DNA of 64,000 bases from an uncultured Alphaproteobacteria bacterium (GTDB lineage: Bacteria; Pseudomonadota; Alphaproteobacteria; Rs-D84). Of this stretch, positions 1-64,000 are shown one piece after another. A program made the translations under genes and the position numbers. The notes under the pieces were generated by a model. The model had not been told where the DNA came from, did not search any database, and saw only the letters and a program-made list of their open reading frames with translations. The stretch's first letter is position 1. Each line of letters starts with the position of its first letter. Where the stretch lies: NCBI GenBank assembly GCA_944389265.1, contig CALXLS010000003.1, forward strand, positions 57,657 to 121,656. Direction: 5' to 3'.

Positions 1-748
1 TTACCGCCAAATCATTTACAGGAACAGAATATTTACGAGATATAGAATATAAAGTATCCCCTGCTCCTACAGTAATCTCATCTAATTCCACACGCGTAGT
101 TGTCTGCTTTACTGGTACTTCTGCAGCAGGCAAAGAAACAGTTTGTACTGTATTTGTTTCAACTTTTGTTGGTACTTTTAACTTTTGTCCCACAGAAAGA
201 GCATAAGGTTCTGAAAGATTATTCAACTTTGCAATTTCATCTGTTGTTGCATTATATTTTTTAGCCAAAGAATACAAAGTGTCACCAGCTGCGACAATAA
301 TTTCTTTATCTGTTTGAACAGTCGTCATACCACCATACATAGGCACAGTTAAATACTCTTCCTGTGTTGACGCGACTACAACAGTATCATCAGATATAGG
401 CGCACCATAATCAACACTTACAGAAGATTCTGACACCGTACCATACATTGAAGCCGCCATAGAATCTTCATATTGTGGTGGTACAATATAATCATTTACA
501 CTTGCATATTCTACATAATCAGAACTTTCAACGGAACCGTACAGATTAGGAGAAGCATAAACACCATAATCAATTGCTGCAGAATTATAAATCTCCGGTT
601 GAGTATTCGGATCCGCCAACAAAGCAGGATAACGCGCAGAAATAAATTCACCGACAGTATCCGGCAAAGCAACAATTTTTGGCTGTAAATCGCACGCAGA
701 AACAGCCAACGAACAAAGTCCGATAAAAAATAAATTGATTTTTTTCAC
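1..748 (-). CDS. LysM-domain lipoprotein, N-terminal part (NlpD/M23-like neighbour of tatC); 3' end lies outside the window
   Basis: Open minus-strand frame running off the window start, absent from the ORF track. GTG at 748 gives VKKINLFFIGLCSLAVSAC (signal peptide plus lipobox). Two LysM-like repeats: AGDTLYSLAKKYNATTDEIAKLNNL and AGDTLYSISRKYSVPVNDLAV. Confidence 0.7.
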   Translation of the reverse strand, partial: MKKINLFFIGLCSLAVSACDLQPKIVALPDTVGEFISARYPALLADPNTQPEIYNSAAIDYGVYASPNLYGSVESSDYVEYASVNDYIVPPQYEDSMAASMYGTVSESSVSVDYGAPISDDTVVVASTQEEYLTVPMYGGMTTVQTDKEIIVAAGDTLYSLAKKYNATTDEIAKLNNLSEPYALSVGQKLKVPTKVETNTVQTVSLPAAEVPVKQTTTRVELDEITVGAGDTLYSISRKYSVPVNDLAV

Positions 749-787
749 ACGCTAATTATATCACAAAAAATCAATTAAATAAACAAT

Positions 788-1513
788 CTAAGCATTCTGT
801 TTGTCATTGTCAGACTTCATAAAAAGAATACTTAATTCGAACAAAGCCCACATTGGCAAAGCCAATAACACCTGTGAAACAACATCTGGTGGCGTTAAAA
901 CTGCTGCAATAATCACGATAAAGACGATTGCATATCTACGCATTTTAATTGCGCGCGTTTTTGATAACACCCCTATTCTATTTAACAGGACCAAAATCAA
1001 AGGTAATTGAAAAGCCAGTCCAAAAACTTTAAGCAACCCGATTGCGAAAGACAAATAGTCTTTTGCGACAGGCAAGACAACCGACGGCACAGGTGCGGAT
1101 TGATTTAATTCTATAAAGAACCCGAATACGAAAGGGAATAAAATATAGAAAGCGAATGCTACACCCAGCAAAAAAAGAACTGGTGAAAAAATTAAAATCG
1201 GCCAGATCACATTTTTTTCACTCTTATGAAGTCCAGGTGCAACGAACGCCCATATCTGCCACAAAGCAAAGGGCGTAGATATGAATAAAGCGAACAAAAC
1301 AGACAAAGAAAAACGAATCATTAATCCATCTGCAACACCGGTATATAAAAGCGCACCATCTGGCCAAACTTTTAACAAAGGAAGCGTTAAAAACTCCTGC
1401 AACCAAGGAGACAAATACCATCCCACACACAATGCAATTGCGAACACACAAAATGTCCACAAGATACGACTACGTAGTTCAGAAAAATGTTGACCCAAAG
1501 TCATTTTTTTCAT
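788..1513 (-). CDS. tatC: Twin-arginine translocase subunit TatC
   Basis: 241 aa polytopic membrane protein. N-terminus HFSELRSRILW and overall TatC pattern. ATGA start/stop overlap with the upstream tatB. Confidence 0.93.
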   Translation of the reverse strand: MKKMTLGQHFSELRSRILWTFCVFAIALCVGWYLSPWLQEFLTLPLLKVWPDGALLYTGVADGLMIRFSLSVLFALFISTPFALWQIWAFVAPGLHKSEKNVIWPILIFSPVLFLLGVAFAFYILFPFVFGFFIELNQSAPVPSVVLPVAKDYLSFAIGLLKVFGLAFQLPLILVLLNRIGVLSKTRAIKMRRYAIVFIVIIAAVLTPPDVVSQVLLALPMWALFELSILFMKSDNDKQNA

Positions 1514-1833
1514 TTTTCTTTTTTACCTTTTTGCTTTTTTAGAATTTTTGTTTTAATTGTCTTCTTAGGAGTTTTTTTCAAATTTTTTATTGGCGTAGAA
1601 AAATCTGCCAAAACATCATCTGTTGTAGTTCTTAAAATTTCATCTATCGGTTTTTCTAAATCAATTTGTTGTTTAAGTCTTTCAGAAGCATCTGAAATTT
1701 TCCAAATCATATTACGAATAAAACTAACTATTCTCGCTAAAAACTTTGCGACATCGGGCCACATACGCGCAGGGATTACCAGAACCCCAACTAATACAAT
1801 AACTAAAAATTCTGCCCAACTTATCCCAAACAT
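1510..1833 (-). CDS. tatB: Twin-arginine translocase subunit TatB (TatA/B/E family)
   Basis: 107 aa. MFGISWAEFLVIVLVGVLVI TM helix, then an amphipathic helix and a charged tail. Lies directly upstream of tatC. Confidence 0.85.
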   Translation of the reverse strand: MFGISWAEFLVIVLVGVLVIPARMWPDVAKFLARIVSFIRNMIWKISDASERLKQQIDLEKPIDEILRTTTDDVLADFSTPIKNLKKTPKKTIKTKILKKQKGKKEK

Positions 1834-1835
1834 TT

Positions 1836-2450
1836 TTAATCGTAGAACGAATCGCCACCACTTGTGCTGACGGTTTTATGTCTTTGAATTTGAAAATAAT
1901 CTTTACCGAAATCGGTTTTTGTTTTCAACCCAGAAAAAGCGACATCAGTTTTTGCACCAGTTGCATCGACCACAGTCCAAGAATTTAATTTTACCGGGCT
2001 TTTATCAAAAACGACTGTCATATTTCCCAATCCTTCTTGCCCTTTTAAATTCATTTTTAAAGAGAAAGTATTTTTACCAGAATTTGTTTCATAAACATTT
2101 ATATCAGCATTTTTTAAATCTATATTGCTTCTAATCAGGATTCCTGCGGGCGTACTTGTCAATGGCACCGTTGTAATCTGGTCCAAGGACTTATCAAAGA
2201 AATATAAATCTTTTCCATCTGCTATTAATTGTACAGGCATATTATTATAATCTAAACGCACTCTACCTGGGCGCAGCATAGAAAAAGTACCATTTTCCTG
2301 TTTTCCATTTGCCGTTTGAGTAAAATTACCAGAAAGTCCTGTTATAGAATTTAGATATTTTTCAGCAGAACTTACCAGCGCATTATCTACTGCCGCATAA
2401 GCATCAAAAAAGCAAAAAGCACAGAATAAAAAAGATAAAAGTTTTCTCAT
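1836..2450 (-). CDS. lolA: LolA-like outer-membrane lipoprotein carrier protein
   Basis: 204 aa with signal peptide MRKLLSFLFCAFCFFDAYA. FTQ..G.F.MLRPGRVRLDY...QLIADGKDLYFFDKSLDQIT matches the LolA core pattern. Confidence 0.78.
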   Translation of the reverse strand: MRKLLSFLFCAFCFFDAYAAVDNALVSSAEKYLNSITGLSGNFTQTANGKQENGTFSMLRPGRVRLDYNNMPVQLIADGKDLYFFDKSLDQITTVPLTSTPAGILIRSNIDLKNADINVYETNSGKNTFSLKMNLKGQEGLGNMTVVFDKSPVKLNSWTVVDATGAKTDVAFSGLKTKTDFGKDYFQIQRHKTVSTSGGDSFYD

Positions 2451-3400
2451 TTTACCCCCTTAAATAACTCCACTACTTTCTTATAAACATTATCAATATT
2501 ATCTTGAACTACTGCACCTGCGGCATGAGAATGTCCACCACCACCTAACGCAACTGCGATATGTTCTATAGGTTTAGTCTTACTTCTTATCGAAACACCT
2601 GTTTGATTTTCTTTCTGACGTTTTAATAAAACGATATATTCAACGCCTTTTATCTGTCCTAAAATATTCAAAACAGTATCACCACGACCATCTAAATTTT
2701 TATAATCGTCTGCTCCTACTATTGCCACTGCTAAGCGATTGTGGTAAAAGAATTCCGCCCGCGAAGCAACACCTGCTTCTGTCACAACAGTTTTTCTAGG
2801 TTTATTACTCAATGCATTTGATATATGTTCTATATCAACGCCTGTATCGACAAGTTCTGCCATTATTTTTAAAGGTGTACCTGTACGCACATATTTAAAA
2901 TGTCCTGTATCAGTTATTATTGAAGTTGCCAGTAGTTCTAAAACAGCATCATCTGTCTTCCATTTTAAGGCATGAATAATTTTATATAGTATTTCACCAA
3001 CCGAAGAAGCATTTTCATCATCAATACAAATATCTGCAACGGGTGCATCATTTTTATGATGGTCTATTTCTATTACAGATTTTGCATTTTTTATAAAAGT
3101 ATTAAATCCACCGATATGATTTTCTGTTCCATAGTCCAATAATATAGCGACATCAAATTTCTTTGAATAATTAACATGTTCAAAATATGAAATTTTATCT
3201 CTATCTGGCACAGTGTCTAAACAATCGGGTATATTACCATCATATACACATACAGGATTTTTATCAAAATTCAAACGTATTAACCTTGCCAAAGCCAGAA
3301 CCGAGCACAGTGAATCCCCATCAGGGTTTTTATGTCCTGCAATTGCGATAGATTTCGCACTTTTTAAAATTTCTATAAAATCTTTTAAACTCTTCTTCAT
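2447..3400 (-). CDS. nrnA: DHH/DHHA1 phosphoesterase, NrnA-type oligoribonuclease/pAp phosphatase
   Basis: 317 aa. Motifs GHKNPDGDSLCS, EIDHHKN and GGGGHSHAAG. ATGA overlap with lolA. Confidence 0.85.
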   Translation of the reverse strand: MKKSLKDFIEILKSAKSIAIAGHKNPDGDSLCSVLALARLIRLNFDKNPVCVYDGNIPDCLDTVPDRDKISYFEHVNYSKKFDVAILLDYGTENHIGGFNTFIKNAKSVIEIDHHKNDAPVADICIDDENASSVGEILYKIIHALKWKTDDAVLELLATSIITDTGHFKYVRTGTPLKIMAELVDTGVDIEHISNALSNKPRKTVVTEAGVASRAEFFYHNRLAVAIVGADDYKNLDGRGDTVLNILGQIKGVEYIVLLKRQKENQTGVSIRSKTKPIEHIAVALGGGGHSHAAGAVVQDNIDNVYKKVVELFKGVK

Positions 3401-5164
3401 TTATATAGCAATATCTTCTAAAACGAACTGAGCACTAACCCGACCATTATATTCGTTTTCTTTTAATTTACCCAACATCATTATTTTAGTGTTTACGTTT
3501 GCCTCGTCCAGTAAAAAATCCCCGACCGGCGTTCCGACTAAATTAAACCCTACAAAAGATAGTTGGTTACCATTACTTGTTCCAACAGCACCACGCAAAT
3601 GAGAACCATTTCCCATGACACTAGCATATCTAATGGTAGCCCCATATAATACCAATGTCGGTTCGGGATTACCTTGTCCGAAAGGTTCCAACGCCGCCAT
3701 TTTATGAACAAGTTTTAAATTTGCGCTACCGGCATCCAACTCTGCATCAACCACAACTTCCTGATGAGGCATTTCACCATTTAATTGTTCCTTCACCGCT
3801 TTTTCTAAAAAGTCGCAGAACAAGCTCTCTTTATCTGCAGCCAGAGAAAAACCTGCTGCTGCTGCGTGTCCACCACCTTCTGTAATTATTCCTTCTGCCA
3901 GAGCATCATGAATAATTTTACCTAAATCGACCCCTGGTATAGAACGTCCGGAGCCATTTATCACACCGTCACAGCGCGTAGCAACACAAGAAGGAAGATT
4001 ATATTTATCCTTTAACCTTCCTGCTATAATTCCCATGACACCGCCGTGCCAATTATCTCCGCAAATGAACAAACTACAATGACCACTATCACAGCATTTT
4101 TTAGCCATATCAGTTGCCGATAACATAATTGCATTTTGAATATCAATTCTTTCTTGATTCATAGAATGCAATTTCTGTGCCAAATCTTGTGCGACAAGCG
4201 GATTATCTGTCAACAATAATTCCAGTGCCGGCGACGCTGAATCAAGTCTTCCCGCGGCATTCAATCGCGGTCCCAAAGCAAAGCCTGCTGCATATACAGA
4301 AGTTTTTTTAATTCCTGCAACATCCATTAACACACGCAAGCCTAAATTATTACGCAAACCCAAAACTTTTAGTCCGGTTGCAACAAAAGCCCTATTTAAT
4401 CCTATTAAAGGCATCGTGTCACAAATCGTACCCAAGGCGACCAAATCCAAATAATTCATAAGATTTGTGTTTTCTAATTTTTCGTGCAAATCCGAATCGA
4501 CTTTACGCGATTTTAATTCTCTACGTAACGCAACCAAAACCAAGAAAGCGACACCCACTCCTGCCAAATAGGACAAATCAGATGTATCATCTTCCCGTTT
4601 AGGATTGATAACAGCATCTGCACTTGGCAAAACATTATCTGGTGAATGATGATCAGTCACAACTACACGCAACCCCAATTTTCTTGCATGAGCAACTTCA
4701 TCAACCCCACTTATTCCACAATCAACAGTGATTAAAAGTTTTACCCCTTGTGCAGCGATTTCATCTATTGCAGCAAGATTTAACCCATAGCCCTCTCCTT
4801 CACGAGTTGGTAAATGCCAAACCACATCCGCCCCCAATGAGCGCAGATACTTTACAAAAATTGCAGTTGAAGTAATTCCATCGACATCATAATCACCGTA
4901 TATTGCAATTTTTTCCTTATTTAAAATGCTATCTGCTATTATCTTTGCAGCAACATCCATATCAATTAAACACGAAGGATCTGGCATATATTCTTTTATG
5001 CACGGATTTAAAAAATTCTTTACGGCGACATCCCCACAGATTCCACGATTTTCCAGCACTCTCTGTAATAAGTTATCTACTTGACATAAAGATTCTTCTT
5101 CACCTAAATACGCTGCCGTCGTCCATACTTTTCCAAGCATGGACTTATCTACTATATTTCTCAC
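3401..5164 (-). CDS. recJ: Single-stranded-DNA-specific exonuclease RecJ
   Basis: 587 aa. DHH motifs IYGDYDVDGITS, TVDCG, VTDHH and GGHAAAAG, in RecJ length and domain order. Confidence 0.95.
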   Translation of the reverse strand: MRNIVDKSMLGKVWTTAAYLGEEESLCQVDNLLQRVLENRGICGDVAVKNFLNPCIKEYMPDPSCLIDMDVAAKIIADSILNKEKIAIYGDYDVDGITSTAIFVKYLRSLGADVVWHLPTREGEGYGLNLAAIDEIAAQGVKLLITVDCGISGVDEVAHARKLGLRVVVTDHHSPDNVLPSADAVINPKREDDTSDLSYLAGVGVAFLVLVALRRELKSRKVDSDLHEKLENTNLMNYLDLVALGTICDTMPLIGLNRAFVATGLKVLGLRNNLGLRVLMDVAGIKKTSVYAAGFALGPRLNAAGRLDSASPALELLLTDNPLVAQDLAQKLHSMNQERIDIQNAIMLSATDMAKKCCDSGHCSLFICGDNWHGGVMGIIAGRLKDKYNLPSCVATRCDGVINGSGRSIPGVDLGKIIHDALAEGIITEGGGHAAAAGFSLAADKESLFCDFLEKAVKEQLNGEMPHQEVVVDAELDAGSANLKLVHKMAALEPFGQGNPEPTLVLYGATIRYASVMGNGSHLRGAVGTSNGNQLSFVGFNLVGTPVGDFLLDEANVNTKIMMLGKLKENEYNGRVSAQFVLEDIAI

Positions 5165-5207
5165 GCTATACTCTTTTTTTATTATCGTAAATAATTATAA
5201 TCAAAAA

Positions 5208-6833
5208 CTATTCAAATAGCAATGGCAGTATACTATCAAGAATTTTTCCCGCGGTTGGTACCGCATTCCATGCCGCAGTTCTTAACCCAAAAGATTCTTT
5301 TGTTCCCTTAGGTTCATCTAATATTACCAGAATAGTATACTGAGGTGCCGCAACCGGAAAGATTCCTGCAAACGCGGTTAAATTTCTTTTATGGTCAACT
5401 TTACCGTTAACATACTTTTCTGCCGTTGCCGTTTTACCACCAATTTGTATTCCTGCAATTCTTGCCTGCTTACCACTTGTTTCTTCTGCGATACGCAACA
5501 TTATTGCACGCAGACGAGCGGATATTTCATCAGATAAAACACGTTCTCCTTTGACAACCCCGACATTTCTTTTTAATAAGGTTGGATAAATATAAATTCC
5601 GCCATTTGTCATAGAATTCACAGCCAACAACAAATGCATAGGCGTCACAGAAATACCATGTCCGAAAGACAAAGTTGCCTTTTCAACAGGTCCCCACTTT
5701 GCCGGCATCAAAGGTCTTTCTGTTGTTCCAAATTCCAGTTTTAAAGGTTCGTCCAAATGTATACGATGAAAAAATTCTTTCTGCGTTCCATCTGGCAAAT
5801 CCAAAGCAATTTGTGCACTACCAGCATTACATGAATGCAACATAATTTCTTCGACTGTCAGATTAGGACGAGGTGGTTTAAAACTTCTTACATCACCTAT
5901 TTTTGCTGCGGTACGTCCGAACTTATCAGGTATTTTAAAAGGTTCCGCGATATAATATTCTTTATTTATGCCGTTTTCCATAGCCATAGCGGTATTAAAT
6001 ACTTTAAATATGGACCCCATTTCAAACACACCGCGCATTGGTTTAAACATTCTATTTGTTGCAGGATCCAAACTAATATTTTCTGGGTCAAAATCGGGCA
6101 AGGAAACCATAGCAATCATCTCGCCAGTACGAGAATTCATCAGCAATCCCATAGCAGCCTTTGCTTGATATTTCTGCATAGCAAAAGATAATTGTTCATA
6201 GAATACAGACTGGATTCGCGCGTCCAAAGATAGTTGTAAAGGGTCTTGGTTTTCACTTAAATAATCATCATAAACTCTTTCTGCACCTTCTAATCCATGT
6301 CCATCATTTCCGACGAAACCTATTACATGCGAAAACAATCTGCGTTTTGGATAACGACGTGTTTGTACAGGTTCAATTTCTAATCCCTGCAATTTTGCCT
6401 GTGCAATAATATTACGTTGTGCATCACTTGCATATTTTTTCAGATAGACGAATTTACGAGAAGAATTAACCAGTTTCAAAGCATCTGCCAAAGAATATTG
6501 ATAAGGTAAAGCTTGATGAATTGTCGCAGCAACTTTATCTCTATCTTTTACAGCCTGGGGGCGCAAAGTTATATGCCCCGACATAATATTTTTAGCAAGG
6601 ATATCACCATTTCTATCAATTATATCTGCCCGTTTTGCGGTCCATTCTGCATCTGCCCCTGCAAGTCTAGATCTGTCCGTTCCTTGTATTCCTAGCCATA
6701 AAGTACGCACAGTAAATATTAAAAAAGCAATAATAAATAAAGAATATATAAAGCGCAATCGACCACGTGCAGTAGCATCTGCAACGAATCCTTTAAATCC
6801 CCTTTTAAAAATATCCTTTCCTACTTCGAACAT
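5208..6833 (-). CDS. ftsI: Class B penicillin-binding protein / peptidoglycan D,D-transpeptidase FtsI
   Basis: 541 aa. N-terminal TM, SxxK (GSIFK), SxN (HSCN) and a KTG-position motif that reads KTA (GGKTATAEK). Lies immediately downstream of the ftsL-like gene. Confidence 0.85.
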   Translation of the reverse strand: MFEVGKDIFKRGFKGFVADATARGRLRFIYSLFIIAFLIFTVRTLWLGIQGTDRSRLAGADAEWTAKRADIIDRNGDILAKNIMSGHITLRPQAVKDRDKVAATIHQALPYQYSLADALKLVNSSRKFVYLKKYASDAQRNIIAQAKLQGLEIEPVQTRRYPKRRLFSHVIGFVGNDGHGLEGAERVYDDYLSENQDPLQLSLDARIQSVFYEQLSFAMQKYQAKAAMGLLMNSRTGEMIAMVSLPDFDPENISLDPATNRMFKPMRGVFEMGSIFKVFNTAMAMENGINKEYYIAEPFKIPDKFGRTAAKIGDVRSFKPPRPNLTVEEIMLHSCNAGSAQIALDLPDGTQKEFFHRIHLDEPLKLEFGTTERPLMPAKWGPVEKATLSFGHGISVTPMHLLLAVNSMTNGGIYIYPTLLKRNVGVVKGERVLSDEISARLRAIMLRIAEETSGKQARIAGIQIGGKTATAEKYVNGKVDHKRNLTAFAGIFPVAAPQYTILVILDEPKGTKESFGLRTAAWNAVPTAGKILDSILPLLFE

Positions 6834-7130
6834 TTATTCTTGTGCTTCTCTATTTGGTAAATCGTTAATAGAAATAGACTTATGAAAACTTATAACTTCG
6901 GACTTTGGTGCGACAGAAACCACCAAATTTCTTAAAATTTCGGGTCTGACATAAGAAGCAAAATTAGCCTGTGCCACAGCAATTTCTTGTTGAGTTTGTA
7001 CAATTTCTGCTCTAATTCTATTTCTTGCTCGATTTTGCGTTCTATAACATACCTGCAAAACCGCTGCCAGAACAGCAACTAACACGAACGCCCACAAACC
7101 AATTTGAAACATTTTCTCGTCTTCACCCAT
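6834..7130 (-). CDS. ftsL: FtsL-like cell-division protein
   Basis: 98 aa bitopic protein (TM LWAFVLVAVLAAVL followed by a coiled-coil-like segment). Abuts the ftsI start, as in dcw clusters. Confidence 0.6.
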   Translation of the reverse strand: MGEDEKMFQIGLWAFVLVAVLAAVLQVCYRTQNRARNRIRAEIVQTQQEIAVAQANFASYVRPEILRNLVVSVAPKSEVISFHKSISINDLPNREAQE

Positions 7131-7166
7131 TCCCGTCCGCCTTAAATATGATTTTATGCAATTTTA

Positions 7167-7529
7167 TCACAAATTTTTCAAAAAACGAATCATTGAATTA
7201 ACCCCACCTAATCTACCTGTACCTAAATTTATATTTAAACTAGAAAATTCGGATTCTAAATCAAGTTTTTTTATCTCATCAGGTGTTTTTCCATCAACCA
7301 TGGCGGTAATAATAGCAACTATTCCACTAACCAAAGCCGAATCGGCTCTGCCATAAAAATTATTCCCATCGATACATATTTCTGCATATGATGCACAACC
7401 TATAATTTCATGACAAATTGCACTTTCTGGAACTGGTTGCATCTGTTTTCCGAAATCCATAACCATTTCTAGTTTTTCAACAGGGTCAGATATCATAGAT
7501 AAAAGATTTTTCATTTCTGCATATTGCAT
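7167..7529 (-). CDS. sufE: SufE-like sulfur acceptor protein
   Basis: SufE/CsdE-like pattern (GCASYAEI... with the conserved Cys, C-terminal GRLGGVNSMIRFLKN). I prefer the ATG at 7529 (or 7538) over the track start at 7610, which would overlap the upstream gene by 79 nt. Confidence 0.8.
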   Translation of the reverse strand: MQYAEMKNLLSMISDPVEKLEMVMDFGKQMQPVPESAICHEIIGCASYAEICIDGNNFYGRADSALVSGIVAIITAMVDGKTPDEIKKLDLESEFSSLNINLGTGRLGGVNSMIRFLKNL

Positions 7530-7531
7530 AA

Positions 7532-7843
7532 TCACCATCCCTGCTCTGTTAAATCTAAATCCAGGCGCGCTTTTTCTGACATTCGCGATAAATCCCAAGG
7601 TGGGTCCCAAACCAATTCAACACGAACCCCAAGCCTTCCTGCAACACCAGCAACACTTTCCCTGACCTGCGCTAATAATTCTTCCATCATAGGACAAGTA
7701 GGACTTGTAAAAGTCATTGTTATAACAACTTCCTTTTCATCAATGGAGATATCATATATCAACCCCAAGTCCCAGATATTAACAGGTATTTCTGGGTCAT
7801 AAATATTTTTTAAAACGTTTATAACATCTTCTTTAGATAACAT
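7532..7843 (-). CDS. SUF-system Fe-S assembly protein, DUF59 / SufT-PaaD-like
   Basis: 103 aa. YDPEIPVNIWDLGLIY...TFTSPTCPM is the typical DUF59 signature. Lies between sufS and sufE. Confidence 0.8.
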   Translation of the reverse strand: MLSKEDVINVLKNIYDPEIPVNIWDLGLIYDISIDEKEVVITMTFTSPTCPMMEELLAQVRESVAGVAGRLGVRVELVWDPPWDLSRMSEKARLDLDLTEQGW

Positions 7844-7847
7844 AATT

Positions 7848-8990
7848 TTATTTCACTATACTATTTATTAAATCAACTACCTGACGCATTTCATCCATAG
7901 TATTCCAAGGACCAACAGAAATACGAATCGAACCAGGAATATCTAATAACTTATGAACCCATCCTGCGCACATATTTCCAACACGCAAACAAACACCAGC
8001 GGAACCAACCAAAGCTCCGAAATCCAAAACATGCATACCATCAACAACAAAAGTTAATAAAGCCGCATCTCGTTTTGTAATTATTTTTATCTTTTTATTT
8101 TTTGATAACTCATCATATAAATATTTTATCAAATCTAAATTAGGTCGATTTTTTTCAAGATAGTCAATTGCCGCTGGTAATCCGATAATTTGTGTTATAG
8201 GTAAAGTCCCTGCTTCAAACTTAGCTGGCGCAGGTTCCCATTGCAAAGAATAGTCATTATTTACTGCGATACCCTTTATTCTAGCAACCATTCCACCACC
8301 AAATTTATCAGGTAAAATCCAACGTTCAGGATTTTTAATATACATCACACCCAGACCTGTATCTGCGCCTATTTTATGCGCAGAAAAACACATAAAATCA
8401 CAGTCCCATTTTTGTACATCAATTTTTTCATGTACTATAAATTGCGCCACGTCAACAATTGTAATGACATCTGGATTTTTTTTACGTGCTGCCGCAACCA
8501 AACCAGCAACATTTTGTGGTCCCCCCAAAACATTAGACATAGCAGTAATCACAAAAACATCGGCTTTAGGTAAATCAGACTCTGTCAAATTATAGTCTGA
8601 ATCTAATGGGCACAAAATTATTTTACATGCAATAGAATCCCGCAAAACCTCGAACGGCAAGCGTGCAGAATGATGATCCAAATCCGATACCATTATAGTT
8701 TTATTTTTTAAAGAATCGCCTGAAACTGAATCATTAATTATTCTTGAGATTCGATTCATACCGTCTGTTGTACCAGAAGTAAAAACAATTTGCTCTGGCG
8801 CTTTAGCACCTATAAAATCTGCAACTTTTTTACGAGCATTAGCAATTTTATCGTCAACCGCAATCGCACGCGCGCAAATTCCCCGCCCTGCATTAGCATA
8901 TGAATCGCGCAGAAAATCCATTTCAGTTTTTATAACAGATTCCGGTTTTAAAGCACTAGCTGCTGCATCTAAGTATATGATTTTATTCAT
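7848..8990 (-). CDS. sufS: Cysteine desulfurase (class V aminotransferase, SufS-like)
   Basis: Start reset to the ATG at 8990 (MNKIIYLDAAASALKP). PLP lysine context FSAHKIGADTG and catalytic Cys context RVGNMCA. The track's 112-aa N-terminal extension is antisense to trxA. Confidence 0.85.
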   Translation of the reverse strand: MNKIIYLDAAASALKPESVIKTEMDFLRDSYANAGRGICARAIAVDDKIANARKKVADFIGAKAPEQIVFTSGTTDGMNRISRIINDSVSGDSLKNKTIMVSDLDHHSARLPFEVLRDSIACKIILCPLDSDYNLTESDLPKADVFVITAMSNVLGGPQNVAGLVAAARKKNPDVITIVDVAQFIVHEKIDVQKWDCDFMCFSAHKIGADTGLGVMYIKNPERWILPDKFGGGMVARIKGIAVNNDYSLQWEPAPAKFEAGTLPITQIIGLPAAIDYLEKNRPNLDLIKYLYDELSKNKKIKIITKRDAALLTFVVDGMHVLDFGALVGSAGVCLRVGNMCAGWVHKLLDIPGSIRISVGPWNTMDEMRQVVDLINSIVK

Positions 8991-9063
8991 TTTGTGATTT
9001 CTCTTGCATTTTGGCTTGATTATAATACACTCGTGAAAAATATCAATAAAGAAGGAGAAAAAG

Positions 9064-9384
9064 ATGTCTTTAGAACATGCAAACGACGCGAACTTTGATT
9101 CTCTTTTAGGGGATGGTATAACATTGGTTGATTTTTGGGCGTCTTGGTGTGGTCCATGCCGCATGTTTGGCCCTATATTTGAAGCAACCTCAGAAAAATT
9201 ACCTGATGTAAAATTCGTAAAATTTGAAATAGATGAATCTAACAGACGTACACCTGCAAAGTTCGGAATTCGCAGCATTCCAAGCGTTCTGGCTTTCCGC
9301 AAAGGTGAACTAGTAGAAGCACGCACAGGATTAATGGATGAAGAAACATTAATAGATTGGGTAAAGGAATTACAAGGAGCCTAA
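9064..9384 (+). CDS. trxA: Thioredoxin
   Basis: 106 aa with the WASWCGPCRM active site and GIRSIPSVLAF. Confidence 0.95.
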   Translation: MSLEHANDANFDSLLGDGITLVDFWASWCGPCRMFGPIFEATSEKLPDVKFVKFEIDESNRRTPAKFGIRSIPSVLAFRKGELVEARTGLMDEETLIDWVKELQGA

Positions 9385-9386
9385 AG

Positions 9387-9815
9387 ATGGCAGAAAAAAA
9401 TTATAAGAACATAGAACTACCACCGAAATATGTACCGAAAAAATCTGAACCGTATATGTGTCCAGAACAGTTAGCATATTTTTATCAGATATTAACTGCA
9501 CAAAAAGAAGAATTGTTGCACGACAGTGATTCTGTATTAAGCGCAGTAAGGCTTGCAGAAAAAAACGAAAGTGCTGGTGTGGGTGACGATTCTGACAATG
9601 CAACTGCGGAACAAGATATTACTATGAACTTACGCATGTCTGAAAGAGATAATAATTTATTAAAGAAAATCAATAGTGCATTGGAAAGAATTGAAAATGG
9701 CACATTTGGTTACAGCGTAGTATCAGGCGAAGAAATTGGTCTATCACGTATGCTTGCACGTCCATTGGCAACAATGACCATAGAAGAACAAGAAGAATAC
9801 GAAAAAAGAAAATAA
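9387..9815 (+). CDS. dksA: DksA/TraR-family RNA polymerase-binding regulator (no zinc-finger cysteines)
   Basis: ATG at 9387 follows AGGAG. Coiled-coil tip DDSDNA fits DxxDxA, and the C-terminus GTFGYSVVSGEEIG...ARPLATMTIEEQ is collinear with the DksA zinc-finger region. Confidence 0.85.
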   Translation: MAEKNYKNIELPPKYVPKKSEPYMCPEQLAYFYQILTAQKEELLHDSDSVLSAVRLAEKNESAGVGDDSDNATAEQDITMNLRMSERDNNLLKKINSALERIENGTFGYSVVSGEEIGLSRMLARPLATMTIEEQEEYEKRK

Positions 9816-9823
9816 GCAAAAAA

Positions 9824-9850
9824 CGACCGCAAAATTGCGGTCGTTTTTTA
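9824..9850 (+). terminator. Rho-independent terminator after dksA
   Basis: Stem CGACCGC (9824-9830) pairs with GCGGTCG (9837-9843), followed by TTTTTT. Confidence 0.75.
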
Positions 9851-9861
9851 CTAATACTTTG

Positions 9862-9886
9862 AAAAAAACACCGACATAATCGGTGT
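9862..9886 (-). terminator. Rho-independent terminator after tatA
   Basis: On the minus strand, ACACCGA-ttatg-TCGGTGT followed by TTTTTT, just 3' of the tatA stop. Confidence 0.75.
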
Positions 9887-9894
9887 ATTTTTTA

Positions 9895-10149
9895 TTATTT
9901 TTTAGTTGCTTTTGTCGTTTTCTTTTTGGCGACTGTTTTTCTTGCTTTTACTTTAACAGACTTTTCTACTTTTTCATCATCTGCATTATTTTGTTTGCTC
10001 TTTGTATCCTTATCTTTTAATTCTTTTTTAAAGATATTGATACCATCTGCTAAATTTTTCATCATACCTGGTATTTTGTTATGACCGAACAAAATCAAAA
10101 CCAATACGACTATAACAAGTATTTCAGCCCAACCAAAACGTCCAAACAT
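9895..10149 (-). CDS. tatA: Twin-arginine translocase subunit TatA/E
   Basis: 84 aa. MFGRFGWAEILVIVVLVLILFG TM helix, amphipathic helix and a Lys-rich tail. Confidence 0.85.
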   Translation of the reverse strand: MFGRFGWAEILVIVVLVLILFGHNKIPGMMKNLADGINIFKKELKDKDTKSKQNNADDEKVEKSVKVKARKTVAKKKTTKATKK

Positions 10150-10169
10150 TTATAACACCTTTTATTTTT

Positions 10170-10976
10170 TTATTTTGCGACATAACAGTCTAAACCATCA
10201 GATTTTGCATTACGGCAAAAACCATTTGCCTCTGCTGATGTAGAGAACGCTATACGCAATCTATAAGTTGTTGTTCCATTAGGCAACACCGCGGCCAAGA
10301 TAACGAACTGCTTTCCTGCAAACAAGCCTTGATGAGCAGATTGAATCTTACGCTGTGCAGATTCTGCCAATGCACGAGTACTGTAAGAACCGAACTGGAC
10401 ATACCAACTACCTTTTGGTGCCACCTGCTGTTTTGCAACAGTTTTCTTTGCTGCTGGTTTTGCCGCAGGTTTAGCATTAGTTTTAGCAACTGGCTTCTGC
10501 GCGGCAGGTTTATCAGGATTAAAAGTCACTTCTTTTCTATCTTCTACGACCCGAACAGGTGTCCCAACTCTTTCAGGTTCAGGTTGCGCAACAGGTTTCG
10601 GTTGTGGTGTTGGGGCAACTTTCGCAGGTTGCGCCACCGGTTGAACAACAGGTTTTTGTTCTGGTACAATTATCGGTGCATTTGGTTCAACACTTACTGG
10701 TGTTGGCGCAGGTTTTAAATCAACAGGCATTGCGTTTTCACCATCAACAATGACTGCTGGCGCATCCAAATCAACCTCTATCGACGAAGAAGAATCACCA
10801 CCTATCACACGAATAATGATATAAGTAGCCAAAACTATTACCAACACACCAACCGCCAATAACAACCACGGTTTTTTGGGTCTGGGTGCCGCAAACGGTG
10901 ACGCTTCTGGCAATGTATCCAAACTATCTGCATCATCATTTAAATCTAATAAATCCAAGTTATCATCATTATTCAT
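10170..10976 (-). CDS. SPOR-domain protein with Pro-rich linker
   Basis: 268 aa: acidic N-terminus, one TM, a P/A/K/Q-rich low-complexity linker, and a C-terminal SPOR-like domain (GSWYVQFGSYSTRALAE...YRLRIAF). Confidence 0.8.
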   Translation of the reverse strand: MNNDDNLDLLDLNDDADSLDTLPEASPFAAPRPKKPWLLLAVGVLVIVLATYIIIRVIGGDSSSSIEVDLDAPAVIVDGENAMPVDLKPAPTPVSVEPNAPIIVPEQKPVVQPVAQPAKVAPTPQPKPVAQPEPERVGTPVRVVEDRKEVTFNPDKPAAQKPVAKTNAKPAAKPAAKKTVAKQQVAPKGSWYVQFGSYSTRALAESAQRKIQSAHQGLFAGKQFVILAAVLPNGTTTYRLRIAFSTSAEANGFCRNAKSDGLDCYVAK

Positions 10977-11058
10977 CAGGATTCTCCCATTTGTTCTTTG
11001 CCGTAATTATATCATAAAAAATACGACATAACAAAGAATATATAACTAAAAAAGCACC

Positions 11059-11202
11059 TTATTTTGGCATTTGACCGAAATTTGGTGGCACAATAAGTTT
11101 ATGATTTTCTTCGACAATAGGTTCTGTTTCGCACTTTCTTGCACACGCGGACACAAGCATAGGAACAGTCAAAACACATAAAACAAAAACAATTTTTCTC
11201 AT
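11059..11202 (-). CDS. Small lipoprotein (47 aa), DUF3035-like C-terminal motif
   Basis: Below the track's size cutoff. ATG at 11202 gives MRKIVFVLCVLTVPMLVSACARKCETEPIVEENHKLIVPPNFGQMPK, TAA at 11059-11061. Has signal peptide plus lipobox LVSAC. LIVPPNF resembles the alphaproteobacterial DUF3035 motif (recalled from memory). Confidence 0.5.
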   Translation of the reverse strand: MRKIVFVLCVLTVPMLVSACARKCETEPIVEENHKLIVPPNFGQMPK

Positions 11203-11275
11203 CTATTTTCCTTTCTGTTAAAAAATTATAATATTACATTATAAAGGCGCACAGATATGTGCGCCATATTTTTAT

Positions 11276-13009
11276 TTAAGCGGGCATTTTTATAGCATTT
11301 TTCATCTGCTCTATAAATTCTGCCAAAGGTATTGTTTCTTGCTTTTCAACACCCAAGCGACGCAGAGTCACCATTTTATCTGCGGCTTCTTTTTCACCAA
11401 CTACTGCAATAATTGGTGTCTTGGCCAAAGACAATTCACGAATTTTATAGTTAACTTTTTCATCACGCAAATCTGCACGACAATAAACACCTGCTTCACG
11501 CAACTCATTAACAATTTCCAGCGCATAGTCTTTAAACTTTTCAGAAATTGGTGTCACAACAACAGGTTCTGGTGACAACCACAAAGGAAGATTTCCCCCT
11601 GTTGATTCCAACAAAATCCCCATAAAGCGTTCAATAGAGCCCAACATAGCACGATGTAGCATAATCGGACGATGCTTTTCACCATCTTCACCGATATAGG
11701 ACAAATCAAAGCGTTCAGGCAAGTTCATATCCAATTGAACCGTACCACACTGCCACGTACGTCCCATAGAATCTTTCAGATAGTTATCAATTTTTGGTCC
11801 ATAGAAAGCTGCATCACCTTCTGCAATTTCATATTCGATACCATTTGCGTCCAAAGCATGCTTTAAAGCGCCTTCTGCTTTATCCCAAACTTCATCGGAA
11901 CCAATACGGAATTCAGATTCTTTACGTGTTGCAAGTTTCATAGAAATCTTATCAAACCCAAACTTGCCATAAATATCTTTAATGAAGCGCAGTATTTTAA
12001 CAACTTCTTCTTCCAACTGTTCTTCTGTGCAGAAAATATGTGCGTCATCTTGAGTAAATTCACGAACGCGCATTAATCCGGACAAACCACCTGCCGCTTC
12101 ATAACGATTTACTTTTCCGAATTCAGCCAAATACATAGGTAAATCTTTATAAGACTTAATCCCCTGACCAAACACAAGCATTCCACCAGGGCAAGACATA
12201 GGCTTTACACAGAACGTTTTACCATCTTGCGTTTTTCCAGAATAATTATGTTCACCGTACTTTGCCCAGTGACCGCTACGTTCCCACAAAGAGCGATCCA
12301 TAACAGCTGGTGTAGAAATTTCTAAGTACCCTGCTTTTTCCTGACGACCGCGGATATATTCAATCAATTTACGATAAATCTTATATCCCTTATCATGCCA
12401 GAACACTGCCCCTGGTGCATAATCTGGTTCAAAATGGAACAAGTCCATATCTTTACCAAGTTTACGGTTATCACGCGCAGCCGCTTCTTCCATATTCTTC
12501 AAATGCTGATCCAGTTCTTCCTTGCTTGCAAACGCATCTACATAAATACGTTGCAACATTTTATTTTTGGAATCACCTTTCCAATAAGCACCTGCAACAT
12601 TACGAATTTTAAACCCATCACGTGGTAAATCCTTAGAACTTTCAACGTGCGGTCCACGACACAAATCTACGAAATCACGGAACGTATAAATAGACAGAGC
12701 CTCGCCTGCTGCATCATATTCATTTAACCATTCCATTTTATAAGGTTGATTTGCAAAAGTTTCTTTTGCTTCATTTAAATCAACATTTCTTTGTTCGAAT
12801 CTACCATTTGATTTGATTAAATCACGCATTTCTTTTTCTATTTTTTCAAAGTCTTCTTCAGAAAAGCGATGTTCTGTATCAAAATCGTAATAAAAACCAT
12901 TTTCAATAGCAGGACCACCAGCAAATTTAACATCTGGATACAATTTTTTTACTGCTGCTGCCATAACATGAGCCAAAGAGTGGCGTATCATTTCAATTGG
13001 ATAAGACAT
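11276..13009 (-). CDS. thrS: Threonyl-tRNA synthetase lacking the N-terminal TGS domain
   Basis: 577 aa. Begins at the editing-domain motif IRHSLAHVMAAAV; also DLCRGPH, class II motifs and an anticodon-binding C-terminus. Collinear with E. coli ThrRS from about residue 70. Confidence 0.95.
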   Translation of the reverse strand: MSYPIEMIRHSLAHVMAAAVKKLYPDVKFAGGPAIENGFYYDFDTEHRFSEEDFEKIEKEMRDLIKSNGRFEQRNVDLNEAKETFANQPYKMEWLNEYDAAGEALSIYTFRDFVDLCRGPHVESSKDLPRDGFKIRNVAGAYWKGDSKNKMLQRIYVDAFASKEELDQHLKNMEEAAARDNRKLGKDMDLFHFEPDYAPGAVFWHDKGYKIYRKLIEYIRGRQEKAGYLEISTPAVMDRSLWERSGHWAKYGEHNYSGKTQDGKTFCVKPMSCPGGMLVFGQGIKSYKDLPMYLAEFGKVNRYEAAGGLSGLMRVREFTQDDAHIFCTEEQLEEEVVKILRFIKDIYGKFGFDKISMKLATRKESEFRIGSDEVWDKAEGALKHALDANGIEYEIAEGDAAFYGPKIDNYLKDSMGRTWQCGTVQLDMNLPERFDLSYIGEDGEKHRPIMLHRAMLGSIERFMGILLESTGGNLPLWLSPEPVVVTPISEKFKDYALEIVNELREAGVYCRADLRDEKVNYKIRELSLAKTPIIAVVGEKEAADKMVTLRRLGVEKQETIPLAEFIEQMKNAIKMPA

Positions 13010-13091
13010 AATAAAAACCTTTATTTTTTTATAAATTAAAACTTATAGATTATTTTGATTATTGCACTGTGCGAAGAAATCGCAAATAGAA

Positions 13092-13120
13092 ACTACACCC
13101 CCAAAGGGGTTGTTGTAGTT
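13092..13120 (-). terminator. Hairpin plus T-rich tract downstream of the hlyIII-like gene, in the thrS leader
   Basis: Minus strand: ACTACAACAACCCC-ttt-GGGGGTGTAGT followed by TTCTATTT. Confidence 0.5.
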
Positions 13121-13159
13121 GTAATAAAGAACAATATATTTTTTATCATGCTGACAAAT

Positions 13160-13188
13160 ATGTTAATACTATTATTAAAATAAGTCAA
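13160..13188 (-). promoter_or_regulatory. Possible sigma70-type promoter for thrS
   Basis: Minus strand: TTGACT (13188-13183), 17 nt spacer, TAACAT (13165-13160). Pattern match only. Confidence 0.3.
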
Positions 13189-13200
13189 CTTTTATAAGAC

Positions 13201-13947
13201 TTAAAAATCGATAATGCACCCGAACAATACAGCGAAGAAGAAGCATACACTTCCCCCTATAACGAAGATGTGCCATATTGCGTGCGAGTACTTCATTTTG
13301 CGCCATAAATAGAATATGACTCCCAGCGAATAAGACAATCCGCCAGCCAGAATAAACCATAAACCACGTTCTGGTATACTTCTAAGCATTGCGGGCAGGA
13401 TGAAAATCAAAGTCCACCCCATAACAAGGTATAAAGCGACCATCCATTTTGGTTGCTGTCTTGGGTTACGGATTTTCATAATTGCCCCGAATATAACGAT
13501 TGCCCATAATATCCCGAACACAGTCCAACCAATCCAGCCACGTAAATTAACTAATAAGAACGGCGTATAAGTACCTGCAATCAAAGCATATATAGCAACG
13601 CTATCCCACACTTCAAAAAAGCACTCACTTTTTTGCCCGATTGTTGCATGACACATAGTCGAACCAAAATATAATGTGAACATTGTCAGGCCAAATATAG
13701 CACAAGATACAATAGCCCAAGCATTACCTGCCAGCGCAGCAAACACGACCAACAAAGTAAGCCCTGCAATTGCCAAGCCTATACCGATACCATGCGTTAG
13801 GATATTTAAAACTTCTTCTGATTTAGTAGAAGGCCTTTCCCAGCGGAACAACCCAGTTGCCTGCAAAATTCTAAGCAATCTACTCCCCCTAGAATCAGAC
13901 TTAACCGCTTTAAGTTTTTCACGAACTACTTTTTTTGTTTTAACCAT
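13201..13947 (-). CDS. Hemolysin III / PAQR-family membrane protein
   Basis: 248 aa with 7 predicted TM segments. HGIGIGLAIAG near the N-terminus and HAIWHIFVIGGSVCFF near the C-terminus. 8-nt overlap with the gltX stop. Confidence 0.88.
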   Translation of the reverse strand: MVKTKKVVREKLKAVKSDSRGSRLLRILQATGLFRWERPSTKSEEVLNILTHGIGIGLAIAGLTLLVVFAALAGNAWAIVSCAIFGLTMFTLYFGSTMCHATIGQKSECFFEVWDSVAIYALIAGTYTPFLLVNLRGWIGWTVFGILWAIVIFGAIMKIRNPRQQPKWMVALYLVMGWTLIFILPAMLRSIPERGLWFILAGGLSYSLGVIFYLWRKMKYSHAIWHIFVIGGSVCFFFAVLFGCIIDF

Positions 13948-15520
13948 TTATAACGTCCTTTATACGCTTAATAACTTTTTCTTCGCCCATTACATGCATA
14001 ATAGAATATAAGTCTGGTGTATTTGTACGCCCCGTTAAGGCAACGCGCAAATTCATCGCCACGTCACCATTTTTTACGCCTTTATCTGTGGCAATAGCAA
14101 CAATCTTATTCCACCAAGCGTCTTTATCATCTACCGCATTATAAGTTTCTAAGAAAGCAGATAACACTTCTTTATTGTAAGCATAGTCTACATTAGGTAC
14201 AAACAAATCGTCCCAGAAATAGGCAACTTCCTGCAGTGTTTGTTTCCACGTAATAAAGTCTTTACGAATGCGTTTTGGGTTATCACGTTCAATCGCCAAA
14301 ATATTTTTTAAGTATTCTGGCTTATCTGCGATTCTTGCGGCCCATACAGCATCATATTCATCAGCCCAATCACGAACACGTTTTACCAATTCGTCAACAG
14401 ATAAAGAAGCAATAAATTCTTTTGCCCACCACTCTAACTTTTTCATATCGAACAATGCACCAGACATAGGTATTTTCTTTGGGCGCATTTCATATTCCCA
14501 GATAGATTTAACCTGCCCTTTCATTTTTGCTTCTTCGTAACCAGACGCAGCGATATTTCCCAAATATTCTAAAACAGCATCTGTTGGCCAACCGTCAGCC
14601 AAGAAGAATGCAACATTTGCTTCTGGATCATGGCGTTTTGACAATTTACGTTGTTTACCTGTTCCTGCATCAATTTTATCAATAGTAGATGTATGAATAT
14701 ACATAGGTGTCTGCCACCCCATCATACGGAATAATTGCACATGCAACGGGAAAGAAGGCAACCATTCTTCACCACGAACAACATGTGTTGTACGCATAAA
14801 GTGGTCATCACACAAATGCGCAAAATGATAAGTAGGAAGTCCATCATTAGATTTAATTAAAACAATATCTTCATTGTTTTCTGGAAAGCCTATTGAACCA
14901 CGAACTGCATCTTTACAGAAAATACGATTTTCAGGATTACCCATTGAATACAAACGAATCGTTGGTACTTCACCATTATCCAAATGTGCAATTATTTCTT
15001 CTTCTGTTAAATCGCGATCACGAGCAAATTCACCGTATATACCAGTTGCAAAACCTGCTGCTTTTTGATTTTCGCGTATATTTTCCATGTCTTCCGCGGT
15101 CAAAAAGCAAGGATATGCCAAGCCACGTGCCAATAAATCTGCTGCGACACTGTGATAAATATCTTTACGCTTAGATTGATAATAAGGTGCATATTTTTCA
15201 TCATTATTATATTGAAGACCAAATCTATGCATAGAATCTTCGATAATTTTAACGGCATCTGCAACTTCACGTTTTGTATCAGTATCTTCTATACGCAGCA
15301 TAAAAACACCACCAGACTGCTGCGCTAATTTGCAATCAACCAAAGCCTGATACAACCCACCAATATGCATATAGCCTGTCGGGCTTGGCGCGAAACGCGT
15401 CACAAATGCACCATCTGGCAAATCACGCAATGGATACTTTTCTTCCAATTCTGCCAAAGTATATTTAGGTTCTGCCCCTAATACACGCACTATCAAATCT
15501 TTACTTAACCCATTACGCAT
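13940..15520 (-). CDS. gltX: Glutamyl-tRNA synthetase (class I)
   Basis: 526 aa. RFAPSPTGYMHIGG (HIGH region) and KLSKRH (KMSKS region). Confidence 0.9.
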   Translation of the reverse strand: MRNGLSKDLIVRVLGAEPKYTLAELEEKYPLRDLPDGAFVTRFAPSPTGYMHIGGLYQALVDCKLAQQSGGVFMLRIEDTDTKREVADAVKIIEDSMHRFGLQYNNDEKYAPYYQSKRKDIYHSVAADLLARGLAYPCFLTAEDMENIRENQKAAGFATGIYGEFARDRDLTEEEIIAHLDNGEVPTIRLYSMGNPENRIFCKDAVRGSIGFPENNEDIVLIKSNDGLPTYHFAHLCDDHFMRTTHVVRGEEWLPSFPLHVQLFRMMGWQTPMYIHTSTIDKIDAGTGKQRKLSKRHDPEANVAFFLADGWPTDAVLEYLGNIAASGYEEAKMKGQVKSIWEYEMRPKKIPMSGALFDMKKLEWWAKEFIASLSVDELVKRVRDWADEYDAVWAARIADKPEYLKNILAIERDNPKRIRKDFITWKQTLQEVAYFWDDLFVPNVDYAYNKEVLSAFLETYNAVDDKDAWWNKIVAIATDKGVKNGDVAMNLRVALTGRTNTPDLYSIMHVMGEEKVIKRIKDVING

Positions 15521-16061
15521 TTTCTAAACCCTTTCTAAATTTAACAAAAACTATATTATCACGAGATTTACCATGCAGAATAAAAGAATGCCGTGACACA
15601 CTCTCTTTTTCAAACTCTGCTCTTTCAGCAACCGCCTGTGAAGCACGGTTTTCTGTATCCACAAGAATTTCTATTCTATCCAAACCCAAAGTATTAAATC
15701 CGAAATCACTTAATGCTTTAACAGCATTAGTCATTATCCCGCGACCGTTATAATCTTTTGATAACCAGTATCCTATTTCACCAATTTTATGTGTTTCTGA
15801 TATAATTCCCAACCCGACACTACCAATAATTTTACCACCTAAAACAATGTAATAACTTCCATTATTAGTTTTAGATGCTTTATTTAAATGGTCATACATA
15901 TCTTCTGGTTTATTTGATTTTTCAACCCATATAAGCCACTTACCAAGATATTCACGTTGCGAATCAACAATATTAAACAAGTACTTTGCCACATCAAACG
16001 AAGGTTCTACTTTTTCAAGATTAAAACCGTCACAATTTATGACTTTTGGAAACTCAATCAT
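15513..16061 (-). CDS. GNAT-family N-acetyltransferase (RimJ/RimL-like)
   Basis: 182 aa. IGEIGYWLSKDYNGRGIMTNAVKAL..F matches the acetyl-CoA-binding core typical of RimJ/L-type GNATs. Confidence 0.8.
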   Translation of the reverse strand: MIEFPKVINCDGFNLEKVEPSFDVAKYLFNIVDSQREYLGKWLIWVEKSNKPEDMYDHLNKASKTNNGSYYIVLGGKIIGSVGLGIISETHKIGEIGYWLSKDYNGRGIMTNAVKALSDFGFNTLGLDRIEILVDTENRASQAVAERAEFEKESVSRHSFILHGKSRDNIVFVKFRKGLENA

Positions 16062-16106
16062 TTATATTTCCTTGTATTCTTATTTTTCGAATTTTATACT
16101 AATTAT

Positions 16107-16739
16107 ATGGAAAAACAAGAAATAAGAACATTTGGTCGCAGGCACGGGAAAAAATTATCCACACGTCAACAATGGCTGCTGGATAATCTTTTGCCAACCC
16201 TATTACCTAAAAACGAATCGGAAAGCGAACTAAATATCCTAGAAATAGGCTTTGGTGCTGGCGAACATCTTCGTGAACTTGCAGAAAACAATCCAAACAG
16301 AATCGTGATTGGTGCAGAACCATTTATTAATGGCGTAGCATCATTGTTATCTGCGATTACAGATGAAACAAATTCTGTTCGCCCAGAATATAAAAACATT
16401 CGTATTTTTGCGGATGACGTTCGTGATTTTCTAAGGAATTCCGATTCGAAATTCGAACAAATTTGGATACTACATCCTGACCCATGGCCGAAAGCGAAAC
16501 ATGAAAAACGCAGATTATTACATGCAGAATTTATCAAAAACCTTTCTAATCATTTAACAGGAAATGGCGAGATAATAATAGGCACAGACCATTGGGAATA
16601 TTATGATTGGATAATAGAAGAATTAAAAAAGACAAATTTAAAGGTACAAACACCAGACCTACCAACCATAGAGACTAGGTATCAACACAAAAACAAGGCG
16701 GGTACAACCCACCCAAAATATCTAGTAATAAAAAATTAA
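16107..16739 (+). CDS. trmB: tRNA (guanine-N7)-methyltransferase
   Basis: Start reset to the ATG at 16107 (MEKQEIRTFGRRHGKKLS). LEIGFGAGEH SAM motif and HPDPWPKAKHEKRRL. The track's upstream extension overlaps the GNAT gene on the other strand. Confidence 0.9.
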   Translation: MEKQEIRTFGRRHGKKLSTRQQWLLDNLLPTLLPKNESESELNILEIGFGAGEHLRELAENNPNRIVIGAEPFINGVASLLSAITDETNSVRPEYKNIRIFADDVRDFLRNSDSKFEQIWILHPDPWPKAKHEKRRLLHAEFIKNLSNHLTGNGEIIIGTDHWEYYDWIIEELKKTNLKVQTPDLPTIETRYQHKNKAGTTHPKYLVIKN

Positions 16740-17410
16740 GCATTGATAAAAAATCTTATTTTATCAAACAAATCTGGTTGCATTGATTGCACCAAACGCT
16801 TAGTCTGCTCTATCCGCAAAGGATTTTCACCCAAAGCAAAATGTAAATTAAAATCGTAATTTTTATTCCAAGACTCAAGTGCAGAATATATACGTCCAAC
16901 GAAATCAGACCTATCTCCATCATCCATAGGGAAGGCAAGTATTAGCCCAGTTGCATGAATTTTACTTAAATTCTTCCAAACATCATCCCAATCAAAATGT
17001 CCTATATCTGCAATATTAATACCGACATATAAATCTTTATTAAAGAACAAGTCATCTCTAATTAGATATAGTTGAGATACAAAAGAATCTAAATCTTTAA
17101 ATCTAATAAATACCTGCGCGCCGTCAGCACCCTGCTTTAGGACCGTATTAATATTTATCGTTAATTCAGACAAAGTATCAACAGAATCAGCAGAACCATC
17201 TAAATAAAACCGCGCAAATATCTTTATTTTTTTATTTTCCAGCCATGGCCATATGACAGGAACAGATTTAGGCGCCACAGAAACGAAACCCAAATTTTGT
17301 TCAATGGCACATTCTGCTGAATACGCTAAATCTGTTTGCTCTGCGACAGATTTTATCCATAAAGCAAACCCTTTAAAATCATCACCAATAAAGAAATCTG
17401 TATTTATCAT
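16736..17410 (-). CDS. Hypothetical protein (224 aa), family not recognised
   Basis: Long ORF, divergent from the 17454 cassette, with a 4-nt convergent overlap with trmB. Only a faint DeoC/TIM-barrel-like pattern (GFVSVAPKSVPVI...IKIFARF...GADGAQVFI). Confidence 0.5.
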   Translation of the reverse strand: MINTDFFIGDDFKGFALWIKSVAEQTDLAYSAECAIEQNLGFVSVAPKSVPVIWPWLENKKIKIFARFYLDGSADSVDTLSELTININTVLKQGADGAQVFIRFKDLDSFVSQLYLIRDDLFFNKDLYVGINIADIGHFDWDDVWKNLSKIHATGLILAFPMDDGDRSDFVGRIYSALESWNKNYDFNLHFALGENPLRIEQTKRLVQSMQPDLFDKIRFFINA

Positions 17411-17435
17411 AACTCTTTTTACTTTATCATAAATA

Positions 17436-17444
17436 TGATATAAT
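17436..17444 (+). promoter_or_regulatory. Possible extended -10 element (TGaTATAAT) for the 17454 cassette
   Basis: TGATATAAT ends 9 nt before the ATG at 17454 and no Shine-Dalgarno lies between them, implying a near-leaderless transcript. Pattern match only. Confidence 0.3.
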
Positions 17445-17453
17445 CAAAGACAA

Positions 17454-18374
17454 ATGAAAAACAAAATAGACAATATCTTACTTGGAATATTGTGGTTAAT
17501 TGCCGTCACTCTGGGGGCAAGTTTTTGGTTTAACACAATATTCGGGTTTAATATTTTTTCATTACAGCACTGGGAATATTTATCTTATTTACAAGCAGCA
17601 AAATCCCCTATAGATTCAAAGTTTTATGTATCTCTTGTTATTACAATATTCGTAATGCTATTTGGTTTATATACCATTGTACGACCAAAAATACGTAAAA
17701 TAAAACTCCCCAAAATACATACCACATCTAATAATGCGCCTATTAAATCAGAAAAAAAGGATACGCCGATTGATGATGCATCAACATTAGACATTCTACC
17801 TGCAGAGATGCCAATCATCCCCCATCAACAACCTATTCCTAGTGTTTCTGTTTCACGTCCACCACGTTTAAACATACCTACTTTTAACCCCACAATTCAC
17901 AGCACAGAAAACGGTGCTATGTCGCTGTCACATCTATCCACAACAAATTTGCGTCCAGCGCAAGATTATTCTGAAATCAAAGAAATATTTTCTAATGCGG
18001 GTTATATTGTCAAGCAAGACCCACGCATCAATGGTATAAAGACCAACCTATTTGCAATAGGTACAAATGAAAATCTATGGATTGGTGCGGTTGGAATAAA
18101 AACAACAGACTTACGTGGGATGATAGACAAACTATCTCAAGTATTTTCTGACACATTAGACGATATATATATAAATATAAATGGTTTTATAATAGACGCA
18201 CCAGATGCATCTACATCAGAATTCCAAGATATATTAATGTTTAAAAATATTGAAGAATTAAAAAGTTATATTCAGAACGTACCTAATCCGGCTATTCCTG
18301 ACGATGACGATGGTAATTTTGACGCATACTCCCAATACATTGACACCGTTATTAATTACATAGGGAAAATTTAA
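17454..18374 (+). CDS. Membrane protein with P/Q-rich linker and C-terminal globular domain (unknown family)
   Basis: 306 aa. Two N-terminal hydrophobic helices, a basic stretch (RPKIRKIKLPK), a P/Q/S-rich linker and a ~140-aa C-terminal domain. Stop overlaps the next start (TAATG). Confidence 0.6.
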   Translation: MKNKIDNILLGILWLIAVTLGASFWFNTIFGFNIFSLQHWEYLSYLQAAKSPIDSKFYVSLVITIFVMLFGLYTIVRPKIRKIKLPKIHTTSNNAPIKSEKKDTPIDDASTLDILPAEMPIIPHQQPIPSVSVSRPPRLNIPTFNPTIHSTENGAMSLSHLSTTNLRPAQDYSEIKEIFSNAGYIVKQDPRINGIKTNLFAIGTNENLWIGAVGIKTTDLRGMIDKLSQVFSDTLDDIYININGFIIDAPDASTSEFQDILMFKNIEELKSYIQNVPNPAIPDDDDGNFDAYSQYIDTVINYIGKI

Positions 18375-18877
18375 TGCAATTAAGTAAAGAATCCGCAGAA
18401 CAAAAATTAGCCGACATGCGAATGGAAGATATGCCAATAATAAGCATGGCTCCTATTCCTGCGCAAGTACCTTCTGATTGGTTTCAGCAATATAAAAAAC
18501 TCTGCCACGAATTTATAACAAGTTTAACAGATTCTGTTGAAGAACTTGCTTTTATGAACCTAAGCCAAGAAGAATTTATGGCATTAATAATGGGCAGGAA
18601 AATTCCTGCTAACCTATCTATAAGGTTCAGAATACCATTGGTATGGGGCGGTAAATTATCGATAGACAACCTATTTATGTGCAAAACATTTCCGCACTCA
18701 CATAACCTAGACTTATTTATAATAGACCAATATGGTAACGAAACGATATGGTTACCAAATCCAGTAAAAAAGATTTATGTTCCGGCCCACACAGCATCTG
18801 GTGGGGACGGTGGAAACGCGACAGAAGATAGACTATCACAACTAGCAGCCCAGATATCTGCTGAACGTGACATGTAA
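18374..18877 (+). CDS. Hypothetical protein with HNH / His-Me-finger-like motif
   Basis: 167 aa. RFRIPLVWGGKLSIDNLFMCKTFPHSHN has HNH-like spacing (h-h-P-x3-GG-x5-N-L...H-x-H), but Arg sits where the first His is expected. Confidence 0.55.
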   Translation: MQLSKESAEQKLADMRMEDMPIISMAPIPAQVPSDWFQQYKKLCHEFITSLTDSVEELAFMNLSQEEFMALIMGRKIPANLSIRFRIPLVWGGKLSIDNLFMCKTFPHSHNLDLFIIDQYGNETIWLPNPVKKIYVPAHTASGGDGGNATEDRLSQLAAQISAERDM

Positions 18878-18890
18878 AAAGAGAACGCTT

Positions 18891-19325
18891 ATGACCCAAG
18901 AAGAATTTTTATCCGGCATCAAGAAACAAGGCGCAACATTTGCCCCTGCAACAAACAACCAAGAAATAAGTTTATCTAACATGTCATTACAACAAATGTG
19001 TGCAGCGATGTTGCCGGCTTTTTTAATAAAAATATACGAAAAGACCGGTGGAATAAATCTTGGTAACGGCCATATTTTTGGTCCATCTGAATACACAATT
19101 GGTTCCAATTTTCCTGTTCCAAGCATAACAGAAATAAACAAATCTGTTATAAAACACGCACGTATGAGGGGTAAAACAGTATTCGGTCGAAATGATTTGT
19201 TTTGGTTTGCAGTGGATTCTTTTGGTACATGCTACATGTTAGATAATTTATCTCTAAATCCATTACGCAAATACGACGACCCTTACAAGGCATTGACAGA
19301 TTGCTTAATGGCTGGTAAAAATTAA
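18891..19325 (+). CDS. SUKH / SMI1-KNR4-like protein (putative immunity-type fold)
   Basis: LPAFLIKIYEKTGGINLGNGHIFG and FGRNDLFWFAVDSFGTCYML fit the SMI1_KNR4 pattern. An alternative start at 18867 overlaps the previous stop. Confidence 0.55.
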   Translation: MTQEEFLSGIKKQGATFAPATNNQEISLSNMSLQQMCAAMLPAFLIKIYEKTGGINLGNGHIFGPSEYTIGSNFPVPSITEINKSVIKHARMRGKTVFGRNDLFWFAVDSFGTCYMLDNLSLNPLRKYDDPYKALTDCLMAGKN

Positions 19326-19329
19326 AATT

Positions 19330-19536
19330 ATGAAAAAAATATCAGTTTCTTTATCAGGTCATCAAACAAGTATTTCTATGGAATCAGAATTCATAGAATG
19401 TTTACATGATATCGCAAAAGCAGAAAACAAATCTATTGCATCAATTATCACAGAAATAGATTCAAATCGAACACCTGATACCAACTTATCATCTGCAATC
19501 AGAATATGGATTCTAAATAAAATAAAAAATAAATAA
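19330..19536 (+). CDS. Ribbon-helix-helix protein (RHH_4 family)
   Basis: 68 aa. KISVSLSGHQTSISMESEFIECLHDIA...SIASIITEID...NLSSAIRIWIL matches the alphaproteobacterial RHH_4 pattern (GH.TS..LE..F...L..iA; NLSSAlR). Confidence 0.75.
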   Translation: MKKISVSLSGHQTSISMESEFIECLHDIAKAENKSIASIITEIDSNRTPDTNLSSAIRIWILNKIKNK

Positions 19537-19566
19537 TCCGCAAATTGCGACTTATTTATTTTTCTT

Positions 19567-21576
19567 TTAATTCTTTTTTCTAATTCCATAAATCAAAACA
19601 ATAGAAAATAACAATATAACAATCATCCAACCGTCACGTCCAATCAGATGATATAAAGTATCATGCGCCCCCCACACAAAACCGTCCAAAGTCCCAGCCT
19701 GCCCTATCGACAGCGAAGATATGATTTCACCATCAGAAGAAACAAACGCACTGATACCAGAATAATTAGCTCTAATAATAGGCAGGCCAGATTCAATAGC
19801 ATATCTACGCACCATATCAAGATGCTGATATGAACCTGGTGTTTTTCCAAACCAAGTATCATTTGTTATATTTATAATTGCGTCTATATGCATGTTTTCC
19901 TGGGGTTGCAAAGAATCAGAAAAAATAATTTCATAACATATTGCGGGAACGAAAGTAAAGTTTTTACTTTCCAAATTAATATTTATTATTTCTGGTCCTT
20001 TGCCCGCAGTTAATTGTCCAGGTGTAGGTATTATATCTCCTAGTGGTCTATATTCACCGAACGGCACCAAGTGCGATTTACTGTATATATTTTTTATCGT
20101 ACCTTCTGAAGAGATAACTAACATTGAATTATACATTTTACCATTATCATATGATGTTGCGCCCATTACAACATTAGAATTTAAAGCATTTGCGACAGGC
20201 ATATCGTCACCAGGCACAACGACAAAAGGATATGAAGTTTCAGGGAAAATAATTAAATCGGGTTTATTGGGTGCAGCCGCGAGCATTATCAAATTCTTTA
20301 TATTTTCTTCTGCGTTTTTTAATGCTTCTTCTCTAGAATGAGTTGCTTTCTGTACTGCACTTTGTGCAGGTTGCACAATTCTTACAATCGGCGATACATT
20401 GGTATCATTCTGAGATTTTTTTATATTATTATATCCTGCAAAAATTCCCCCAATTAATAAAACACTAAAAACGCCAAGGAGCCCCCAGCAGCATTTCGAT
20501 TTTTTATCAGTCAAGACTTCCACTATTGACGCAATCAATCCGATTATAATAAAAGTAAGTCCCAATGCCCCCCATACAGACATAGAATTTGCCAATGCGG
20601 GGAAAGGCATAGTTATATTAGCGATTGGATTCCAAGGGAAACCTGTTAAAAGCCATTCACGCAACCATAAAACAAGCGTCCAACTTACTGCGAACAAAAT
20701 CACTCTATGCACCGGAATCGTGCACATACGAGAGATTACAACAAAAGGAATTGCAAAAACAATTCCACCTAAAACACCTATTCCTATTAACCCCGGCACA
20801 GTCCACACAGCAAATTGCGCAGTCAATTCTGGTACGACATAAATAGAATGCAGCACCCACCAAAACATAGACATAGCATATGCAGCACTAAAAGGAAGCA
20901 CACGCAAAAAATCTTTTAACAAACTGTCTTTCTTATCAGCAGCGCGAACTATTATTTTATACGCCAGCGCAATCGCCAAAATTGTCGCCCACCACATATA
21001 AAAAGGTGCAAAACCTAAAGACGCAAATCCACCCAATAAAAATAAAATCAAGTATTGTTCTAAACTATTTTTACGGATTTTTAGTTTTTTTAACCAAGAA
21101 AAAATTTTTCCACCCGGACAGCACGAAGAATCGTTGCAGATAGGCAAATCCGCTTCATACGGATTTTTTATACCCAATTTTTCTAAAACACTTATTTCCT
21201 TTGTTTCCATTACAATTGCATCATCATCCTTTATATGGTCATACCCCAACAGGTGCAACACGCCATGGACTACCATATGTGCAGTATGTTCTTCTACTGT
21301 AATATTCAAATCTTTTGCTTCACGCATAACAGTATCTAGGGATATATAAATATCACCTAACAAAATATCATCACCTAGTTCAAACGACAGTACATTAGTT
21401 GGTTTATCAATATTTCTATATTGACGATTTAGTTCATGTATTTCTTTATCATCAGTTAAAATTATAGACACTTCTGATTTTTTATGTGTTGTACCTACAA
21501 CTACATTTGCAACAGCAGAAAAATCTATATTATAACGCTTCCACCTAGAATCTTTGTAATCCACATAAACATTCAT
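19567..21576 (-). CDS. Fusion protein: YbeY endoribonuclease (N-terminal) plus apolipoprotein N-acyltransferase Lnt (C-terminal)
   Basis: One uninterrupted frame. Residues ~1-150 carry HGVLHLLGYDH (YbeY zinc motif). After the linker ADLPICNDSSCCPGG come polytopic TM helices and a CN-hydrolase domain (FPETSYP..., ICYEIIF). I prefer the ATG at 21576; the track starts at the TTG at 21585. Confidence 0.85.
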   Translation of the reverse strand: MNVYVDYKDSRWKRYNIDFSAVANVVVGTTHKKSEVSIILTDDKEIHELNRQYRNIDKPTNVLSFELGDDILLGDIYISLDTVMREAKDLNITVEEHTAHMVVHGVLHLLGYDHIKDDDAIVMETKEISVLEKLGIKNPYEADLPICNDSSCCPGGKIFSWLKKLKIRKNSLEQYLILFLLGGFASLGFAPFYMWWATILAIALAYKIIVRAADKKDSLLKDFLRVLPFSAAYAMSMFWWVLHSIYVVPELTAQFAVWTVPGLIGIGVLGGIVFAIPFVVISRMCTIPVHRVILFAVSWTLVLWLREWLLTGFPWNPIANITMPFPALANSMSVWGALGLTFIIIGLIASIVEVLTDKKSKCCWGLLGVFSVLLIGGIFAGYNNIKKSQNDTNVSPIVRIVQPAQSAVQKATHSREEALKNAEENIKNLIMLAAAPNKPDLIIFPETSYPFVVVPGDDMPVANALNSNVVMGATSYDNGKMYNSMLVISSEGTIKNIYSKSHLVPFGEYRPLGDIIPTPGQLTAGKGPEIININLESKNFTFVPAICYEIIFSDSLQPQENMHIDAIINITNDTWFGKTPGSYQHLDMVRRYAIESGLPIIRANYSGISAFVSSDGEIISSLSIGQAGTLDGFVWGAHDTLYHLIGRDGWMIVILLFSIVLIYGIRKKN

Positions 21577-21588
21577 AACGCACAACCT

Positions 21589-23511
21589 TTATCCCAAATA
21601 ATTTTCATCAAAAACAAACGTATGAAAATCTAAATTTTTATTATTTTGTTTTATATTGTTTGCCGCTTGATTAAAAGCCAAAGTTTTAGATTTTTTTAAT
21701 TTCTTTTCAATTCTTGATACATCAGATTGTACTTTTTTATTACCGTTTACTACTGCTAGTTTATAGTTAGCCAAAGCACGTTCCAAATCACCCAACTGTT
21801 CGTACGCGACACCAGCATTATATTGTGCTGCCGCATATTGACTTTTATCGCCTATATCGAACAGAACCTTTCGTGCTTCTTTAACGGCTTCTTTATATTT
21901 TCCAAGTTTATTATAAACAGCCGCTAAATCATTATGCAACAAAGCATTTCCAGGATACTGCTTTATCATATTTTCAAAGCCACTGGCGGCATTTTTATAA
22001 TCACCCTGCTTAAACGCGGATAGCGATTTTTTATACATTTCATCATATCCGATTACATAAGTTTTTACTTCTACATTCTCGCGTTTTTTTATAATTTGTG
22101 CGAACTCACGATTACCAAGTTCACATTTACCTGCCTCACAAAAAGCAAGAACATCTTTAGGCAGATGATCTTTTACTTTTTTCCAATATTTTAAAGATTC
22201 GCCTTTTTCATTAACTGGATTTTTCAACCACTTTCTAAACTCTTCGTAGGTCTTTTTATTTACATGCCTATCATCTATATCACCAGTAAAGAAAGCGCTT
22301 TTCTTTTCTCCCATTAATTTAAAGAACTCATACATACCATTTGACGGGCAATCTAATAACATCTGTGGAGTAACGTCACCTGTAAACAAACCTGCCTCTA
22401 GCCAGCGGCGCCAATAGAGCCCTCTTCCACCTGCCAAGAAACCGCCAAGTTTATCTGCAGTAGAATTTTTATTTTCGTTTCCCAACCACGCTTTTCCAAA
22501 ACTTGTTGGATCTGTAATAGGATATTTTTTGAATATATTTTTTACCAAAGAATCAGGAACGGCATAACCGTATTCATCATACAATTTTCTTAATTCCCTA
22601 AATCTTTTTTGATGATTTCTATCAGATTTATTTTCTATCAACTTTGAATAAGCATTATAAATAATAGAACTCATTCCCAATGCTTCATTGGTATTATTAA
22701 TATTTATATTATCACTCGCAACATCATAGCAATATAGAACAAAATAAGTTTCACCATCTTCAAGATGCCAACGTGCCAATTCATATGCTTCATCTGTGGT
22801 TATAGGTTTTGTATCCATGGTGACGCGGGTACCATCTTTCAACATAGTAGACCCAAACCCGATTGTTGGTATCCGCTTTGAATCTAGATACGGGGTATGT
22901 AACCCTGTAGTTGTATCGATATGAACTCCCTCTTTAGCTATCAAATCCGCTATCAAGAACGGGGTTACTGGGCGCATTTTATTTAAGAACGCTGCATAAG
23001 TTCCACGTGTATTTTCTTCTACTTCTTTATCTATTTTCCATTCTTTGTATGACGCAACCGCATCTTTTCCTTCGTTTACTGCGACTTTACCACCACCTAT
23101 AACTGCAGCCAGCATAAAATACCACATTATATGCGCGGATAGATTAGGATATTTTTTTGCAAACGATTGCCATTTTTTAGGGTTACCTTTTTTATTTTTT
23201 TCAATTTTTATTTCCCCAAGTTTTTTTTCTAACTTACGCAAAAAAGCATTATCTAGGGCAATCCACCTAGTCAGTGTTAATAAAAATTGTGTACCACCTG
23301 CTGCAAGCCACCCTGCACCTTTTGCAGAACTAAGAGCAAATTTTTCTAAATCATCTTTTACATCAGCATAGTCGTCTTTTTCACCTGCTTCATTTTTAAT
23401 TTTTCTTTGTTCATCAACATAATCCACTGGATTTGTTTTTTCTATAGCCTGGCGCAATTTTTTTGCCAGCAATTCTGGTTTTGCGACAAATTTTCTAAAC
23501 TTTTCAGTCAT
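21589..23511 (-). CDS. Large membrane-associated protein with GH24 lysozyme-like domain and C-terminal TPR repeats
   Basis: 640 aa. Hydrophobic segments near residues 65-90 and 125-145. IAKEGVH...YLDSKRIPTIGFGST resembles the T4/lambda-type lysozyme E...D-x5-T-IG-G motif. About 3 TPRs near the C-terminus (YKNAASGFENMIKQYPGN..., YKEAVKEARKVL..., LERALANYKLAV). Confidence 0.7.
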   Translation of the reverse strand: MTEKFRKFVAKPELLAKKLRQAIEKTNPVDYVDEQRKIKNEAGEKDDYADVKDDLEKFALSSAKGAGWLAAGGTQFLLTLTRWIALDNAFLRKLEKKLGEIKIEKNKKGNPKKWQSFAKKYPNLSAHIMWYFMLAAVIGGGKVAVNEGKDAVASYKEWKIDKEVEENTRGTYAAFLNKMRPVTPFLIADLIAKEGVHIDTTTGLHTPYLDSKRIPTIGFGSTMLKDGTRVTMDTKPITTDEAYELARWHLEDGETYFVLYCYDVASDNININNTNEALGMSSIIYNAYSKLIENKSDRNHQKRFRELRKLYDEYGYAVPDSLVKNIFKKYPITDPTSFGKAWLGNENKNSTADKLGGFLAGGRGLYWRRWLEAGLFTGDVTPQMLLDCPSNGMYEFFKLMGEKKSAFFTGDIDDRHVNKKTYEEFRKWLKNPVNEKGESLKYWKKVKDHLPKDVLAFCEAGKCELGNREFAQIIKKRENVEVKTYVIGYDEMYKKSLSAFKQGDYKNAASGFENMIKQYPGNALLHNDLAAVYNKLGKYKEAVKEARKVLFDIGDKSQYAAAQYNAGVAYEQLGDLERALANYKLAVVNGNKKVQSDVSRIEKKLKKSKTLAFNQAANNIKQNNKNLDFHTFVFDENYLG

Positions 23512-23524
23512 TTATAAAGCCTCA

Positions 23525-23890
23525 TTATTTATTTTTACCAAGTCCCGTTTTTTTTGCAATTTTCGAACGTTTTGCAGAATATTTAGGTGCGACAAAAGGG
23601 TAATCATCCGGCAAGCCCCATTTTTCACGATATTGTTGGGGCGTTAAATTAAACTTTCTTTTCACATAACGCCGCAACATAACATGCCAAGTACCATCTT
23701 CCAGGCACTGAATTTTATCAGGTTGAACAGAATCAACGATTTGTTGCGGTGTAACAGAAGTACCCCTCAAAGTTTCTCTTGCTGCTTTAACCGCTGCCTC
23801 CATTGTAAGTGACGGATTAGCAGCGATCGCCGCAGCGGCTAAATTAGCCACAGCCAATGTAAATTCAGAATTTTTATTACTATTTACCAA
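23525..23890 (-). CDS. MucR/Ros-family transcriptional regulator (degenerate zinc site)
   Basis: 121 aa. LTPQQYREKWGLPDDYPFVAPKYSAKRSKIAKKTGLG is the Ros/MucR signature. The zinc-finger region reads CLEDG...RRYVKRKF. Confidence 0.85.
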   Translation of the reverse strand: MVNSNKNSEFTLAVANLAAAAIAANPSLTMEAAVKAARETLRGTSVTPQQIVDSVQPDKIQCLEDGTWHVMLRRYVKRKFNLTPQQYREKWGLPDDYPFVAPKYSAKRSKIAKKTGLGKNK

Positions 23891-23969
23891 TTGCGAAACT
23901 CTTGTTTATTTAATACAATCCATTATATCACAAATAAACCATAAATAAAATTTAAGTAAAACTTATTAT

Positions 23970-25250
23970 ATGCAAACCGAAAATCGTCCTCTTGCTGATT
24001 TGATGCGCCCTGCGACAATAGATGATATCGTAGGTCAAACCCAATTACTTGGTGAAAATGGTCTTGTTCGTCGAATGGTAGACAACCATAAATTATCAAA
24101 TTTAATTTTATGGGGTCCCCCAGGATGCGGGAAAACAACGATTGCACGTGCACTTGCAAAATCTGTAGATATGGACTTTGTTCCGATGTCTGCGGTATTT
24201 TCTGGTACTGCAGACATAAAAAAGGCAATGGAAGCCGCGAAAATGAATCTTGAAATCGGCAGAAACACGCTATTATTCATAGACGAAATTCATCGTTTTA
24301 ATAAGACTCAACAAGATACATTATTGCCTTATTTAGAAGACGGTACAGTAGTATTTATGGGTGCAACTACAGAAAACCCTAGTTTTAATTTAAATAATGC
24401 ATTGCTATCGCGTTGCCATATAGGGGTATTACAAGCATTATCTACAGAAGACTTGATGACCTTAATGGAACGAGCCGAAAAATTCTTAGACAAGAAATTA
24501 CCCTTAGACGAATCGGCACGCATACATCTTGCCCAAATGGCAGATGGTGATGCCAGATTTTTATTAAATACCGTTGAATATTTATTATCTGCAAATTTTA
24601 AAAAGAAATTAAATTCAGAAGCCTTAGATAAAGCCATACAAAAACGTGCCCCACTATCAGACAAAAGTGGTGACGAACATTATAATTTAATATCAGCGGT
24701 ACATAAATCATTAAGAGCAAGTGATACAGATGCAGCATTATACTGGACCGCCCGCATGATGACATCAGGTCAAGACCCGATGTATTTATTCAGGCGATTA
24801 AGCCGGTTTGCAATGGAAGATATAGGTCTTGCTGACCCCAGCGCCATGCAAATAGCATTAAGTGCATGGCAATTATATGAACGCATGGGCAGTCCCGAAG
24901 GTGACCTTGCACTTACAGAATTAGTTATTTATTTAGGAACAGCCCCAAAAAGCACAGCAAATTATCGTGCACAAACTGCTGCGTATAGGGCAGCACAAGA
25001 CACAGGCAGTTTAATGCCACCCAAAAATATATTAAACGCCCCGACACGCATGATGAAAGAAATGGGATATGGTGCTGGTTATATATACGAACCGAATACA
25101 GAATCGGGTTTTAGTGGTCAAAATTGTTTTCCAGAAAAAATGCAAAGACAAAAATTCTATAACCCAATTGAGCGTGGTTTCGAAAGAGAAATAAAGAAAC
25201 GTTTAGAATACTGGGATTCTTTACGAGCAAAACTTAACAAGAAAAATTAA
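23970..25250 (+). CDS. rarA: Replication-associated recombination protein A (AAA+ ATPase RarA/MgsA)
   Basis: 426 aa. Walker A GPPGCGKTT, Walker B FIDEIHRFNK, and the MgsA C-terminal domain (HYNLISAVHKSLRASD, ALYW). Confidence 0.95.
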   Translation: MQTENRPLADLMRPATIDDIVGQTQLLGENGLVRRMVDNHKLSNLILWGPPGCGKTTIARALAKSVDMDFVPMSAVFSGTADIKKAMEAAKMNLEIGRNTLLFIDEIHRFNKTQQDTLLPYLEDGTVVFMGATTENPSFNLNNALLSRCHIGVLQALSTEDLMTLMERAEKFLDKKLPLDESARIHLAQMADGDARFLLNTVEYLLSANFKKKLNSEALDKAIQKRAPLSDKSGDEHYNLISAVHKSLRASDTDAALYWTARMMTSGQDPMYLFRRLSRFAMEDIGLADPSAMQIALSAWQLYERMGSPEGDLALTELVIYLGTAPKSTANYRAQTAAYRAAQDTGSLMPPKNILNAPTRMMKEMGYGAGYIYEPNTESGFSGQNCFPEKMQRQKFYNPIERGFEREIKKRLEYWDSLRAKLNKKN

Positions 25251-26212
25251 CGTAATTTTTGTTGTTCCAGTTCATTCAACATATCTTTTACATTTTTGAT
25301 ATTATCTGTTGCGGAAGCAAAGCAACCAACATTTGCACGATTTATCAATCCTGTCAAAGCCTTTCCTGGTCCTAATTCATAAGCACGCGTAATATTATAC
25401 ACAGGAAATTTTTCCATTATTTCCAACCAACGGACACCATGAGTCATTTGATCTGCCAAAGATTCTTTTACGTCCAAAGGCTTTACCATAACATTTGCAG
25501 TCTGATTTGAAAACCAGTTAGTTTTTGGTGGTTGAACATTAATATTTTCTAATCTTTTGCGTAATAAAATTTCAGCATTTTGCATCAGTGCACAATGTGC
25601 AGGTATTGCCACATTTAAACGTCTTGCAATTTTTGCACCTTTATCACGTGCGCGCGCAAGGACTGCATCCAAAGCGTCACTCTGTCCACTAATTATAAAC
25701 TGATCACGCGCATTATGATTAGCAATAGCCGCATACCCATGCCCGGTTGCCGCCATTAAAGAAAGTTCTACATCTTCTTTAGACAACCCGACAATACAAG
25801 CCATTCCTCCCCCCTCTTGATTTGTCATAGACATATAAGAAGACCTAGCGGACAATAAATGAACCGCATCTTCCATAGAAACACTTCCCACGCAATGTAA
25901 GGCTGAATACTGTCCCATAGAATGCCCAACAATTGCATAAGCAATCTCATATAAAGGAGTATCTAACTTTTCTTCTATCAATCTTGCAATAGAAACAGAA
26001 TGAGCAAATGTACCCAAAGAAGTATTTTCTGGTTTATTTAAATCTTCTCTTGGTCCTTCGAAACAAATATTTGCAATATTTCTATGCGAAATATCAGATA
26101 CTTCTTCAAAAGTATGTCTAACCGCTGCAAATTCATTAAATAATTCTTTGCACATACCAACATACTGAGCACCCTGCCCTGGAAACACAAAAATAATCTT
26201 TTCATTCATCAT
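25247..26212 (-). CDS. fabD: Malonyl-CoA:ACP transacylase
   Basis: FVFPGQGAQYVGM and the active-site motif GHSMGQYSA. Start reset to the ATG at 26212 or 26209. Confidence 0.9.
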   Translation of the reverse strand: MMNEKIIFVFPGQGAQYVGMCKELFNEFAAVRHTFEEVSDISHRNIANICFEGPREDLNKPENTSLGTFAHSVSIARLIEEKLDTPLYEIAYAIVGHSMGQYSALHCVGSVSMEDAVHLLSARSSYMSMTNQEGGGMACIVGLSKEDVELSLMAATGHGYAAIANHNARDQFIISGQSDALDAVLARARDKGAKIARRLNVAIPAHCALMQNAEILLRKRLENINVQPPKTNWFSNQTANVMVKPLDVKESLADQMTHGVRWLEIMEKFPVYNITRAYELGPGKALTGLINRANVGCFASATDNIKNVKDMLNELEQQKLR

Positions 26213-26255
26213 AGGTAAGATAATGACACAAAAACAAAAAATGTCAACAGATACA

Positions 26256-26296
26256 AACAAAAAATACCATTGTGATTTTCTATCTCACAATGGTAT
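26256..26296 (-). terminator. Rho-independent terminator after the 241-aa OMP gene
   Basis: 12-bp stem (plus-strand arms ataccattgtga at 26264-26275 and tcacaatggtat at 26285-26296), followed on the minus strand by TTTTTTGTTTG. Confidence 0.8.
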
Positions 26297-26302
26297 CAGA
26301 TA

Positions 26303-27028
26303 TTAAAATAAAATATTTACCTGGGTTCCGACTTGCAATTCATTACTTTCGAATTCATAGTCTAAATGACCGATATACTGTGTACGTCCATATTGACGAA
26401 CTACTTTACCGCCTAACCACTCTTGATTATAATGTGGATTAGTTGCTTTACGTAAAGTAAAACTTGCCCCCAATCGCCAATCAGGATTTACGCGGAAATA
26501 AGCTTCTGGTACAAAATCGATATAAGCCATTCCACGAACATCATCAAAAATCCAACTAGATTTTATTGTAGCAGCCAACGTTACACCTGCCCACTGACGC
26601 CCGAAACGATAACCCGCATAGTAGGTAGAGTCTGCGAAATAAGGCGTACGAACACGCGAACTTCCGCCAAACTTTAATCCAAATAGTACATCAGAAATTA
26701 TATGAGCACTATTTCCTTCTGCCATACCGACACGATAAATACCGCCCAAATCTATACTAGAAAAACCATCTTCTGGACCATCAAAGTCTTGCTGATAATG
26801 AACATTTGCAGCAATTGTTAAGCGATTATTCAAGCCATAAGACACAGTTTGTCCTAGGCGCAAAATATTATCCCAATAAATCAGTGAAGTTTGAGATAAA
26901 ACATCTTCTATTTTCAGCATATACAAAGGATCTGAAGTATCCTGATCTAAAGCATTCGCACGTGCATTTTCAGAAAAGAAAGGCACAATCAAAACCAAAG
27001 CAACTAATAGTGAAAAAAATTTACGCAT
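26303..27028 (-). CDS. Outer-membrane beta-barrel protein (small paralogue)
   Basis: 241 aa. Signal peptide MRKFFSLLVALVLIVPFFSENARA, alternating hydrophobic/polar strands rich in Y/G, and a C-terminal ...NILF. Confidence 0.65.
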   Translation of the reverse strand: MRKFFSLLVALVLIVPFFSENARANALDQDTSDPLYMLKIEDVLSQTSLIYWDNILRLGQTVSYGLNNRLTIAANVHYQQDFDGPEDGFSSIDLGGIYRVGMAEGNSAHIISDVLFGLKFGGSSRVRTPYFADSTYYAGYRFGRQWAGVTLAATIKSSWIFDDVRGMAYIDFVPEAYFRVNPDWRLGASFTLRKATNPHYNQEWLGGKVVRQYGRTQYIGHLDYEFESNELQVGTQVNILF

Positions 27029-27075
27029 TCTCTCCCCCGAGTTTTATCAAAATAAAAAGCCCACAAATGGGTATA

Positions 27076-27103
27076 ATTCAGGCTCTAATCAAAGAGCCTG
27101 AAT
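27076..27103 (-). terminator. Hairpin downstream of the 402-aa OMP gene
   Basis: 11-bp stem ATTCAGGCTCT/AGAGCCTGAAT. The T-run follows only after a second short hairpin (CCCA-TTTG-TGGG, then CTTTTTATTTT). Confidence 0.5.
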
Positions 27104-27117
27104 CATACATACACCGA

Positions 27118-28326
27118 TTAGAATGAGAATATTGCCTGTAACCCGATTGAAGTTTCGGAATAATTATCAATATTAGCATTACCCATTTGTACGAACAATC
27201 CTGTATCTGCATCTGTTCCCCAGAAAGTCAAATCCTTACCATCTGCAGAATCATATACAGCAGTTTTTGCATACAGATTCAAAGCGAACCAATCATTAGG
27301 TTGCCAACCAATTGCAGCCTTTAAACTTGCCTGATTATGCCAATCATAATCACCGAATATGGCCTCAAAGTTTAATGTCCAATCTTCATCTAAGACACTA
27401 AACACACCCAGACCACCTTCAAGGTAAAATACATTTCCTACATTTGTATCATACGCCAAGAATATTGCAGCCTTTGTTCCTTCAGCGGTTTCCCCCTCTA
27501 TCCCATTACCATAAGAATTACCGTCAAAGTTTACGTACCATGCCCTGGCTAAACCATATATAGTAGAGGTACCAATTTTATATCCACCCTTCAAATCTAA
27601 CAGGAAATTATTTGATATATCTTTTTGATACTGATAATAACCAGATAGTGTTGCAATCCATTTATCATTATCAACAAAACGCCACTGCGCCCCTAAACCT
27701 AATAAGTTTAATCCACTATCATCCATAGTATCATCTGGTGCAGTAGACCAATCAAACTTATAGTCAGACATATCGTATCTCAACATAGCAAGTACAGCGA
27801 TACGGTCTGTAATACCATAACTGAAATCTTCCTTGATAGAAAACTGTCCCATATCCCACTTACCATTAGGGTCGGATATATACCCACCTTCTGATGGTGT
27901 CAGTAAAATATCATAAGAACTCATTGTATAAGATAAATCTGTGACAGAACCGAAATCCCCCTGTAAAGGTTGGAAGAAAGGATGTGCTAAATAATATTTT
28001 CGTCTAAGTTCACTACGATAAGTTTCTGCACGTGTTGTACGAACATTTGCCGAAGAATTAGAACTGCTAGAATATTGTTTATACAAATCGCTACGATTAG
28101 CAGGCTGAGTGTAATATATATTTTTTGCATCTTTTTGATCGTACGTCTTAGTAGATGTGCGAGTCTCATACTTTTCATAATTTACTTGCGTACGTTCGCG
28201 CACTGCAGGTTGACCTGTTAAATCCGCACTAGAACCAGCACGTGTTCCGAAATTAGTTGCTGCCAGCACAGGCGACACACCGAACAAAGCAACGCCCAAC
28301 ATAAATAAAGAAACTTGTTTTTTCAT
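27118..28326 (-). CDS. Outer-membrane beta-barrel protein (large paralogue with low-complexity N-terminal extension)
   Basis: 402 aa. Signal peptide MKKQVSLFMLGVALFGVSPVLA, an S/T/Y/R/N-rich ~90-aa region, then a barrel ending ...QAIFSF. FSYGITDRIAVLAMLRY aligns with VSYGLNNRLTIAANVHY in the neighbouring gene. Confidence 0.65.
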   Translation of the reverse strand: MKKQVSLFMLGVALFGVSPVLAATNFGTRAGSSADLTGQPAVRERTQVNYEKYETRTSTKTYDQKDAKNIYYTQPANRSDLYKQYSSSSNSSANVRTTRAETYRSELRRKYYLAHPFFQPLQGDFGSVTDLSYTMSSYDILLTPSEGGYISDPNGKWDMGQFSIKEDFSYGITDRIAVLAMLRYDMSDYKFDWSTAPDDTMDDSGLNLLGLGAQWRFVDNDKWIATLSGYYQYQKDISNNFLLDLKGGYKIGTSTIYGLARAWYVNFDGNSYGNGIEGETAEGTKAAIFLAYDTNVGNVFYLEGGLGVFSVLDEDWTLNFEAIFGDYDWHNQASLKAAIGWQPNDWFALNLYAKTAVYDSADGKDLTFWGTDADTGLFVQMGNANIDNYSETSIGLQAIFSF

Positions 28327-28383
28327 TACAAAAACTCCTTTTGGAAAATTATATCATAAAAAATCGACTCAAAAAAGCATTTA

Positions 28384-28420
28384 AATAAAAAAGCCTATAA
28401 AAACCTAGGTTTTTATAGGC
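28384..28420 (-). terminator. Rho-independent terminator after ftsK
   Basis: Perfect 28-nt palindrome GCCTATAAAAACCTAGGTTTTTATAGGC (28393-28420), followed on the minus strand by TTTTTTATTT. Confidence 0.8.
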
Positions 28421-28441
28421 AAACAACCCCAAATTTCTAAA

Positions 28442-30682
28442 TCATAAAATATGTCTTTTATTAGTCGCATCTGGTGGACTAACGATACCCTCTTTTTCCA
28501 TACGTTCCATAAATCCTGCAGCCTTATTATATCCGATACCTAATCTACGCTGTATATAAGAAATAGTAGGTTTTTTATCTCTTATAACATATTCTTTTGC
28601 TTGCGTATAAAGATCTGCATCTTTACTGGCTTTAGTTGGTGCCATACCTGGTACTGCAGTCACGGCATTTCCATCATCACATTCAGCAATACCTGCAACG
28701 TATTCAGGTTCACCTTGTGCGCGCAAGAAATCAGCGACACGATTAATTTCTGTATTTTCTATAAATGCACCATGTATACGAACGGGGCGTTTTCCAGCCT
28801 CACTAAACAACATATCACCACAGGCTAACAATTGCTCTGCCCCCTTTTCCCCCAAAGTTGTCATAGAATCTATAGCACTGCGTGCTTGAAATGAAATTCG
28901 TGTTGGGAAATTAGCCTTAATAACACCTGTGATAACAGAAGTATCTGGTCGCTGCGTTGCGGCGACAAGATGAATACCTGCTGCACGTGCCTTCTGTGCC
29001 AATCTTTGAACACATGCTTCTACATCTTTACGTGCAACTGACATCAAATCTGCAACCTCGTCTATAACAATAACTAAGTAAGGCATATCAGACAAATCAA
29101 CTTCTTGCGTTTCAAATTCTAACTCACCAGTTTCGGGGTCAGAACCAACAGCAACTTGTCGTGTTAATTTTTCACCATTTGCACGTTTTTTACCGACTGC
29201 TTCATTATAGCCTTCTATATTCTGGACACCTAATAACTGTAAACGTTTATACCGTTCTTCCATTTCACGAACAGACCATTTCAAAGCATTAACCGAAGCA
29301 TTTGAATCTGTCAAAACGGGTGTAATCAAATGCGGTATATTATCCCACAAAGTAAAATCAACACCTTTAGGGTCAATTATCATCAACTTACATCTGTCAG
29401 GTGTAAAATGATACAAAATTGACATAATAATAGATTGAACAAAAACAGATTTACCAGACCCAGTACGCCCAGCAATTAACACATGTGGCATTTTTGCCAA
29501 ATCAAAATACATTGGGTTTCCACCGATATCAACCCCCAATGCCAAAGGTATTCTATATTTAGAATTTATAAAAGTATCATTATCTACCAATGACTGAAAA
29601 CGTACAGTTTGTCTATTAAGGTTTACCATTTCCACACCAATAAATTGTGTACTTGGTATGGGCGCAATACGAATATTTTCTGCAGCCATTGCACGCGTCA
29701 TGTCATTTACCGTTTTACTTATATCAACCATACGAGTTCCACTTTCTGGTAAATATTCATAAAGAGTAACAATCGGTCCCGGTTTAATTCCTACAATTTT
29801 ACCATAAACATTATATTCTGTAAAATGGAATTCCATCGCCGTCGCATTTCTCTTTAACTCTGGTGTAATAACATTTTTTCCAAAAGAAGACCTTTCTAAA
29901 AACGCAGGATCAGGCAATTCATATTGATGCACACCATCTATGGCACCAAGATTTCTTGAAAGGTTACGTGTTTTTTTCTTTACCGCACGCGTTTTCTTAA
30001 TTTTTTCCTCTTCAGCAGCATCATCTTCTTCCTCAACAGAATCGTCTTCCTCTTCTACCTCTTCATAAGAATTTTCTGCTTCAACTTTTGTCAAATGGAA
30101 AATAGACATTAACCAGCGAACCGATTTATATAAAAAGCTTACTGCACTTTTAACATGTACCCATTTTATGTGTAATAACAATGCGCCTAAAACAAAGAAC
30201 CCACCAACACATAGAATACCTATTATTAACCCCCAGCCACCTATAACCGAAGCAACATCTGTTGCGACCAAACATCCTGCCAAACCACCGAAAGTAGCAG
30301 AAGGCATTAAAAGTCCGAATCCAGCCGCACCCATGCACAATGCGACAAAACAGCGTAAAAAATTATATTCTGGTGCAACATCTTCTTCCCAACCAGCAAC
30401 CCATGCAAGTCCCCATCTAGCTATACACAATATAAAAAACATAGCAGGGATAAAACCGACACCATAACGCAAGAAACCGACTACCTGTCCCATAACAGAC
30501 TGCTCACCGAAAGTACTTGCAGCTGCAAACCCGTCTAAATAAGGGTTAAAAAATACCAAAGACCACAAAGCCCATAAACCTACAGCAAGCAAAACCCCAC
30601 CTGCTATGCGTTTAATCAGACTTTTAAGCGCACCAGAAACTCTATCTGGTAAAAATTTTGATTGTTTTTCCATTTCATGCAT
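28442..30682 (-). CDS. ftsK: DNA translocase FtsK
   Basis: 746 aa. N-terminal TM domain, acidic linker (EEVEEEDDSVEEEDD), motor domain with Walker A GRTGSGKS, and a C-terminal gamma winged-helix (ISYIQRRLGIGYNKAAGFMERME). Confidence 0.95.
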   Translation of the reverse strand: MHEMEKQSKFLPDRVSGALKSLIKRIAGGVLLAVGLWALWSLVFFNPYLDGFAAASTFGEQSVMGQVVGFLRYGVGFIPAMFFILCIARWGLAWVAGWEEDVAPEYNFLRCFVALCMGAAGFGLLMPSATFGGLAGCLVATDVASVIGGWGLIIGILCVGGFFVLGALLLHIKWVHVKSAVSFLYKSVRWLMSIFHLTKVEAENSYEEVEEEDDSVEEEDDAAEEEKIKKTRAVKKKTRNLSRNLGAIDGVHQYELPDPAFLERSSFGKNVITPELKRNATAMEFHFTEYNVYGKIVGIKPGPIVTLYEYLPESGTRMVDISKTVNDMTRAMAAENIRIAPIPSTQFIGVEMVNLNRQTVRFQSLVDNDTFINSKYRIPLALGVDIGGNPMYFDLAKMPHVLIAGRTGSGKSVFVQSIIMSILYHFTPDRCKLMIIDPKGVDFTLWDNIPHLITPVLTDSNASVNALKWSVREMEERYKRLQLLGVQNIEGYNEAVGKKRANGEKLTRQVAVGSDPETGELEFETQEVDLSDMPYLVIVIDEVADLMSVARKDVEACVQRLAQKARAAGIHLVAATQRPDTSVITGVIKANFPTRISFQARSAIDSMTTLGEKGAEQLLACGDMLFSEAGKRPVRIHGAFIENTEINRVADFLRAQGEPEYVAGIAECDDGNAVTAVPGMAPTKASKDADLYTQAKEYVIRDKKPTISYIQRRLGIGYNKAAGFMERMEKEGIVSPPDATNKRHIL

Positions 30683-30719
30683 TTTATCACAAAAATAGTA
30701 AATTTGTTAGAACCTTATT

Positions 30720-31418
30720 TTATTTTTCCATATTTTTCGCTTTCAAAGTGGTCTTTACAAAATCCGCCATTACCATACCGATAAAAGCCCCTAACAAAAC
30801 ATCTGTTGGCCAATGTGCACCATAACAAACGCGCGACAGACCAATTACTATTGCCAACGACCAAGTAAACCATTTTATTTTTGGTGCAAGTAACCCCAAC
30901 ATAACAAGCCCGGCAAAAGAAGCAAATGAATGACCCGATGGCATGGAATTAAACGCCCACTCTGTTGATAAAGGGAAGAAACCGGTCATATCCAAAGCCT
31001 CATAAAAGATTGGGCGAGCTCTACCTATTAAAACTTTTAGTATTTGTCCGATGACACTTGCCGTCAGGACAGAACAAAAAACATAAAAAGCATAACTATT
31101 ACGAACCTTCTGCAAAGCATCTTTACAAAAAACGATTACACTAACTTTACCATTATCATTTTTATATTTAGGTTTAGAGTGCCAAATTTTCTTTATATAA
31201 AAGAACAACATAACCACAGCAGAAACAATTAACCAATTTTTTGCATCAAAAATCGCATCAAACCATCCCCACAACCGGCAATCAAAATTACGCAAAAATA
31301 AATAGAGAGGCTTATCAAACCAAAATATTCCTAGCAAGATCAAAACAAAAGTGACTATTCCTGAATACCCCAAAAGTTTCCACTTTATTTTATTTTCTTT
31401 TGTTAAAAACATATCCAT
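30720..31418 (-). CDS. PAP2-family lipid phosphatase
   Basis: 232 aa membrane protein with the three PAP2 motifs KVLIGRARP, PSGHS and SRVCYGAHWPTD. Confidence 0.85.
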   Translation of the reverse strand: MDMFLTKENKIKWKLLGYSGIVTFVLILLGIFWFDKPLYLFLRNFDCRLWGWFDAIFDAKNWLIVSAVVMLFFYIKKIWHSKPKYKNDNGKVSVIVFCKDALQKVRNSYAFYVFCSVLTASVIGQILKVLIGRARPIFYEALDMTGFFPLSTEWAFNSMPSGHSFASFAGLVMLGLLAPKIKWFTWSLAIVIGLSRVCYGAHWPTDVLLGAFIGMVMADFVKTTLKAKNMEK

Positions 31419-31433
31419 ACACCTTGTATTAAA

Positions 31434-32939
31434 TTACTCTGCAAATAATTTGTTGTAGACTTTTTTATCAGTCAAAATTTTAACCGCGACAGCAGAAGCC
31501 AAAGCATCTTCATCAGTCCCACTTGTAATAGTAGGACAACCACGTCTGATATCTTCAACTTTAGTTTCATCGTCCTGGTTAAAATCTTTTGATCTAAAAT
31601 CATTATTTATAACATTTAAGAAGAAAGCATGTTGCTGCGAAGAAGTACGAATATTAGACAAACAAACAATTGGGAAAAGCCCGCGTCCGTCTATATTTCT
31701 ACCCTTACCTGTCTTAATAGATTTATTTAATAATTCTAATGCGCCACCATTATCTAAATTAATTCGTGTAGCGATTCGTGCGCTACCCGCAGTAGGCGTT
31801 CCGACTAACACCCCACGTTCATATTCATAAAAAGCAGCAGCAACCGCTTCAGCAGTACCACGCGTCATATCAGACATCAAAACCACCACAGGTACATCTG
31901 TCACTGCTTTTCCACCAGGTACAACTTCGACTTCATCCCGTGCTGTTTCCACTATACGCAATACAGGTTCTGGTCCGATAAACAGCCCAGCCAACTTTGC
32001 GGCCGCTTTTTCGTCATCTCCTATTGCCGCGCGCAAATCCAAAACAATTCCTGTAATATCAGGATATGACAATAAGGCTTCATTTACGATTGCTGCAGAA
32101 TTATCTGATATTTTATGCACTACGATTTCTAACAAGCCGCCATTTTCAGGATCGCTACGATGCACAACATCTGCATCTGCTAAAATAATTGTAGCTCTAC
32201 GCAATACAACATCTTTTTCACCTGCTGGGGTTAACAACTTTAATTTGGAAGTACCAGAATTAAACCCGGACATTACACCAGACAAATCTGCATCAGACAT
32301 CGCAGCAACAGGTGTCCCATTTATAGCAATAATCAAATCCTCTTCTCTTATTCCTGCAGTATCTGCAGGGGAATCTTTATAAATTCCTGTAACACGATAA
32401 TTTCCACGTTCATCACGTACGCCTTCTAATCCGACACTTGTCAAAATTCTGCCATCTTCATTTATTTCTGCTTCGCGTGAAAAAATATATCTTCCATTTT
32501 CATCTATGCCACGCATAAGACTATCCACAACCATTTGATACATTTCACTTTCACTAGCATTATGAAGCACAGGATCATTTGCACGTAATTTTAATACAAG
32601 CGCGGTTGTAATTTCACCAAAGCCGTTCCAATCACCTGGTTTGGGTCTTGGATAATTGGCGATTATAGAATCCTTCCATACAAGAACAACACGTTCGTCT
32701 GTTGCAGCAATATGAGCATCAGAATTTAATTTCTCTAAACTTTCAATTGCAACATTTATATTTTTTCCACCCCAACTAACACTATCCAATTTTTTATAAA
32801 TATCTGCAAAGGTTGCCGACACATCAAAAACATTTAACCCGTCTTGAACAGGTTCATCTTCAAAAAACAAACTTTCTGCATAAAGCGGGGTTGCACCAAA
32901 GGCTAAAAAAGCACATAAAACGAATTTAAAAAACCTCAT
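31434..32939 (-). CDS. S41 (CtpA/Prc-like) peptidase homologue with PDZ domain; catalytic dyad apparently substituted
   Basis: Start reset to the ATG at 32939 (GAGGAGGG upstream; MRFFKFVLCAFLAFGATPLYA signal peptide). PDZ-like GIYKDSPADTAGIREEDLIIAING. The S41 core aligns without gaps but reads TRGTAE...TAGSA where GSASASE...FGKGS is expected. Confidence 0.8.
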   Translation of the reverse strand: MRFFKFVLCAFLAFGATPLYAESLFFEDEPVQDGLNVFDVSATFADIYKKLDSVSWGGKNINVAIESLEKLNSDAHIAATDERVVLVWKDSIIANYPRPKPGDWNGFGEITTALVLKLRANDPVLHNASESEMYQMVVDSLMRGIDENGRYIFSREAEINEDGRILTSVGLEGVRDERGNYRVTGIYKDSPADTAGIREEDLIIAINGTPVAAMSDADLSGVMSGFNSGTSKLKLLTPAGEKDVVLRRATIILADADVVHRSDPENGGLLEIVVHKISDNSAAIVNEALLSYPDITGIVLDLRAAIGDDEKAAAKLAGLFIGPEPVLRIVETARDEVEVVPGGKAVTDVPVVVLMSDMTRGTAEAVAAAFYEYERGVLVGTPTAGSARIATRINLDNGGALELLNKSIKTGKGRNIDGRGLFPIVCLSNIRTSSQQHAFFLNVINNDFRSKDFNQDDETKVEDIRRGCPTITSGTDEDALASAVAVKILTDKKVYNKLFAE

Positions 32940-32978
32940 TTTACCCTCCTCTTTTTTGCTTTTGATGCAACACAATTT

Positions 32979-33848
32979 TTATTTCTCTTCATTGTCCCGC
33001 AAGTTAAAGTGATATAAAATTACATTTGAAATATAAATACTTGTCATAGTACCCATTACGACGGCAAAAGTCATAGATATTGCAAATTCTTGCAGCATTG
33101 TTCCACCGAACAAATACAATGCAACCATAGCAAGTATCGTAGATACACCCGTCATAATAGTTCTGCGCAACATTTCATTTACAGACAAATCGATCAAATC
33201 AGACATCGGCATTTTATGATATTTTTTAATATTTTCTTCTATTCTATCATAATTTACGACCTTATCGTTAATAGAATATCCAACCCCCATCAAAATTACT
33301 GCAATAGACGTCTGATTAAATTCTAGTCCTGTTACAGAGAAGAAACCGAACATTATGATAAAGTCCAAAACCAACGATAAGAAGGAGCCAACCGCATATC
33401 CACCGCGATAACGCACCCATACATAGACCGCCATCAATATGAACGAGAATAATACCGCCAAAATACCACCACGTACAAGTTCACCGCCAATTTTCGGTCC
33501 GACTATTTGTACCTGAGAATATTGAACATTGTCACCTAAAATATTTTTAATTTCTGCGACGCGTTGATTTTGTTCTGCGTCGGTAGCCCCCTTTGGTAAT
33601 CCGACACGAACCAAAATAGACTTATTGTCAATTGATTGTAATTCAGGGTTAAAGTCCGACAATGCATGACGCATTTTATCAATCGTATAATCTGCAGACA
33701 CTGGTGTGACCTCCATAGAAATACCACCAGCAAAATCAATACCATAATTCAGACCGCGCGTTGCCAAAGATAAAATCGACAGACCGACTAACAATCCAGA
33801 AATCCAATAGGACAATTTACGATACTTCATAAATTTCAGTTTCATCAC
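32979..33848 (-). CDS. secF: Protein translocase subunit SecF
   Basis: 289 aa. GIDFAGG near the N-terminus and six TM helices. Lies directly downstream of secD. Confidence 0.95.
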   Translation of the reverse strand: MMKLKFMKYRKLSYWISGLLVGLSILSLATRGLNYGIDFAGGISMEVTPVSADYTIDKMRHALSDFNPELQSIDNKSILVRVGLPKGATDAEQNQRVAEIKNILGDNVQYSQVQIVGPKIGGELVRGGILAVLFSFILMAVYVWVRYRGGYAVGSFLSLVLDFIIMFGFFSVTGLEFNQTSIAVILMGVGYSINDKVVNYDRIEENIKKYHKMPMSDLIDLSVNEMLRRTIMTGVSTILAMVALYLFGGTMLQEFAISMTFAVVMGTMTSIYISNVILYHFNLRDNEEK

Positions 33849-33857
33849 ACTAACCTT

Positions 33858-35417
33858 TTACTTATTTTTTACGTATCCAATTTTTTTATTTTTGCCGTTC
33901 ATATACCAGTCGATAATAACCTTAGACAAAGACACACATGTAAACAATGTAGTCAAAACACCGACCGACAAAGTAACCGCAAACCCACGAATCGGGCCTG
34001 CACCGAACTGGAACAATACCAATGAGCAAATTAAATTAGTCAAATTTCCATCCATAACTGCTTTCATAGAACGATGGAAACCAGCTTCTACGGCTCGTAA
34101 AGGCGTTGCACCTTCTCTGATTTCATCGCGTATTCTTTCAAAAGGCAGAATATTCGCATCAACCGCCATTCCCAAGGTCAACACGATACCCGCGATACCA
34201 GGCAACGTAAGTGTAGCGCCCAACAAAGCAGAGATACCTATAATCATCGCCAAGTTAACAACCAAAACAAAACTTGCGATAACCCCGAAAGCACGATAGC
34301 AGAATATCATGAAAATCATAATGAAAATCATACCCGCCAAAGAAGCAACTTTACCTGCAGCAATTGTATCAGCACCAAGTCCTGCCCCAACCGTACGTTC
34401 TTCGATTACCTGCAAAGGTGCAGGCAAAGCACCACTACGCAAAAGAACCGCCAAATCTTTTGCACCTTGCAAAGTAAAACCACCAGAAATCTGACCGCGT
34501 CCCCCAGGTATCGGTTCACGAATAGCCGGTGCAGATAAAACCTTGCCATCTAAAACGATTGCGAAGCGTTCATTTACATGGTCTGTGGTTAACTTTGCAA
34601 ATTTGCGTGCACCAGTTGCATCAAAAGTAGTTGTCACAACTGGCATATTATGCTGATCGAAGTCAGCCTGAGAATCTTTTAACGATTCACCTGAAACCTC
34701 TATACGCGTATAAACAGGTATTTTCTGATCAGGCGCATCCATAAAAGGCAAAAATTCCGTTCCTTTTGGCGCATGACCAGAATCTAACTGTTCCTGAGTC
34801 ACATTTTCATTTACCAAATGGAAAGTCATTTTTGCGGTTTGACCGATTAATTCTTTTATGCGTTCCGGGTTATCCACACCAGGCAATTGAATTAAGATAT
34901 ATTTTCCACCTTGACTTTGAATAGAAGGTTCTTTTGTACCAAGTGCATCAATACGGCGGCGTACAATTTCTATACTACGCGCCAGCGCATCTTGCACCAT
35001 TTCTTCTTTTGCTTTTTCCGAATAAGCCAAAGTAAGTGTTTTATCGTCAGAAGAAATGTCCACAGAATCGCCAAGCACGCTTCTTAACCGTCCTTTTGCA
35101 TCAGAAACTTCTGATTCTTCACGAACTACCAAAGACACAACACCGTCATTATTACGCAAATTAGAAAAACGAATAACACCCTTATCACGATCGATCAAAG
35201 CGCTACGAACTTCATCGTATAATTGCATTCCTTTTTCACGAAACATTGTATCAGTATCAACTTCCAGCAGAAGTTGTGCCCCGCCCTTTAAATCCAATCC
35301 CAAAGAAATAGGCTGAATCCACGAAGGGAAATAAGGAGCCAAACTTGGTGCCAATGTTGGCACAGCCAGCAACACGCCAAATACCGCGACAAATATTATT
35401 GCTAGTTTTTTAAACAT
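33858..35417 (-). CDS. secD: Protein translocase subunit SecD
   Basis: 519 aa. LGLDLKGG, a large periplasmic domain and a C-terminal TM bundle (GIAGIVLTLGMAVDANI). Confidence 0.95.
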   Translation of the reverse strand: MFKKLAIIFVAVFGVLLAVPTLAPSLAPYFPSWIQPISLGLDLKGGAQLLLEVDTDTMFREKGMQLYDEVRSALIDRDKGVIRFSNLRNNDGVVSLVVREESEVSDAKGRLRSVLGDSVDISSDDKTLTLAYSEKAKEEMVQDALARSIEIVRRRIDALGTKEPSIQSQGGKYILIQLPGVDNPERIKELIGQTAKMTFHLVNENVTQEQLDSGHAPKGTEFLPFMDAPDQKIPVYTRIEVSGESLKDSQADFDQHNMPVVTTTFDATGARKFAKLTTDHVNERFAIVLDGKVLSAPAIREPIPGGRGQISGGFTLQGAKDLAVLLRSGALPAPLQVIEERTVGAGLGADTIAAGKVASLAGMIFIMIFMIFCYRAFGVIASFVLVVNLAMIIGISALLGATLTLPGIAGIVLTLGMAVDANILPFERIRDEIREGATPLRAVEAGFHRSMKAVMDGNLTNLICSLVLFQFGAGPIRGFAVTLSVGVLTTLFTCVSLSKVIIDWYMNGKNKKIGYVKNK

Positions 35418-35429
35418 AACCGAACCCTT

Positions 35430-35729
35430 TTATTCAACATTTGCAACTGCGTTTTTATTTACTTCGATAACAACGCCTTTTGCAATTTCCATTTCAATTG
35501 TATTTTCATTTATTTTTTTAATTGTTCCGTATATCCCTGCCGCCAAAACACGATTACCTACTTTCAAAGAATCCAACATCTTTTGATATTCAGCCATACG
35601 CTTTTTATTTGGTCTGACCATAAAGATATAAATGATTGCAAAAACAACAACGCAATACAGCAACAGCCCCATCCAATCCCCTGTAGGTGTAGTTTGCGCT
35701 ACATTATCAACAACTGCTGTTTCATTCAT
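35430..35729 (-). CDS. yajC: Preprotein translocase subunit YajC
   Basis: 99 aa. TM helix followed by RPNKKRMAEYQKMLDSLKVGNRVLAAGIYGTI. Confidence 0.9.
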   Translation of the reverse strand: MNETAVVDNVAQTTPTGDWMGLLLYCVVVFAIIYIFMVRPNKKRMAEYQKMLDSLKVGNRVLAAGIYGTIKKINENTIEMEIAKGVVIEVNKNAVANVE

Positions 35730-35814
35730 ATTATTTCTCCTTGTATATTTATGGGTTCAGAATAGTAAAAAAAGCCGATTATGTAAAGGAAATAGTTATT
35801 AAAAAGCCCAAAAA

Positions 35815-37578
35815 TCAAATACGTTCAAACCAACCGTCAATTTCTATAAGCGGTATAATTTTATAAACAGGTCTTCCATGGTTGCATTCACCCCCACGAG
35901 TAGTTTTTTCTACATCACGAAGCAGCGCATCCATTTGATTAAAGTCTAATTTTTGTCCTGCTCTTACACTATGATGACAAGCATAATTTGCCAACTTTAA
36001 ATGCAACCTTTCCCCTAATTGAGAAGAATGTCCATATTCACGCACCTCATCCGCTATACTATGAAACAAATCTTTCCAATTTAAGTCCCAATCTGCAGGT
36101 TTTTCAAAAATAGCAATTGCGTCATCACCGAAAGAATCGATATGCAACCCCGACTTTTTCATTTCTTCTGCAATAGACAAAACCGCTTCAACATCTTCAA
36201 TACGCATATTTACAACAATTGGCGTCAACAAAGGTTGTACTTTTATTTCATACTTACGAAGTTTCTCATAAGTAATACGTTCATGCGCTGCATGTTGATC
36301 AACAATAACTAGATTTTCACCGCTTTGCGCCAGAATATATTTATTACCTACCTGCCCTATAACACGTCCTAATGGTAAATCAATTTCGACCTGATTATCC
36401 GCTTCTGGAACAATGCTAGTCTCATCTTTTTCTTCACAAAAAACTTTAGGCTTATCATTTATTACAGGTTTAAACATAAAAGCAATATCAGGCGCACTTC
36501 TATTCGGAGAAGCAACATGCATATGATTACTTATATCAAAATTTAATTTAGGTGCACTTTGCTGAAAGACATGGTTATTTGTTAAATTTGTATCAACTTT
36601 TTCTTCCAAAGTTTTTGCCAGCGCATTCCGAAGTGATTTAATAATAAACCCTCTAATATGGGACGGTTCTAAGAAATGAACTTCTGTCTTTGCAGGTGAT
36701 ACATTTACATCCACACTTCTTGGCTCTAAGTCAAGATACAGTGCACATAGCGGGAATTCGCGTGCATGCATAACATCCATATATGCGGCACGCAAAGCAC
36801 CGACTAAAACTTTATCTTTTACAGGTCTGCCATTTACAAATAAATACTGGTCAACGGATGAAGCACGACGCAAAGTTGGTTCAGAAATAAATCCACGAAG
36901 TTTTAATAATTTGTTTGAAGAAGAATCGGCATTTACTTCCAACATACGCCCACGCACATCATCACCCATAACCGCCGCGATACGTTCCGACATATCCTGA
37001 TTTTTTGGGAAACGCCATTTGTTATTTAAAACGAAACCCACATCAGGGCGTGCCATAGCCAAACGCTTTACAACGTCCAACACAGAAATCATTTCTGCCC
37101 GGTCACCACGCAAGAACTTTAATCTGGCAGGAGTTTTAGAAAATAAATTATTAACTCTTATTCTTGTTCCCGTTTCCCAATCAGAAGGTCTTATATCCCC
37201 TGTTGCACAATTTAAACACCAACCATTTTCATCCATTCCATTACAAGTATCAATAGTCATATCAGAAACAGATGCGATCGAAGGCAAAGCCTCGCCACGG
37301 AAACCCATAAAACTAATATTCAATAAATCATCGTCTGGCAATTTTGATGTAGCATGCCTTGTAATGCTTTTTGCCAAATCCTCACGCGACATCCCTGAAC
37401 CATTATCTATGACAGAAATTAAAGTTCTGCCACCATCAATAACATCTATCATAATCCGGTCTGCACCTGCATCTAAGGCATTTTCGACCAATTCTTTTAC
37501 AACACTCGCAGGACGTTCTACTACCTCACCTGCGGCGATTTGATTAACTAAAAAATCAGGCAGAACACGAACGGGCAA
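35815..37578 (-). CDS. mutL: DNA mismatch repair protein MutL
   Basis: 587 aa. NQIAAGEVVERPASVVKELVENALDAG GHKL ATPase motifs and a C-terminal dimerisation domain. The apparent start codon is TTG. Confidence 0.95.
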   Translation of the reverse strand: MPVRVLPDFLVNQIAAGEVVERPASVVKELVENALDAGADRIMIDVIDGGRTLISVIDNGSGMSREDLAKSITRHATSKLPDDDLLNISFMGFRGEALPSIASVSDMTIDTCNGMDENGWCLNCATGDIRPSDWETGTRIRVNNLFSKTPARLKFLRGDRAEMISVLDVVKRLAMARPDVGFVLNNKWRFPKNQDMSERIAAVMGDDVRGRMLEVNADSSSNKLLKLRGFISEPTLRRASSVDQYLFVNGRPVKDKVLVGALRAAYMDVMHAREFPLCALYLDLEPRSVDVNVSPAKTEVHFLEPSHIRGFIIKSLRNALAKTLEEKVDTNLTNNHVFQQSAPKLNFDISNHMHVASPNRSAPDIAFMFKPVINDKPKVFCEEKDETSIVPEADNQVEIDLPLGRVIGQVGNKYILAQSGENLVIVDQHAAHERITYEKLRKYEIKVQPLLTPIVVNMRIEDVEAVLSIAEEMKKSGLHIDSFGDDAIAIFEKPADWDLNWKDLFHSIADEVREYGHSSQLGERLHLKLANYACHHSVRAGQKLDFNQMDALLRDVEKTTRGGECNHGRPVYKIIPLIEIDGWFERI

Positions 37579-37581
37579 AAC

Positions 37582-38052
37582 TTAGTCCTTAAATTTTACT
37601 TCCAAGATTTCATATTCCTTTTCACCACTAGGTAATTTCACAATGCATGTATCACCGACACAACGCCCTATCAAAGCACGCCCAACAGGGGAAGTACAAG
37701 AAATCACTTGTTTTCCATCAGATTCGATATCAGACAAAATTCTGCATTGCATTCTATTACCATCTTCGTCTTCTGCGACAACATGCGCTCCGAAAACGAC
37801 ACGATCACCTGACAAAGAATCAACATCTATTATTGTAGCATTATTTATAACTTCTTCAATAAACTGTATGCGCTTATCAATTTGACGCTGTTTTTCTTTT
37901 GCAGCACTATAGTCTGCATTTTCAGACAAATCCCCCAACGAACGCGCCCATTGAACAGTCTTTAAAATCTCTGGACGTTGAACTTCTTTTAAATCTTTTA
38001 ATTCTTTAATAAGGCTGTCAAACCCAGCCCTTGAAATCGGCCTTTTTTCCAT
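37582..38052 (-). CDS. greA: Transcription elongation factor GreA
   Basis: 156 aa. GDLSENADYSAAKEKQ coiled-coil tip motif and a C-terminal FKBP-like domain. Confidence 0.95.
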   Translation of the reverse strand: MEKRPISRAGFDSLIKELKDLKEVQRPEILKTVQWARSLGDLSENADYSAAKEKQRQIDKRIQFIEEVINNATIIDVDSLSGDRVVFGAHVVAEDEDGNRMQCRILSDIESDGKQVISCTSPVGRALIGRCVGDTCIVKLPSGEKEYEILEVKFKD

Positions 38053-38154
38053 GTTACTTTCCTATATATTGTATCGAAATTATAAGCATTCATTTTAATT
38101 TTGCAATTGTCAATTGAACAAGGTATACTTTTTTAGTTAATAGTGGATATATAT

Positions 38155-39213
38155 ATGTTTAGACTTAATATATTAAATAGATTTTTAATGCGCCGCTTTT
38201 TTTCCGGTTTTGGTTTGGTTATGCTGGTTGTATGCGGCATAATCATGGCGGTAACTTTTGTAGAAAGACTACCATCAAACCCGACTGTTATGGATGCTTT
38301 ATTAGAAACATGGGTAAGACTATTAGAATACGTACCACTATTTTTACCGCTGGCTGTTTTTATGGGAACCTTACTTGCCTCATATAATCTTACAAAATCC
38401 AGCGAAAAAATTATTATTGCCAGCGCAGGTTTATCCCCCTATCAAATGGCACGACCATTTTTATTGGGGGCAGCGCTTGTCGGTATTATTGCAACAACAA
38501 TTGTCAATCCATATTCCGTTGGTCTAAACGAAAAGAATATCACACCAGACCACCTAGTTTTAATTGATGATGAAATATGGTTACGCGAATCGTCTGACAA
38601 CGGTTACATAACAATGAACGCAAAAAACATGCATAAATCTGGAAATATTTTATTGTTTGAAAATGCTACTGTATATGTACAAGATAAAACATTTAAATTA
38701 AACCAACGTGTAGAGGCAGAAACTTTAACACTATCTGATGCAGGTTTAGACGCAAAAAAAGCAACCACATGGGATGACAATGGTATTCCCAAAACTGTTG
38801 ACTGGCATATAAATACACTACTAAATCCGCAAACAGTTCTAGACCGTTATTTACAACCAGACCAAATATCATTTTGGGATTTACCGAACTTCATAAAAAA
38901 GATGCAGGCAATCGGCGTGACAGTACGCGGTCACCTTGTTCAGTTTTGGACTCTGCTATTTTTACCGTTAACAATGATAGCAATGGCAACGCTTGGTGTG
39001 GCCTTTTCGCAAACAAAGCAGCGAAGAAATTATAGTTTCGGTTTAAAATTTGGCATTGGTATAATAACCTGCTTTGCGGTATATTTTTTAACAAATATGT
39101 TTAATGCACTTGGTTCAACAGGTGTACTACCACCATTACTAGCAATTGTTGCACCACCTCTTATAATAATTGCTGGTGCGGGCGCATTTATCGCAAGTTT
39201 TGATACAATATAA
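38155..39213 (+). CDS. LptF/LptG-family LPS export permease
   Basis: ~352 aa with YjgP/YjgQ architecture: 3 TM, a periplasmic beta-jellyroll region, then 3 TM. An alternative GTG start lies at 38143. Confidence 0.78.
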   Translation: MFRLNILNRFLMRRFFSGFGLVMLVVCGIIMAVTFVERLPSNPTVMDALLETWVRLLEYVPLFLPLAVFMGTLLASYNLTKSSEKIIIASAGLSPYQMARPFLLGAALVGIIATTIVNPYSVGLNEKNITPDHLVLIDDEIWLRESSDNGYITMNAKNMHKSGNILLFENATVYVQDKTFKLNQRVEAETLTLSDAGLDAKKATTWDDNGIPKTVDWHINTLLNPQTVLDRYLQPDQISFWDLPNFIKKMQAIGVTVRGHLVQFWTLLFLPLTMIAMATLGVAFSQTKQRRNYSFGLKFGIGIITCFAVYFLTNMFNALGSTGVLPPLLAIVAPPLIIIAGAGAFIASFDTI

Positions 39214-39232
39214 ACAAAAAAGGATAACCCAC

Positions 39233-39364
39233 ATGCCTATTCGTAAAAAGAATACAACCAGGAATAAAATAATAATATGGGCTTTGATAGTTATCTTAAT
39301 TATATTAATGATAATATCATTTCCACCTGCTCAGAATGTAACAGAAATCGTTTTATACCCATGA
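39233..39364 (+). CDS. Possible small membrane protein (43 aa)
   Basis: MPIRKKNTTRNKIIIWALIVILIILMIISFPPAQNVTEIVLYP has a basic N-terminus and one TM helix. Its TGA overlaps the xerD ATG (ATGA at 39361-39364). No homology evidence. Confidence 0.35.
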   Translation: MPIRKKNTTRNKIIIWALIVILIILMIISFPPAQNVTEIVLYP

Positions 39365-40227
39365 ACTATATCGACATTTTTTTAGAAGCACTTTCTGCAG
39401 AAAAAGGTCGCAGTCAAAAAACACTGGAAAGTTATGCCAGTGACTTGCGTCATGCAGACGAAAGCATACCGAACGGTTTAATGGGTGCAACAAGCGCAGA
39501 CATACAAAAATATTTATCAGAACTTCCCGACAAAGCATCTTCTGTTGCAAGGAAAGCTAGTGCATTGCGCGGTTTTTATAAATTTTTAATGTTGGAAAAA
39601 ATAATAAAAGAGAACCCAACATCTAATCTGGAATTACCAAAAAGAACGCGCGCACTACCAAAATTTTTATCAGTTGAAGAAATCGAACTGCTAATATCAT
39701 CTGCGGGTGATATAAAAAATTCTGTTCGTCTTCGTGCAATGATAGAACTACTATACGCATCGGGCTTGCGCGTTTCCGAATTATGCGAATTGCCAACGAC
39801 CGCTTATTTAGGCGACAAACTATTAATTCATGGCAAAGGCGCAAAAGAAAGAATGGTGCCGATACATGAACGTGCAAAACATGCTTTAGAAAAATGGTTA
39901 TCCATTCGTGACGATGAAAAATCAAAATACGTATTTCCATCTAACGGGAAAGACGGTCATATAACACGTGATGGTTTTTTTAAAATTCTGAAAAAATGTG
40001 CTGTTCTTGCAGGAATTGACCCACATCGGGTAAGTCCGCATGTACTACGTCACTCATTTGCTTCCCACCTTCTTGCAGGCGGTGCAAACTTACGAATAAT
40101 ACAAACTATGCTTGGTCATGAAGATATATCAACAACACAAATATATACGCATGTACTACCAGAAAAATTGCGTGAAACTGTACAAATGCATCATCCGTTA
40201 GGTCATAAAAAGGAATCCGATATATGA
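39361..40227 (+). CDS. xerD: Tyrosine recombinase XerD
   Basis: Start reset to the ATG at 39361. ASGLRVSEL, HGKGAKERMVP, SPHVLRHSFASHLLAGGANLRIIQTMLGHEDISTTQIYTHV with catalytic R..H-x-x-R..H..Y, and an XerD-like C-terminal HHP. Confidence 0.85.
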   Translation: MNYIDIFLEALSAEKGRSQKTLESYASDLRHADESIPNGLMGATSADIQKYLSELPDKASSVARKASALRGFYKFLMLEKIIKENPTSNLELPKRTRALPKFLSVEEIELLISSAGDIKNSVRLRAMIELLYASGLRVSELCELPTTAYLGDKLLIHGKGAKERMVPIHERAKHALEKWLSIRDDEKSKYVFPSNGKDGHITRDGFFKILKKCAVLAGIDPHRVSPHVLRHSFASHLLAGGANLRIIQTMLGHEDISTTQIYTHVLPEKLRETVQMHHPLGHKKESDI

Positions 40228-40727
40228 TAAAAAAATGTGATCATCCAGGCTGTACCAAGGCCGGTACTTGTCGTGCACCCAAAACGCGCGAATTAAAAGA
40301 CTATTGGTTTTTCTGCAAAGAACACGCTGCTGAATATAATAAGAATTGGAATTATTATGCAGATATGACCCCAGAAGAAATAGAAGCAGATTGGGAACGT
40401 CAGACATTTGGCGCACCACTTAAAGACAAAAATAAAGCAAACGCAGACGAAATAGAATATGTAAATTTTTTAAACGATTTCATAACTGGGCGCGGTACAT
40501 TTGATAAAATGCCACCTAAAAGCAAACTGCCAACAAATGTTGTATCTGCATTAAAAACATTTGAGTTACCGATAAGCGCATCATGGCGTGAAATTTCCGC
40601 AAAGTATCGTGCACTTGCAAAAAAGTATCACCCAGATACAGCATCTGAAAAAGATAAAGCAACAACAGAATTTACAAAAATTTCTGCCGCATATGAAATT
40701 CTAAAAAAACATTTTGGTAAAAAATAA
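40224..40727 (+). CDS. DnaJ (J-domain) protein with N-terminal Cys-containing motif
   Basis: 167 aa. N-terminal CDHPGC...WFFCKEHAAEYNKNWNYY and a C-terminal J-domain (YRALAKKYHPD...AAYEILKK). Confidence 0.8.
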   Translation: MIKKCDHPGCTKAGTCRAPKTRELKDYWFFCKEHAAEYNKNWNYYADMTPEEIEADWERQTFGAPLKDKNKANADEIEYVNFLNDFITGRGTFDKMPPKSKLPTNVVSALKTFELPISASWREISAKYRALAKKYHPDTASEKDKATTEFTKISAAYEILKKHFGKK

Positions 40728-40752
40728 AAGGTCTGTTTTTTTACAGACCTTT
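40727..40752. terminator. Bidirectional rho-independent terminator between the dnaJ-like gene and trxB
   Basis: AAAGGTCTGT-tttttt-ACAGACCTTT, with A/T runs on both sides. Confidence 0.75.
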
Positions 40753-40755
40753 TTA

Positions 40756-41667
40756 TTAACCACGTGAATTTAAATATGCGATTGCATCCATACCCGCACT
40801 ACATCCAGTACCAACAGCTGTTGCGATTTGCATTTTTAGTTCTGACTGAACATCACCTGCAACGAAAATACCTTCAGGCATTTCTGCTGGTATCAAGCGT
40901 CCCATATTATCACGACGAATATCTTCTGTTAAATAATCAGTATTTGCCTCATGCCCTATTGCAACGAATAAACCGTCACAAACAATTTCTTTATCATCTG
41001 TAGTTGTCACAACTAATCTATCAGAATCTGGCAAAGCGGCTATTTTCTTTAAATCCGTATTAAACAGACATTCTATATTTTCACGTTCTGCGACACGATT
41101 ACGCAAAACCGCCTCTGCACGAGTAAAAGCACCTTTACGGTAAACAATCTTTACGCTTTTTGCAATATCTGCTAAATACAATGCATCATTTAAAGCAGAA
41201 TTTCCACCACCCATAACGATAACATCTTTATAGGCATAGAAGAACCCGTCACAAGTCGCACAATAAGAAACGCCTTTCCCAAAGAATTCTTTTGCACCTT
41301 CTATTTCAAGTTTCCGAGGAGAGGCACCTGTTGCAATTATGACGGTTTTACCAACATATCTATTTCCATCATCTGCCAAAATATTAAAAGCGCTTTCTGC
41401 ATCACCAGAAATATTTTTTGCAGATGTAAAGATGATTTCCGCACCAAATGTCTCTGCCTGATTTTTCATAAACTCTGCTAATTCCAAACCACTGCCCTTC
41501 CAACCTGGGTAGTTTTCCAGAACTGCGATACCGGCGGTTTGCCCCCCTAACCTGTCACCACCAAGAACAAGCGTTTTCTTTCCTGCGCGCGCACAATAAA
41601 GCGCAGCAGTAAGTCCAGCAGGACCTGAGCCTAAAATTATAACATCATGCATAACAATATCTGTCAT
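40756..41667 (-). CDS. trxB: Thioredoxin-disulfide reductase
   Basis: Start reset to the ATG at 41667 (AGGAG upstream). GSGPAG FAD motif, redox centre CATCDG, and GGGNSA NADPH motif. Confidence 0.95.
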   Translation of the reverse strand: MTDIVMHDVIILGSGPAGLTAALYCARAGKKTLVLGGDRLGGQTAGIAVLENYPGWKGSGLELAEFMKNQAETFGAEIIFTSAKNISGDAESAFNILADDGNRYVGKTVIIATGASPRKLEIEGAKEFFGKGVSYCATCDGFFYAYKDVIVMGGGNSALNDALYLADIAKSVKIVYRKGAFTRAEAVLRNRVAERENIECLFNTDLKKIAALPDSDRLVVTTTDDKEIVCDGLFVAIGHEANTDYLTEDIRRDNMGRLIPAEMPEGIFVAGDVQSELKMQIATAVGTGCSAGMDAIAYLNSRG

Positions 41668-41938
41668 AAAAAATCTCCTAGTTATCTTTTCGGGGCTTAG
41701 CATAACATAATCCCCCTAATGGCGCAATTTTTTTCTCTTGCCCTGGTATTCCTTATTTTTTATTGATTTTTTTCGGTCAATATTTTATGATTTATATCGT
41801 TATGATAAAAGAATATTACTTTTTTAGTTCTTATTCATCCCCGTTTGGGGTATGTTTCAATTATTAATTCATAAAAAATCGCGATTTATATCGCAAAACA
41901 ATTCTTACAAAAACAAACAAAACTTAAGGACATAGGAA

Positions 41939-43219
41939 ATGTTAGATATTCGATTTATTCGTGAAACCCCAGATACAGTAAAGAATGCTTGTAAAGTAAA
42001 AGGTTTTGAAGATCATGTAGATGAAATCTTGGACTTAGACACACGTGTAAGAGAACTAAAAACAATTACTCAAACAAAAACTGCAGAAAAGAATAAAATA
42101 ACTCGTGAAATTCCGACTGCTACAGACAAAGCGCCATTAATCGCTGAATCGAAAAAAATAGGCGAAGAAATTGCTGCAGATTTAGCAGAACTTGCCGAAA
42201 AGGAAGAAAAACTGAACGATTTATTACACCGTGTTCCACAAATACCAAGTCCGGACGCACCTATTGGCACGGATGATAGTGATAATGTGGAAGTCCGTCG
42301 TGTTGGTGAACCGACGAAGTTTGACTTTACACCTCGCGCACAGTGGGATTTATTAGATATGAACAACTGGTGGTTACCAGAAAAAATCGGTCAAATATGT
42401 GGAACACGTACCTATTGTTTAATGGGAGAAGCAGCGGAATTACAATTAGCAATAGAAACTTATGTTATACAGAAATTGATATCCAAAGGCTTCATATTCA
42501 TAGAATGTCCATCTATCACAAAACCACAAACCATATTTGATGCAGGTCACTTTATGGGTTCTGATTTATCCATAATGAATAACGATGTATTTATGTTAAC
42601 GGACACAGATAGATGCTTAGCAGGTACAGCAGAAATCATACTAAACTCGCTGCATAGCGGAGAAATTTTACCAGAAAACGCGCTACCAATAAAATACGCA
42701 GGTTTTTCACCGTGCTTCCGCAAAGAAGCGGGTGCTGCTGGTCGCGATACAAGGGGACTAGCAAGATTTCACCAATTTAACAAAGTTGAACAATATATAT
42801 ATTGCAAACCAGAACAGTCTGATGAAATGCATGAACATATATTAAATAACCTTTGTGAAGTAATGGAAGACCTGGAATTGCCATATCGCGTAATTGCTAA
42901 TTCGACAGGAGATATGGGATTCAACAAAGTAAAAATGAACGACGTTGAAGCATGGGTTCCAAGTGAAAACGCATATAAAGAACTAGGCAGTTGTTCATCG
43001 ATTGGCACATTCCAAGCACGCAGAACAAATACCAGATATCGTGAAAATGCAACAGGTGACGTTAAATTTGTTGCGACCTTAAACAATACGGGCATTGCGG
43101 TTCCACGTGCATTGGTTCCTGTTCTTGAAAACCATCAAAATGCGGATGGTTCTGTAAATATACCAAAGAAATTGCAACCTCTTATGGGTGGCCGAACCAA
43201 GATTGGTGGCAAGCATTAA
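41939..43219 (+). CDS. serS: Seryl-tRNA synthetase
   Basis: 426 aa. N-terminal coiled-coil arm and class II core (FRKEAGAAGRDTRGLARFHQF, TLNNTGIAVPRALVPVLENHQ). Confidence 0.95.
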   Translation: MLDIRFIRETPDTVKNACKVKGFEDHVDEILDLDTRVRELKTITQTKTAEKNKITREIPTATDKAPLIAESKKIGEEIAADLAELAEKEEKLNDLLHRVPQIPSPDAPIGTDDSDNVEVRRVGEPTKFDFTPRAQWDLLDMNNWWLPEKIGQICGTRTYCLMGEAAELQLAIETYVIQKLISKGFIFIECPSITKPQTIFDAGHFMGSDLSIMNNDVFMLTDTDRCLAGTAEIILNSLHSGEILPENALPIKYAGFSPCFRKEAGAAGRDTRGLARFHQFNKVEQYIYCKPEQSDEMHEHILNNLCEVMEDLELPYRVIANSTGDMGFNKVKMNDVEAWVPSENAYKELGSCSSIGTFQARRTNTRYRENATGDVKFVATLNNTGIAVPRALVPVLENHQNADGSVNIPKKLQPLMGGRTKIGGKH

Positions 43220-43221
43220 AA

Positions 43222-43245
43222 AACGGGGAAATCCCCGTTTTTTAG
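43222..43245. terminator. Bidirectional terminator after serS and the convergent 43242 ORF
   Basis: AAAAACGGGGA-aa-TCCCCGTTTTTT. The T-run overlaps the stop codon of the minus-strand ORF. Confidence 0.75.
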
Positions 43246-43652
43246 CGCTGCTTTTCTTTTAAAGCATCTAAAGATATTCGCGAAGCAAAAGATTTTTCGC
43301 TTCTAAAAGGAAATACAAAATCTTTAAATAAAGAAGTAGAAGTTTTATATTTCCATTTTTTTATTGCCAACAATAAATGTTCTTCTTTATTAAAAAGGGT
43401 ATTGCCATTGTAATATTCATCTATGGCATGCAAAACCTGAGAGAATGCCAACCATACAGAATTATCAACTATAATCCCTTTCGCATTTTTTTTGCAAAAA
43501 CCTTCAAAATCAGGCTCTAAATTTTCTTTTATGCGCGTTCCATAATCAGACAATCTTTTCGGATCTTGTCCAATTTTATTGATAATTTCTATATTTTTGA
43601 CAATTTCTAAATATTCTTTTTTATCCTTTGCTTTTTCTGTTCTTTTGTTCAA
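43242..43652 (-). CDS. Orphan ORF (136 codons) with no ATG and no internal Met; probably the 3' part of a frameshifted gene
   Basis: The track's M is a TTG at 43652, and the translation contains no other Met. The same frame is open upstream to 43766, overlapping the end of ORF 43730-44287. Confidence 0.4.
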   Translation of the reverse strand: MNKRTEKAKDKKEYLEIVKNIEIINKIGQDPKRLSDYGTRIKENLEPDFEGFCKKNAKGIIVDNSVWLAFSQVLHAIDEYYNGNTLFNKEEHLLLAIKKWKYKTSTSLFKDFVFPFRSEKSFASRISLDALKEKQR

Positions 43653-43729
43653 AAAAGTAATAACAGATTCAAAAAAATTTTTTATAGTTAAATCATAATC
43701 AATTATCTTATTACTTATACAAATCTCTC

Positions 43730-44287
43730 CTATCGTTGTAAAGAATAAAACAGTTTTTTTAACGGTCTAAGGAATAAACTCGCATGTTTTATTTCAGCAA
43801 GTTTCTTTAAATCTTTCGATTCTTCTTCTATTTTCTTCGCCCATAATACAAAAGAATTACGTCCTTTTTCATCATCAGATGTTCTGCCGTATTCCCAATC
43901 TTGAACTAAATCACAAAAATTATAGAAAGCACATCTTAAATTTGCATTATATAAAAAAGCATCTTCCGCGTCATTTACAACATAATCTAAAGGTCGCCAA
44001 ACCATATAAAAAGCACATTTTGCGTTTTCTGGTGAAATATTATTTTTTTCAATCCAATTCTTTATTCTGTTCATATAATCTTTTTCTGTTGCTGCACGAG
44101 AAAAATAATTTTCAGGGTATTTCGCAACATCCGCGATTTTTACCAACGCCCTACCCGCATCATATTTTTGTGAACGCGATAAGGCCTTCCACCTTTTAGC
44201 CAAACTTGCTTTTGCCAAAACCCTAAAACTACCTAACCCAGATTTTATATCTGAATAAACTTTCTCTTCCGAGAAATCTTTTTGCAT
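43730..44287 (-). CDS. Orphan ORF (185 aa), unknown family; probably the 5' part of a frameshifted gene
   Basis: ATG start. No motif I recognise. An A7 run at 43754-43760 lies in its last 12 codons, inside the overlap with the downstream frame. Confidence 0.5.
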   Translation of the reverse strand: MQKDFSEEKVYSDIKSGLGSFRVLAKASLAKRWKALSRSQKYDAGRALVKIADVAKYPENYFSRAATEKDYMNRIKNWIEKNNISPENAKCAFYMVWRPLDYVVNDAEDAFLYNANLRCAFYNFCDLVQDWEYGRTSDDEKGRNSFVLWAKKIEEESKDLKKLAEIKHASLFLRPLKKLFYSLQR

Positions 44288-44400
44288 ATTTATCCCCCAT
44301 GAAATATTTTACTTTACATTATAGACAAATTTTATATTATGTCAATTAGCAAAACATATAAAAATATTCATAGTGTATATTTCTTGAAAAACAGAATTTA

Positions 44401-44409
44401 TGGTATAAT
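44401..44409 (+). promoter_or_regulatory. Possible extended -10 promoter element upstream of typA
   Basis: TGGTATAAT (TGnTATAAT) lies ~50 nt upstream of the typA ATG. Pattern match only. Confidence 0.35.
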
Positions 44410-44457
44410 CTATGGGTTAAAAAATTTATAGCATGTAAAAGTATAGGGAAAAAATTG

Positions 44458-46290
44458 ATGAAAATTCGTAATATTGCAATAATTGCGCACGTTGACCACG
44501 GCAAAACCACTTTGGTTGACAATATGTTAAAACAAGCGGGTACATTCCGCGATAATGAAAAAGTTGCCGAACGCGTTATGGACAGCGGTGATATTGAACG
44601 AGAACGCGGTATTACGATTTCTGCAAAACCCACATCTATTTTATGGAACGGATATAAAATTAACATTGTAGACACCCCAGGGCACGCAGATTTTGGTGGT
44701 GAAGTAGAACGTATTTTATCTATGGTAGACGGTGTGGTATTATTGGTTGATTCTGCCGAAGGTCCGCTTCCCCAGACGAAATTCGTATTATCAAAAGCAT
44801 TAAAATTAGGGCTGCGCCCAATTGTTTGCATAAACAAAGTAGACCGCGCAGACGCACGTCCTGATGAGGTATTAACAGAAACATTTGATTTATTTGATAA
44901 ATTAGGTGCAACGGATTCTCAATTAGATTTCCCATATTTATATGCGGTTGGTCGTGATGGTTGGGCAGTTCGTGATTTAAATGATGAACACAAAGATTTA
45001 ACACCACTATTTCAATTAATAATAGACCACGTACCTGCACCAGATTGTAATGGTACCCGTTGTCAATTAGATGCTCCATTTAAAATGCTGGCAACAACAC
45101 TAGAAGCAGACCCATATGTTGGCAGAATTCTAACTGGTAAAATAGAATCAGGAACAGTAAAAGTTGGTCAATCTGTCAAAGCAATAAATATGAAAGGTGA
45201 ATTCATAGAAAATGCTAAAATAACAAAGATTATCGAACATCGTGGTGTTGAAAAAGTATCATTAGATTCTGCATCTGCGGGTGACATTGTTGTTGTTGCA
45301 GGTTTTTCAAAAGCAACTGTGGCAGATACACTATGCGCACCAGAAGTGACAGAACCAATACCAGCGATGCCGATAGACCCACCTACTCTAACTATGACAT
45401 TCTTTGTAAACACGTCACCACTTGCTGGTAAATCAGGTAAAAAACTAACATCACGTATGATTGGTGAAAGATTGTTCAAAGAAGCGGAAACGAATATTGC
45501 ATTACGCGTCACCCAAAGTGAAAACAATGAAGCATTTGAAGTATCTGGTCGTGGGGAATTGCAACTAGGTATTCTGATTGAAACAATGCGTCGTGAAGGC
45601 TTTGAACTATCCGTATCTCGTCCACGCGTAGTTATGCAAGAAGGCGAAAACGGTGAAAAGTTAGAACCTATTGAAGAAGTTGTAATTGATGTAGATGACG
45701 AATTCAGCGGTATTGTGATTGAAAAGATGACAAAACGTAAAGCAACTATCTCGGAAATGAAGGCATCAGGCAACGGAAAAACTCGCATAGTCTTTTCTGC
45801 TCCATCTCGCGGTCTTATCGGATATTTATCAGAATTCCGCACAGATACCAGAGGTACAGGTATTATGAACCGCGTCTTTTCAGGATACGAACCATATCGT
45901 GGTCCAATCATGCAATATCGCCCAGGTGTATTAGTATCTATGGAAAACGGTACTGCTGCAACATACGCATTATTTAACTTGCAACCACGTGGTACATTAT
46001 TTATCGGGCCTCAAACAGAAGTCTATTCTGGTATGATTATCGGTGAACATAGTAAAGAAAACGATTTGGAAGTAAATCCGATAAAAGGTAAAGAATTAAC
46101 AAATATGCGTTCTGTGACTGCGGATGAAAAGTTATTTTTGGCCCCTCCTCGCAAAATGTCTTTGGAAGAAGCACTATCATATATTCAAGACGACGAACTA
46201 GTAGAAGTCACACCTGCTACAATTCGTTTACGCAAGAAAGAATTAGATAGCAACATTCGCAAAAAAACAAGAAAGAATGTCGAAGAATAA
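44458..46290 (+). CDS. typA: Translational GTPase TypA/BipA
   Basis: IRNIAIIAHVDHGKTTLVD G1 motif, DTPGHADFGGEVER, NKVDR, and the BipA-specific C-terminal domain. ATG at 44458 (the track starts at the TTG at 44455). Confidence 0.95.
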   Translation: MKIRNIAIIAHVDHGKTTLVDNMLKQAGTFRDNEKVAERVMDSGDIERERGITISAKPTSILWNGYKINIVDTPGHADFGGEVERILSMVDGVVLLVDSAEGPLPQTKFVLSKALKLGLRPIVCINKVDRADARPDEVLTETFDLFDKLGATDSQLDFPYLYAVGRDGWAVRDLNDEHKDLTPLFQLIIDHVPAPDCNGTRCQLDAPFKMLATTLEADPYVGRILTGKIESGTVKVGQSVKAINMKGEFIENAKITKIIEHRGVEKVSLDSASAGDIVVVAGFSKATVADTLCAPEVTEPIPAMPIDPPTLTMTFFVNTSPLAGKSGKKLTSRMIGERLFKEAETNIALRVTQSENNEAFEVSGRGELQLGILIETMRREGFELSVSRPRVVMQEGENGEKLEPIEEVVIDVDDEFSGIVIEKMTKRKATISEMKASGNGKTRIVFSAPSRGLIGYLSEFRTDTRGTGIMNRVFSGYEPYRGPIMQYRPGVLVSMENGTAATYALFNLQPRGTLFIGPQTEVYSGMIIGEHSKENDLEVNPIKGKELTNMRSVTADEKLFLAPPRKMSLEEALSYIQDDELVEVTPATIRLRKKELDSNIRKKTRKNVEE

Positions 46291-47128
46291 ACGTTTATTC
46301 TTAATTGCAGGATACGATACACAAAATATAGCAGATGAATCGCTGCTATATTTAGTGCAAAGCATGGCGAAATGCGGTGATGTAATTTTATTCATGGACA
46401 GTGATTGCGACAAGAACCAACTTTCAAAGTTTGGTTCTTTTTGCATTTACGTGGATGCGGCGCGTCACGGGGAATACGATTTCGGTTCTTATAAACGCGC
46501 ATATCAATATGCAAAAGAAAACGACATATTAAATAATTACGAGTTTTTATATTTAATAAATGATTCTGTATATGGTCCTCTCTATGACATAGAACCATAT
46601 TTAGAGGAAATGGAATCAAAAGGAACAGACGCTTTTGGTTTAGTATGTAATCCGCACCCAGAACATCCTCATATACAATCCTGGTTCATAGGAATGCAAA
46701 AATCAGTATTTCTAAGTTCTTGGTTTGATGAGTTTATATTATCAGTAAAAAAGTTATCAGATAAAGGTAGTATTACAAAATTATATGAGCATGGTTTTTC
46801 AAAACTTATTACTACCAACAGATTAAAATGGACATGCTTATATCAAGTATCTGGTCGTGGCATATATAATGACATAAAAAAATTATATAAACAAAAACTT
46901 CCATTTATAAAGAAAGCAGCATTTAAAAGACACAATGGAAGTCTTGGTCGACAAATAAATTATGTATTAAGTCATACATCAAAGGATATTACATCAGCAA
47001 TTTTATTAAATGCAGAACGTACATATGGCAAAGAATATATAAACTGGCTTTTAACAAAAAATCCTATTAAGATATTACATAGGAACATAAAATACGCTAT
47101 TCACAAAATATTTACAGAGGGCCTATGA
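46277..47128 (+). CDS. Rhamnan-synthesis-F (RgpF)-family polysaccharide biosynthesis protein
   Basis: 283 aa. HGEYDFGSYK, LINDSVYGPL and HIQSWFIG match the RgpF pattern (N.GYDFG.WK / NDS..GP / H.QSYF). The start overlaps the typA 3' end by 14 nt. Confidence 0.72.
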   Translation: MSKNKRLFLIAGYDTQNIADESLLYLVQSMAKCGDVILFMDSDCDKNQLSKFGSFCIYVDAARHGEYDFGSYKRAYQYAKENDILNNYEFLYLINDSVYGPLYDIEPYLEEMESKGTDAFGLVCNPHPEHPHIQSWFIGMQKSVFLSSWFDEFILSVKKLSDKGSITKLYEHGFSKLITTNRLKWTCLYQVSGRGIYNDIKKLYKQKLPFIKKAAFKRHNGSLGRQINYVLSHTSKDITSAILLNAERTYGKEYINWLLTKNPIKILHRNIKYAIHKIFTEGL

Positions 47129-47973
47129 AAAACAAAAAAACAAATATAAAAAGAATTGCTGCTATAACAATGGCTCGCAACGATGAGTTTTTTCTAAACC
47201 GCTGGATTTCATATTATGGCAAAGAACTAGGCGAAGAAAATTTATATATATATTTAGATGGTCTTGAACAAAAAACGCCCAGCAAGGCAGGAAAAGCAAA
47301 CATAAAAAAATTGCCACACAAAGAAGAAGCCGTACAACGTGGTGACAAAACAAGAATTCTATTACTTTCAAGTTTAGCCAATGAACTATTTAAAAAAGGC
47401 TATGACATTGTAATCGGTTGCGATTGTGATGAATTTTTAATTGTCGATCCAGATTTAAAAACATCGTTAAAAGAATATTTATCTAAAAAAGACACCATCT
47501 TCTATTCTCTATCCGGTCTGGGACTAGATGTTGGACAAGATTTAAAAACAGAATCTGCATTAAAAATGGAAGTCCCTTTTTTAACTCAGCGTAAGTATGC
47601 GTTACTATCAACAAGATACACAAAACCAGTTGTAATGTTAAAGCCTGCAACATGGGGCAGTGGTTTTCATAGTATCAAGGGGCATAACTTCCATATTGAT
47701 AAAAACCTATATTTACTTCACTTTGGCAGTGTAGATTTAGATATGATAAAAAATAAAATTGGTGACCGTAATCCGTCATGGGAAAAGCATTTAAAGAAAC
47801 GTGCACGCACAATTGATATAATAACTAATGCAAAAAATAAAAATAAATCACCAAACATTGCGCGCACGCTACAGACCTTGCTACGTCCTATATACGACAT
47901 GAATAAGCCTGCAATGCTTGGTCTAAAATGGGTAACAACTATTCCGAAAAGATTTAAAAATTTAGGCATATAA
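47125..47973 (+). CDS. Glycosyltransferase (GT2-like, Glyco_tranf_2_4-type)
   Basis: 282 aa. IAAITMARNDEFFLNRWISYYGKELG...IYLDG and a CDCDEF acidic motif. 4-nt overlap with the upstream gene. Confidence 0.68.
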   Translation: MKNKKTNIKRIAAITMARNDEFFLNRWISYYGKELGEENLYIYLDGLEQKTPSKAGKANIKKLPHKEEAVQRGDKTRILLLSSLANELFKKGYDIVIGCDCDEFLIVDPDLKTSLKEYLSKKDTIFYSLSGLGLDVGQDLKTESALKMEVPFLTQRKYALLSTRYTKPVVMLKPATWGSGFHSIKGHNFHIDKNLYLLHFGSVDLDMIKNKIGDRNPSWEKHLKKRARTIDIITNAKNKNKSPNIARTLQTLLRPIYDMNKPAMLGLKWVTTIPKRFKNLGI

Positions 47974-47976
47974 AAA

Positions 47977-47993
47977 ACTGCGTTAATCGCAGT
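47977..47993. terminator. Bidirectional terminator between convergent glycosyltransferase genes
   Basis: AAAAAACTGCG-ttaat-CGCAGTTTTTT. Confidence 0.7.
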
Positions 47994-47996
47994 TTT

Positions 47997-49025
47997 TTAT
48001 ATATTTTTATTTATAAATTTTATTATTTTTCTTCGATATTTTCTAGCACGTAAAGTTGGCGTTTTATCAAACACTCCTTGCTTGTACAGATTTTCAAAAG
48101 CACGTTGTGCAACCGCAACATCAAGTTTATTATCTAACTCTTTTACTTTACGCATCGCAATAATAGTAAAGGGCCATAAAAACTCTCTATTAAAATGTTT
48201 AAATTCACGATCCGAAGCATATGCAGAATAAAGACTATATACATATTCTATACCAGTTGCGATAGACTCTATCATACGCAAAGCCTTGGAACTATTAAGA
48301 ATAGAAGAAACGTTTGGCATATAGAAATATAATGGTAAGTTCGTCATAATCGTCTTTGGTCTACGCAACATTATGGCAGACCACCATGGAAAATCCTCCA
48401 TGATAATACCACGAATAAAAGGTACTTCTGCAATCAAACTTTTACGATACAATGCCAGCACTGGATAACAATGTCTGCGCACAGGATGGAACACACGCAA
48501 GGTTCTTTTTCTTTCGGTACTATGGAAAAGTATATTTTCTGTACCATACGATTTTATTCTATTTCGTTTATAAATAACATTTCTAGATTCAGGTAAAAAA
48601 TTTGACACATCTTCTTTATTACGAATTTTCTTACTCATAAATTCATGAAACCGCGTATCAAATTTAAACAAAATCATATCGGAATTTTTATCTTCTGCCA
48701 AAGCAGTTAAAATTTCTAACGTCTGAACATGAATAAAATCATCGCTATCCAAGAAAAAAATAAACTCTCCTTTTGCAGCATTAACCCCGACATTTCTAGC
48801 ATTCGAAATTCCGCCATTTTCTTTATTTATAATTTTGAATCGCGAATCAATTGCTGCATATTCTTTTAATATTTTATCACAGTCATCAGGACTTCCATCA
48901 TTTACGCAAATCGCTTCCCAGTCAGTAAAAGTCTGATTCAAAACACTATCCAAGCATCTACGTAAATATTTTTCTACGTTATATATAGGTATTACGAAAG
49001 AAACTAATGGTTTTCTACCTGGCAT
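47997..49025 (-). CDS. Family 2 glycosyltransferase (copy B)
   Basis: 342 aa. VSFVIPIYNVEKYLRRCLDSVLNQTF, NDGSPD and LDSDD. Confidence 0.85.
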   Translation of the reverse strand: MPGRKPLVSFVIPIYNVEKYLRRCLDSVLNQTFTDWEAICVNDGSPDDCDKILKEYAAIDSRFKIINKENGGISNARNVGVNAAKGEFIFFLDSDDFIHVQTLEILTALAEDKNSDMILFKFDTRFHEFMSKKIRNKEDVSNFLPESRNVIYKRNRIKSYGTENILFHSTERKRTLRVFHPVRRHCYPVLALYRKSLIAEVPFIRGIIMEDFPWWSAIMLRRPKTIMTNLPLYFYMPNVSSILNSSKALRMIESIATGIEYVYSLYSAYASDREFKHFNREFLWPFTIIAMRKVKELDNKLDVAVAQRAFENLYKQGVFDKTPTLRARKYRRKIIKFINKNI

Positions 49026-50049
49026 TTGGACACATATCCTTTATAAACTTACGAATATCTGCATGTAATTGTTTAGCCCATTTAGCAGGTGGGTTATCTA
49101 AAGCGCCTATTTTTTCTAATTCACAGAAACGCTTTCTTGCAACTTCTAAATCAGCCTTATTATCCAAGTATTTTACTTTACGAAAAGCCCATTTTATAAA
49201 ATACCACTTAAATTTTTCGGACCACTGTTGCATTTGATAATCAGACGCTTTTTCTTTATATAAAAGATAAGCACTTTTTATACCTTCACATAAACTTTGT
49301 AATATGCGCAGTTGCTTTGCTGACAAAACAATACCACCAAAATTAGGCACATAGAAATATAACGGCAGCGCGCAAATTGTGACACGAGGATTTTTTAGCA
49401 TAACTGCAGACCACCAAGGAAAATCCTCAAATAAAATACCTTTAATAAATGGAGTATCTTCTATTAATTCGCGTTTATATAAATTCTTCCAAACCTGACA
49501 ATGCTTAATCAGCCATTTTTTATTACGCCGAAAAGCATTATGCGCTCTTTCAGTAGCATATGCATAAACATCATCTGTTATCAGGGTTGCTATTTGAGTA
49601 ACATCGTATTTTTTATTCATACGTCCTGGTACAACACTATCTGTATCCAAACCTAACTTATATCTAACCATAAGTTGAGGTCTATAAATACGGTCATAAG
49701 TAAAGGACACGATATCTGAATTATCGCGTTTTGCCAGATAATGTGTTATTTCCAAAGTTTGTGGATGTATAAAATCGTCACTATCCAGATATAAGATATA
49801 TTCGCCTTTTGCGACTTGCATACCTGCATTTCTAGCATCAGACAAGCCACCATTTTCTTTATTTACAATTTTAAACCTATCATCTTTTGCAGCATATTCA
49901 GATAAAATAGCGGCAGACCCATCAGGACTGCCGTCATTTACACAAATTGCTTCCCAATCTGAGAAAGTCTGATTTAAAACGCTATCCAGACATCTACGTA
50001 AATATTTTTCTACATTATATATAGGTATTATGACCGACACTGCTGGCAT
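49015..50049 (-). CDS. Family 2 glycosyltransferase (copy A)
   Basis: 344 aa. VSVIIPIYNVEKYLRRCLDSVLNQTF, NDGSPD and LDSDD. Collinear with copy B along its whole length. Confidence 0.85.
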   Translation of the reverse strand: MPAVSVIIPIYNVEKYLRRCLDSVLNQTFSDWEAICVNDGSPDGSAAILSEYAAKDDRFKIVNKENGGLSDARNAGMQVAKGEYILYLDSDDFIHPQTLEITHYLAKRDNSDIVSFTYDRIYRPQLMVRYKLGLDTDSVVPGRMNKKYDVTQIATLITDDVYAYATERAHNAFRRNKKWLIKHCQVWKNLYKRELIEDTPFIKGILFEDFPWWSAVMLKNPRVTICALPLYFYVPNFGGIVLSAKQLRILQSLCEGIKSAYLLYKEKASDYQMQQWSEKFKWYFIKWAFRKVKYLDNKADLEVARKRFCELEKIGALDNPPAKWAKQLHADIRKFIKDMCPNAR

Positions 50050-50063
50050 AAAAGCCTCCCTTA

Positions 50064-50972
50064 TTAGTCTTTATACATTTTATTTATCATAACATCTGCA
50101 TAACTACCTGGTACGGGGTTGTCTGCACCACGATAAGTTAATTTCTGAAAAAATGCACCAGATGTGACTTCATCAAAAGTTTTCTGATTAAAAGGTTTAT
50201 TCTGATACGACCACCATAACATATGAGTTGGGTCTTGGTCCACATGCGGCATTTTCGCAAAATATTTTTTTGCACGTTCATCATTTAAGACCAAAGTCTT
50301 AAACAGCAATTGATGCATAAAGTAGTCAAAATTATGATTTTCGTGCATCCAATAATCCAAAATCATTGCACGCCAAGCGTCTAACAAATAAGCACCTTTT
50401 CTACTACGGATAAAACAATTCTGCATAAAACTATAAGGGCTTCCTACATTTTGTCCCGCAAGATATACAAAGAAATCTTCTTTTACAATCCAGTCTGGAA
50501 TAGGACCTGTTGCGAACCCCGTTGAATCCAACCAGAAACCACCATAATTGTATAGCAGTTCAACACGACAAATATCCGCAAAATGAGCATTTTTAATCAT
50601 ACCCTTTCTGCGTTTTTCCATAATGACATCTGGCAGTTTAATATAATCAAACAATGTCTTTTCATCCAAGACCACTAATTCCTGTTTACAATTTTTACGC
50701 ACACTTCTATAACAAGCCTTAACTAAATCAGGTGCATTTTCTTCACCTTGCAGCCAAATTGTAAAAATCTTTTCGTTTTTATCGTCTTTTATAACTTTAC
50801 GTTCTTCTATTGCTGCGGCAGCGGGCAAATAGCGTTTGAAATATCTTGGTATAATTTTTGAAATAACATCACTACGAACCGCACGACGAGTATTTCTATC
50901 ACGCCAAAACCAATTCAAAATATGTCCTCGTAAAATAACATCAGACACAGCTATTGCCTTTGCCAAATTCAT
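50064..50972 (-). CDS. Capsular-polysaccharide-synthesis / GT32-like glycosyltransferase
   Basis: IWLQGEENAP...HFADICRVELLYNYGGFWLDSTGF resembles the Caps_synth/Gly_transf_sug pattern. I prefer the ATG at 50972; the track start at 51011 would overlap the recA 3' end. Confidence 0.68.
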   Translation of the reverse strand: MNLAKAIAVSDVILRGHILNWFWRDRNTRRAVRSDVISKIIPRYFKRYLPAAAAIEERKVIKDDKNEKIFTIWLQGEENAPDLVKACYRSVRKNCKQELVVLDEKTLFDYIKLPDVIMEKRRKGMIKNAHFADICRVELLYNYGGFWLDSTGFATGPIPDWIVKEDFFVYLAGQNVGSPYSFMQNCFIRSRKGAYLLDAWRAMILDYWMHENHNFDYFMHQLLFKTLVLNDERAKKYFAKMPHVDQDPTHMLWWSYQNKPFNQKTFDEVTSGAFFQKLTYRGADNPVPGSYADVMINKMYKD

Positions 50973-50982
50973 ACTTTCACCT

Positions 50983-52071
50983 TTATTCTTCAACCACGTC
51001 TGTAGAAACAATATCTACATCGTCATCTACAGGTCCAGTTGTCATTTCTTCTGCGATACCGCTAGCACGAGCCATTATCTTATCTAACAACTCTTTCTGA
51101 GCATCTTCATGGTCTTTCAACCATTGCCGCGCATTTGCTTCACCCTGCCCCATACGTTCATTGTTATAAGAATAAAAACTTCCTGCTTTTTCTATTAAAT
51201 CATATTTAACACCCATGTCCAGTATTTCACTAATTCTTGAAATACCTTCGCCATACATAATTTTAAAATCGACTGTACGGAAAGGTGGTGCAACTTTATT
51301 TTTTACAATTTTAACGCGCGTTTCATTTCCGATAATATTTTCTTTCTCTTTAATCTGCCCTGTACGACGGATATCAAGACGTACAGACGCATAGAACTTT
51401 AACGCGTTACCACCAGATGTAGTTTCAGGATTACCAAACATAACACCTATTTTCATACGAATCTGATTAATAAAGATTAACAAAGTATTACTACGTGAAA
51501 CACTACCCGCCAACTTTTTCAGAGATTGACTCATAAGACGCGCCGTTGTTCCGACAAAGGAATCACCGATATTACCTTCTAATTCTGCTTTGGGTACCAA
51601 TGCAGCAACCGAATCGATAACAACAACATCAACCGCACCAGACTTAATTAAAGTATCTGCAATTTCCAAAGCCTGTTCACCAGAATCTGGTTGAGAAATA
51701 ATTAAATTCGCAACATCAACACCTAATTTTTTTGCGTACGATGGGTCAAGCGCATTTTCTGCATCAATATAAGCGCATGTACCACCTTTTTTCTGTGCTT
51801 CTGCAACAGCATGCAACGCCAAAGTTGTTTTACCAGAGCTTTCTGGTCCATAAATTTCAACAATGCGTCCACGTGGATAACCACCAATTCCCAACGCAAT
51901 ATCCAAGCCCAATGAACCAGATGAAATTGCTTCTATATTTTGCTGACTGCCATCCCCCATTTTCATAATGGCTTCTTTACCAAACTGCTTTTGAATTTGT
52001 GCCAATGCCGATTCCAACGCTGGATTTTTTGCTGGTGCACCCGTTTCTTTTGCTACTTCTTTTTTTGCCAT
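50983..52071 (-). CDS. recA: Recombinase RecA
   Basis: 362 aa. GPESSGKTT Walker [38 protein letters not shown]. Confidence 0.98.
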
Positions 52072-52158
52072 AAAATTCCCCTTTTCTTTTGCATAGAATG
52101 ATACAAAGAATCACACCGTCACGCAACGAAAATAAGCAAAAGCATATAAAACACTAAA

Positions 52159-53343
52159 TTATTTTTTTGACAACAAAATCAAAGCAGACAACGCACCTAT
52201 TACAGCGGTCACAATCCAAACCGCGGACGTTCCCCCAAACGCGGTAATGCATGCCGCGCCAAGTATCGGTGCAACAACATTGGGCAAATTCACACTAGTT
52301 CTAAACACACCATAAAACTTCGTCTGTTCCGTTTTTTTAGCAGTATCAAAGAATAACAAATCGTGAACAGACTCCATTAAAGCACCCGAGACTTGCCAAA
52401 CAACAAAAATTGCAAGTAAGGGGAATCCCGTCACAAAAGTTGCCAGCGCAGAAAAAACAGCAAAAGAAACAAAACCTATCATCAGCCAAAGTTTTTTCCC
52501 GTACTTTCTAACTAAAATTGCCATTAATTCAGACAAGAACAAATAAGGTATAATACCCAAAGTTAATACCCAGCCCAAAACATCTTTTGAAAAACCATTT
52601 TCAATAACAACAATTGGCACATATAAGTACCGCATTGCACGCAAAGAATAATAGCCAAAGTTAACCGCATATGCACGCGCCATACCAGGACGCGCAAAAA
52701 ATTGTAATGAATTTTTCCACAGCGCTTTAAAAGTTTTTCGTGGGTCAACGGGGCTTATTTTTTTATCCTCTTGCACTATATGAAAATACCTGAAAAAGAA
52801 CCAACCAGCCAAATAAATTATAGCAGACGCAAAGAATGCCGCCCTATTATTAAAATGATTTGCGATTGCAACTGCAATTGTTGGTGCAAACAGAGCACCG
52901 ATATTTAGCCACAAATGATAACGCGAATTTAATTTAGCCATTCCGATATTTTTTGAAAAATCGGACATAAATAAAGGAATTAACACCCCTACCAGAGTAA
53001 TTGCTATACCAGTTGTATAATCCAAAATAATAAAGGTGCTTGTTCTTATAGAAAAACTCATCATCGCATAGCAAACGGCCAGCATCATCATAACGAAGTA
53101 AAAAACTTTTACTTTTGAAAAGCGTCTAAACAACTCATTTGCGAAAAGCCCGACTATCATACAGAAAGCAGCATATATAGCGACATAAATACCGACAACG
53201 GCAGAATTTCTAAAAATTTCTAATAATACCAAAGAATATACAGCGTTATAAATACCATCTGCAAAACCAGTAAACAAACCAAGGTTTGCGAATGAAAACC
53301 CACTTACACCACTTTTAACAGAAATATACTTATCTTTTGCCAT
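52159..53343 (-). CDS. MFS-type transporter
   Basis: 394 aa with ~12 hydrophobic helices in a 6+6 arrangement around a central loop. Substrate not inferable. Confidence 0.75.
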   Translation of the reverse strand: MAKDKYISVKSGVSGFSFANLGLFTGFADGIYNAVYSLVLLEIFRNSAVVGIYVAIYAAFCMIVGLFANELFRRFSKVKVFYFVMMMLAVCYAMMSFSIRTSTFIILDYTTGIAITLVGVLIPLFMSDFSKNIGMAKLNSRYHLWLNIGALFAPTIAVAIANHFNNRAAFFASAIIYLAGWFFFRYFHIVQEDKKISPVDPRKTFKALWKNSLQFFARPGMARAYAVNFGYYSLRAMRYLYVPIVVIENGFSKDVLGWVLTLGIIPYLFLSELMAILVRKYGKKLWLMIGFVSFAVFSALATFVTGFPLLAIFVVWQVSGALMESVHDLLFFDTAKKTEQTKFYGVFRTSVNLPNVVAPILGAACITAFGGTSAVWIVTAVIGALSALILLSKK

Positions 53344-53398
53344 ATCTGGCGTATTTTATCATAAAAAGGTCAAAACACCAAATTCAAGACAAATAAAA

Positions 53399-53418
53399 AA
53401 TCCGCCTTTTGGCGGATT
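53399..53418 (-). terminator. Rho-independent terminator after secB
   Basis: Minus strand: AATCCGCC-aaaa-GGCGGATT followed by TTTTATTT. Confidence 0.75.
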
Positions 53419-53438
53419 TGGGAAAGAAAATATAAAAC

Positions 53439-53867
53439 TTATTTTTGAGCCTGTTTATCTTCATACAATTTTGCAAAATCAACAGGTTGCATAACGAATG
53501 TTGGGAAGCCAGATTCACTAGTCAATCTTGCAATCAAAGCACGAACAGATGGGAACAATAATGTTGGCACATCGATTAACAAAGTACGTTTTTTTGCTTC
53601 TTCGTCTTTTTCTTCGCCCATTTGAACCAAACCAGAGTAAGTAGATTCTATTAAGAATATGGACTTTTCCCCTGCTTCTAATTTTGAATGAACTTTTGTA
53701 ATCAAATCAACCATAAACAAATTGTTTTCAGCACCTTTGATTTGAATATCAATATTGATTTCTAATTTAGCCTGACCATTATCCTGCTTAAAGAACAATT
53801 CTGGTACATTTGGACTTTCGAAAGATATATCTTTCAAGAACTGAGATATGATTTTAAAATTAGCCAT
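53439..53867 (-). CDS. secB: Protein-export chaperone SecB
   Basis: Start reset to the ATG at 53867 (AGGAG upstream). FKIISQFLKDISFESPNVP and LLFPSVRALIARLTSESGFP. Confidence 0.9.
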   Translation of the reverse strand: MANFKIISQFLKDISFESPNVPELFFKQDNGQAKLEINIDIQIKGAENNLFMVDLITKVHSKLEAGEKSIFLIESTYSGLVQMGEEKDEEAKKRTLLIDVPTLLFPSVRALIARLTSESGFPTFVMQPVDFAKLYEDKQAQK

Positions 53868-53972
53868 TATATTTACTCCTTTTTGGCGGGATAAAAACCC
53901 ATCTGGACTTAACACCCCATTTTATGGTAATATAGCATTATAAAAGTATTTTACAAGTGGGGGGAATAATAA

Positions 53973-55076
53973 ATGTTAACTTTGCTAAAAAGGGGTATTT
54001 TTCACGGCTTGATTGGTATATGCTGTGCTTTTGCATTAACATCTTGCGATTTATCTACTCCTACACATCAAGGTGATGACTCTGTAATACCGTCAAACTT
54101 AAAAAAAGTTTCTTACGACGACCTGCCTGGCTGGGACAATGATGATGTTCGCTATGCTCTGCAAGCATTTAGAAATTCTTGCAAAGCAAAGATTCAATAT
54201 ACAGGTCGCGTAATTCCAGATCGCGCATTATTTGAAGAAAAATGCCGTATGCTACCAAGTGCCAGCGCAGATGTTGCGACCGTCCGTGCATGGTTTGAAT
54301 CAAACTTTCAACCCTACCAAGTTTATAATGACGAAGGGGGCAAACGCGGAACTTATACAGGCTACTATTCACCTATAATACCTGCATGCAGGACACAAAC
54401 AGCGCAATGCAATGAACCTTTAATGGGGGTTCCAACAGACGGCAGAAATTATAAAGGTGTTGATAAGAAAACAATTGTAGAGAACCGAATCGGTCGCGTT
54501 TTATACTGGGCTAACATAGTTGATGTACAAAACATTCAAATTCAAGGCAGTGGTATGCTGCAACTAGAAGACGGTACACCTGTAAAATTGAACTTCGCCG
54601 CAGTAAATGATATGCCATTTAAGTCTATCGGGGAACAGTTAAAAAATCGTGGCATCAGACCAGATGGCGGATACTCTGCGGACGCAGTTTGGAAATATTT
54701 AAAAAAGAACCCTGCTCTTGCAAAAGAAGTAATTTATGCTAATCCTAGATATGTGTATTTTTATGAGTCTGTTCCACCAGATGTAATTGGTAAACTTGGC
54801 ACACCGTTATCAAAAATTCGTTCTATAGCTATGGACGATGACATTTATACCCTTGGTATGCCAGTATATATAGATACAAATTTATCTGACGGACGCAGAT
54901 TCAGTCGTCTTATGATTGCCCAAGATACAGGCAGCGCGATACGCGGTTGGATACGTGCAGATATATTCTTTGGCAAAGGTGACGAAGCCTATAAATTTGC
55001 ACATGGTCAACATGCACAAGGTCAAATGTTTATCTTGATGCCGAAAGAATATAGTTATGTCAAACCAACCAAATAA
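53973..55076 (+). CDS. mltA: Membrane-bound lytic murein transglycosylase A
   Basis: 367 aa. Lipoprotein-like N-terminus (ALTSC), MltA domain, and a C-terminal 3D domain with AQDTGSAIRG. Confidence 0.9.
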   Translation: MLTLLKRGIFHGLIGICCAFALTSCDLSTPTHQGDDSVIPSNLKKVSYDDLPGWDNDDVRYALQAFRNSCKAKIQYTGRVIPDRALFEEKCRMLPSASADVATVRAWFESNFQPYQVYNDEGGKRGTYTGYYSPIIPACRTQTAQCNEPLMGVPTDGRNYKGVDKKTIVENRIGRVLYWANIVDVQNIQIQGSGMLQLEDGTPVKLNFAAVNDMPFKSIGEQLKNRGIRPDGGYSADAVWKYLKKNPALAKEVIYANPRYVYFYESVPPDVIGKLGTPLSKIRSIAMDDDIYTLGMPVYIDTNLSDGRRFSRLMIAQDTGSAIRGWIRADIFFGKGDEAYKFAHGQHAQGQMFILMPKEYSYVKPTK

Positions 55077-55386
55077 AATTAACCAACGCACATCTCGCCC
55101 ACAAACTATTGCGGGTGCGATGGGCGGGCTATTAAAAATATTTGGTATTCGCGCATCAGATTCAGACCTCGTTGCAAGATGGTCTGAAATAATGGGTTCA
55201 GAAATTTCTAGTATTGCAACAATCGCAGCAATAAAGAAAACGCACGACAATAAGTTTAATGTAGTAATTAGACCAACCAATCCTGCATTTACACTTCAAT
55301 TATCTTATATGTCAGAAGAAATAAAGACGCGTATTAATAAATACTTTGGTCGTAACGCCGTAGAAAAAATAAGTTTTAGGAAATAA
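55057..55386 (+). CDS. DUF721 / DciA-like protein
   Basis: 109 aa. LVARWSEIMGSEISSIATIAAIKK...NVVIRPTNPAFTLQLSYMSEEIKTRINKYFG fits the DUF721 pattern (W..ivG..ia..t.p..l; L.v.v.s...a.eL). Confidence 0.6.
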   Translation: MSNQPNKINQRTSRPQTIAGAMGGLLKIFGIRASDSDLVARWSEIMGSEISSIATIAAIKKTHDNKFNVVIRPTNPAFTLQLSYMSEEIKTRINKYFGRNAVEKISFRK

Positions 55387-55389
55387 AAA

Positions 55390-55407
55390 AGCCGGGAAAC
55401 ACCGGCT
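55390..55407. terminator. Bidirectional terminator
   Basis: AAAAAAGCCGG-gaaaca-CCGGCTTTTTTT between convergent genes. Confidence 0.75.
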
Positions 55408-55411
55408 TTTT

Positions 55412-55693
55412 TTATTCTTTTATAACCTTTCTTTCCCACCACACAGCAAGCGCCGGCACAAGGAAAAACACGATTCCTGCCAACATCCATATAGCCAAGA
55501 AACTAATAGCAGACACATATAAAAAAGGCAAAGAAATACCAGTGATTCTTACTGCCAAATACATAAATGCAGGCCACAAAGTAAGCAACCAAACTAGCAC
55601 CACCAGCAGCAAATTGATTAAAAATGATTTTAAATAAATGCGCTGTTTAGATAACAGTTTTGCTTCGCAATTTTCCATATATTCTTTTTTCAT
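55412..55693 (-). CDS. Small membrane protein (93 aa), unknown family
   Basis: Three hydrophobic helices after a short polar N-terminus. No recognisable motif. Confidence 0.45.
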   Translation of the reverse strand: MKKEYMENCEAKLLSKQRIYLKSFLINLLLVVLVWLLTLWPAFMYLAVRITGISLPFLYVSAISFLAIWMLAGIVFFLVPALAVWWERKVIKE

Positions 55694-55746
55694 TGCCGCC
55701 TCCTTTGGGTCTTCACACTATTATTATAGCATAGAAAAACCTATAT

Positions 55747-56226
55747 TTAGAACTTAAATTTATTCATATTGGAATGCGCCAACGCGATAGCAATTGCATC
55801 ACTTTCATCAGGAGTTTTCGGTTGCGCCGCAGGCAACAACATACGAACCATTTTATACACTTGCTCTTTATCTGCATGCCCTGCAGATGTTAAAGCCTTT
55901 TTTATTTTATTAGGCTCGTATTCAAATATAGGAATATTTTTATCTGCCACTGCAACAATCGCTGCTGCACGTGCATGCCCAAGAATAAGGGTTGTTTGCG
56001 GGTTTTTATTTACAAATGTTATTTCTATACTGCACTCATCTGGTTGAAAAGTATCACAAAGTTTCGAAACCTCACGAAAAATAAAATCTAGTCTCCCCGG
56101 CAAGGAGTCTGATTTTGGGGGTAAAACAACACCACTTGCGATATATTTCCGATTCGCACCTACACTTTCTATTATTGCCCAACCGGTATGCAAAAGACCT
56201 GGGTCAATTCCAATTATACGCGTCAT
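55747..56226 (-). CDS. ruvC: Holliday junction resolvase RuvC
   Basis: Start reset to the ATG at 56226 (MTRIIGIDPGLLHTGWA). C-terminal DESDAIAIALAH. Confidence 0.9.
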   Translation of the reverse strand: MTRIIGIDPGLLHTGWAIIESVGANRKYIASGVVLPPKSDSLPGRLDFIFREVSKLCDTFQPDECSIEITFVNKNPQTTLILGHARAAAIVAVADKNIPIFEYEPNKIKKALTSAGHADKEQVYKMVRMLLPAAQPKTPDESDAIAIALAHSNMNKFKF

Positions 56227-56305
56227 AAGGAACCTTCTTTTCCATAAATTATACAATAAAAAATGCCGCAATCGCGACATTTTTTATTCATAGAAGACAC
56301 AAAAC

Positions 56306-57022
56306 TTATGCTGCTGCAGTAAAGACTTTCTGAACATCGTCATTATCATCCAAAGCGTCTACTAACTTTTCAATTTTTGCATAAGTTTCATCATCTAAAT
56401 CCATAGGCATATTTGGTATCCAAGTCAGTTCTGCACTTTCTGGTTCACCTAACTTATCACTCAACGCCTTTTGAACAGTCATAAAATCATCTGGTTTTGT
56501 TGTGATAATAAAACCTTCTTCAGAAGTTTCTAAGTTATCAGCATTAGCATCCATAATGATTTCCATCATTTCGTCTTCTGTTTTACCGATAGAAGCAGGA
56601 TAGAAAATCTGCCCAGCACGAGTAAACATAAATACAACACTACCTTCTTCGCCCATATTTCCGCCATTTTTAGCAAATATATTACGAATTTCTGGAACAG
56701 TACGGCGTGGATTATCAGTCAAAGCTTCAACAATAACAGGGACCGCACCTGGGCCATAACCTTCATAACGTACAGCAACATAGTTTTCTGTATTAGCACC
56801 AGAAGCTTTTTCAATTGCACGTTTAATATTATCATTTGGCATAGAGTTTTTACGAGCATTCAAAACCGCCAAACGCAACCGAGGGTTATTATCTGGGTTC
56901 TTATCACCTAACTTTGCAGCCATTGTAATTTCGCGTGCTAACTTCGTAAACAAACCGCTACGAGCAGCATCATTTGCACCCTTTTTGTGCTGAATATTAT
57001 GCCATTTACTGTGTCCACTCAT
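56306..57022 (-). CDS. yebC: YebC/PmpR-family transcriptional regulator
   Basis: 238 aa. MSGHSKWHNIQHKKG and a typical YebC core. Confidence 0.9.
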   Translation of the reverse strand: MSGHSKWHNIQHKKGANDAARSGLFTKLAREITMAAKLGDKNPDNNPRLRLAVLNARKNSMPNDNIKRAIEKASGANTENYVAVRYEGYGPGAVPVIVEALTDNPRRTVPEIRNIFAKNGGNMGEEGSVVFMFTRAGQIFYPASIGKTEDEMMEIIMDANADNLETSEEGFIITTKPDDFMTVQKALSDKLGEPESAELTWIPNMPMDLDDETYAKIEKLVDALDDNDDVQKVFTAAA

Positions 57023-57072
57023 ATTTGACCTTTTAATTTTATTAGATTAGAATTACCCCAAAAGGATAACAA

Positions 57073-57654
57073 ATGATTAGCAAATTGCAAGGAGTTGTTG
57101 ATTATACTGGTGATGGTTTTGTTATTTTGATGACAGGTGGTGTCGGCTATAAAGTTTTTACCCCAGAATACTTAACACCAAAATCAACCATATCTTTGTG
57201 GATAGAAACAGTAGTTCGAGAAGATTCTATAAGACTTTTCGGCTTTTCTACAATTTCCAGTCAAAATCTTTTTAACCAATTAACGGGTGTATCTGGGGTT
57301 GGGCCAAAGGTAGCATTAGCAATAATGGGAACAATAAAGACAGATACATTAATGTCTGCAATTGCAACAGGGGACGCAAAAACAATAGCAACCGCACCTG
57401 GTGTTGGTAAAAAGATGGCAGAAAAAATAATATTAGAATTAAAGAATAAAATCGGTGGTGCATCATTTGAATTTAACACTTTGGATTCAAACACCGGAAG
57501 TGCCCTACCCGATTTATTGTCTGCGCTTGAATCATTGGGATATAGAAGGTTGGATATAATAGATATGGCCCAAAAATTAGTATCAGAAAATCCAAATGCA
57601 GATGTAGCAAAACTAGTGCCTATGGCATTAAAAGAAATAAGCGGGAATAAATAA
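57073..57654 (+). CDS. ruvA: Holliday junction DNA helicase subunit RuvA
   Basis: 193 aa. MISKLQG, helix-hairpin-helix motifs (LTGVSGVGPKVALAI, APGVGKKMAEKI) and C-terminal domain III. Confidence 0.9.
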   Translation: MISKLQGVVDYTGDGFVILMTGGVGYKVFTPEYLTPKSTISLWIETVVREDSIRLFGFSTISSQNLFNQLTGVSGVGPKVALAIMGTIKTDTLMSAIATGDAKTIATAPGVGKKMAEKIILELKNKIGGASFEFNTLDSNTGSALPDLLSALESLGYRRLDIIDMAQKLVSENPNADVAKLVPMALKEISGNK

Positions 57655-57655
57655 A

Positions 57656-58957
57656 ATGAATAACGAAACAATATTTGCGTTATCAAGTGGTCATGGTAAA
57701 TCTGGGGTTGCAGTAATAAGAATCAGTGGTACAAATCTTAAATATATATTTTCAAAATTTATAAATAAAAAAATATTTACTCCGCGCCATGCATACTTTG
57801 CGAACTTAAAAGACAGCAGTAATTATTTAATAGACCAAGTTATTTGTGTTTATTTTGAAGCACCGCAATCTTTTACTGGTGAAGATGTAATAGAAATACA
57901 TAGTCATGGTGCCCAAGCAGTTATAGAAAAAATATTTAATCATCTGCAAAGTCTCGGGATGCGTATGGCAACTCCTGGCGAATTTTCTAAACGTGCATTC
58001 TATAACAATAAAATGGATTTAGCCGACATAGATGGTCTTGCCGCATTACTAGACGCCCAGACAGACAAACAGCGTCAAAGTGCGTTAAAATCTATGATTG
58101 GCACAGACAGCAAGCAATATGACACGTGGCGAAATCAAATGATAGAAATATCTGCATACGCTGCTGCAATTTTAGATTATTCAGAAGACGAATTACCGCA
58201 AAACATTAATAAAACTATAAAAGAAAAAACAACAAAATTATACAAAGAAATCGATGATACTATTTCGCGCTATACGGCGGTACGCGCTATCCGCAGTGGT
58301 TTTAACATAACCCTTGCTGGACCTGTAAATGTTGGCAAATCATCTCTATTTAATTTAATGGTTGGTTCATCTCGTGCGATAGTATCTGACATTCCAGGCA
58401 CAACACGTGACGTTGTATCTGCACAACTTGACATAGATGGATATTTAGTAAATTTATCTGATACCGCTGGAATTCGTGAAGCGACAGACACAGTTGAAAA
58501 AATAGGGATAGAAAAAACCATATCCGAAATGGAAAATGCAGATTTAGTTTTACATGTATTCGAAGCAACCGAAAAAACAGACAAAAAACCTACCGAAAAA
58601 GAACTTATCGTCTTTAATAAATCAGATTTATTCAAAGGTAAAAAAAGTAAAGAAGATATATATATCTCAACCAAGACAGGTGAAGGTATTGATAATCTTA
58701 TGAAAACAATAAAAGATAAAATTCATGATTTAACAAACAATGCCGAATCGGGCATAGCTGTGAATGCACGCACAAAGGCATTACTAACAGACGCGGCAGA
58801 TGAATTAAAAAAAGCACTGAATGCCCCTGATGAAAATTATGACATATTTTCAGAACATGTAAGACGCGCAGCAGATAATATTGGGAAAATCTTAGGAACG
58901 ATAACCGCTGCCGAAGTTATGGACGCAACATTTTCACAATTATGCTTAGGCAAATAA
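57656..58957 (+). CDS. mnmE: tRNA modification GTPase MnmE
   Basis: 433 aa. IFALSSG, G domain GPVNVGKSSLFN / DTAGIR / NKSDL, and the C-terminal FCLGK-type tail (QLCLGK). Confidence 0.95.
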   Translation: MNNETIFALSSGHGKSGVAVIRISGTNLKYIFSKFINKKIFTPRHAYFANLKDSSNYLIDQVICVYFEAPQSFTGEDVIEIHSHGAQAVIEKIFNHLQSLGMRMATPGEFSKRAFYNNKMDLADIDGLAALLDAQTDKQRQSALKSMIGTDSKQYDTWRNQMIEISAYAAAILDYSEDELPQNINKTIKEKTTKLYKEIDDTISRYTAVRAIRSGFNITLAGPVNVGKSSLFNLMVGSSRAIVSDIPGTTRDVVSAQLDIDGYLVNLSDTAGIREATDTVEKIGIEKTISEMENADLVLHVFEATEKTDKKPTEKELIVFNKSDLFKGKKSKEDIYISTKTGEGIDNLMKTIKDKIHDLTNNAESGIAVNARTKALLTDAADELKKALNAPDENYDIFSEHVRRAADNIGKILGTITAAEVMDATFSQLCLGK

Positions 58958-58960
58958 AGA

Positions 58961-58979
58961 AGCCCCTTTTTTAGGGGCT
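58961..58979. terminator. Bidirectional terminator
   Basis: AAAGAAGCCCCT-ttttt-AGGGGCTTTTTT between mnmE and the convergent ligase gene. Confidence 0.75.
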
Positions 58980-58985
58980 TTTTTA

Positions 58986-60566
58986 TTACTCTTTTCTTAT
59001 CGGATATTTACCATCAATCAAGTTCTGACGAACGACATGATGTTTTACCTTTTGAGTACTTGTCAGTGGCAAATCATCTGTTGTCATAGCAAAATGAGTT
59101 ACCCATTTATAAGAAGCAACTTTCTTATTTGCTTGCGCAATTGCAGCCGCCAATTTTTCAAGTGTCATTGATGGTTCTACGCTGAACACACCGTATGTGA
59201 CGGTTTTGTCTTTTACTTTATGTTCAAACACCGCGACATTTTTAACACCAGGGATGGTGATAAATAATCCTTCCAATTCATCTGGATAAACATTTTTACC
59301 AGAATCCAAAACAATCACTTGCTTTTTACGACCAGCGAAGTGTAATTCACCATTTTTATCCATGGTAACCATATCACCAGTATTAAAGAATCCGCGTTCA
59401 TCGAAAGAATCTTCATTTGCCCCAGGGTTATTTAGATAACCACCAAAGACCTGATGACCACGCAACCATAAAACCCCAACACCATCTTCGTTTTTATCAC
59501 GAATTTCGCATTCGTTATTAGTTGTTGGACCACCAAAAGCGAAAGGTAAACGCTTTTTAGTTGGTTTAGAAATACAGATAGGACCGACAGTTTCTGTCAT
59601 ACCGTAACCTTGTATAAAGGTCAAACCAAGGCGTTCATAGAAAGTTTCTACTTCTGGTTTCGTTGCCGCACCACCTGCAATTAATAACTTTGCACGACCA
59701 CCGAATACGGCCAAAACAGGTTCTTGAACCTTACGAACCAAAGCCCCTAAACCTATTTTCTTTAATACATTCCCGTATTTAAGAACAATTGAAGCCAACC
59801 ACCATTTATGTTGAGATTTTATATTATCGATAATTTTATTACGGAAAACCTCCCACAAACGTGGAACAGCCGGTATAACATGAGGTCTATACTGTTTAAA
59901 GTCAGCCAAAATTTCTTTTGGGTTAACTGTTGGTTGCAATAATACCCCTGCTCCATAATGCAAAGTCGCCAGCAACTCGACAGCAAAACCGAAAATATGG
60001 TACATAGGCAAGAAACCGTACATCACGAAGCCAGGTTGTATCCATTCATGCATATCTTCCAAAGAATTTGAACATTCGATTAAATTAAAGTGACTTAAAG
60101 GCACAACTTTTGGTGTACCAGTTGACCCCGATGTGAAAGACATTGTTGCAACATCTAACGATTCCGTTGGTGCAGGTTTTAAGTCTGGATTTATTTTTCC
60201 GTCTTTCTTAGTTATATCATAAAACTTAAACTTATCAGTTTTATAAAAGAAAGATTTTTCTGCACAAACAAGATGGCAATCTGTGACTTCTGTCATATTG
60301 TCATACTCAAACGGTGTTAAATTAGTATCCAGCAATAACGCCTTTCCGCCAAGATACCATATAGCAAATAAAGTTATCGGGAATTCTGGAATATTATGAG
60401 CCAAAACCCCGACCACATCACCGCGCTTTACACCAATAGCATCTAAAGAAGCGGCACGCGCTTTAACTAAATCTACAAATCCTGCGAACGTGACATTTTC
60501 GCGAACCAAGAACAAATTATCTGGCCATGTATTTGCTGCACGTTCCAGTAATTGATACATATTCAT
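58986..60566 (-). CDS. AMP-dependent synthetase/ligase (acyl-CoA synthetase-like)
   Basis: 526 aa. FTSGSTGTPKVV AMP-binding motif, YGMTE, and GDMV...DGELHFAGRKK. Confidence 0.85.
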   Translation of the reverse strand: MNMYQLLERAANTWPDNLFLVRENVTFAGFVDLVKARAASLDAIGVKRGDVVGVLAHNIPEFPITLFAIWYLGGKALLLDTNLTPFEYDNMTEVTDCHLVCAEKSFFYKTDKFKFYDITKKDGKINPDLKPAPTESLDVATMSFTSGSTGTPKVVPLSHFNLIECSNSLEDMHEWIQPGFVMYGFLPMYHIFGFAVELLATLHYGAGVLLQPTVNPKEILADFKQYRPHVIPAVPRLWEVFRNKIIDNIKSQHKWWLASIVLKYGNVLKKIGLGALVRKVQEPVLAVFGGRAKLLIAGGAATKPEVETFYERLGLTFIQGYGMTETVGPICISKPTKKRLPFAFGGPTTNNECEIRDKNEDGVGVLWLRGHQVFGGYLNNPGANEDSFDERGFFNTGDMVTMDKNGELHFAGRKKQVIVLDSGKNVYPDELEGLFITIPGVKNVAVFEHKVKDKTVTYGVFSVEPSMTLEKLAAAIAQANKKVASYKWVTHFAMTTDDLPLTSTQKVKHHVVRQNLIDGKYPIRKE

Positions 60567-60635
60567 AATAAAAAACCCTTGTTTTTTTTATATTGGACAG
60601 GAATTATTATATCCAGAAGGAGACAGATTGCAAAT

Positions 60636-61406
60636 ATGAAAATACTAACATTAAATATAAACTCTATCCGTGCCCATGCAGAGAGTTTTTTAGACATTTT
60701 ACGTCGTGGTGAATATGACACAATAATGGTTCAAGAATTAAAAGTTGAAACATCAGGTTTTCCACACAACTTATTTGACGAATACGGCTATAACATAAAG
60801 GTTTTTGGGCAAAAAAGTTGGAATGGTGTTGCAACTTTTTCGAAATATTCTATTGAAGATGTCACAACAGGTCTTCCAACCTATCCAGATGTAAATGCAA
60901 GATTTCTTGAATGTGTTGTAGACGGCAGAATTCGTTTAATAAATGTATATATGCCGAACGGAGACACAATCGATTCGCCAAAGTTTCCATATAAACTAGA
61001 ATGGATGAAAGCATTTACAGACTACATTTCACAATACATAAATTCTGAAGAACCTGTAATTATTGGCGGTGACTTTAATGTAGCATTAGAAGACCGAGAT
61101 GTTTGGAAACCACAAAATTACGTAGGTATTGCGATTGCGGCTCCACAGGCTAGAGAAATTATGAACCAATGGTTAAACTCTGGTTGGACAGATGTATGGC
61201 GCACACAACACCCTGACACAATAGATTACACATGGTACGGTTATCGCGGTGGTGATACTGTTGGGAAAAAACAAGGATTGCGTCTAGATTATTTCCTAGC
61301 AAACCCTGCTGCAATGAAAATTATAAAAAATTGCGAAATAGATATCGAACCAAGACTTGCAACAAAACCGACTGACCATTGTGGCTTGATGTTAAAGTTA
61401 GATTAA
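60636..61406 (+). CDS. xthA: Exodeoxyribonuclease III
   Basis: Start reset to the ATG at 60636 (GAAGGAG upstream). MKILTLNINSIRAH, QELK, GGDFNV, and C-terminal SDH-type PTDHCGL. Confidence 0.9.
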   Translation: MKILTLNINSIRAHAESFLDILRRGEYDTIMVQELKVETSGFPHNLFDEYGYNIKVFGQKSWNGVATFSKYSIEDVTTGLPTYPDVNARFLECVVDGRIRLINVYMPNGDTIDSPKFPYKLEWMKAFTDYISQYINSEEPVIIGGDFNVALEDRDVWKPQNYVGIAIAAPQAREIMNQWLNSGWTDVWRTQHPDTIDYTWYGYRGGDTVGKKQGLRLDYFLANPAAMKIIKNCEIDIEPRLATKPTDHCGLMLKLD

Positions 61407-63920
61407 TTAATCATCACATCTAGCCAAATCATCATATGCCTTATATTTTCTGTCACCTGTTTCTCTATATTCATATGGAGCGCATCCGACAGAAAATATA
61501 TTGATTAATTCTTTTGTTTTTTCGACCGCCGCATTCATCATCTTTTCTGTTATCTTTTCATCATATAATATAGGTTTTACATCATTATGTTTTAATTGTA
61601 AAAACATCATCACAGGCGTTTTAGATTTTTCAGTTATATGTATTGGGAAACCGCCATTTTTTACTATATACGCTTCTAACGGTAATTGAGGCATATTGCC
61701 TTCTTCCAATTGTTTTTTACTAGGAGCCGCACCAGTTTTTATATCCATGACGCAACCGTCCCAAACTCTATCTGCACGTGCACAAATTTCGCGTCCACCA
61801 ATGCATACACTGCCACCAACTTCTATACCAGCATTTTTAATATCTGATAATTCTGCTGACACAACCGGTGCAATTTCTAAAAAACGTTTATGCCAGAAAT
61901 GGAACAATATGCTATCACTCCCTAAAATATCACGCGCACGCAAATCCATTTCCCGAACAAGCGAATCGACAGAAAAATTTTCAGCATCTTTTATAACATC
62001 ATGAACAAGATTTCCAAAAACCCTTGCATCTGGCGGCAACCAATAGTCATCTTTTGGCTGCAGACGCAAAATATGACGAACATAAAAGGCATAAGGATTA
62101 TGAATTAATAACTCTAATTCTGTCACAAAAACCTTAGTCCAATCTGCGGGTGGTACAGGTGCAGAATAATCTAACGGTCTTAAAGCAATATCATCACGAG
62201 CACGAACAGAATTTAAAATATCTTTTCCATGTTCCTTATCCAAATCACCGTATCTAGCCGCAACACGAGACAGAAATCTGGATTCAGCAGTTTGTACACC
62301 ACCAGACACACAACTGCGCAACCAATAAACTTCTTTTCCGCAAGAAAGATTCATAAAGTCTAGCGCCTGTAAAGATACTTTTCTATCAGGTGAAGGTAAG
62401 CCAATTTCTTTTGCTAAATTTCTAGGCAGCCATGCATTTTCATATCCTTGTGCTGGGAACATACCTTCATTTAACCCGGTCAGAATAATTACATCTGCGG
62501 TTTGCATTCTGGACTCTATTGTACCAAGCACAACTATTTTCGCACTATCATCCATAACACCACGAACAGACACACCACCTATTGCATCTGCTAATATTGC
62601 ACGCGCATCGGATAAAGTTAACTTTAAACCCGCTTTATTTAAACAATCGGATAAATTCTTTATTGCCTGCCATATTTGCATAGATACCGAATCGGTCATA
62701 TCAAACATAGGTTCAAAAGCAGTATCAGAATTATCTACTAAATTTATAATAGTCTTAAATAAATCACATTCATATTCAGAATATAATTTATCAAAAGTAT
62801 CTGTATTACCCTGCTCTATCCAGCCATCAAATAAGTTTAAAATTGCGCGTCCTGTTGGGGTCATTGTTCCTGGCAACCCACCAGAAAAATCCGCATTCAA
62901 TCCAAGCGCAGACAACTCTATTGCAATACGTTGATTTCCTGCTGCGTCCGGGGTAATAACTAAAACTGATTTATTTTCTGCACTTGCCCTACTTGCAATT
63001 TCTGCAACAACTTTTGCTTCTTCGCTTTCAATGGCGCATTCAACCATATGACAGTGCTTCACAGAATTAACAAAATTTAAACGTTTCGTATCATTACCAA
63101 AGGCATAATTTAAAAAGTCTATTGGGCTATTCCCCACATCAATAGGCTGAATATCTGATATAGACACCCCTATACGTTTTAAAAACTTATACTCTGCATT
63201 ATAAGGATTCGTATCTAATTCGAAATCTTCACTACGACCTGAAATTTTACCAGATAAAATTATTCGCCCATTTTCTTTTTCGGAAATAGTCGCCATTAAA
63301 TCTGCAGTTGCAGGCACACTTGCCGTAGATCCACAAACGACGACCAATTTATACTTGTCTAAATGATTTATCCATGCCCGAATATCTTGATTCTTAGCGT
63401 TTACTTCTGTCCGCTTATTTTCGGTATATAAATCATGCACTCTAGACAAAATATTCAAAAGTTGTGCTTTATGCTGAAAATGAGCCGCATATTTTTCATC
63501 AACTAAATCAATCCAATTAATTTGTGCTGCATCAACCCCTTCATTTTCAAGATAATCTTGCATACGCAATAAATCACGCGCGACAGGTAAAGCAGTTGCA
63601 ATATTTCCAATACTTGCATCTTGTGCTAAAAGTTTAGTAATTAAAACAAGCCTTTCCGTATTAGATACAACATCTGGGAATTCTGTTTCTTCATCATCTA
63701 AATCTTCTGCGCCCTCACCCAAAGCAACCAAACGCGGTAAAATGATACTGTGTCCAGATTTTTCAACTAAAAATTTTTCAAGTCCCCGAACTGCACGGCG
63801 ACTGGGCACAAATATCAACATATCTTCTAGCAGAACACCAGATGTGTTTAACACTTGCCATAAAGCATCCAGCATATGTGCAGGGTTAGTTGCATAAAAA
63901 ATATTTTTATTTGATGCCAA
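61407..63920 (-). CDS. addB: Double-strand break repair protein AddB (alphaproteobacterial type)
   Basis: 837 aa. An inactivated-helicase-like body and a C-terminal PD-(D/E)xK motif (ADRVWDG..VMDIKTG). The apparent start codon is TTG at 63920, and the stop abuts the xthA stop. Confidence 0.82.
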   Translation of the reverse strand: MASNKNIFYATNPAHMLDALWQVLNTSGVLLEDMLIFVPSRRAVRGLEKFLVEKSGHSIILPRLVALGEGAEDLDDEETEFPDVVSNTERLVLITKLLAQDASIGNIATALPVARDLLRMQDYLENEGVDAAQINWIDLVDEKYAAHFQHKAQLLNILSRVHDLYTENKRTEVNAKNQDIRAWINHLDKYKLVVVCGSTASVPATADLMATISEKENGRIILSGKISGRSEDFELDTNPYNAEYKFLKRIGVSISDIQPIDVGNSPIDFLNYAFGNDTKRLNFVNSVKHCHMVECAIESEEAKVVAEIASRASAENKSVLVITPDAAGNQRIAIELSALGLNADFSGGLPGTMTPTGRAILNLFDGWIEQGNTDTFDKLYSEYECDLFKTIINLVDNSDTAFEPMFDMTDSVSMQIWQAIKNLSDCLNKAGLKLTLSDARAILADAIGGVSVRGVMDDSAKIVVLGTIESRMQTADVIILTGLNEGMFPAQGYENAWLPRNLAKEIGLPSPDRKVSLQALDFMNLSCGKEVYWLRSCVSGGVQTAESRFLSRVAARYGDLDKEHGKDILNSVRARDDIALRPLDYSAPVPPADWTKVFVTELELLIHNPYAFYVRHILRLQPKDDYWLPPDARVFGNLVHDVIKDAENFSVDSLVREMDLRARDILGSDSILFHFWHKRFLEIAPVVSAELSDIKNAGIEVGGSVCIGGREICARADRVWDGCVMDIKTGAAPSKKQLEEGNMPQLPLEAYIVKNGGFPIHITEKSKTPVMMFLQLKHNDVKPILYDEKITEKMMNAAVEKTKELINIFSVGCAPYEYRETGDRKYKAYDDLARCDD

Positions 63921-64000
63921 TTATATTCCTTATAGGTTCCAAACCTGTTTTCTTTTCCGCGGATGTTTCCAGCACATCTGCTATCATAGCAGGATGATTT
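63907..64000 (-). CDS. C-terminal fragment of an upstream ORF (function not determinable here)
   Basis: Open minus-strand frame entering from the window end: ...NHPAMIADVLETSAEKKTGLEPIRNIIGIK, TAA at 63907-63909. Overlaps the addB start by 14 nt. Confidence 0.4.
   Translation of the reverse strand, partial: NHPAMIADVLETSAEKKTGLEPIRNIIGIK

Follow-up and report, generated by a model that had tools for sequence, protein, structure and literature searches.

On balance, and with modest confidence, we read four near-contiguous plus-strand genes as a vertically inherited core operon of Rs-D84/Candidatus Enterousia that is built on an exapted polymorphic-toxin pair and whose products may form a membrane-associated complex with an ancestral link to a coupling protein. 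The genes are co-directional and span positions 17454-19536 of the window, the whole 64-kb stretch of DNA that was analyzed (coordinates rechecked in the sequence). The host lineage, Rs-D84/Candidatus Enterousia, represents a gut bacterium with a tiny genome (<1 Mb). The genes and the elements that border them are as follows:

16736..17410, minus strand: orf224, 224 aa, divergent, no family match
17421..17444, both strands: back-to-back extended -10 elements, read from the sequence
17454..18374, plus strand: ORF1, 306 aa, predicted inner-membrane hairpin protein
18374..18877, plus strand: ORF2, 167 aa, YhhZ-type HNH (His-Me finger) domain, predicted to be nuclease-dead
18891..19325, plus strand: ORF3, 144 aa, SUKH (SMI1/KNR4, YrhA-like) protein
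19330..19536, plus strand: ORF4, 68 aa, ribbon-helix-helix protein, RHH_4
19538..19550, no strand assigned: short GC hairpin with T-runs, located where ORF4 and ybeY-lnt converge

The stop codon of ORF1 and the start codon of ORF2 overlap in a TAATG at 18372-18376, and ORF4 starts 4 nt past the ORF3 stop. Both features, together with the dense packing of the four frames, had been reported in a preliminary description made from the letters alone, all of whose coordinates proved correct. It had left two possible starts for ORF3. Both exist, the GTG at position 18867 and the ATG at position 18891, 13 nt past the ORF2 stop; however, homologues favor only the latter. Because more than 500 of them are 144 aa long and begin with 'MT..EF', we take 18891 as the real start. 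Across 80 species-level genomes, the 1-nt overlap of ORF1 and ORF2 recurs in 65 and the gap between ORF3 and ORF4 is mostly 1-5 nt, while the spacer between orf224 and ORF1 measures 43 nt in 47 of 77 loci. Thus, the tight packing is not due to chance. The probable end of the transcription unit is the hairpin at 19538..19550, where a scan picked out a terminator-like structure with 5 pairs on the minus strand. Since the plus strand forms only 4 pairs followed by CTTATTTATTTTT, the hairpin is weak as a terminator of the cassette.

The cassette is encoded in 208 species genomes. We inspected 80 species-level loci of ~14.5 kb each and found an identical gene order and position in all 80. The neighborhood survey proposed at the outset thus showed that the genes are co-conserved, with an unchanged order, both in 80/80 species genomes and in distant lineages. 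The cassette is single-copy and 60-74% identical throughout. Median identities amount to 66% for ORF2, 56% for ORF3, and 67% for ORF4, as compared to 70% for trmB and 59% for ybeY-lnt; the median for ORF1 is 46% across 78 species. Pairwise distances of the cassette correlate with those of gltX+rarA (r 0.6-0.8). The highest partial correlation was that between ORF2 and ORF3 (0.58), which is barely above the value for ORF2 with ybeY-lnt (0.48). The GC content of the cassette (0.348, versus 0.367 for the window) resembles that of its flanks. An accessory cassette inserted into this slot, as initially suspected, is therefore not what we observe: the slot is the same in 80/80 loci, the composition is flank-like, and the divergence tracks that of housekeeping genes. 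A mobile island was ruled out by the flank-like GC, the constant slot in 80/80 genomes, and the lack of integrase genes or repeats at the borders. A defense system was likewise ruled out, as the cassette is universal and syntenic and had no PADLOC match. Moreover, the cassette does not show the variable or patchy distribution by which polymorphic toxins are recognized.

The origin of ORF2 could be traced through its relatives. The protein has 579 homologues of 165-170 aa with 60-98% identity. The window ORF2 matched a distant ORF2-like protein from locus L090 (phmmer E 4e-12; profile E 7e-18), which itself matched the C terminus of an LXG toxin (tblastn E 2e-12 against 7.3 Gb of plasmids) and also SPbeta-like phages. 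The ORF2 superfamily profile scored highest against a Bacillus subtilis LXG toxin (60.6 bits), and it further detected plasmid 'HNH endonucleases' (56.5-57.5 bits) and Escherichia coli YhhZ (52.9 bits, aligned at YhhZ residues 254-362). A profile restricted to Enterousia sequences matched an HNH protein of Enterobacter hormaechei with 25.6 bits. The homologous toxins match Pfam HNH (27.1 bits, cut-off 21.4); ORF2 itself gave no match to this family (PF01844). ORF2 and YhhZ share the motif PxN..V(H/R)(H/F)(K/R)xPxxxGGxxxxxNLxLI...P. Together, these matches show, at the level of sequence, that ORF2 descends from a YhhZ-type HNH toxin domain. Furthermore, the next gene downstream of the YhhZ, LXG, and plasmid HNH toxin genes encodes a YrhA-family SUKH protein (annotated YrhA or with an SMI1_KNR4 match). 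The early proposal that the cassette pairs a nuclease-derived domain with an immunity-type SUKH partner is thereby supported at the level of cognate families, both by the profile scores and by the downstream YrhA genes.

The AlphaFold2 (AF2) model of ORF2 (pLDDT 84) contains a beta-beta-alpha core at residues 81-118, made of strands at 81-85 and 100-104 and a helix at 105-118. HNH domains led the top Foldseek matches of this model in PDB and BFVD, none of which was significant (E ≥ 0.13, TM ~0.2), and hhalign placed IRFRIPLVWGGKLSIDNL on DHIVPRTDGGSNRHENL with P 0.006 and a probability of 6%. Thus, the fold evidence alone is weak for an HNH assignment. Two regions set ORF2 apart from the toxins. 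We found no delivery or trafficking domain, as had been noted before, and residues 1-60 had no Pfam or NCBIfam match. At the other end, the C-terminal tail GGDGGNATxDRLSQ (residues 143-156; pLDDT 47-58 in the AF2 model) is invariant and family-specific and is absent from the toxins.

The HNH-like string noticed earlier in ORF2 does correspond in register to an HNH-type motif; what it lacks are the histidines. All three histidines of the YhhZ-type toxins (VHHK...PYH) are replaced in 81/81 Enterousia-lineage sequences, the corresponding residues of the window ORF2 being R84, F85, and S109. Position 85, at the end of strand 1, corresponds to the general base; it is His in 3/3 toxins, but F, L, or M in 81/81 lineage sequences, and it was never His in ~85 representatives, indicating that the general-base His is missing from the whole alphaproteobacterial family. 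The metal-ligand sites are occupied by R (position 84) and S or A (position 109) in 81/81 lineage sequences, while among the distant representatives a His is kept in 55 at position 84 and in 50 at position 109. None of the acidic or basic residues is kept without exception in the ORF2 superfamily. Because the general-base and metal-binding histidines are lost, ORF2 cannot be a His-Me nuclease, and we describe it as nuclease-dead. The suggestion of a working toxin/immunity or toxin-antitoxin module was thus not sustained. Dead His-Me fingers that retain binding roles have precedents in Smad MH1 and in the nuclease-like domain of ENPP1-3, in which the catalytic His was lost and the fold was kept for binding (PMC5714182). 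ORF2 is likely similar, although these examples belong to unrelated eukaryotic lineages without an immunity-type partner and resemble it in logic only.

For ORF3, the SUKH assignment made by eye was confirmed with an AF2 model (pLDDT 90). The best Foldseek match was YobK (2prv; E 1.7e-4, TM 0.68), followed by 3d5p, 2icg, and 2pag; these top four PDB matches are all SUKH structures, with a probability of 1.0 and TM 0.58-0.69. By sequence, ORF3 had no Pfam match above the cut-off, SMI1_KNR4 being sub-threshold in 7/24 homologues, and it scored 19.2 bits against YrhA NF038335, below the cut-off of 55. Given this score, ORF3 is a divergent relative and not a model-defined member of YrhA. The distant homologue L090:6612-7073 passes the YrhA cut-off (66.6 bits versus 55), and the ORF3 profile matches B. 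subtilis YrhA. ORF3 lies directly downstream of ORF2 in 80/80 loci and its counterparts do so in all distant loci. The structural model, the profile matches, and the gene order together show that ORF3 descends from a cognate YrhA-type SUKH immunity protein, and it is presumed to be the binding partner of ORF2.

ORF1 had been described as a bitopic membrane protein with a PQ-linker. Neither part was upheld. Hydropathy analysis revealed two hydrophobic segments (~8-30 and ~57-77), which therefore predict a hairpin whose N and C termini both face the cytoplasm, and the linker is rich in P, S, T, and I (12 P per 80 residues). Past the linker lies a predicted cytoplasmic C-terminal domain and then a conserved C-terminal helix, FDAYSxYIDTV. 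The domain looks like a reduced NERD (nuclease-related) domain. However, NERD (Pfam PF08378) matches are weak and limited to relatives of ORF1 (E 0.012; best E 2.6e-4 in 2/12 members), which is below or near the cut-off; the window ORF1 had no Pfam match, and no conserved D...ExK was apparent by eye. The central NERD segment is kept in L083 and in the distant forms but is missing from the window protein. With a profile of 80 ORF1 homologues, matches (E 1e-6 to 1e-11) were obtained in distant loci to the products of genes that immediately precede VirD4 or ORF2-like genes. That ORF1 is a remnant of VirD4 was ruled out, as the two co-occur in relatives and show no similarity by tblastn. Direct scans of ORF1-3 against Pfam, NCBIfam, PADLOC, and PHROGs yielded nothing above threshold, and PDB sequence-profile searches with alignments of ORF2, ORF3, the ORF1 C terminus, and orf224 returned chance-level matches only. 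The envelope-linked part of the preliminary description is plausible.

In other gut alphaproteobacterial lineages, the gene order is ORF1-like, VirD4-type coupling protein, ORF2-like, and SUKH. VirD4 lies between the ORF1-like and ORF2-like genes in L087-L092, and among 24 metagenome loci, every long-enough contig reads ORF1-like (one or two copies), VirD4, ORF2-like, SUKH. These metagenome loci were found with a narrower alignment, as the broad alignment A3 lacked a sufficiently conserved stretch. Forms with the order of the window and no VirD4 also exist, namely L093 and L094, the former with an RHH_4 gene at the same position as ORF4; in L090, the RHH_4 gene is upstream. The ORF1-like, ORF2-like, and SUKH genes thus occur in a constant order in six or more other lineages whose flanking genes are quite different, and RHH_4 accompanies them in two. 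The VirD4 homologues of these relatives carry acidic C-terminal tails. tblastn detected no VirD4 in the 64-kb window, and the 80 Enterousia-type loci (~14.5 kb each) also lack it; VirB genes were absent from both.

ORF4 was assigned to RHH_4 before any search, and the match to Pfam PF13467 is unambiguous (74.5 bits, cut-off 25; E 7e-21; profile positions 2-66 of 67). It is present in 79/80 loci, and from its family it is likely a DNA-binding regulator of the cassette. A candidate target lies upstream of ORF1. As had been pointed out, the extended -10 element TGATATAAT (17436-17444, plus strand) is followed after only 9 nt by the ORF1 ATG, and a Shine-Dalgarno (SD) motif is lacking. TGnTAnAAT occurs 8-10 nt before the ORF1 ATG in 76/80 loci, and an SD-like motif in 0/80. 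On the minus strand, TGATAAAGT (17429-17421) forms a second extended -10 element 10 nt before the orf224 ATG, which is kept in 76/80 loci. A generic -35/-10 scan flagged neither element. The transcripts are likely leaderless or near-leaderless. Jointly, the two elements constitute an imperfect palindrome, ATCATA-AA-TATGAT (17426-17439), which may be a putative operator for ORF4. A strict palindromic operator was not upheld, as changes in the arms across species are only partly compensatory; the palindrome is kept only in part and may simply reflect two promoters. orf224 adjoins ORF1 in 77/80 species loci and shares the 43-nt control region with it. It matched nothing in Pfam, NCBIfam, PADLOC, PHROG, or the PDB sequences and was not found in the distant, non-Enterousia loci, and its membership in the module is uncertain.

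We compared the cassette with known systems. In YhhZ-YrhA of E. coli (an Hcp-fused HNH toxin of His-Me finger group 32; Jablonska et al. 2017), a YrhA/SUKH gene lies downstream, as ORF3 does. However, YhhZ combines VHHK...PYH with an N-terminal Hcp delivery domain, whereas ORF2 reads IRFR...PHS, has no delivery domain, and carries the extra conserved tail; moreover, YhhZ-YrhA is accessory and often decayed (K-12 yrhA is split by IS1), while the cassette is a fixed core operon. The LXG (T7SS) and SUKH pairs of B. subtilis (plasmid/SPbeta-type LXG-HNH with YrhA; YobL-YobK) come closest to ORF2 by sequence and, through YobK, to ORF3 by structure. In contrast to ORF2, LXG toxins have their histidines intact and include a secretion domain (LXG) of 200 aa; they are polymorphic and located on prophages or plasmids. 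Coupling proteins have accessories of their own: the RHH proteins TrwA and TraM bridge DNA to TrwB and TraD, and IcmS-IcmW-LvgA act as adaptors on DotL. Like these sets, the modules of the relatives comprise small cytoplasmic proteins, one of them RHH, beside a VirD4-family ATPase, and TraD has an acidic C-terminal tail, as do the VirD4 homologues of the relatives. However, the sequences are unrelated, we saw neither a relaxase nor an oriT, and the window has no coupling protein. Xanthomonas and Stenotrophomonas deploy X-Tfe toxins of the T4SS with X-Tfi immunity proteins. In both X-Tfe/X-Tfi and the relatives' module, VirD4 is genetically linked to an immunity gene and a toxin-type domain, but X-Tfes are active enzymes recognized via a C-terminal XVIPCD, while the ORF2-like proteins are nuclease-dead and end in another kind of tail, and there is no sign of a killing machinery here. 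No description of the module was found in the literature searched (work on Enterousia/Rs-D84, SUKH with VirD4, RHH_4, YrhA, and YhhZ), and, as anticipated, its combination of a membrane protein and an RHH protein was unmatched there.

In the exapted core operon that we favor, ORF2 and ORF3 would still bind each other in toxin/immunity fashion and serve as a non-catalytic adaptor or scaffold. The ORF1 hairpin, whose NERD-like domain looks degenerate too, would anchor the pair to the inner membrane on its cytoplasmic side, and the probably disordered tail of ORF2 could act as a docking peptide. ORF4 would bind DNA, most simply at the back-to-back -10/palindrome, and control the leaderless-type divergent promoters. 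Judging from the relatives, a VirD4-type coupling ATPase most likely had, or still has, this module as its set of accessories or substrate receptors, a set that Enterousia would keep without a VirD4 gene at the locus. If Enterousia genomes carry no VirD4 or type IV system, the coupling-protein link is historical only. More tentatively, the module could represent a hitherto undescribed machine of Alphaproteobacteria. A nuclease-dead toxin/immunity pair would have become the fixed partner set of a VirD4-type ATPase, together with membrane NERD-like and RHH proteins; in Enterousia, an obligately partner-dependent lineage, this set would have outlived the ATPase gene at the locus and would now have an essential membrane-proximal role, for example, in nucleic acid handling or partner-cell contact.

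Several features would also fit a role of ORF2 as T4SS effector-like cargo that binds the nucleic acid of a partner cell without cutting it, with ORF3 as its chaperone or immunity protein, the tail as its secretion signal, and VirD4 and the channel encoded elsewhere. In relatives, the ORF2-like genes come directly after VirD4; type IV secretion signals are usually C-terminal, and the ORF2 tail is conserved and of low confidence in the model. The related active toxins reside mostly on conjugative plasmids (433/458 records), also inside transfer regions, and members of Rs-D84 are believed to rely on other cells (PMC12306168). We nonetheless consider this unlikely, as neither the window nor the 80 loci encode VirD4 or VirB, the word 'secretion' is absent from the published Rs-D84 genome survey, effectors usually evolve fast while ORF2 is as conserved as trmB, and in the form without VirD4, a stop/start overlap ties ORF2 closely to ORF1. 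There is even less to be said for protection, with ORF3 as an orphan-type immunity protein against the YhhZ/LXG-type HNH toxins that gut competitors inject and dead ORF2 as its stabilizer or regulator. Such a role would suit the YrhA/SUKH lineage of ORF3 and the abundance of cognate-type active toxins in gut Enterobacteriaceae and Bacillus. However, the dead toxin is more conserved than ORF3 (66% versus 56% median identity) and has gained an invariant new tail, unexpected for a passive remnant; immunity genes are normally variable and patchy, while ORF3 is fixed in 80/80 genomes; and the coupling to ORF1 and the VirD4 link of the relatives would be left unexplained.

It is very improbable that the cassette is an active toxin-antitoxin or polymorphic toxin/immunity module, in which ORF2 poisons via a non-canonical site, ORF3 neutralizes it, and ORF4 autoregulates. 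The order of toxin, immunity, and small DNA-binding protein and the translational coupling do recall toxin-antitoxin or tripartite loci, and the homologues are real toxin/immunity pairs, but in all lineage members, the general-base and both metal-binding histidines are replaced, and no other invariant residue could take over catalysis; a trafficking domain and a PADLOC match are lacking; and 80/80 species of this genome-reduced lineage carry one syntenic copy of the genes. Finally, the genome is compact, and many neighboring housekeeping genes abut or overlap, so that the spacing might reflect compaction in a genome of <1 Mb and the four genes might not be a functional unit at all. We give this scarcely any credence, as the order of the ORF1-like, ORF2-like, and SUKH genes is repeated in at least six other lineages in different surroundings, two of them with RHH_4.

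Toxin/immunity pairs are normally fast-evolving, dispensable weapons. A disarmed pair that is under housekeeping-level constraint across an order with genomes of <1 Mb seems therefore to have acquired a function that the cell cannot lose. The VirD4 link in sister lineages offers a testable route to the role of chromosomal, seemingly orphan coupling proteins, and it also bears on the origin of adaptor proteins for secretion ATPases. In addition, four conserved 'hypothetical' genes of an uncultured group thought to live off other gut cells gain names and a testable hypothesis. Last, the RHH gene ORF4 is currently miscalled: public gene calls place a 75-aa ORF on the opposite, wrong strand in its stead.

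The four genes of the cassette lie on the + strand at the positions assigned to them in the preliminary description, and the region is organized as follows:

16736-17410, - strand: orf224, a conserved 224-aa protein, divergent from a shared 43-nt spacer
17421-17429, - strand: extended -10 element of orf224, TGATAAAGT, 10 nt to the ATG
17436-17444, + strand: extended -10 element of ORF1, TGATATAAT, 9 nt to the ATG
17454-18374, + strand: ORF1, read from the window sequence
18374-18877, + strand: ORF2, read from the window sequence
ATG at 18891, + strand: ORF3, starting 13 nt past the ORF2 stop
19330-19536, + strand: ORF4, starting 4 nt past the ORF3 stop
19538-19550: short hairpin with T-runs after it, at the point where ORF4 and ybeY-lnt converge
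19567-21585, - strand: ybeY-lnt fusion, a single ORF of 669-672 aa
21589-23511, - strand: 640-aa protein; residues 206-257 weakly resemble phage lysozyme (E 3e-4), and TPR repeats lie at the C terminus

ORF1 and ORF2 meet at a TAATG (18372-18376). Of the two starts that had been considered for ORF3, the ATG at 18891 is the one in use, not the overlapping GTG at 18867: a length of 144 aa and the N terminus MT..EF are shared by more than 500 homologues. ORF4 was clearly assigned by Pfam to RHH_4 (74.5 bits), as previously proposed. Public gene calls on identical contigs place a 75-aa ORF at 19362-19589 (-) and miss the RHH_4 gene at 19330-19536 (+); for the latter reading, the Pfam E value is 7e-21, and the gene is kept in 79 of 80 related loci.

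At 99% identity, the window matches a MAG contig (L007), and it belongs to the Candidatus Enterousia/order Rs-D84 group of gut Alphaproteobacteria, whose genomes are smaller than 1 Mb and for which an obligate life as symbionts or parasites of other cells has been suggested (PMC12306168). ORF2 is encoded in 208 species-representative genomes, and for ORF2 and ORF3 alike the homologue clusters, of constant length, number above 500. The order orf224(-), ORF1, ORF2, ORF3, ORF4 (+), ybeY-lnt(-) was found in 80/80 loci retrieved, always in a slot between trmB and the ybeY-lnt fusion gene. The 1-nt-type ORF1/ORF2 overlap is kept in 65/80 loci, the ORF3-ORF4 gap measures 1-5 nt in most of them, and in 47/77 the spacer separating orf224 from ORF1 spans 43 nt. 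Median identities to the window proteins were 46% for ORF1, 66% for ORF2, 56% for ORF3, and 67% for ORF4, as compared to 70%, 59%, and 80% for the housekeeping genes trmB, ybeY-lnt, and gltX. Pairwise distances of ORF1-ORF4 correlate (r 0.6-0.8) with those of gltX+rarA, which served as a stand-in for the species tree, and the GC content of the cassette equals that of its flanks (0.348 versus 0.367). The four genes are a core gene cluster that is inherited vertically, and the window as a whole is housekeeping in content. A genomic island was ruled out by the fixed synteny, the flank-like GC, and the divergence following gltX+rarA.

Subsequently, we evaluated the folds of ORF2 and ORF3. No family model was significant for ORF3 alone (YrhA, 19.2 bits), and SMI1_KNR4 matched its homologues only weakly (7/24); the homologue in L090, a locus from another gut alphaproteobacterial lineage, scored above the YrhA family cut-off (66.6 bits). 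The AlphaFold model of ORF3 (pLDDT 90) resembles YobK (2prv), BF1740 (3d5p), 2icg, and 2pag, all of them SUKH structures (probability 1.0, TM 0.58-0.69), which bears out the SUKH pattern described earlier. In the ORF2 model (pLDDT 84), residues 81-118 fold into a strand-strand-helix core, whereas the C-terminal tail is modeled with low confidence. Foldseek with this model gave no significant match in the PDB or viral structure sets; below significance, the highest-ranked entries of both lists are mostly HNH domains. With hhalign against HNH segments from PDB entries, LSIRFRIPLVWGGKLSIDNLFMC aligned on ELDHIVPRTDGGSNRHENLAIT (P 0.006). The HNH-like string noted in ORF2 is thus in HNH register, but with Phe replacing the catalytic His.

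An ORF2-profile search of 1.84 billion representatives returned 73 relatives only, some with long PQ-rich N-terminal extensions. A tblastn search of plasmids and phages was run with one of these distant relatives, L090:6001-6609. It matched a B. subtilis T7SS LXG toxin over the C-terminal toxin domain (E 2e-12), a domain also present in SPbeta-like phages, as well as a Listeria pre-toxin-TG protein and "HNH endonuclease" genes on Pantoea, Enterobacter, Klebsiella, and Salmonella plasmids. In every inspected case, the gene 3' of the matched toxin gene is annotated as a YrhA family protein, and yhhZ-yrhA of E. coli K-12 is the same gene pair. YhhZ forms group 32 in the published classification of His-Me fingers (PMC5714182). 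Pfam HNH recognizes the toxins (27.1 bits, cut-off 21.4), and SMI1_KNR4 recognizes Bacillus YrhA. A profile of the whole ORF2 superfamily scored 53-61 bits against the toxins, and even profiles made from Enterousia sequences alone detect the E. hormaechei toxin and B. subtilis YrhA. Because of the toxin matches and the YrhA-type neighbor genes, the ORF2/ORF3 pair as a whole is homologous to an established toxin/immunity couple, which confirms the proposed pairing of a nuclease-derived domain with an immunity-type partner. These matches show, as judged from homology, that ORF2 descends from a YhhZ-type HNH toxin and ORF3 from the matching SUKH immunity protein of YrhA type. Conjugative plasmids account for 433/458 plasmid records matched, which hints at an older tie of the YhhZ-type toxin to conjugation machinery.

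An intact YhhZ-type HNH gene with its YrhA gene is carried by the E. hormaechei plasmid pSHV12-1301491 (L099, 76212-77789); MOBH/MPF_F conjugative plasmids carry pairs of this type inside their transfer region, and this one adjoins traG_N, lytic transglycosylase, and DsbC-like genes. The PQ-rich extension of ORF2-like proteins starts with MWDWSG in several lineages and is absent from the Enterousia form. In L092, public calls split off the PQ-rich N-terminal half (7425-8489, 7690-8010); the continuous ORF is about 355 aa, as in L088.

Next, we aligned 81 Enterousia-lineage sequences with about 85 representatives and three toxins, whose motif is VHHK...PYH. Position 85, the general-base His of the toxins, is F/L/M in 81/81 lineage sequences, and His was not found there in any alphaproteobacterial relative aligned. 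At position 84, the site of the flanking His, 81/81 lineage sequences carry Arg and 55 distant forms carry His; at position 109, the site of the helix His, the residue is Ser/Ala in 81/81, with His present in 50 distant forms. Invariant or near-invariant residues of the superfamily are Pro, Gly, Asn, Gln, and Phe, and no candidate catalytic set was found among them. The alignment demonstrates, at the sequence level, that the active site of ORF2 has been lost. The ORF2 family has acquired a C-terminal tail, GGDGGNATxDRLSQ, which has no counterpart in the toxins; it is invariant within the lineage and modeled at pLDDT 47-58, a combination that would be typical of a peptide folding on a partner.

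ORF1 had been described as bitopic with a PQ linker. Its linker is instead P/S/T/I-rich, and hydropathy placed one hydrophobic segment at about 8-30 and a second at about 57-77, basic residues being found at the N terminus and just past the second segment; ORF1 is thus predicted to form a membrane hairpin with the linker and C-terminal domain on the cytoplasmic side. The C-terminal domain of ORF1-like proteins matched NERD weakly (E 0.012 and 2.6e-4), and the domain's central part, retained in the Enterousia-type locus L083, has been lost from window ORF1.

In L087-L092, from other gut alphaproteobacterial lineages, an ORF2-like gene lies directly 3' of a VirD4/TraG-family coupling-protein gene and is followed by a SUKH homologue of 140-153 aa. 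One or two genes 5' of VirD4 encode the ORF1 architecture (N-terminal TM hairpin, low-complexity linker, C-terminal domain). Searched with profiles of the 80 Enterousia loci, the distant loci were all recognized, with E values of 1e-6 to 1e-11 for ORF1, 1e-13 to 1e-19 for ORF2, 1e-7 to 1e-11 for ORF3, and 2e-22 and 8e-10 for ORF4. Among 24 further metagenome loci, all sufficiently long contigs read ORF1-like(x1-2), VirD4, ORF2-like, SUKH. Two other lineages are without VirD4, as is the 64-kb window: L093 has exactly the window's gene order, RHH_4 included, and L094 has ORF1-like, ORF2-like, and SUKH genes, then exbB/exbD. No virB genes adjoin the VirD4-linked or VirD4-less loci. These data show a recurrent association of the set with an ORF1-like membrane protein, RHH_4, and VirD4 in several lineages.

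The termite-gut-type MAG WRCA01000003.1 (L083) keeps in its ORF1 a central segment of about 35 aa (…DPHTGDMTAFEGGDSKWASNNGDFISPV…); the window and most relatives have a deletion here, and the L083 protein bridges the short ORF1 form and the longer NERD-like domain of VirD4-associated proteins. In some relatives, a shorter gene just 5' of virD4 is a partial VirD4 duplicate (N-terminal TM region and middle segment):

L088:2650-3516
L104/L105/L122, about 4052-5023
L109:1-615

The 43-nt spacer is kept across species with proteins only 46-66% identical, and its two extended -10 elements stand back-to-back. As first noted, the ORF1 element lies 9 nt 5' of the ATG without an SD; TGnTAnAAT is found 8-10 nt 5' of this ATG in 76/80 loci, with no SD 5' of ORF1 in the 80. 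This promoter-ATG geometry predicts leaderless or near-leaderless mRNAs for both the cassette and orf224. The elements form an imperfect palindrome, ATCATA-AA-TATGAT; because its arm changes across loci are only in part compensatory, we propose it hypothetically, as a candidate operator for the RHH protein.

The module is best filed as a domesticated toxin/immunity pair; no description of it was found in the literature searched. ORF2 would still bind ORF3, and at the membrane the two may serve as an adaptor or scaffold without catalysis, docking through the new ORF2 tail. ORF4 would regulate the cassette promoters, and the gene set may have arisen as an accessory of a coupling ATPase. Smad MH1 and ENPP are precedents as dead His-Me fingers (PMC5714182), alike to ORF2 in logic only. 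Four other readings, namely a secreted effector (ORF2) with its chaperone (ORF3), an orphan immunity function, an active TA module, or mere gene packing, fit less well, chiefly because the site is dead and ORF2 is conserved above ORF3, and also because synteny is fixed and the gene set recurs in unrelated contexts.

Last, we inspected the neighboring genes. The ybeY-lnt fusion (YbeY 28-137, LNT_N 185-348, CN_hydrolase 401-632) is found in nearly all of the 80 related loci and unusually joins a cytoplasmic RNase, the endoribonuclease YbeY, to a polytopic membrane enzyme, the apolipoprotein N-acyltransferase Lnt. orf224, which is limited to Enterousia-type loci, matched nothing in Pfam, NCBIfam, PADLOC, PHROGs, or PDB sequences; its invariant residues are W54, W56, E58, G94, G97, and LFF121-123. 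The longest trmB ORF (15957-16739, +, 260 aa, TTG start) overlaps a divergent GNAT gene, while public calls and homologues start at the ATG at 16107, giving 210 aa. The 640-aa protein is kept in many, not all, related loci.
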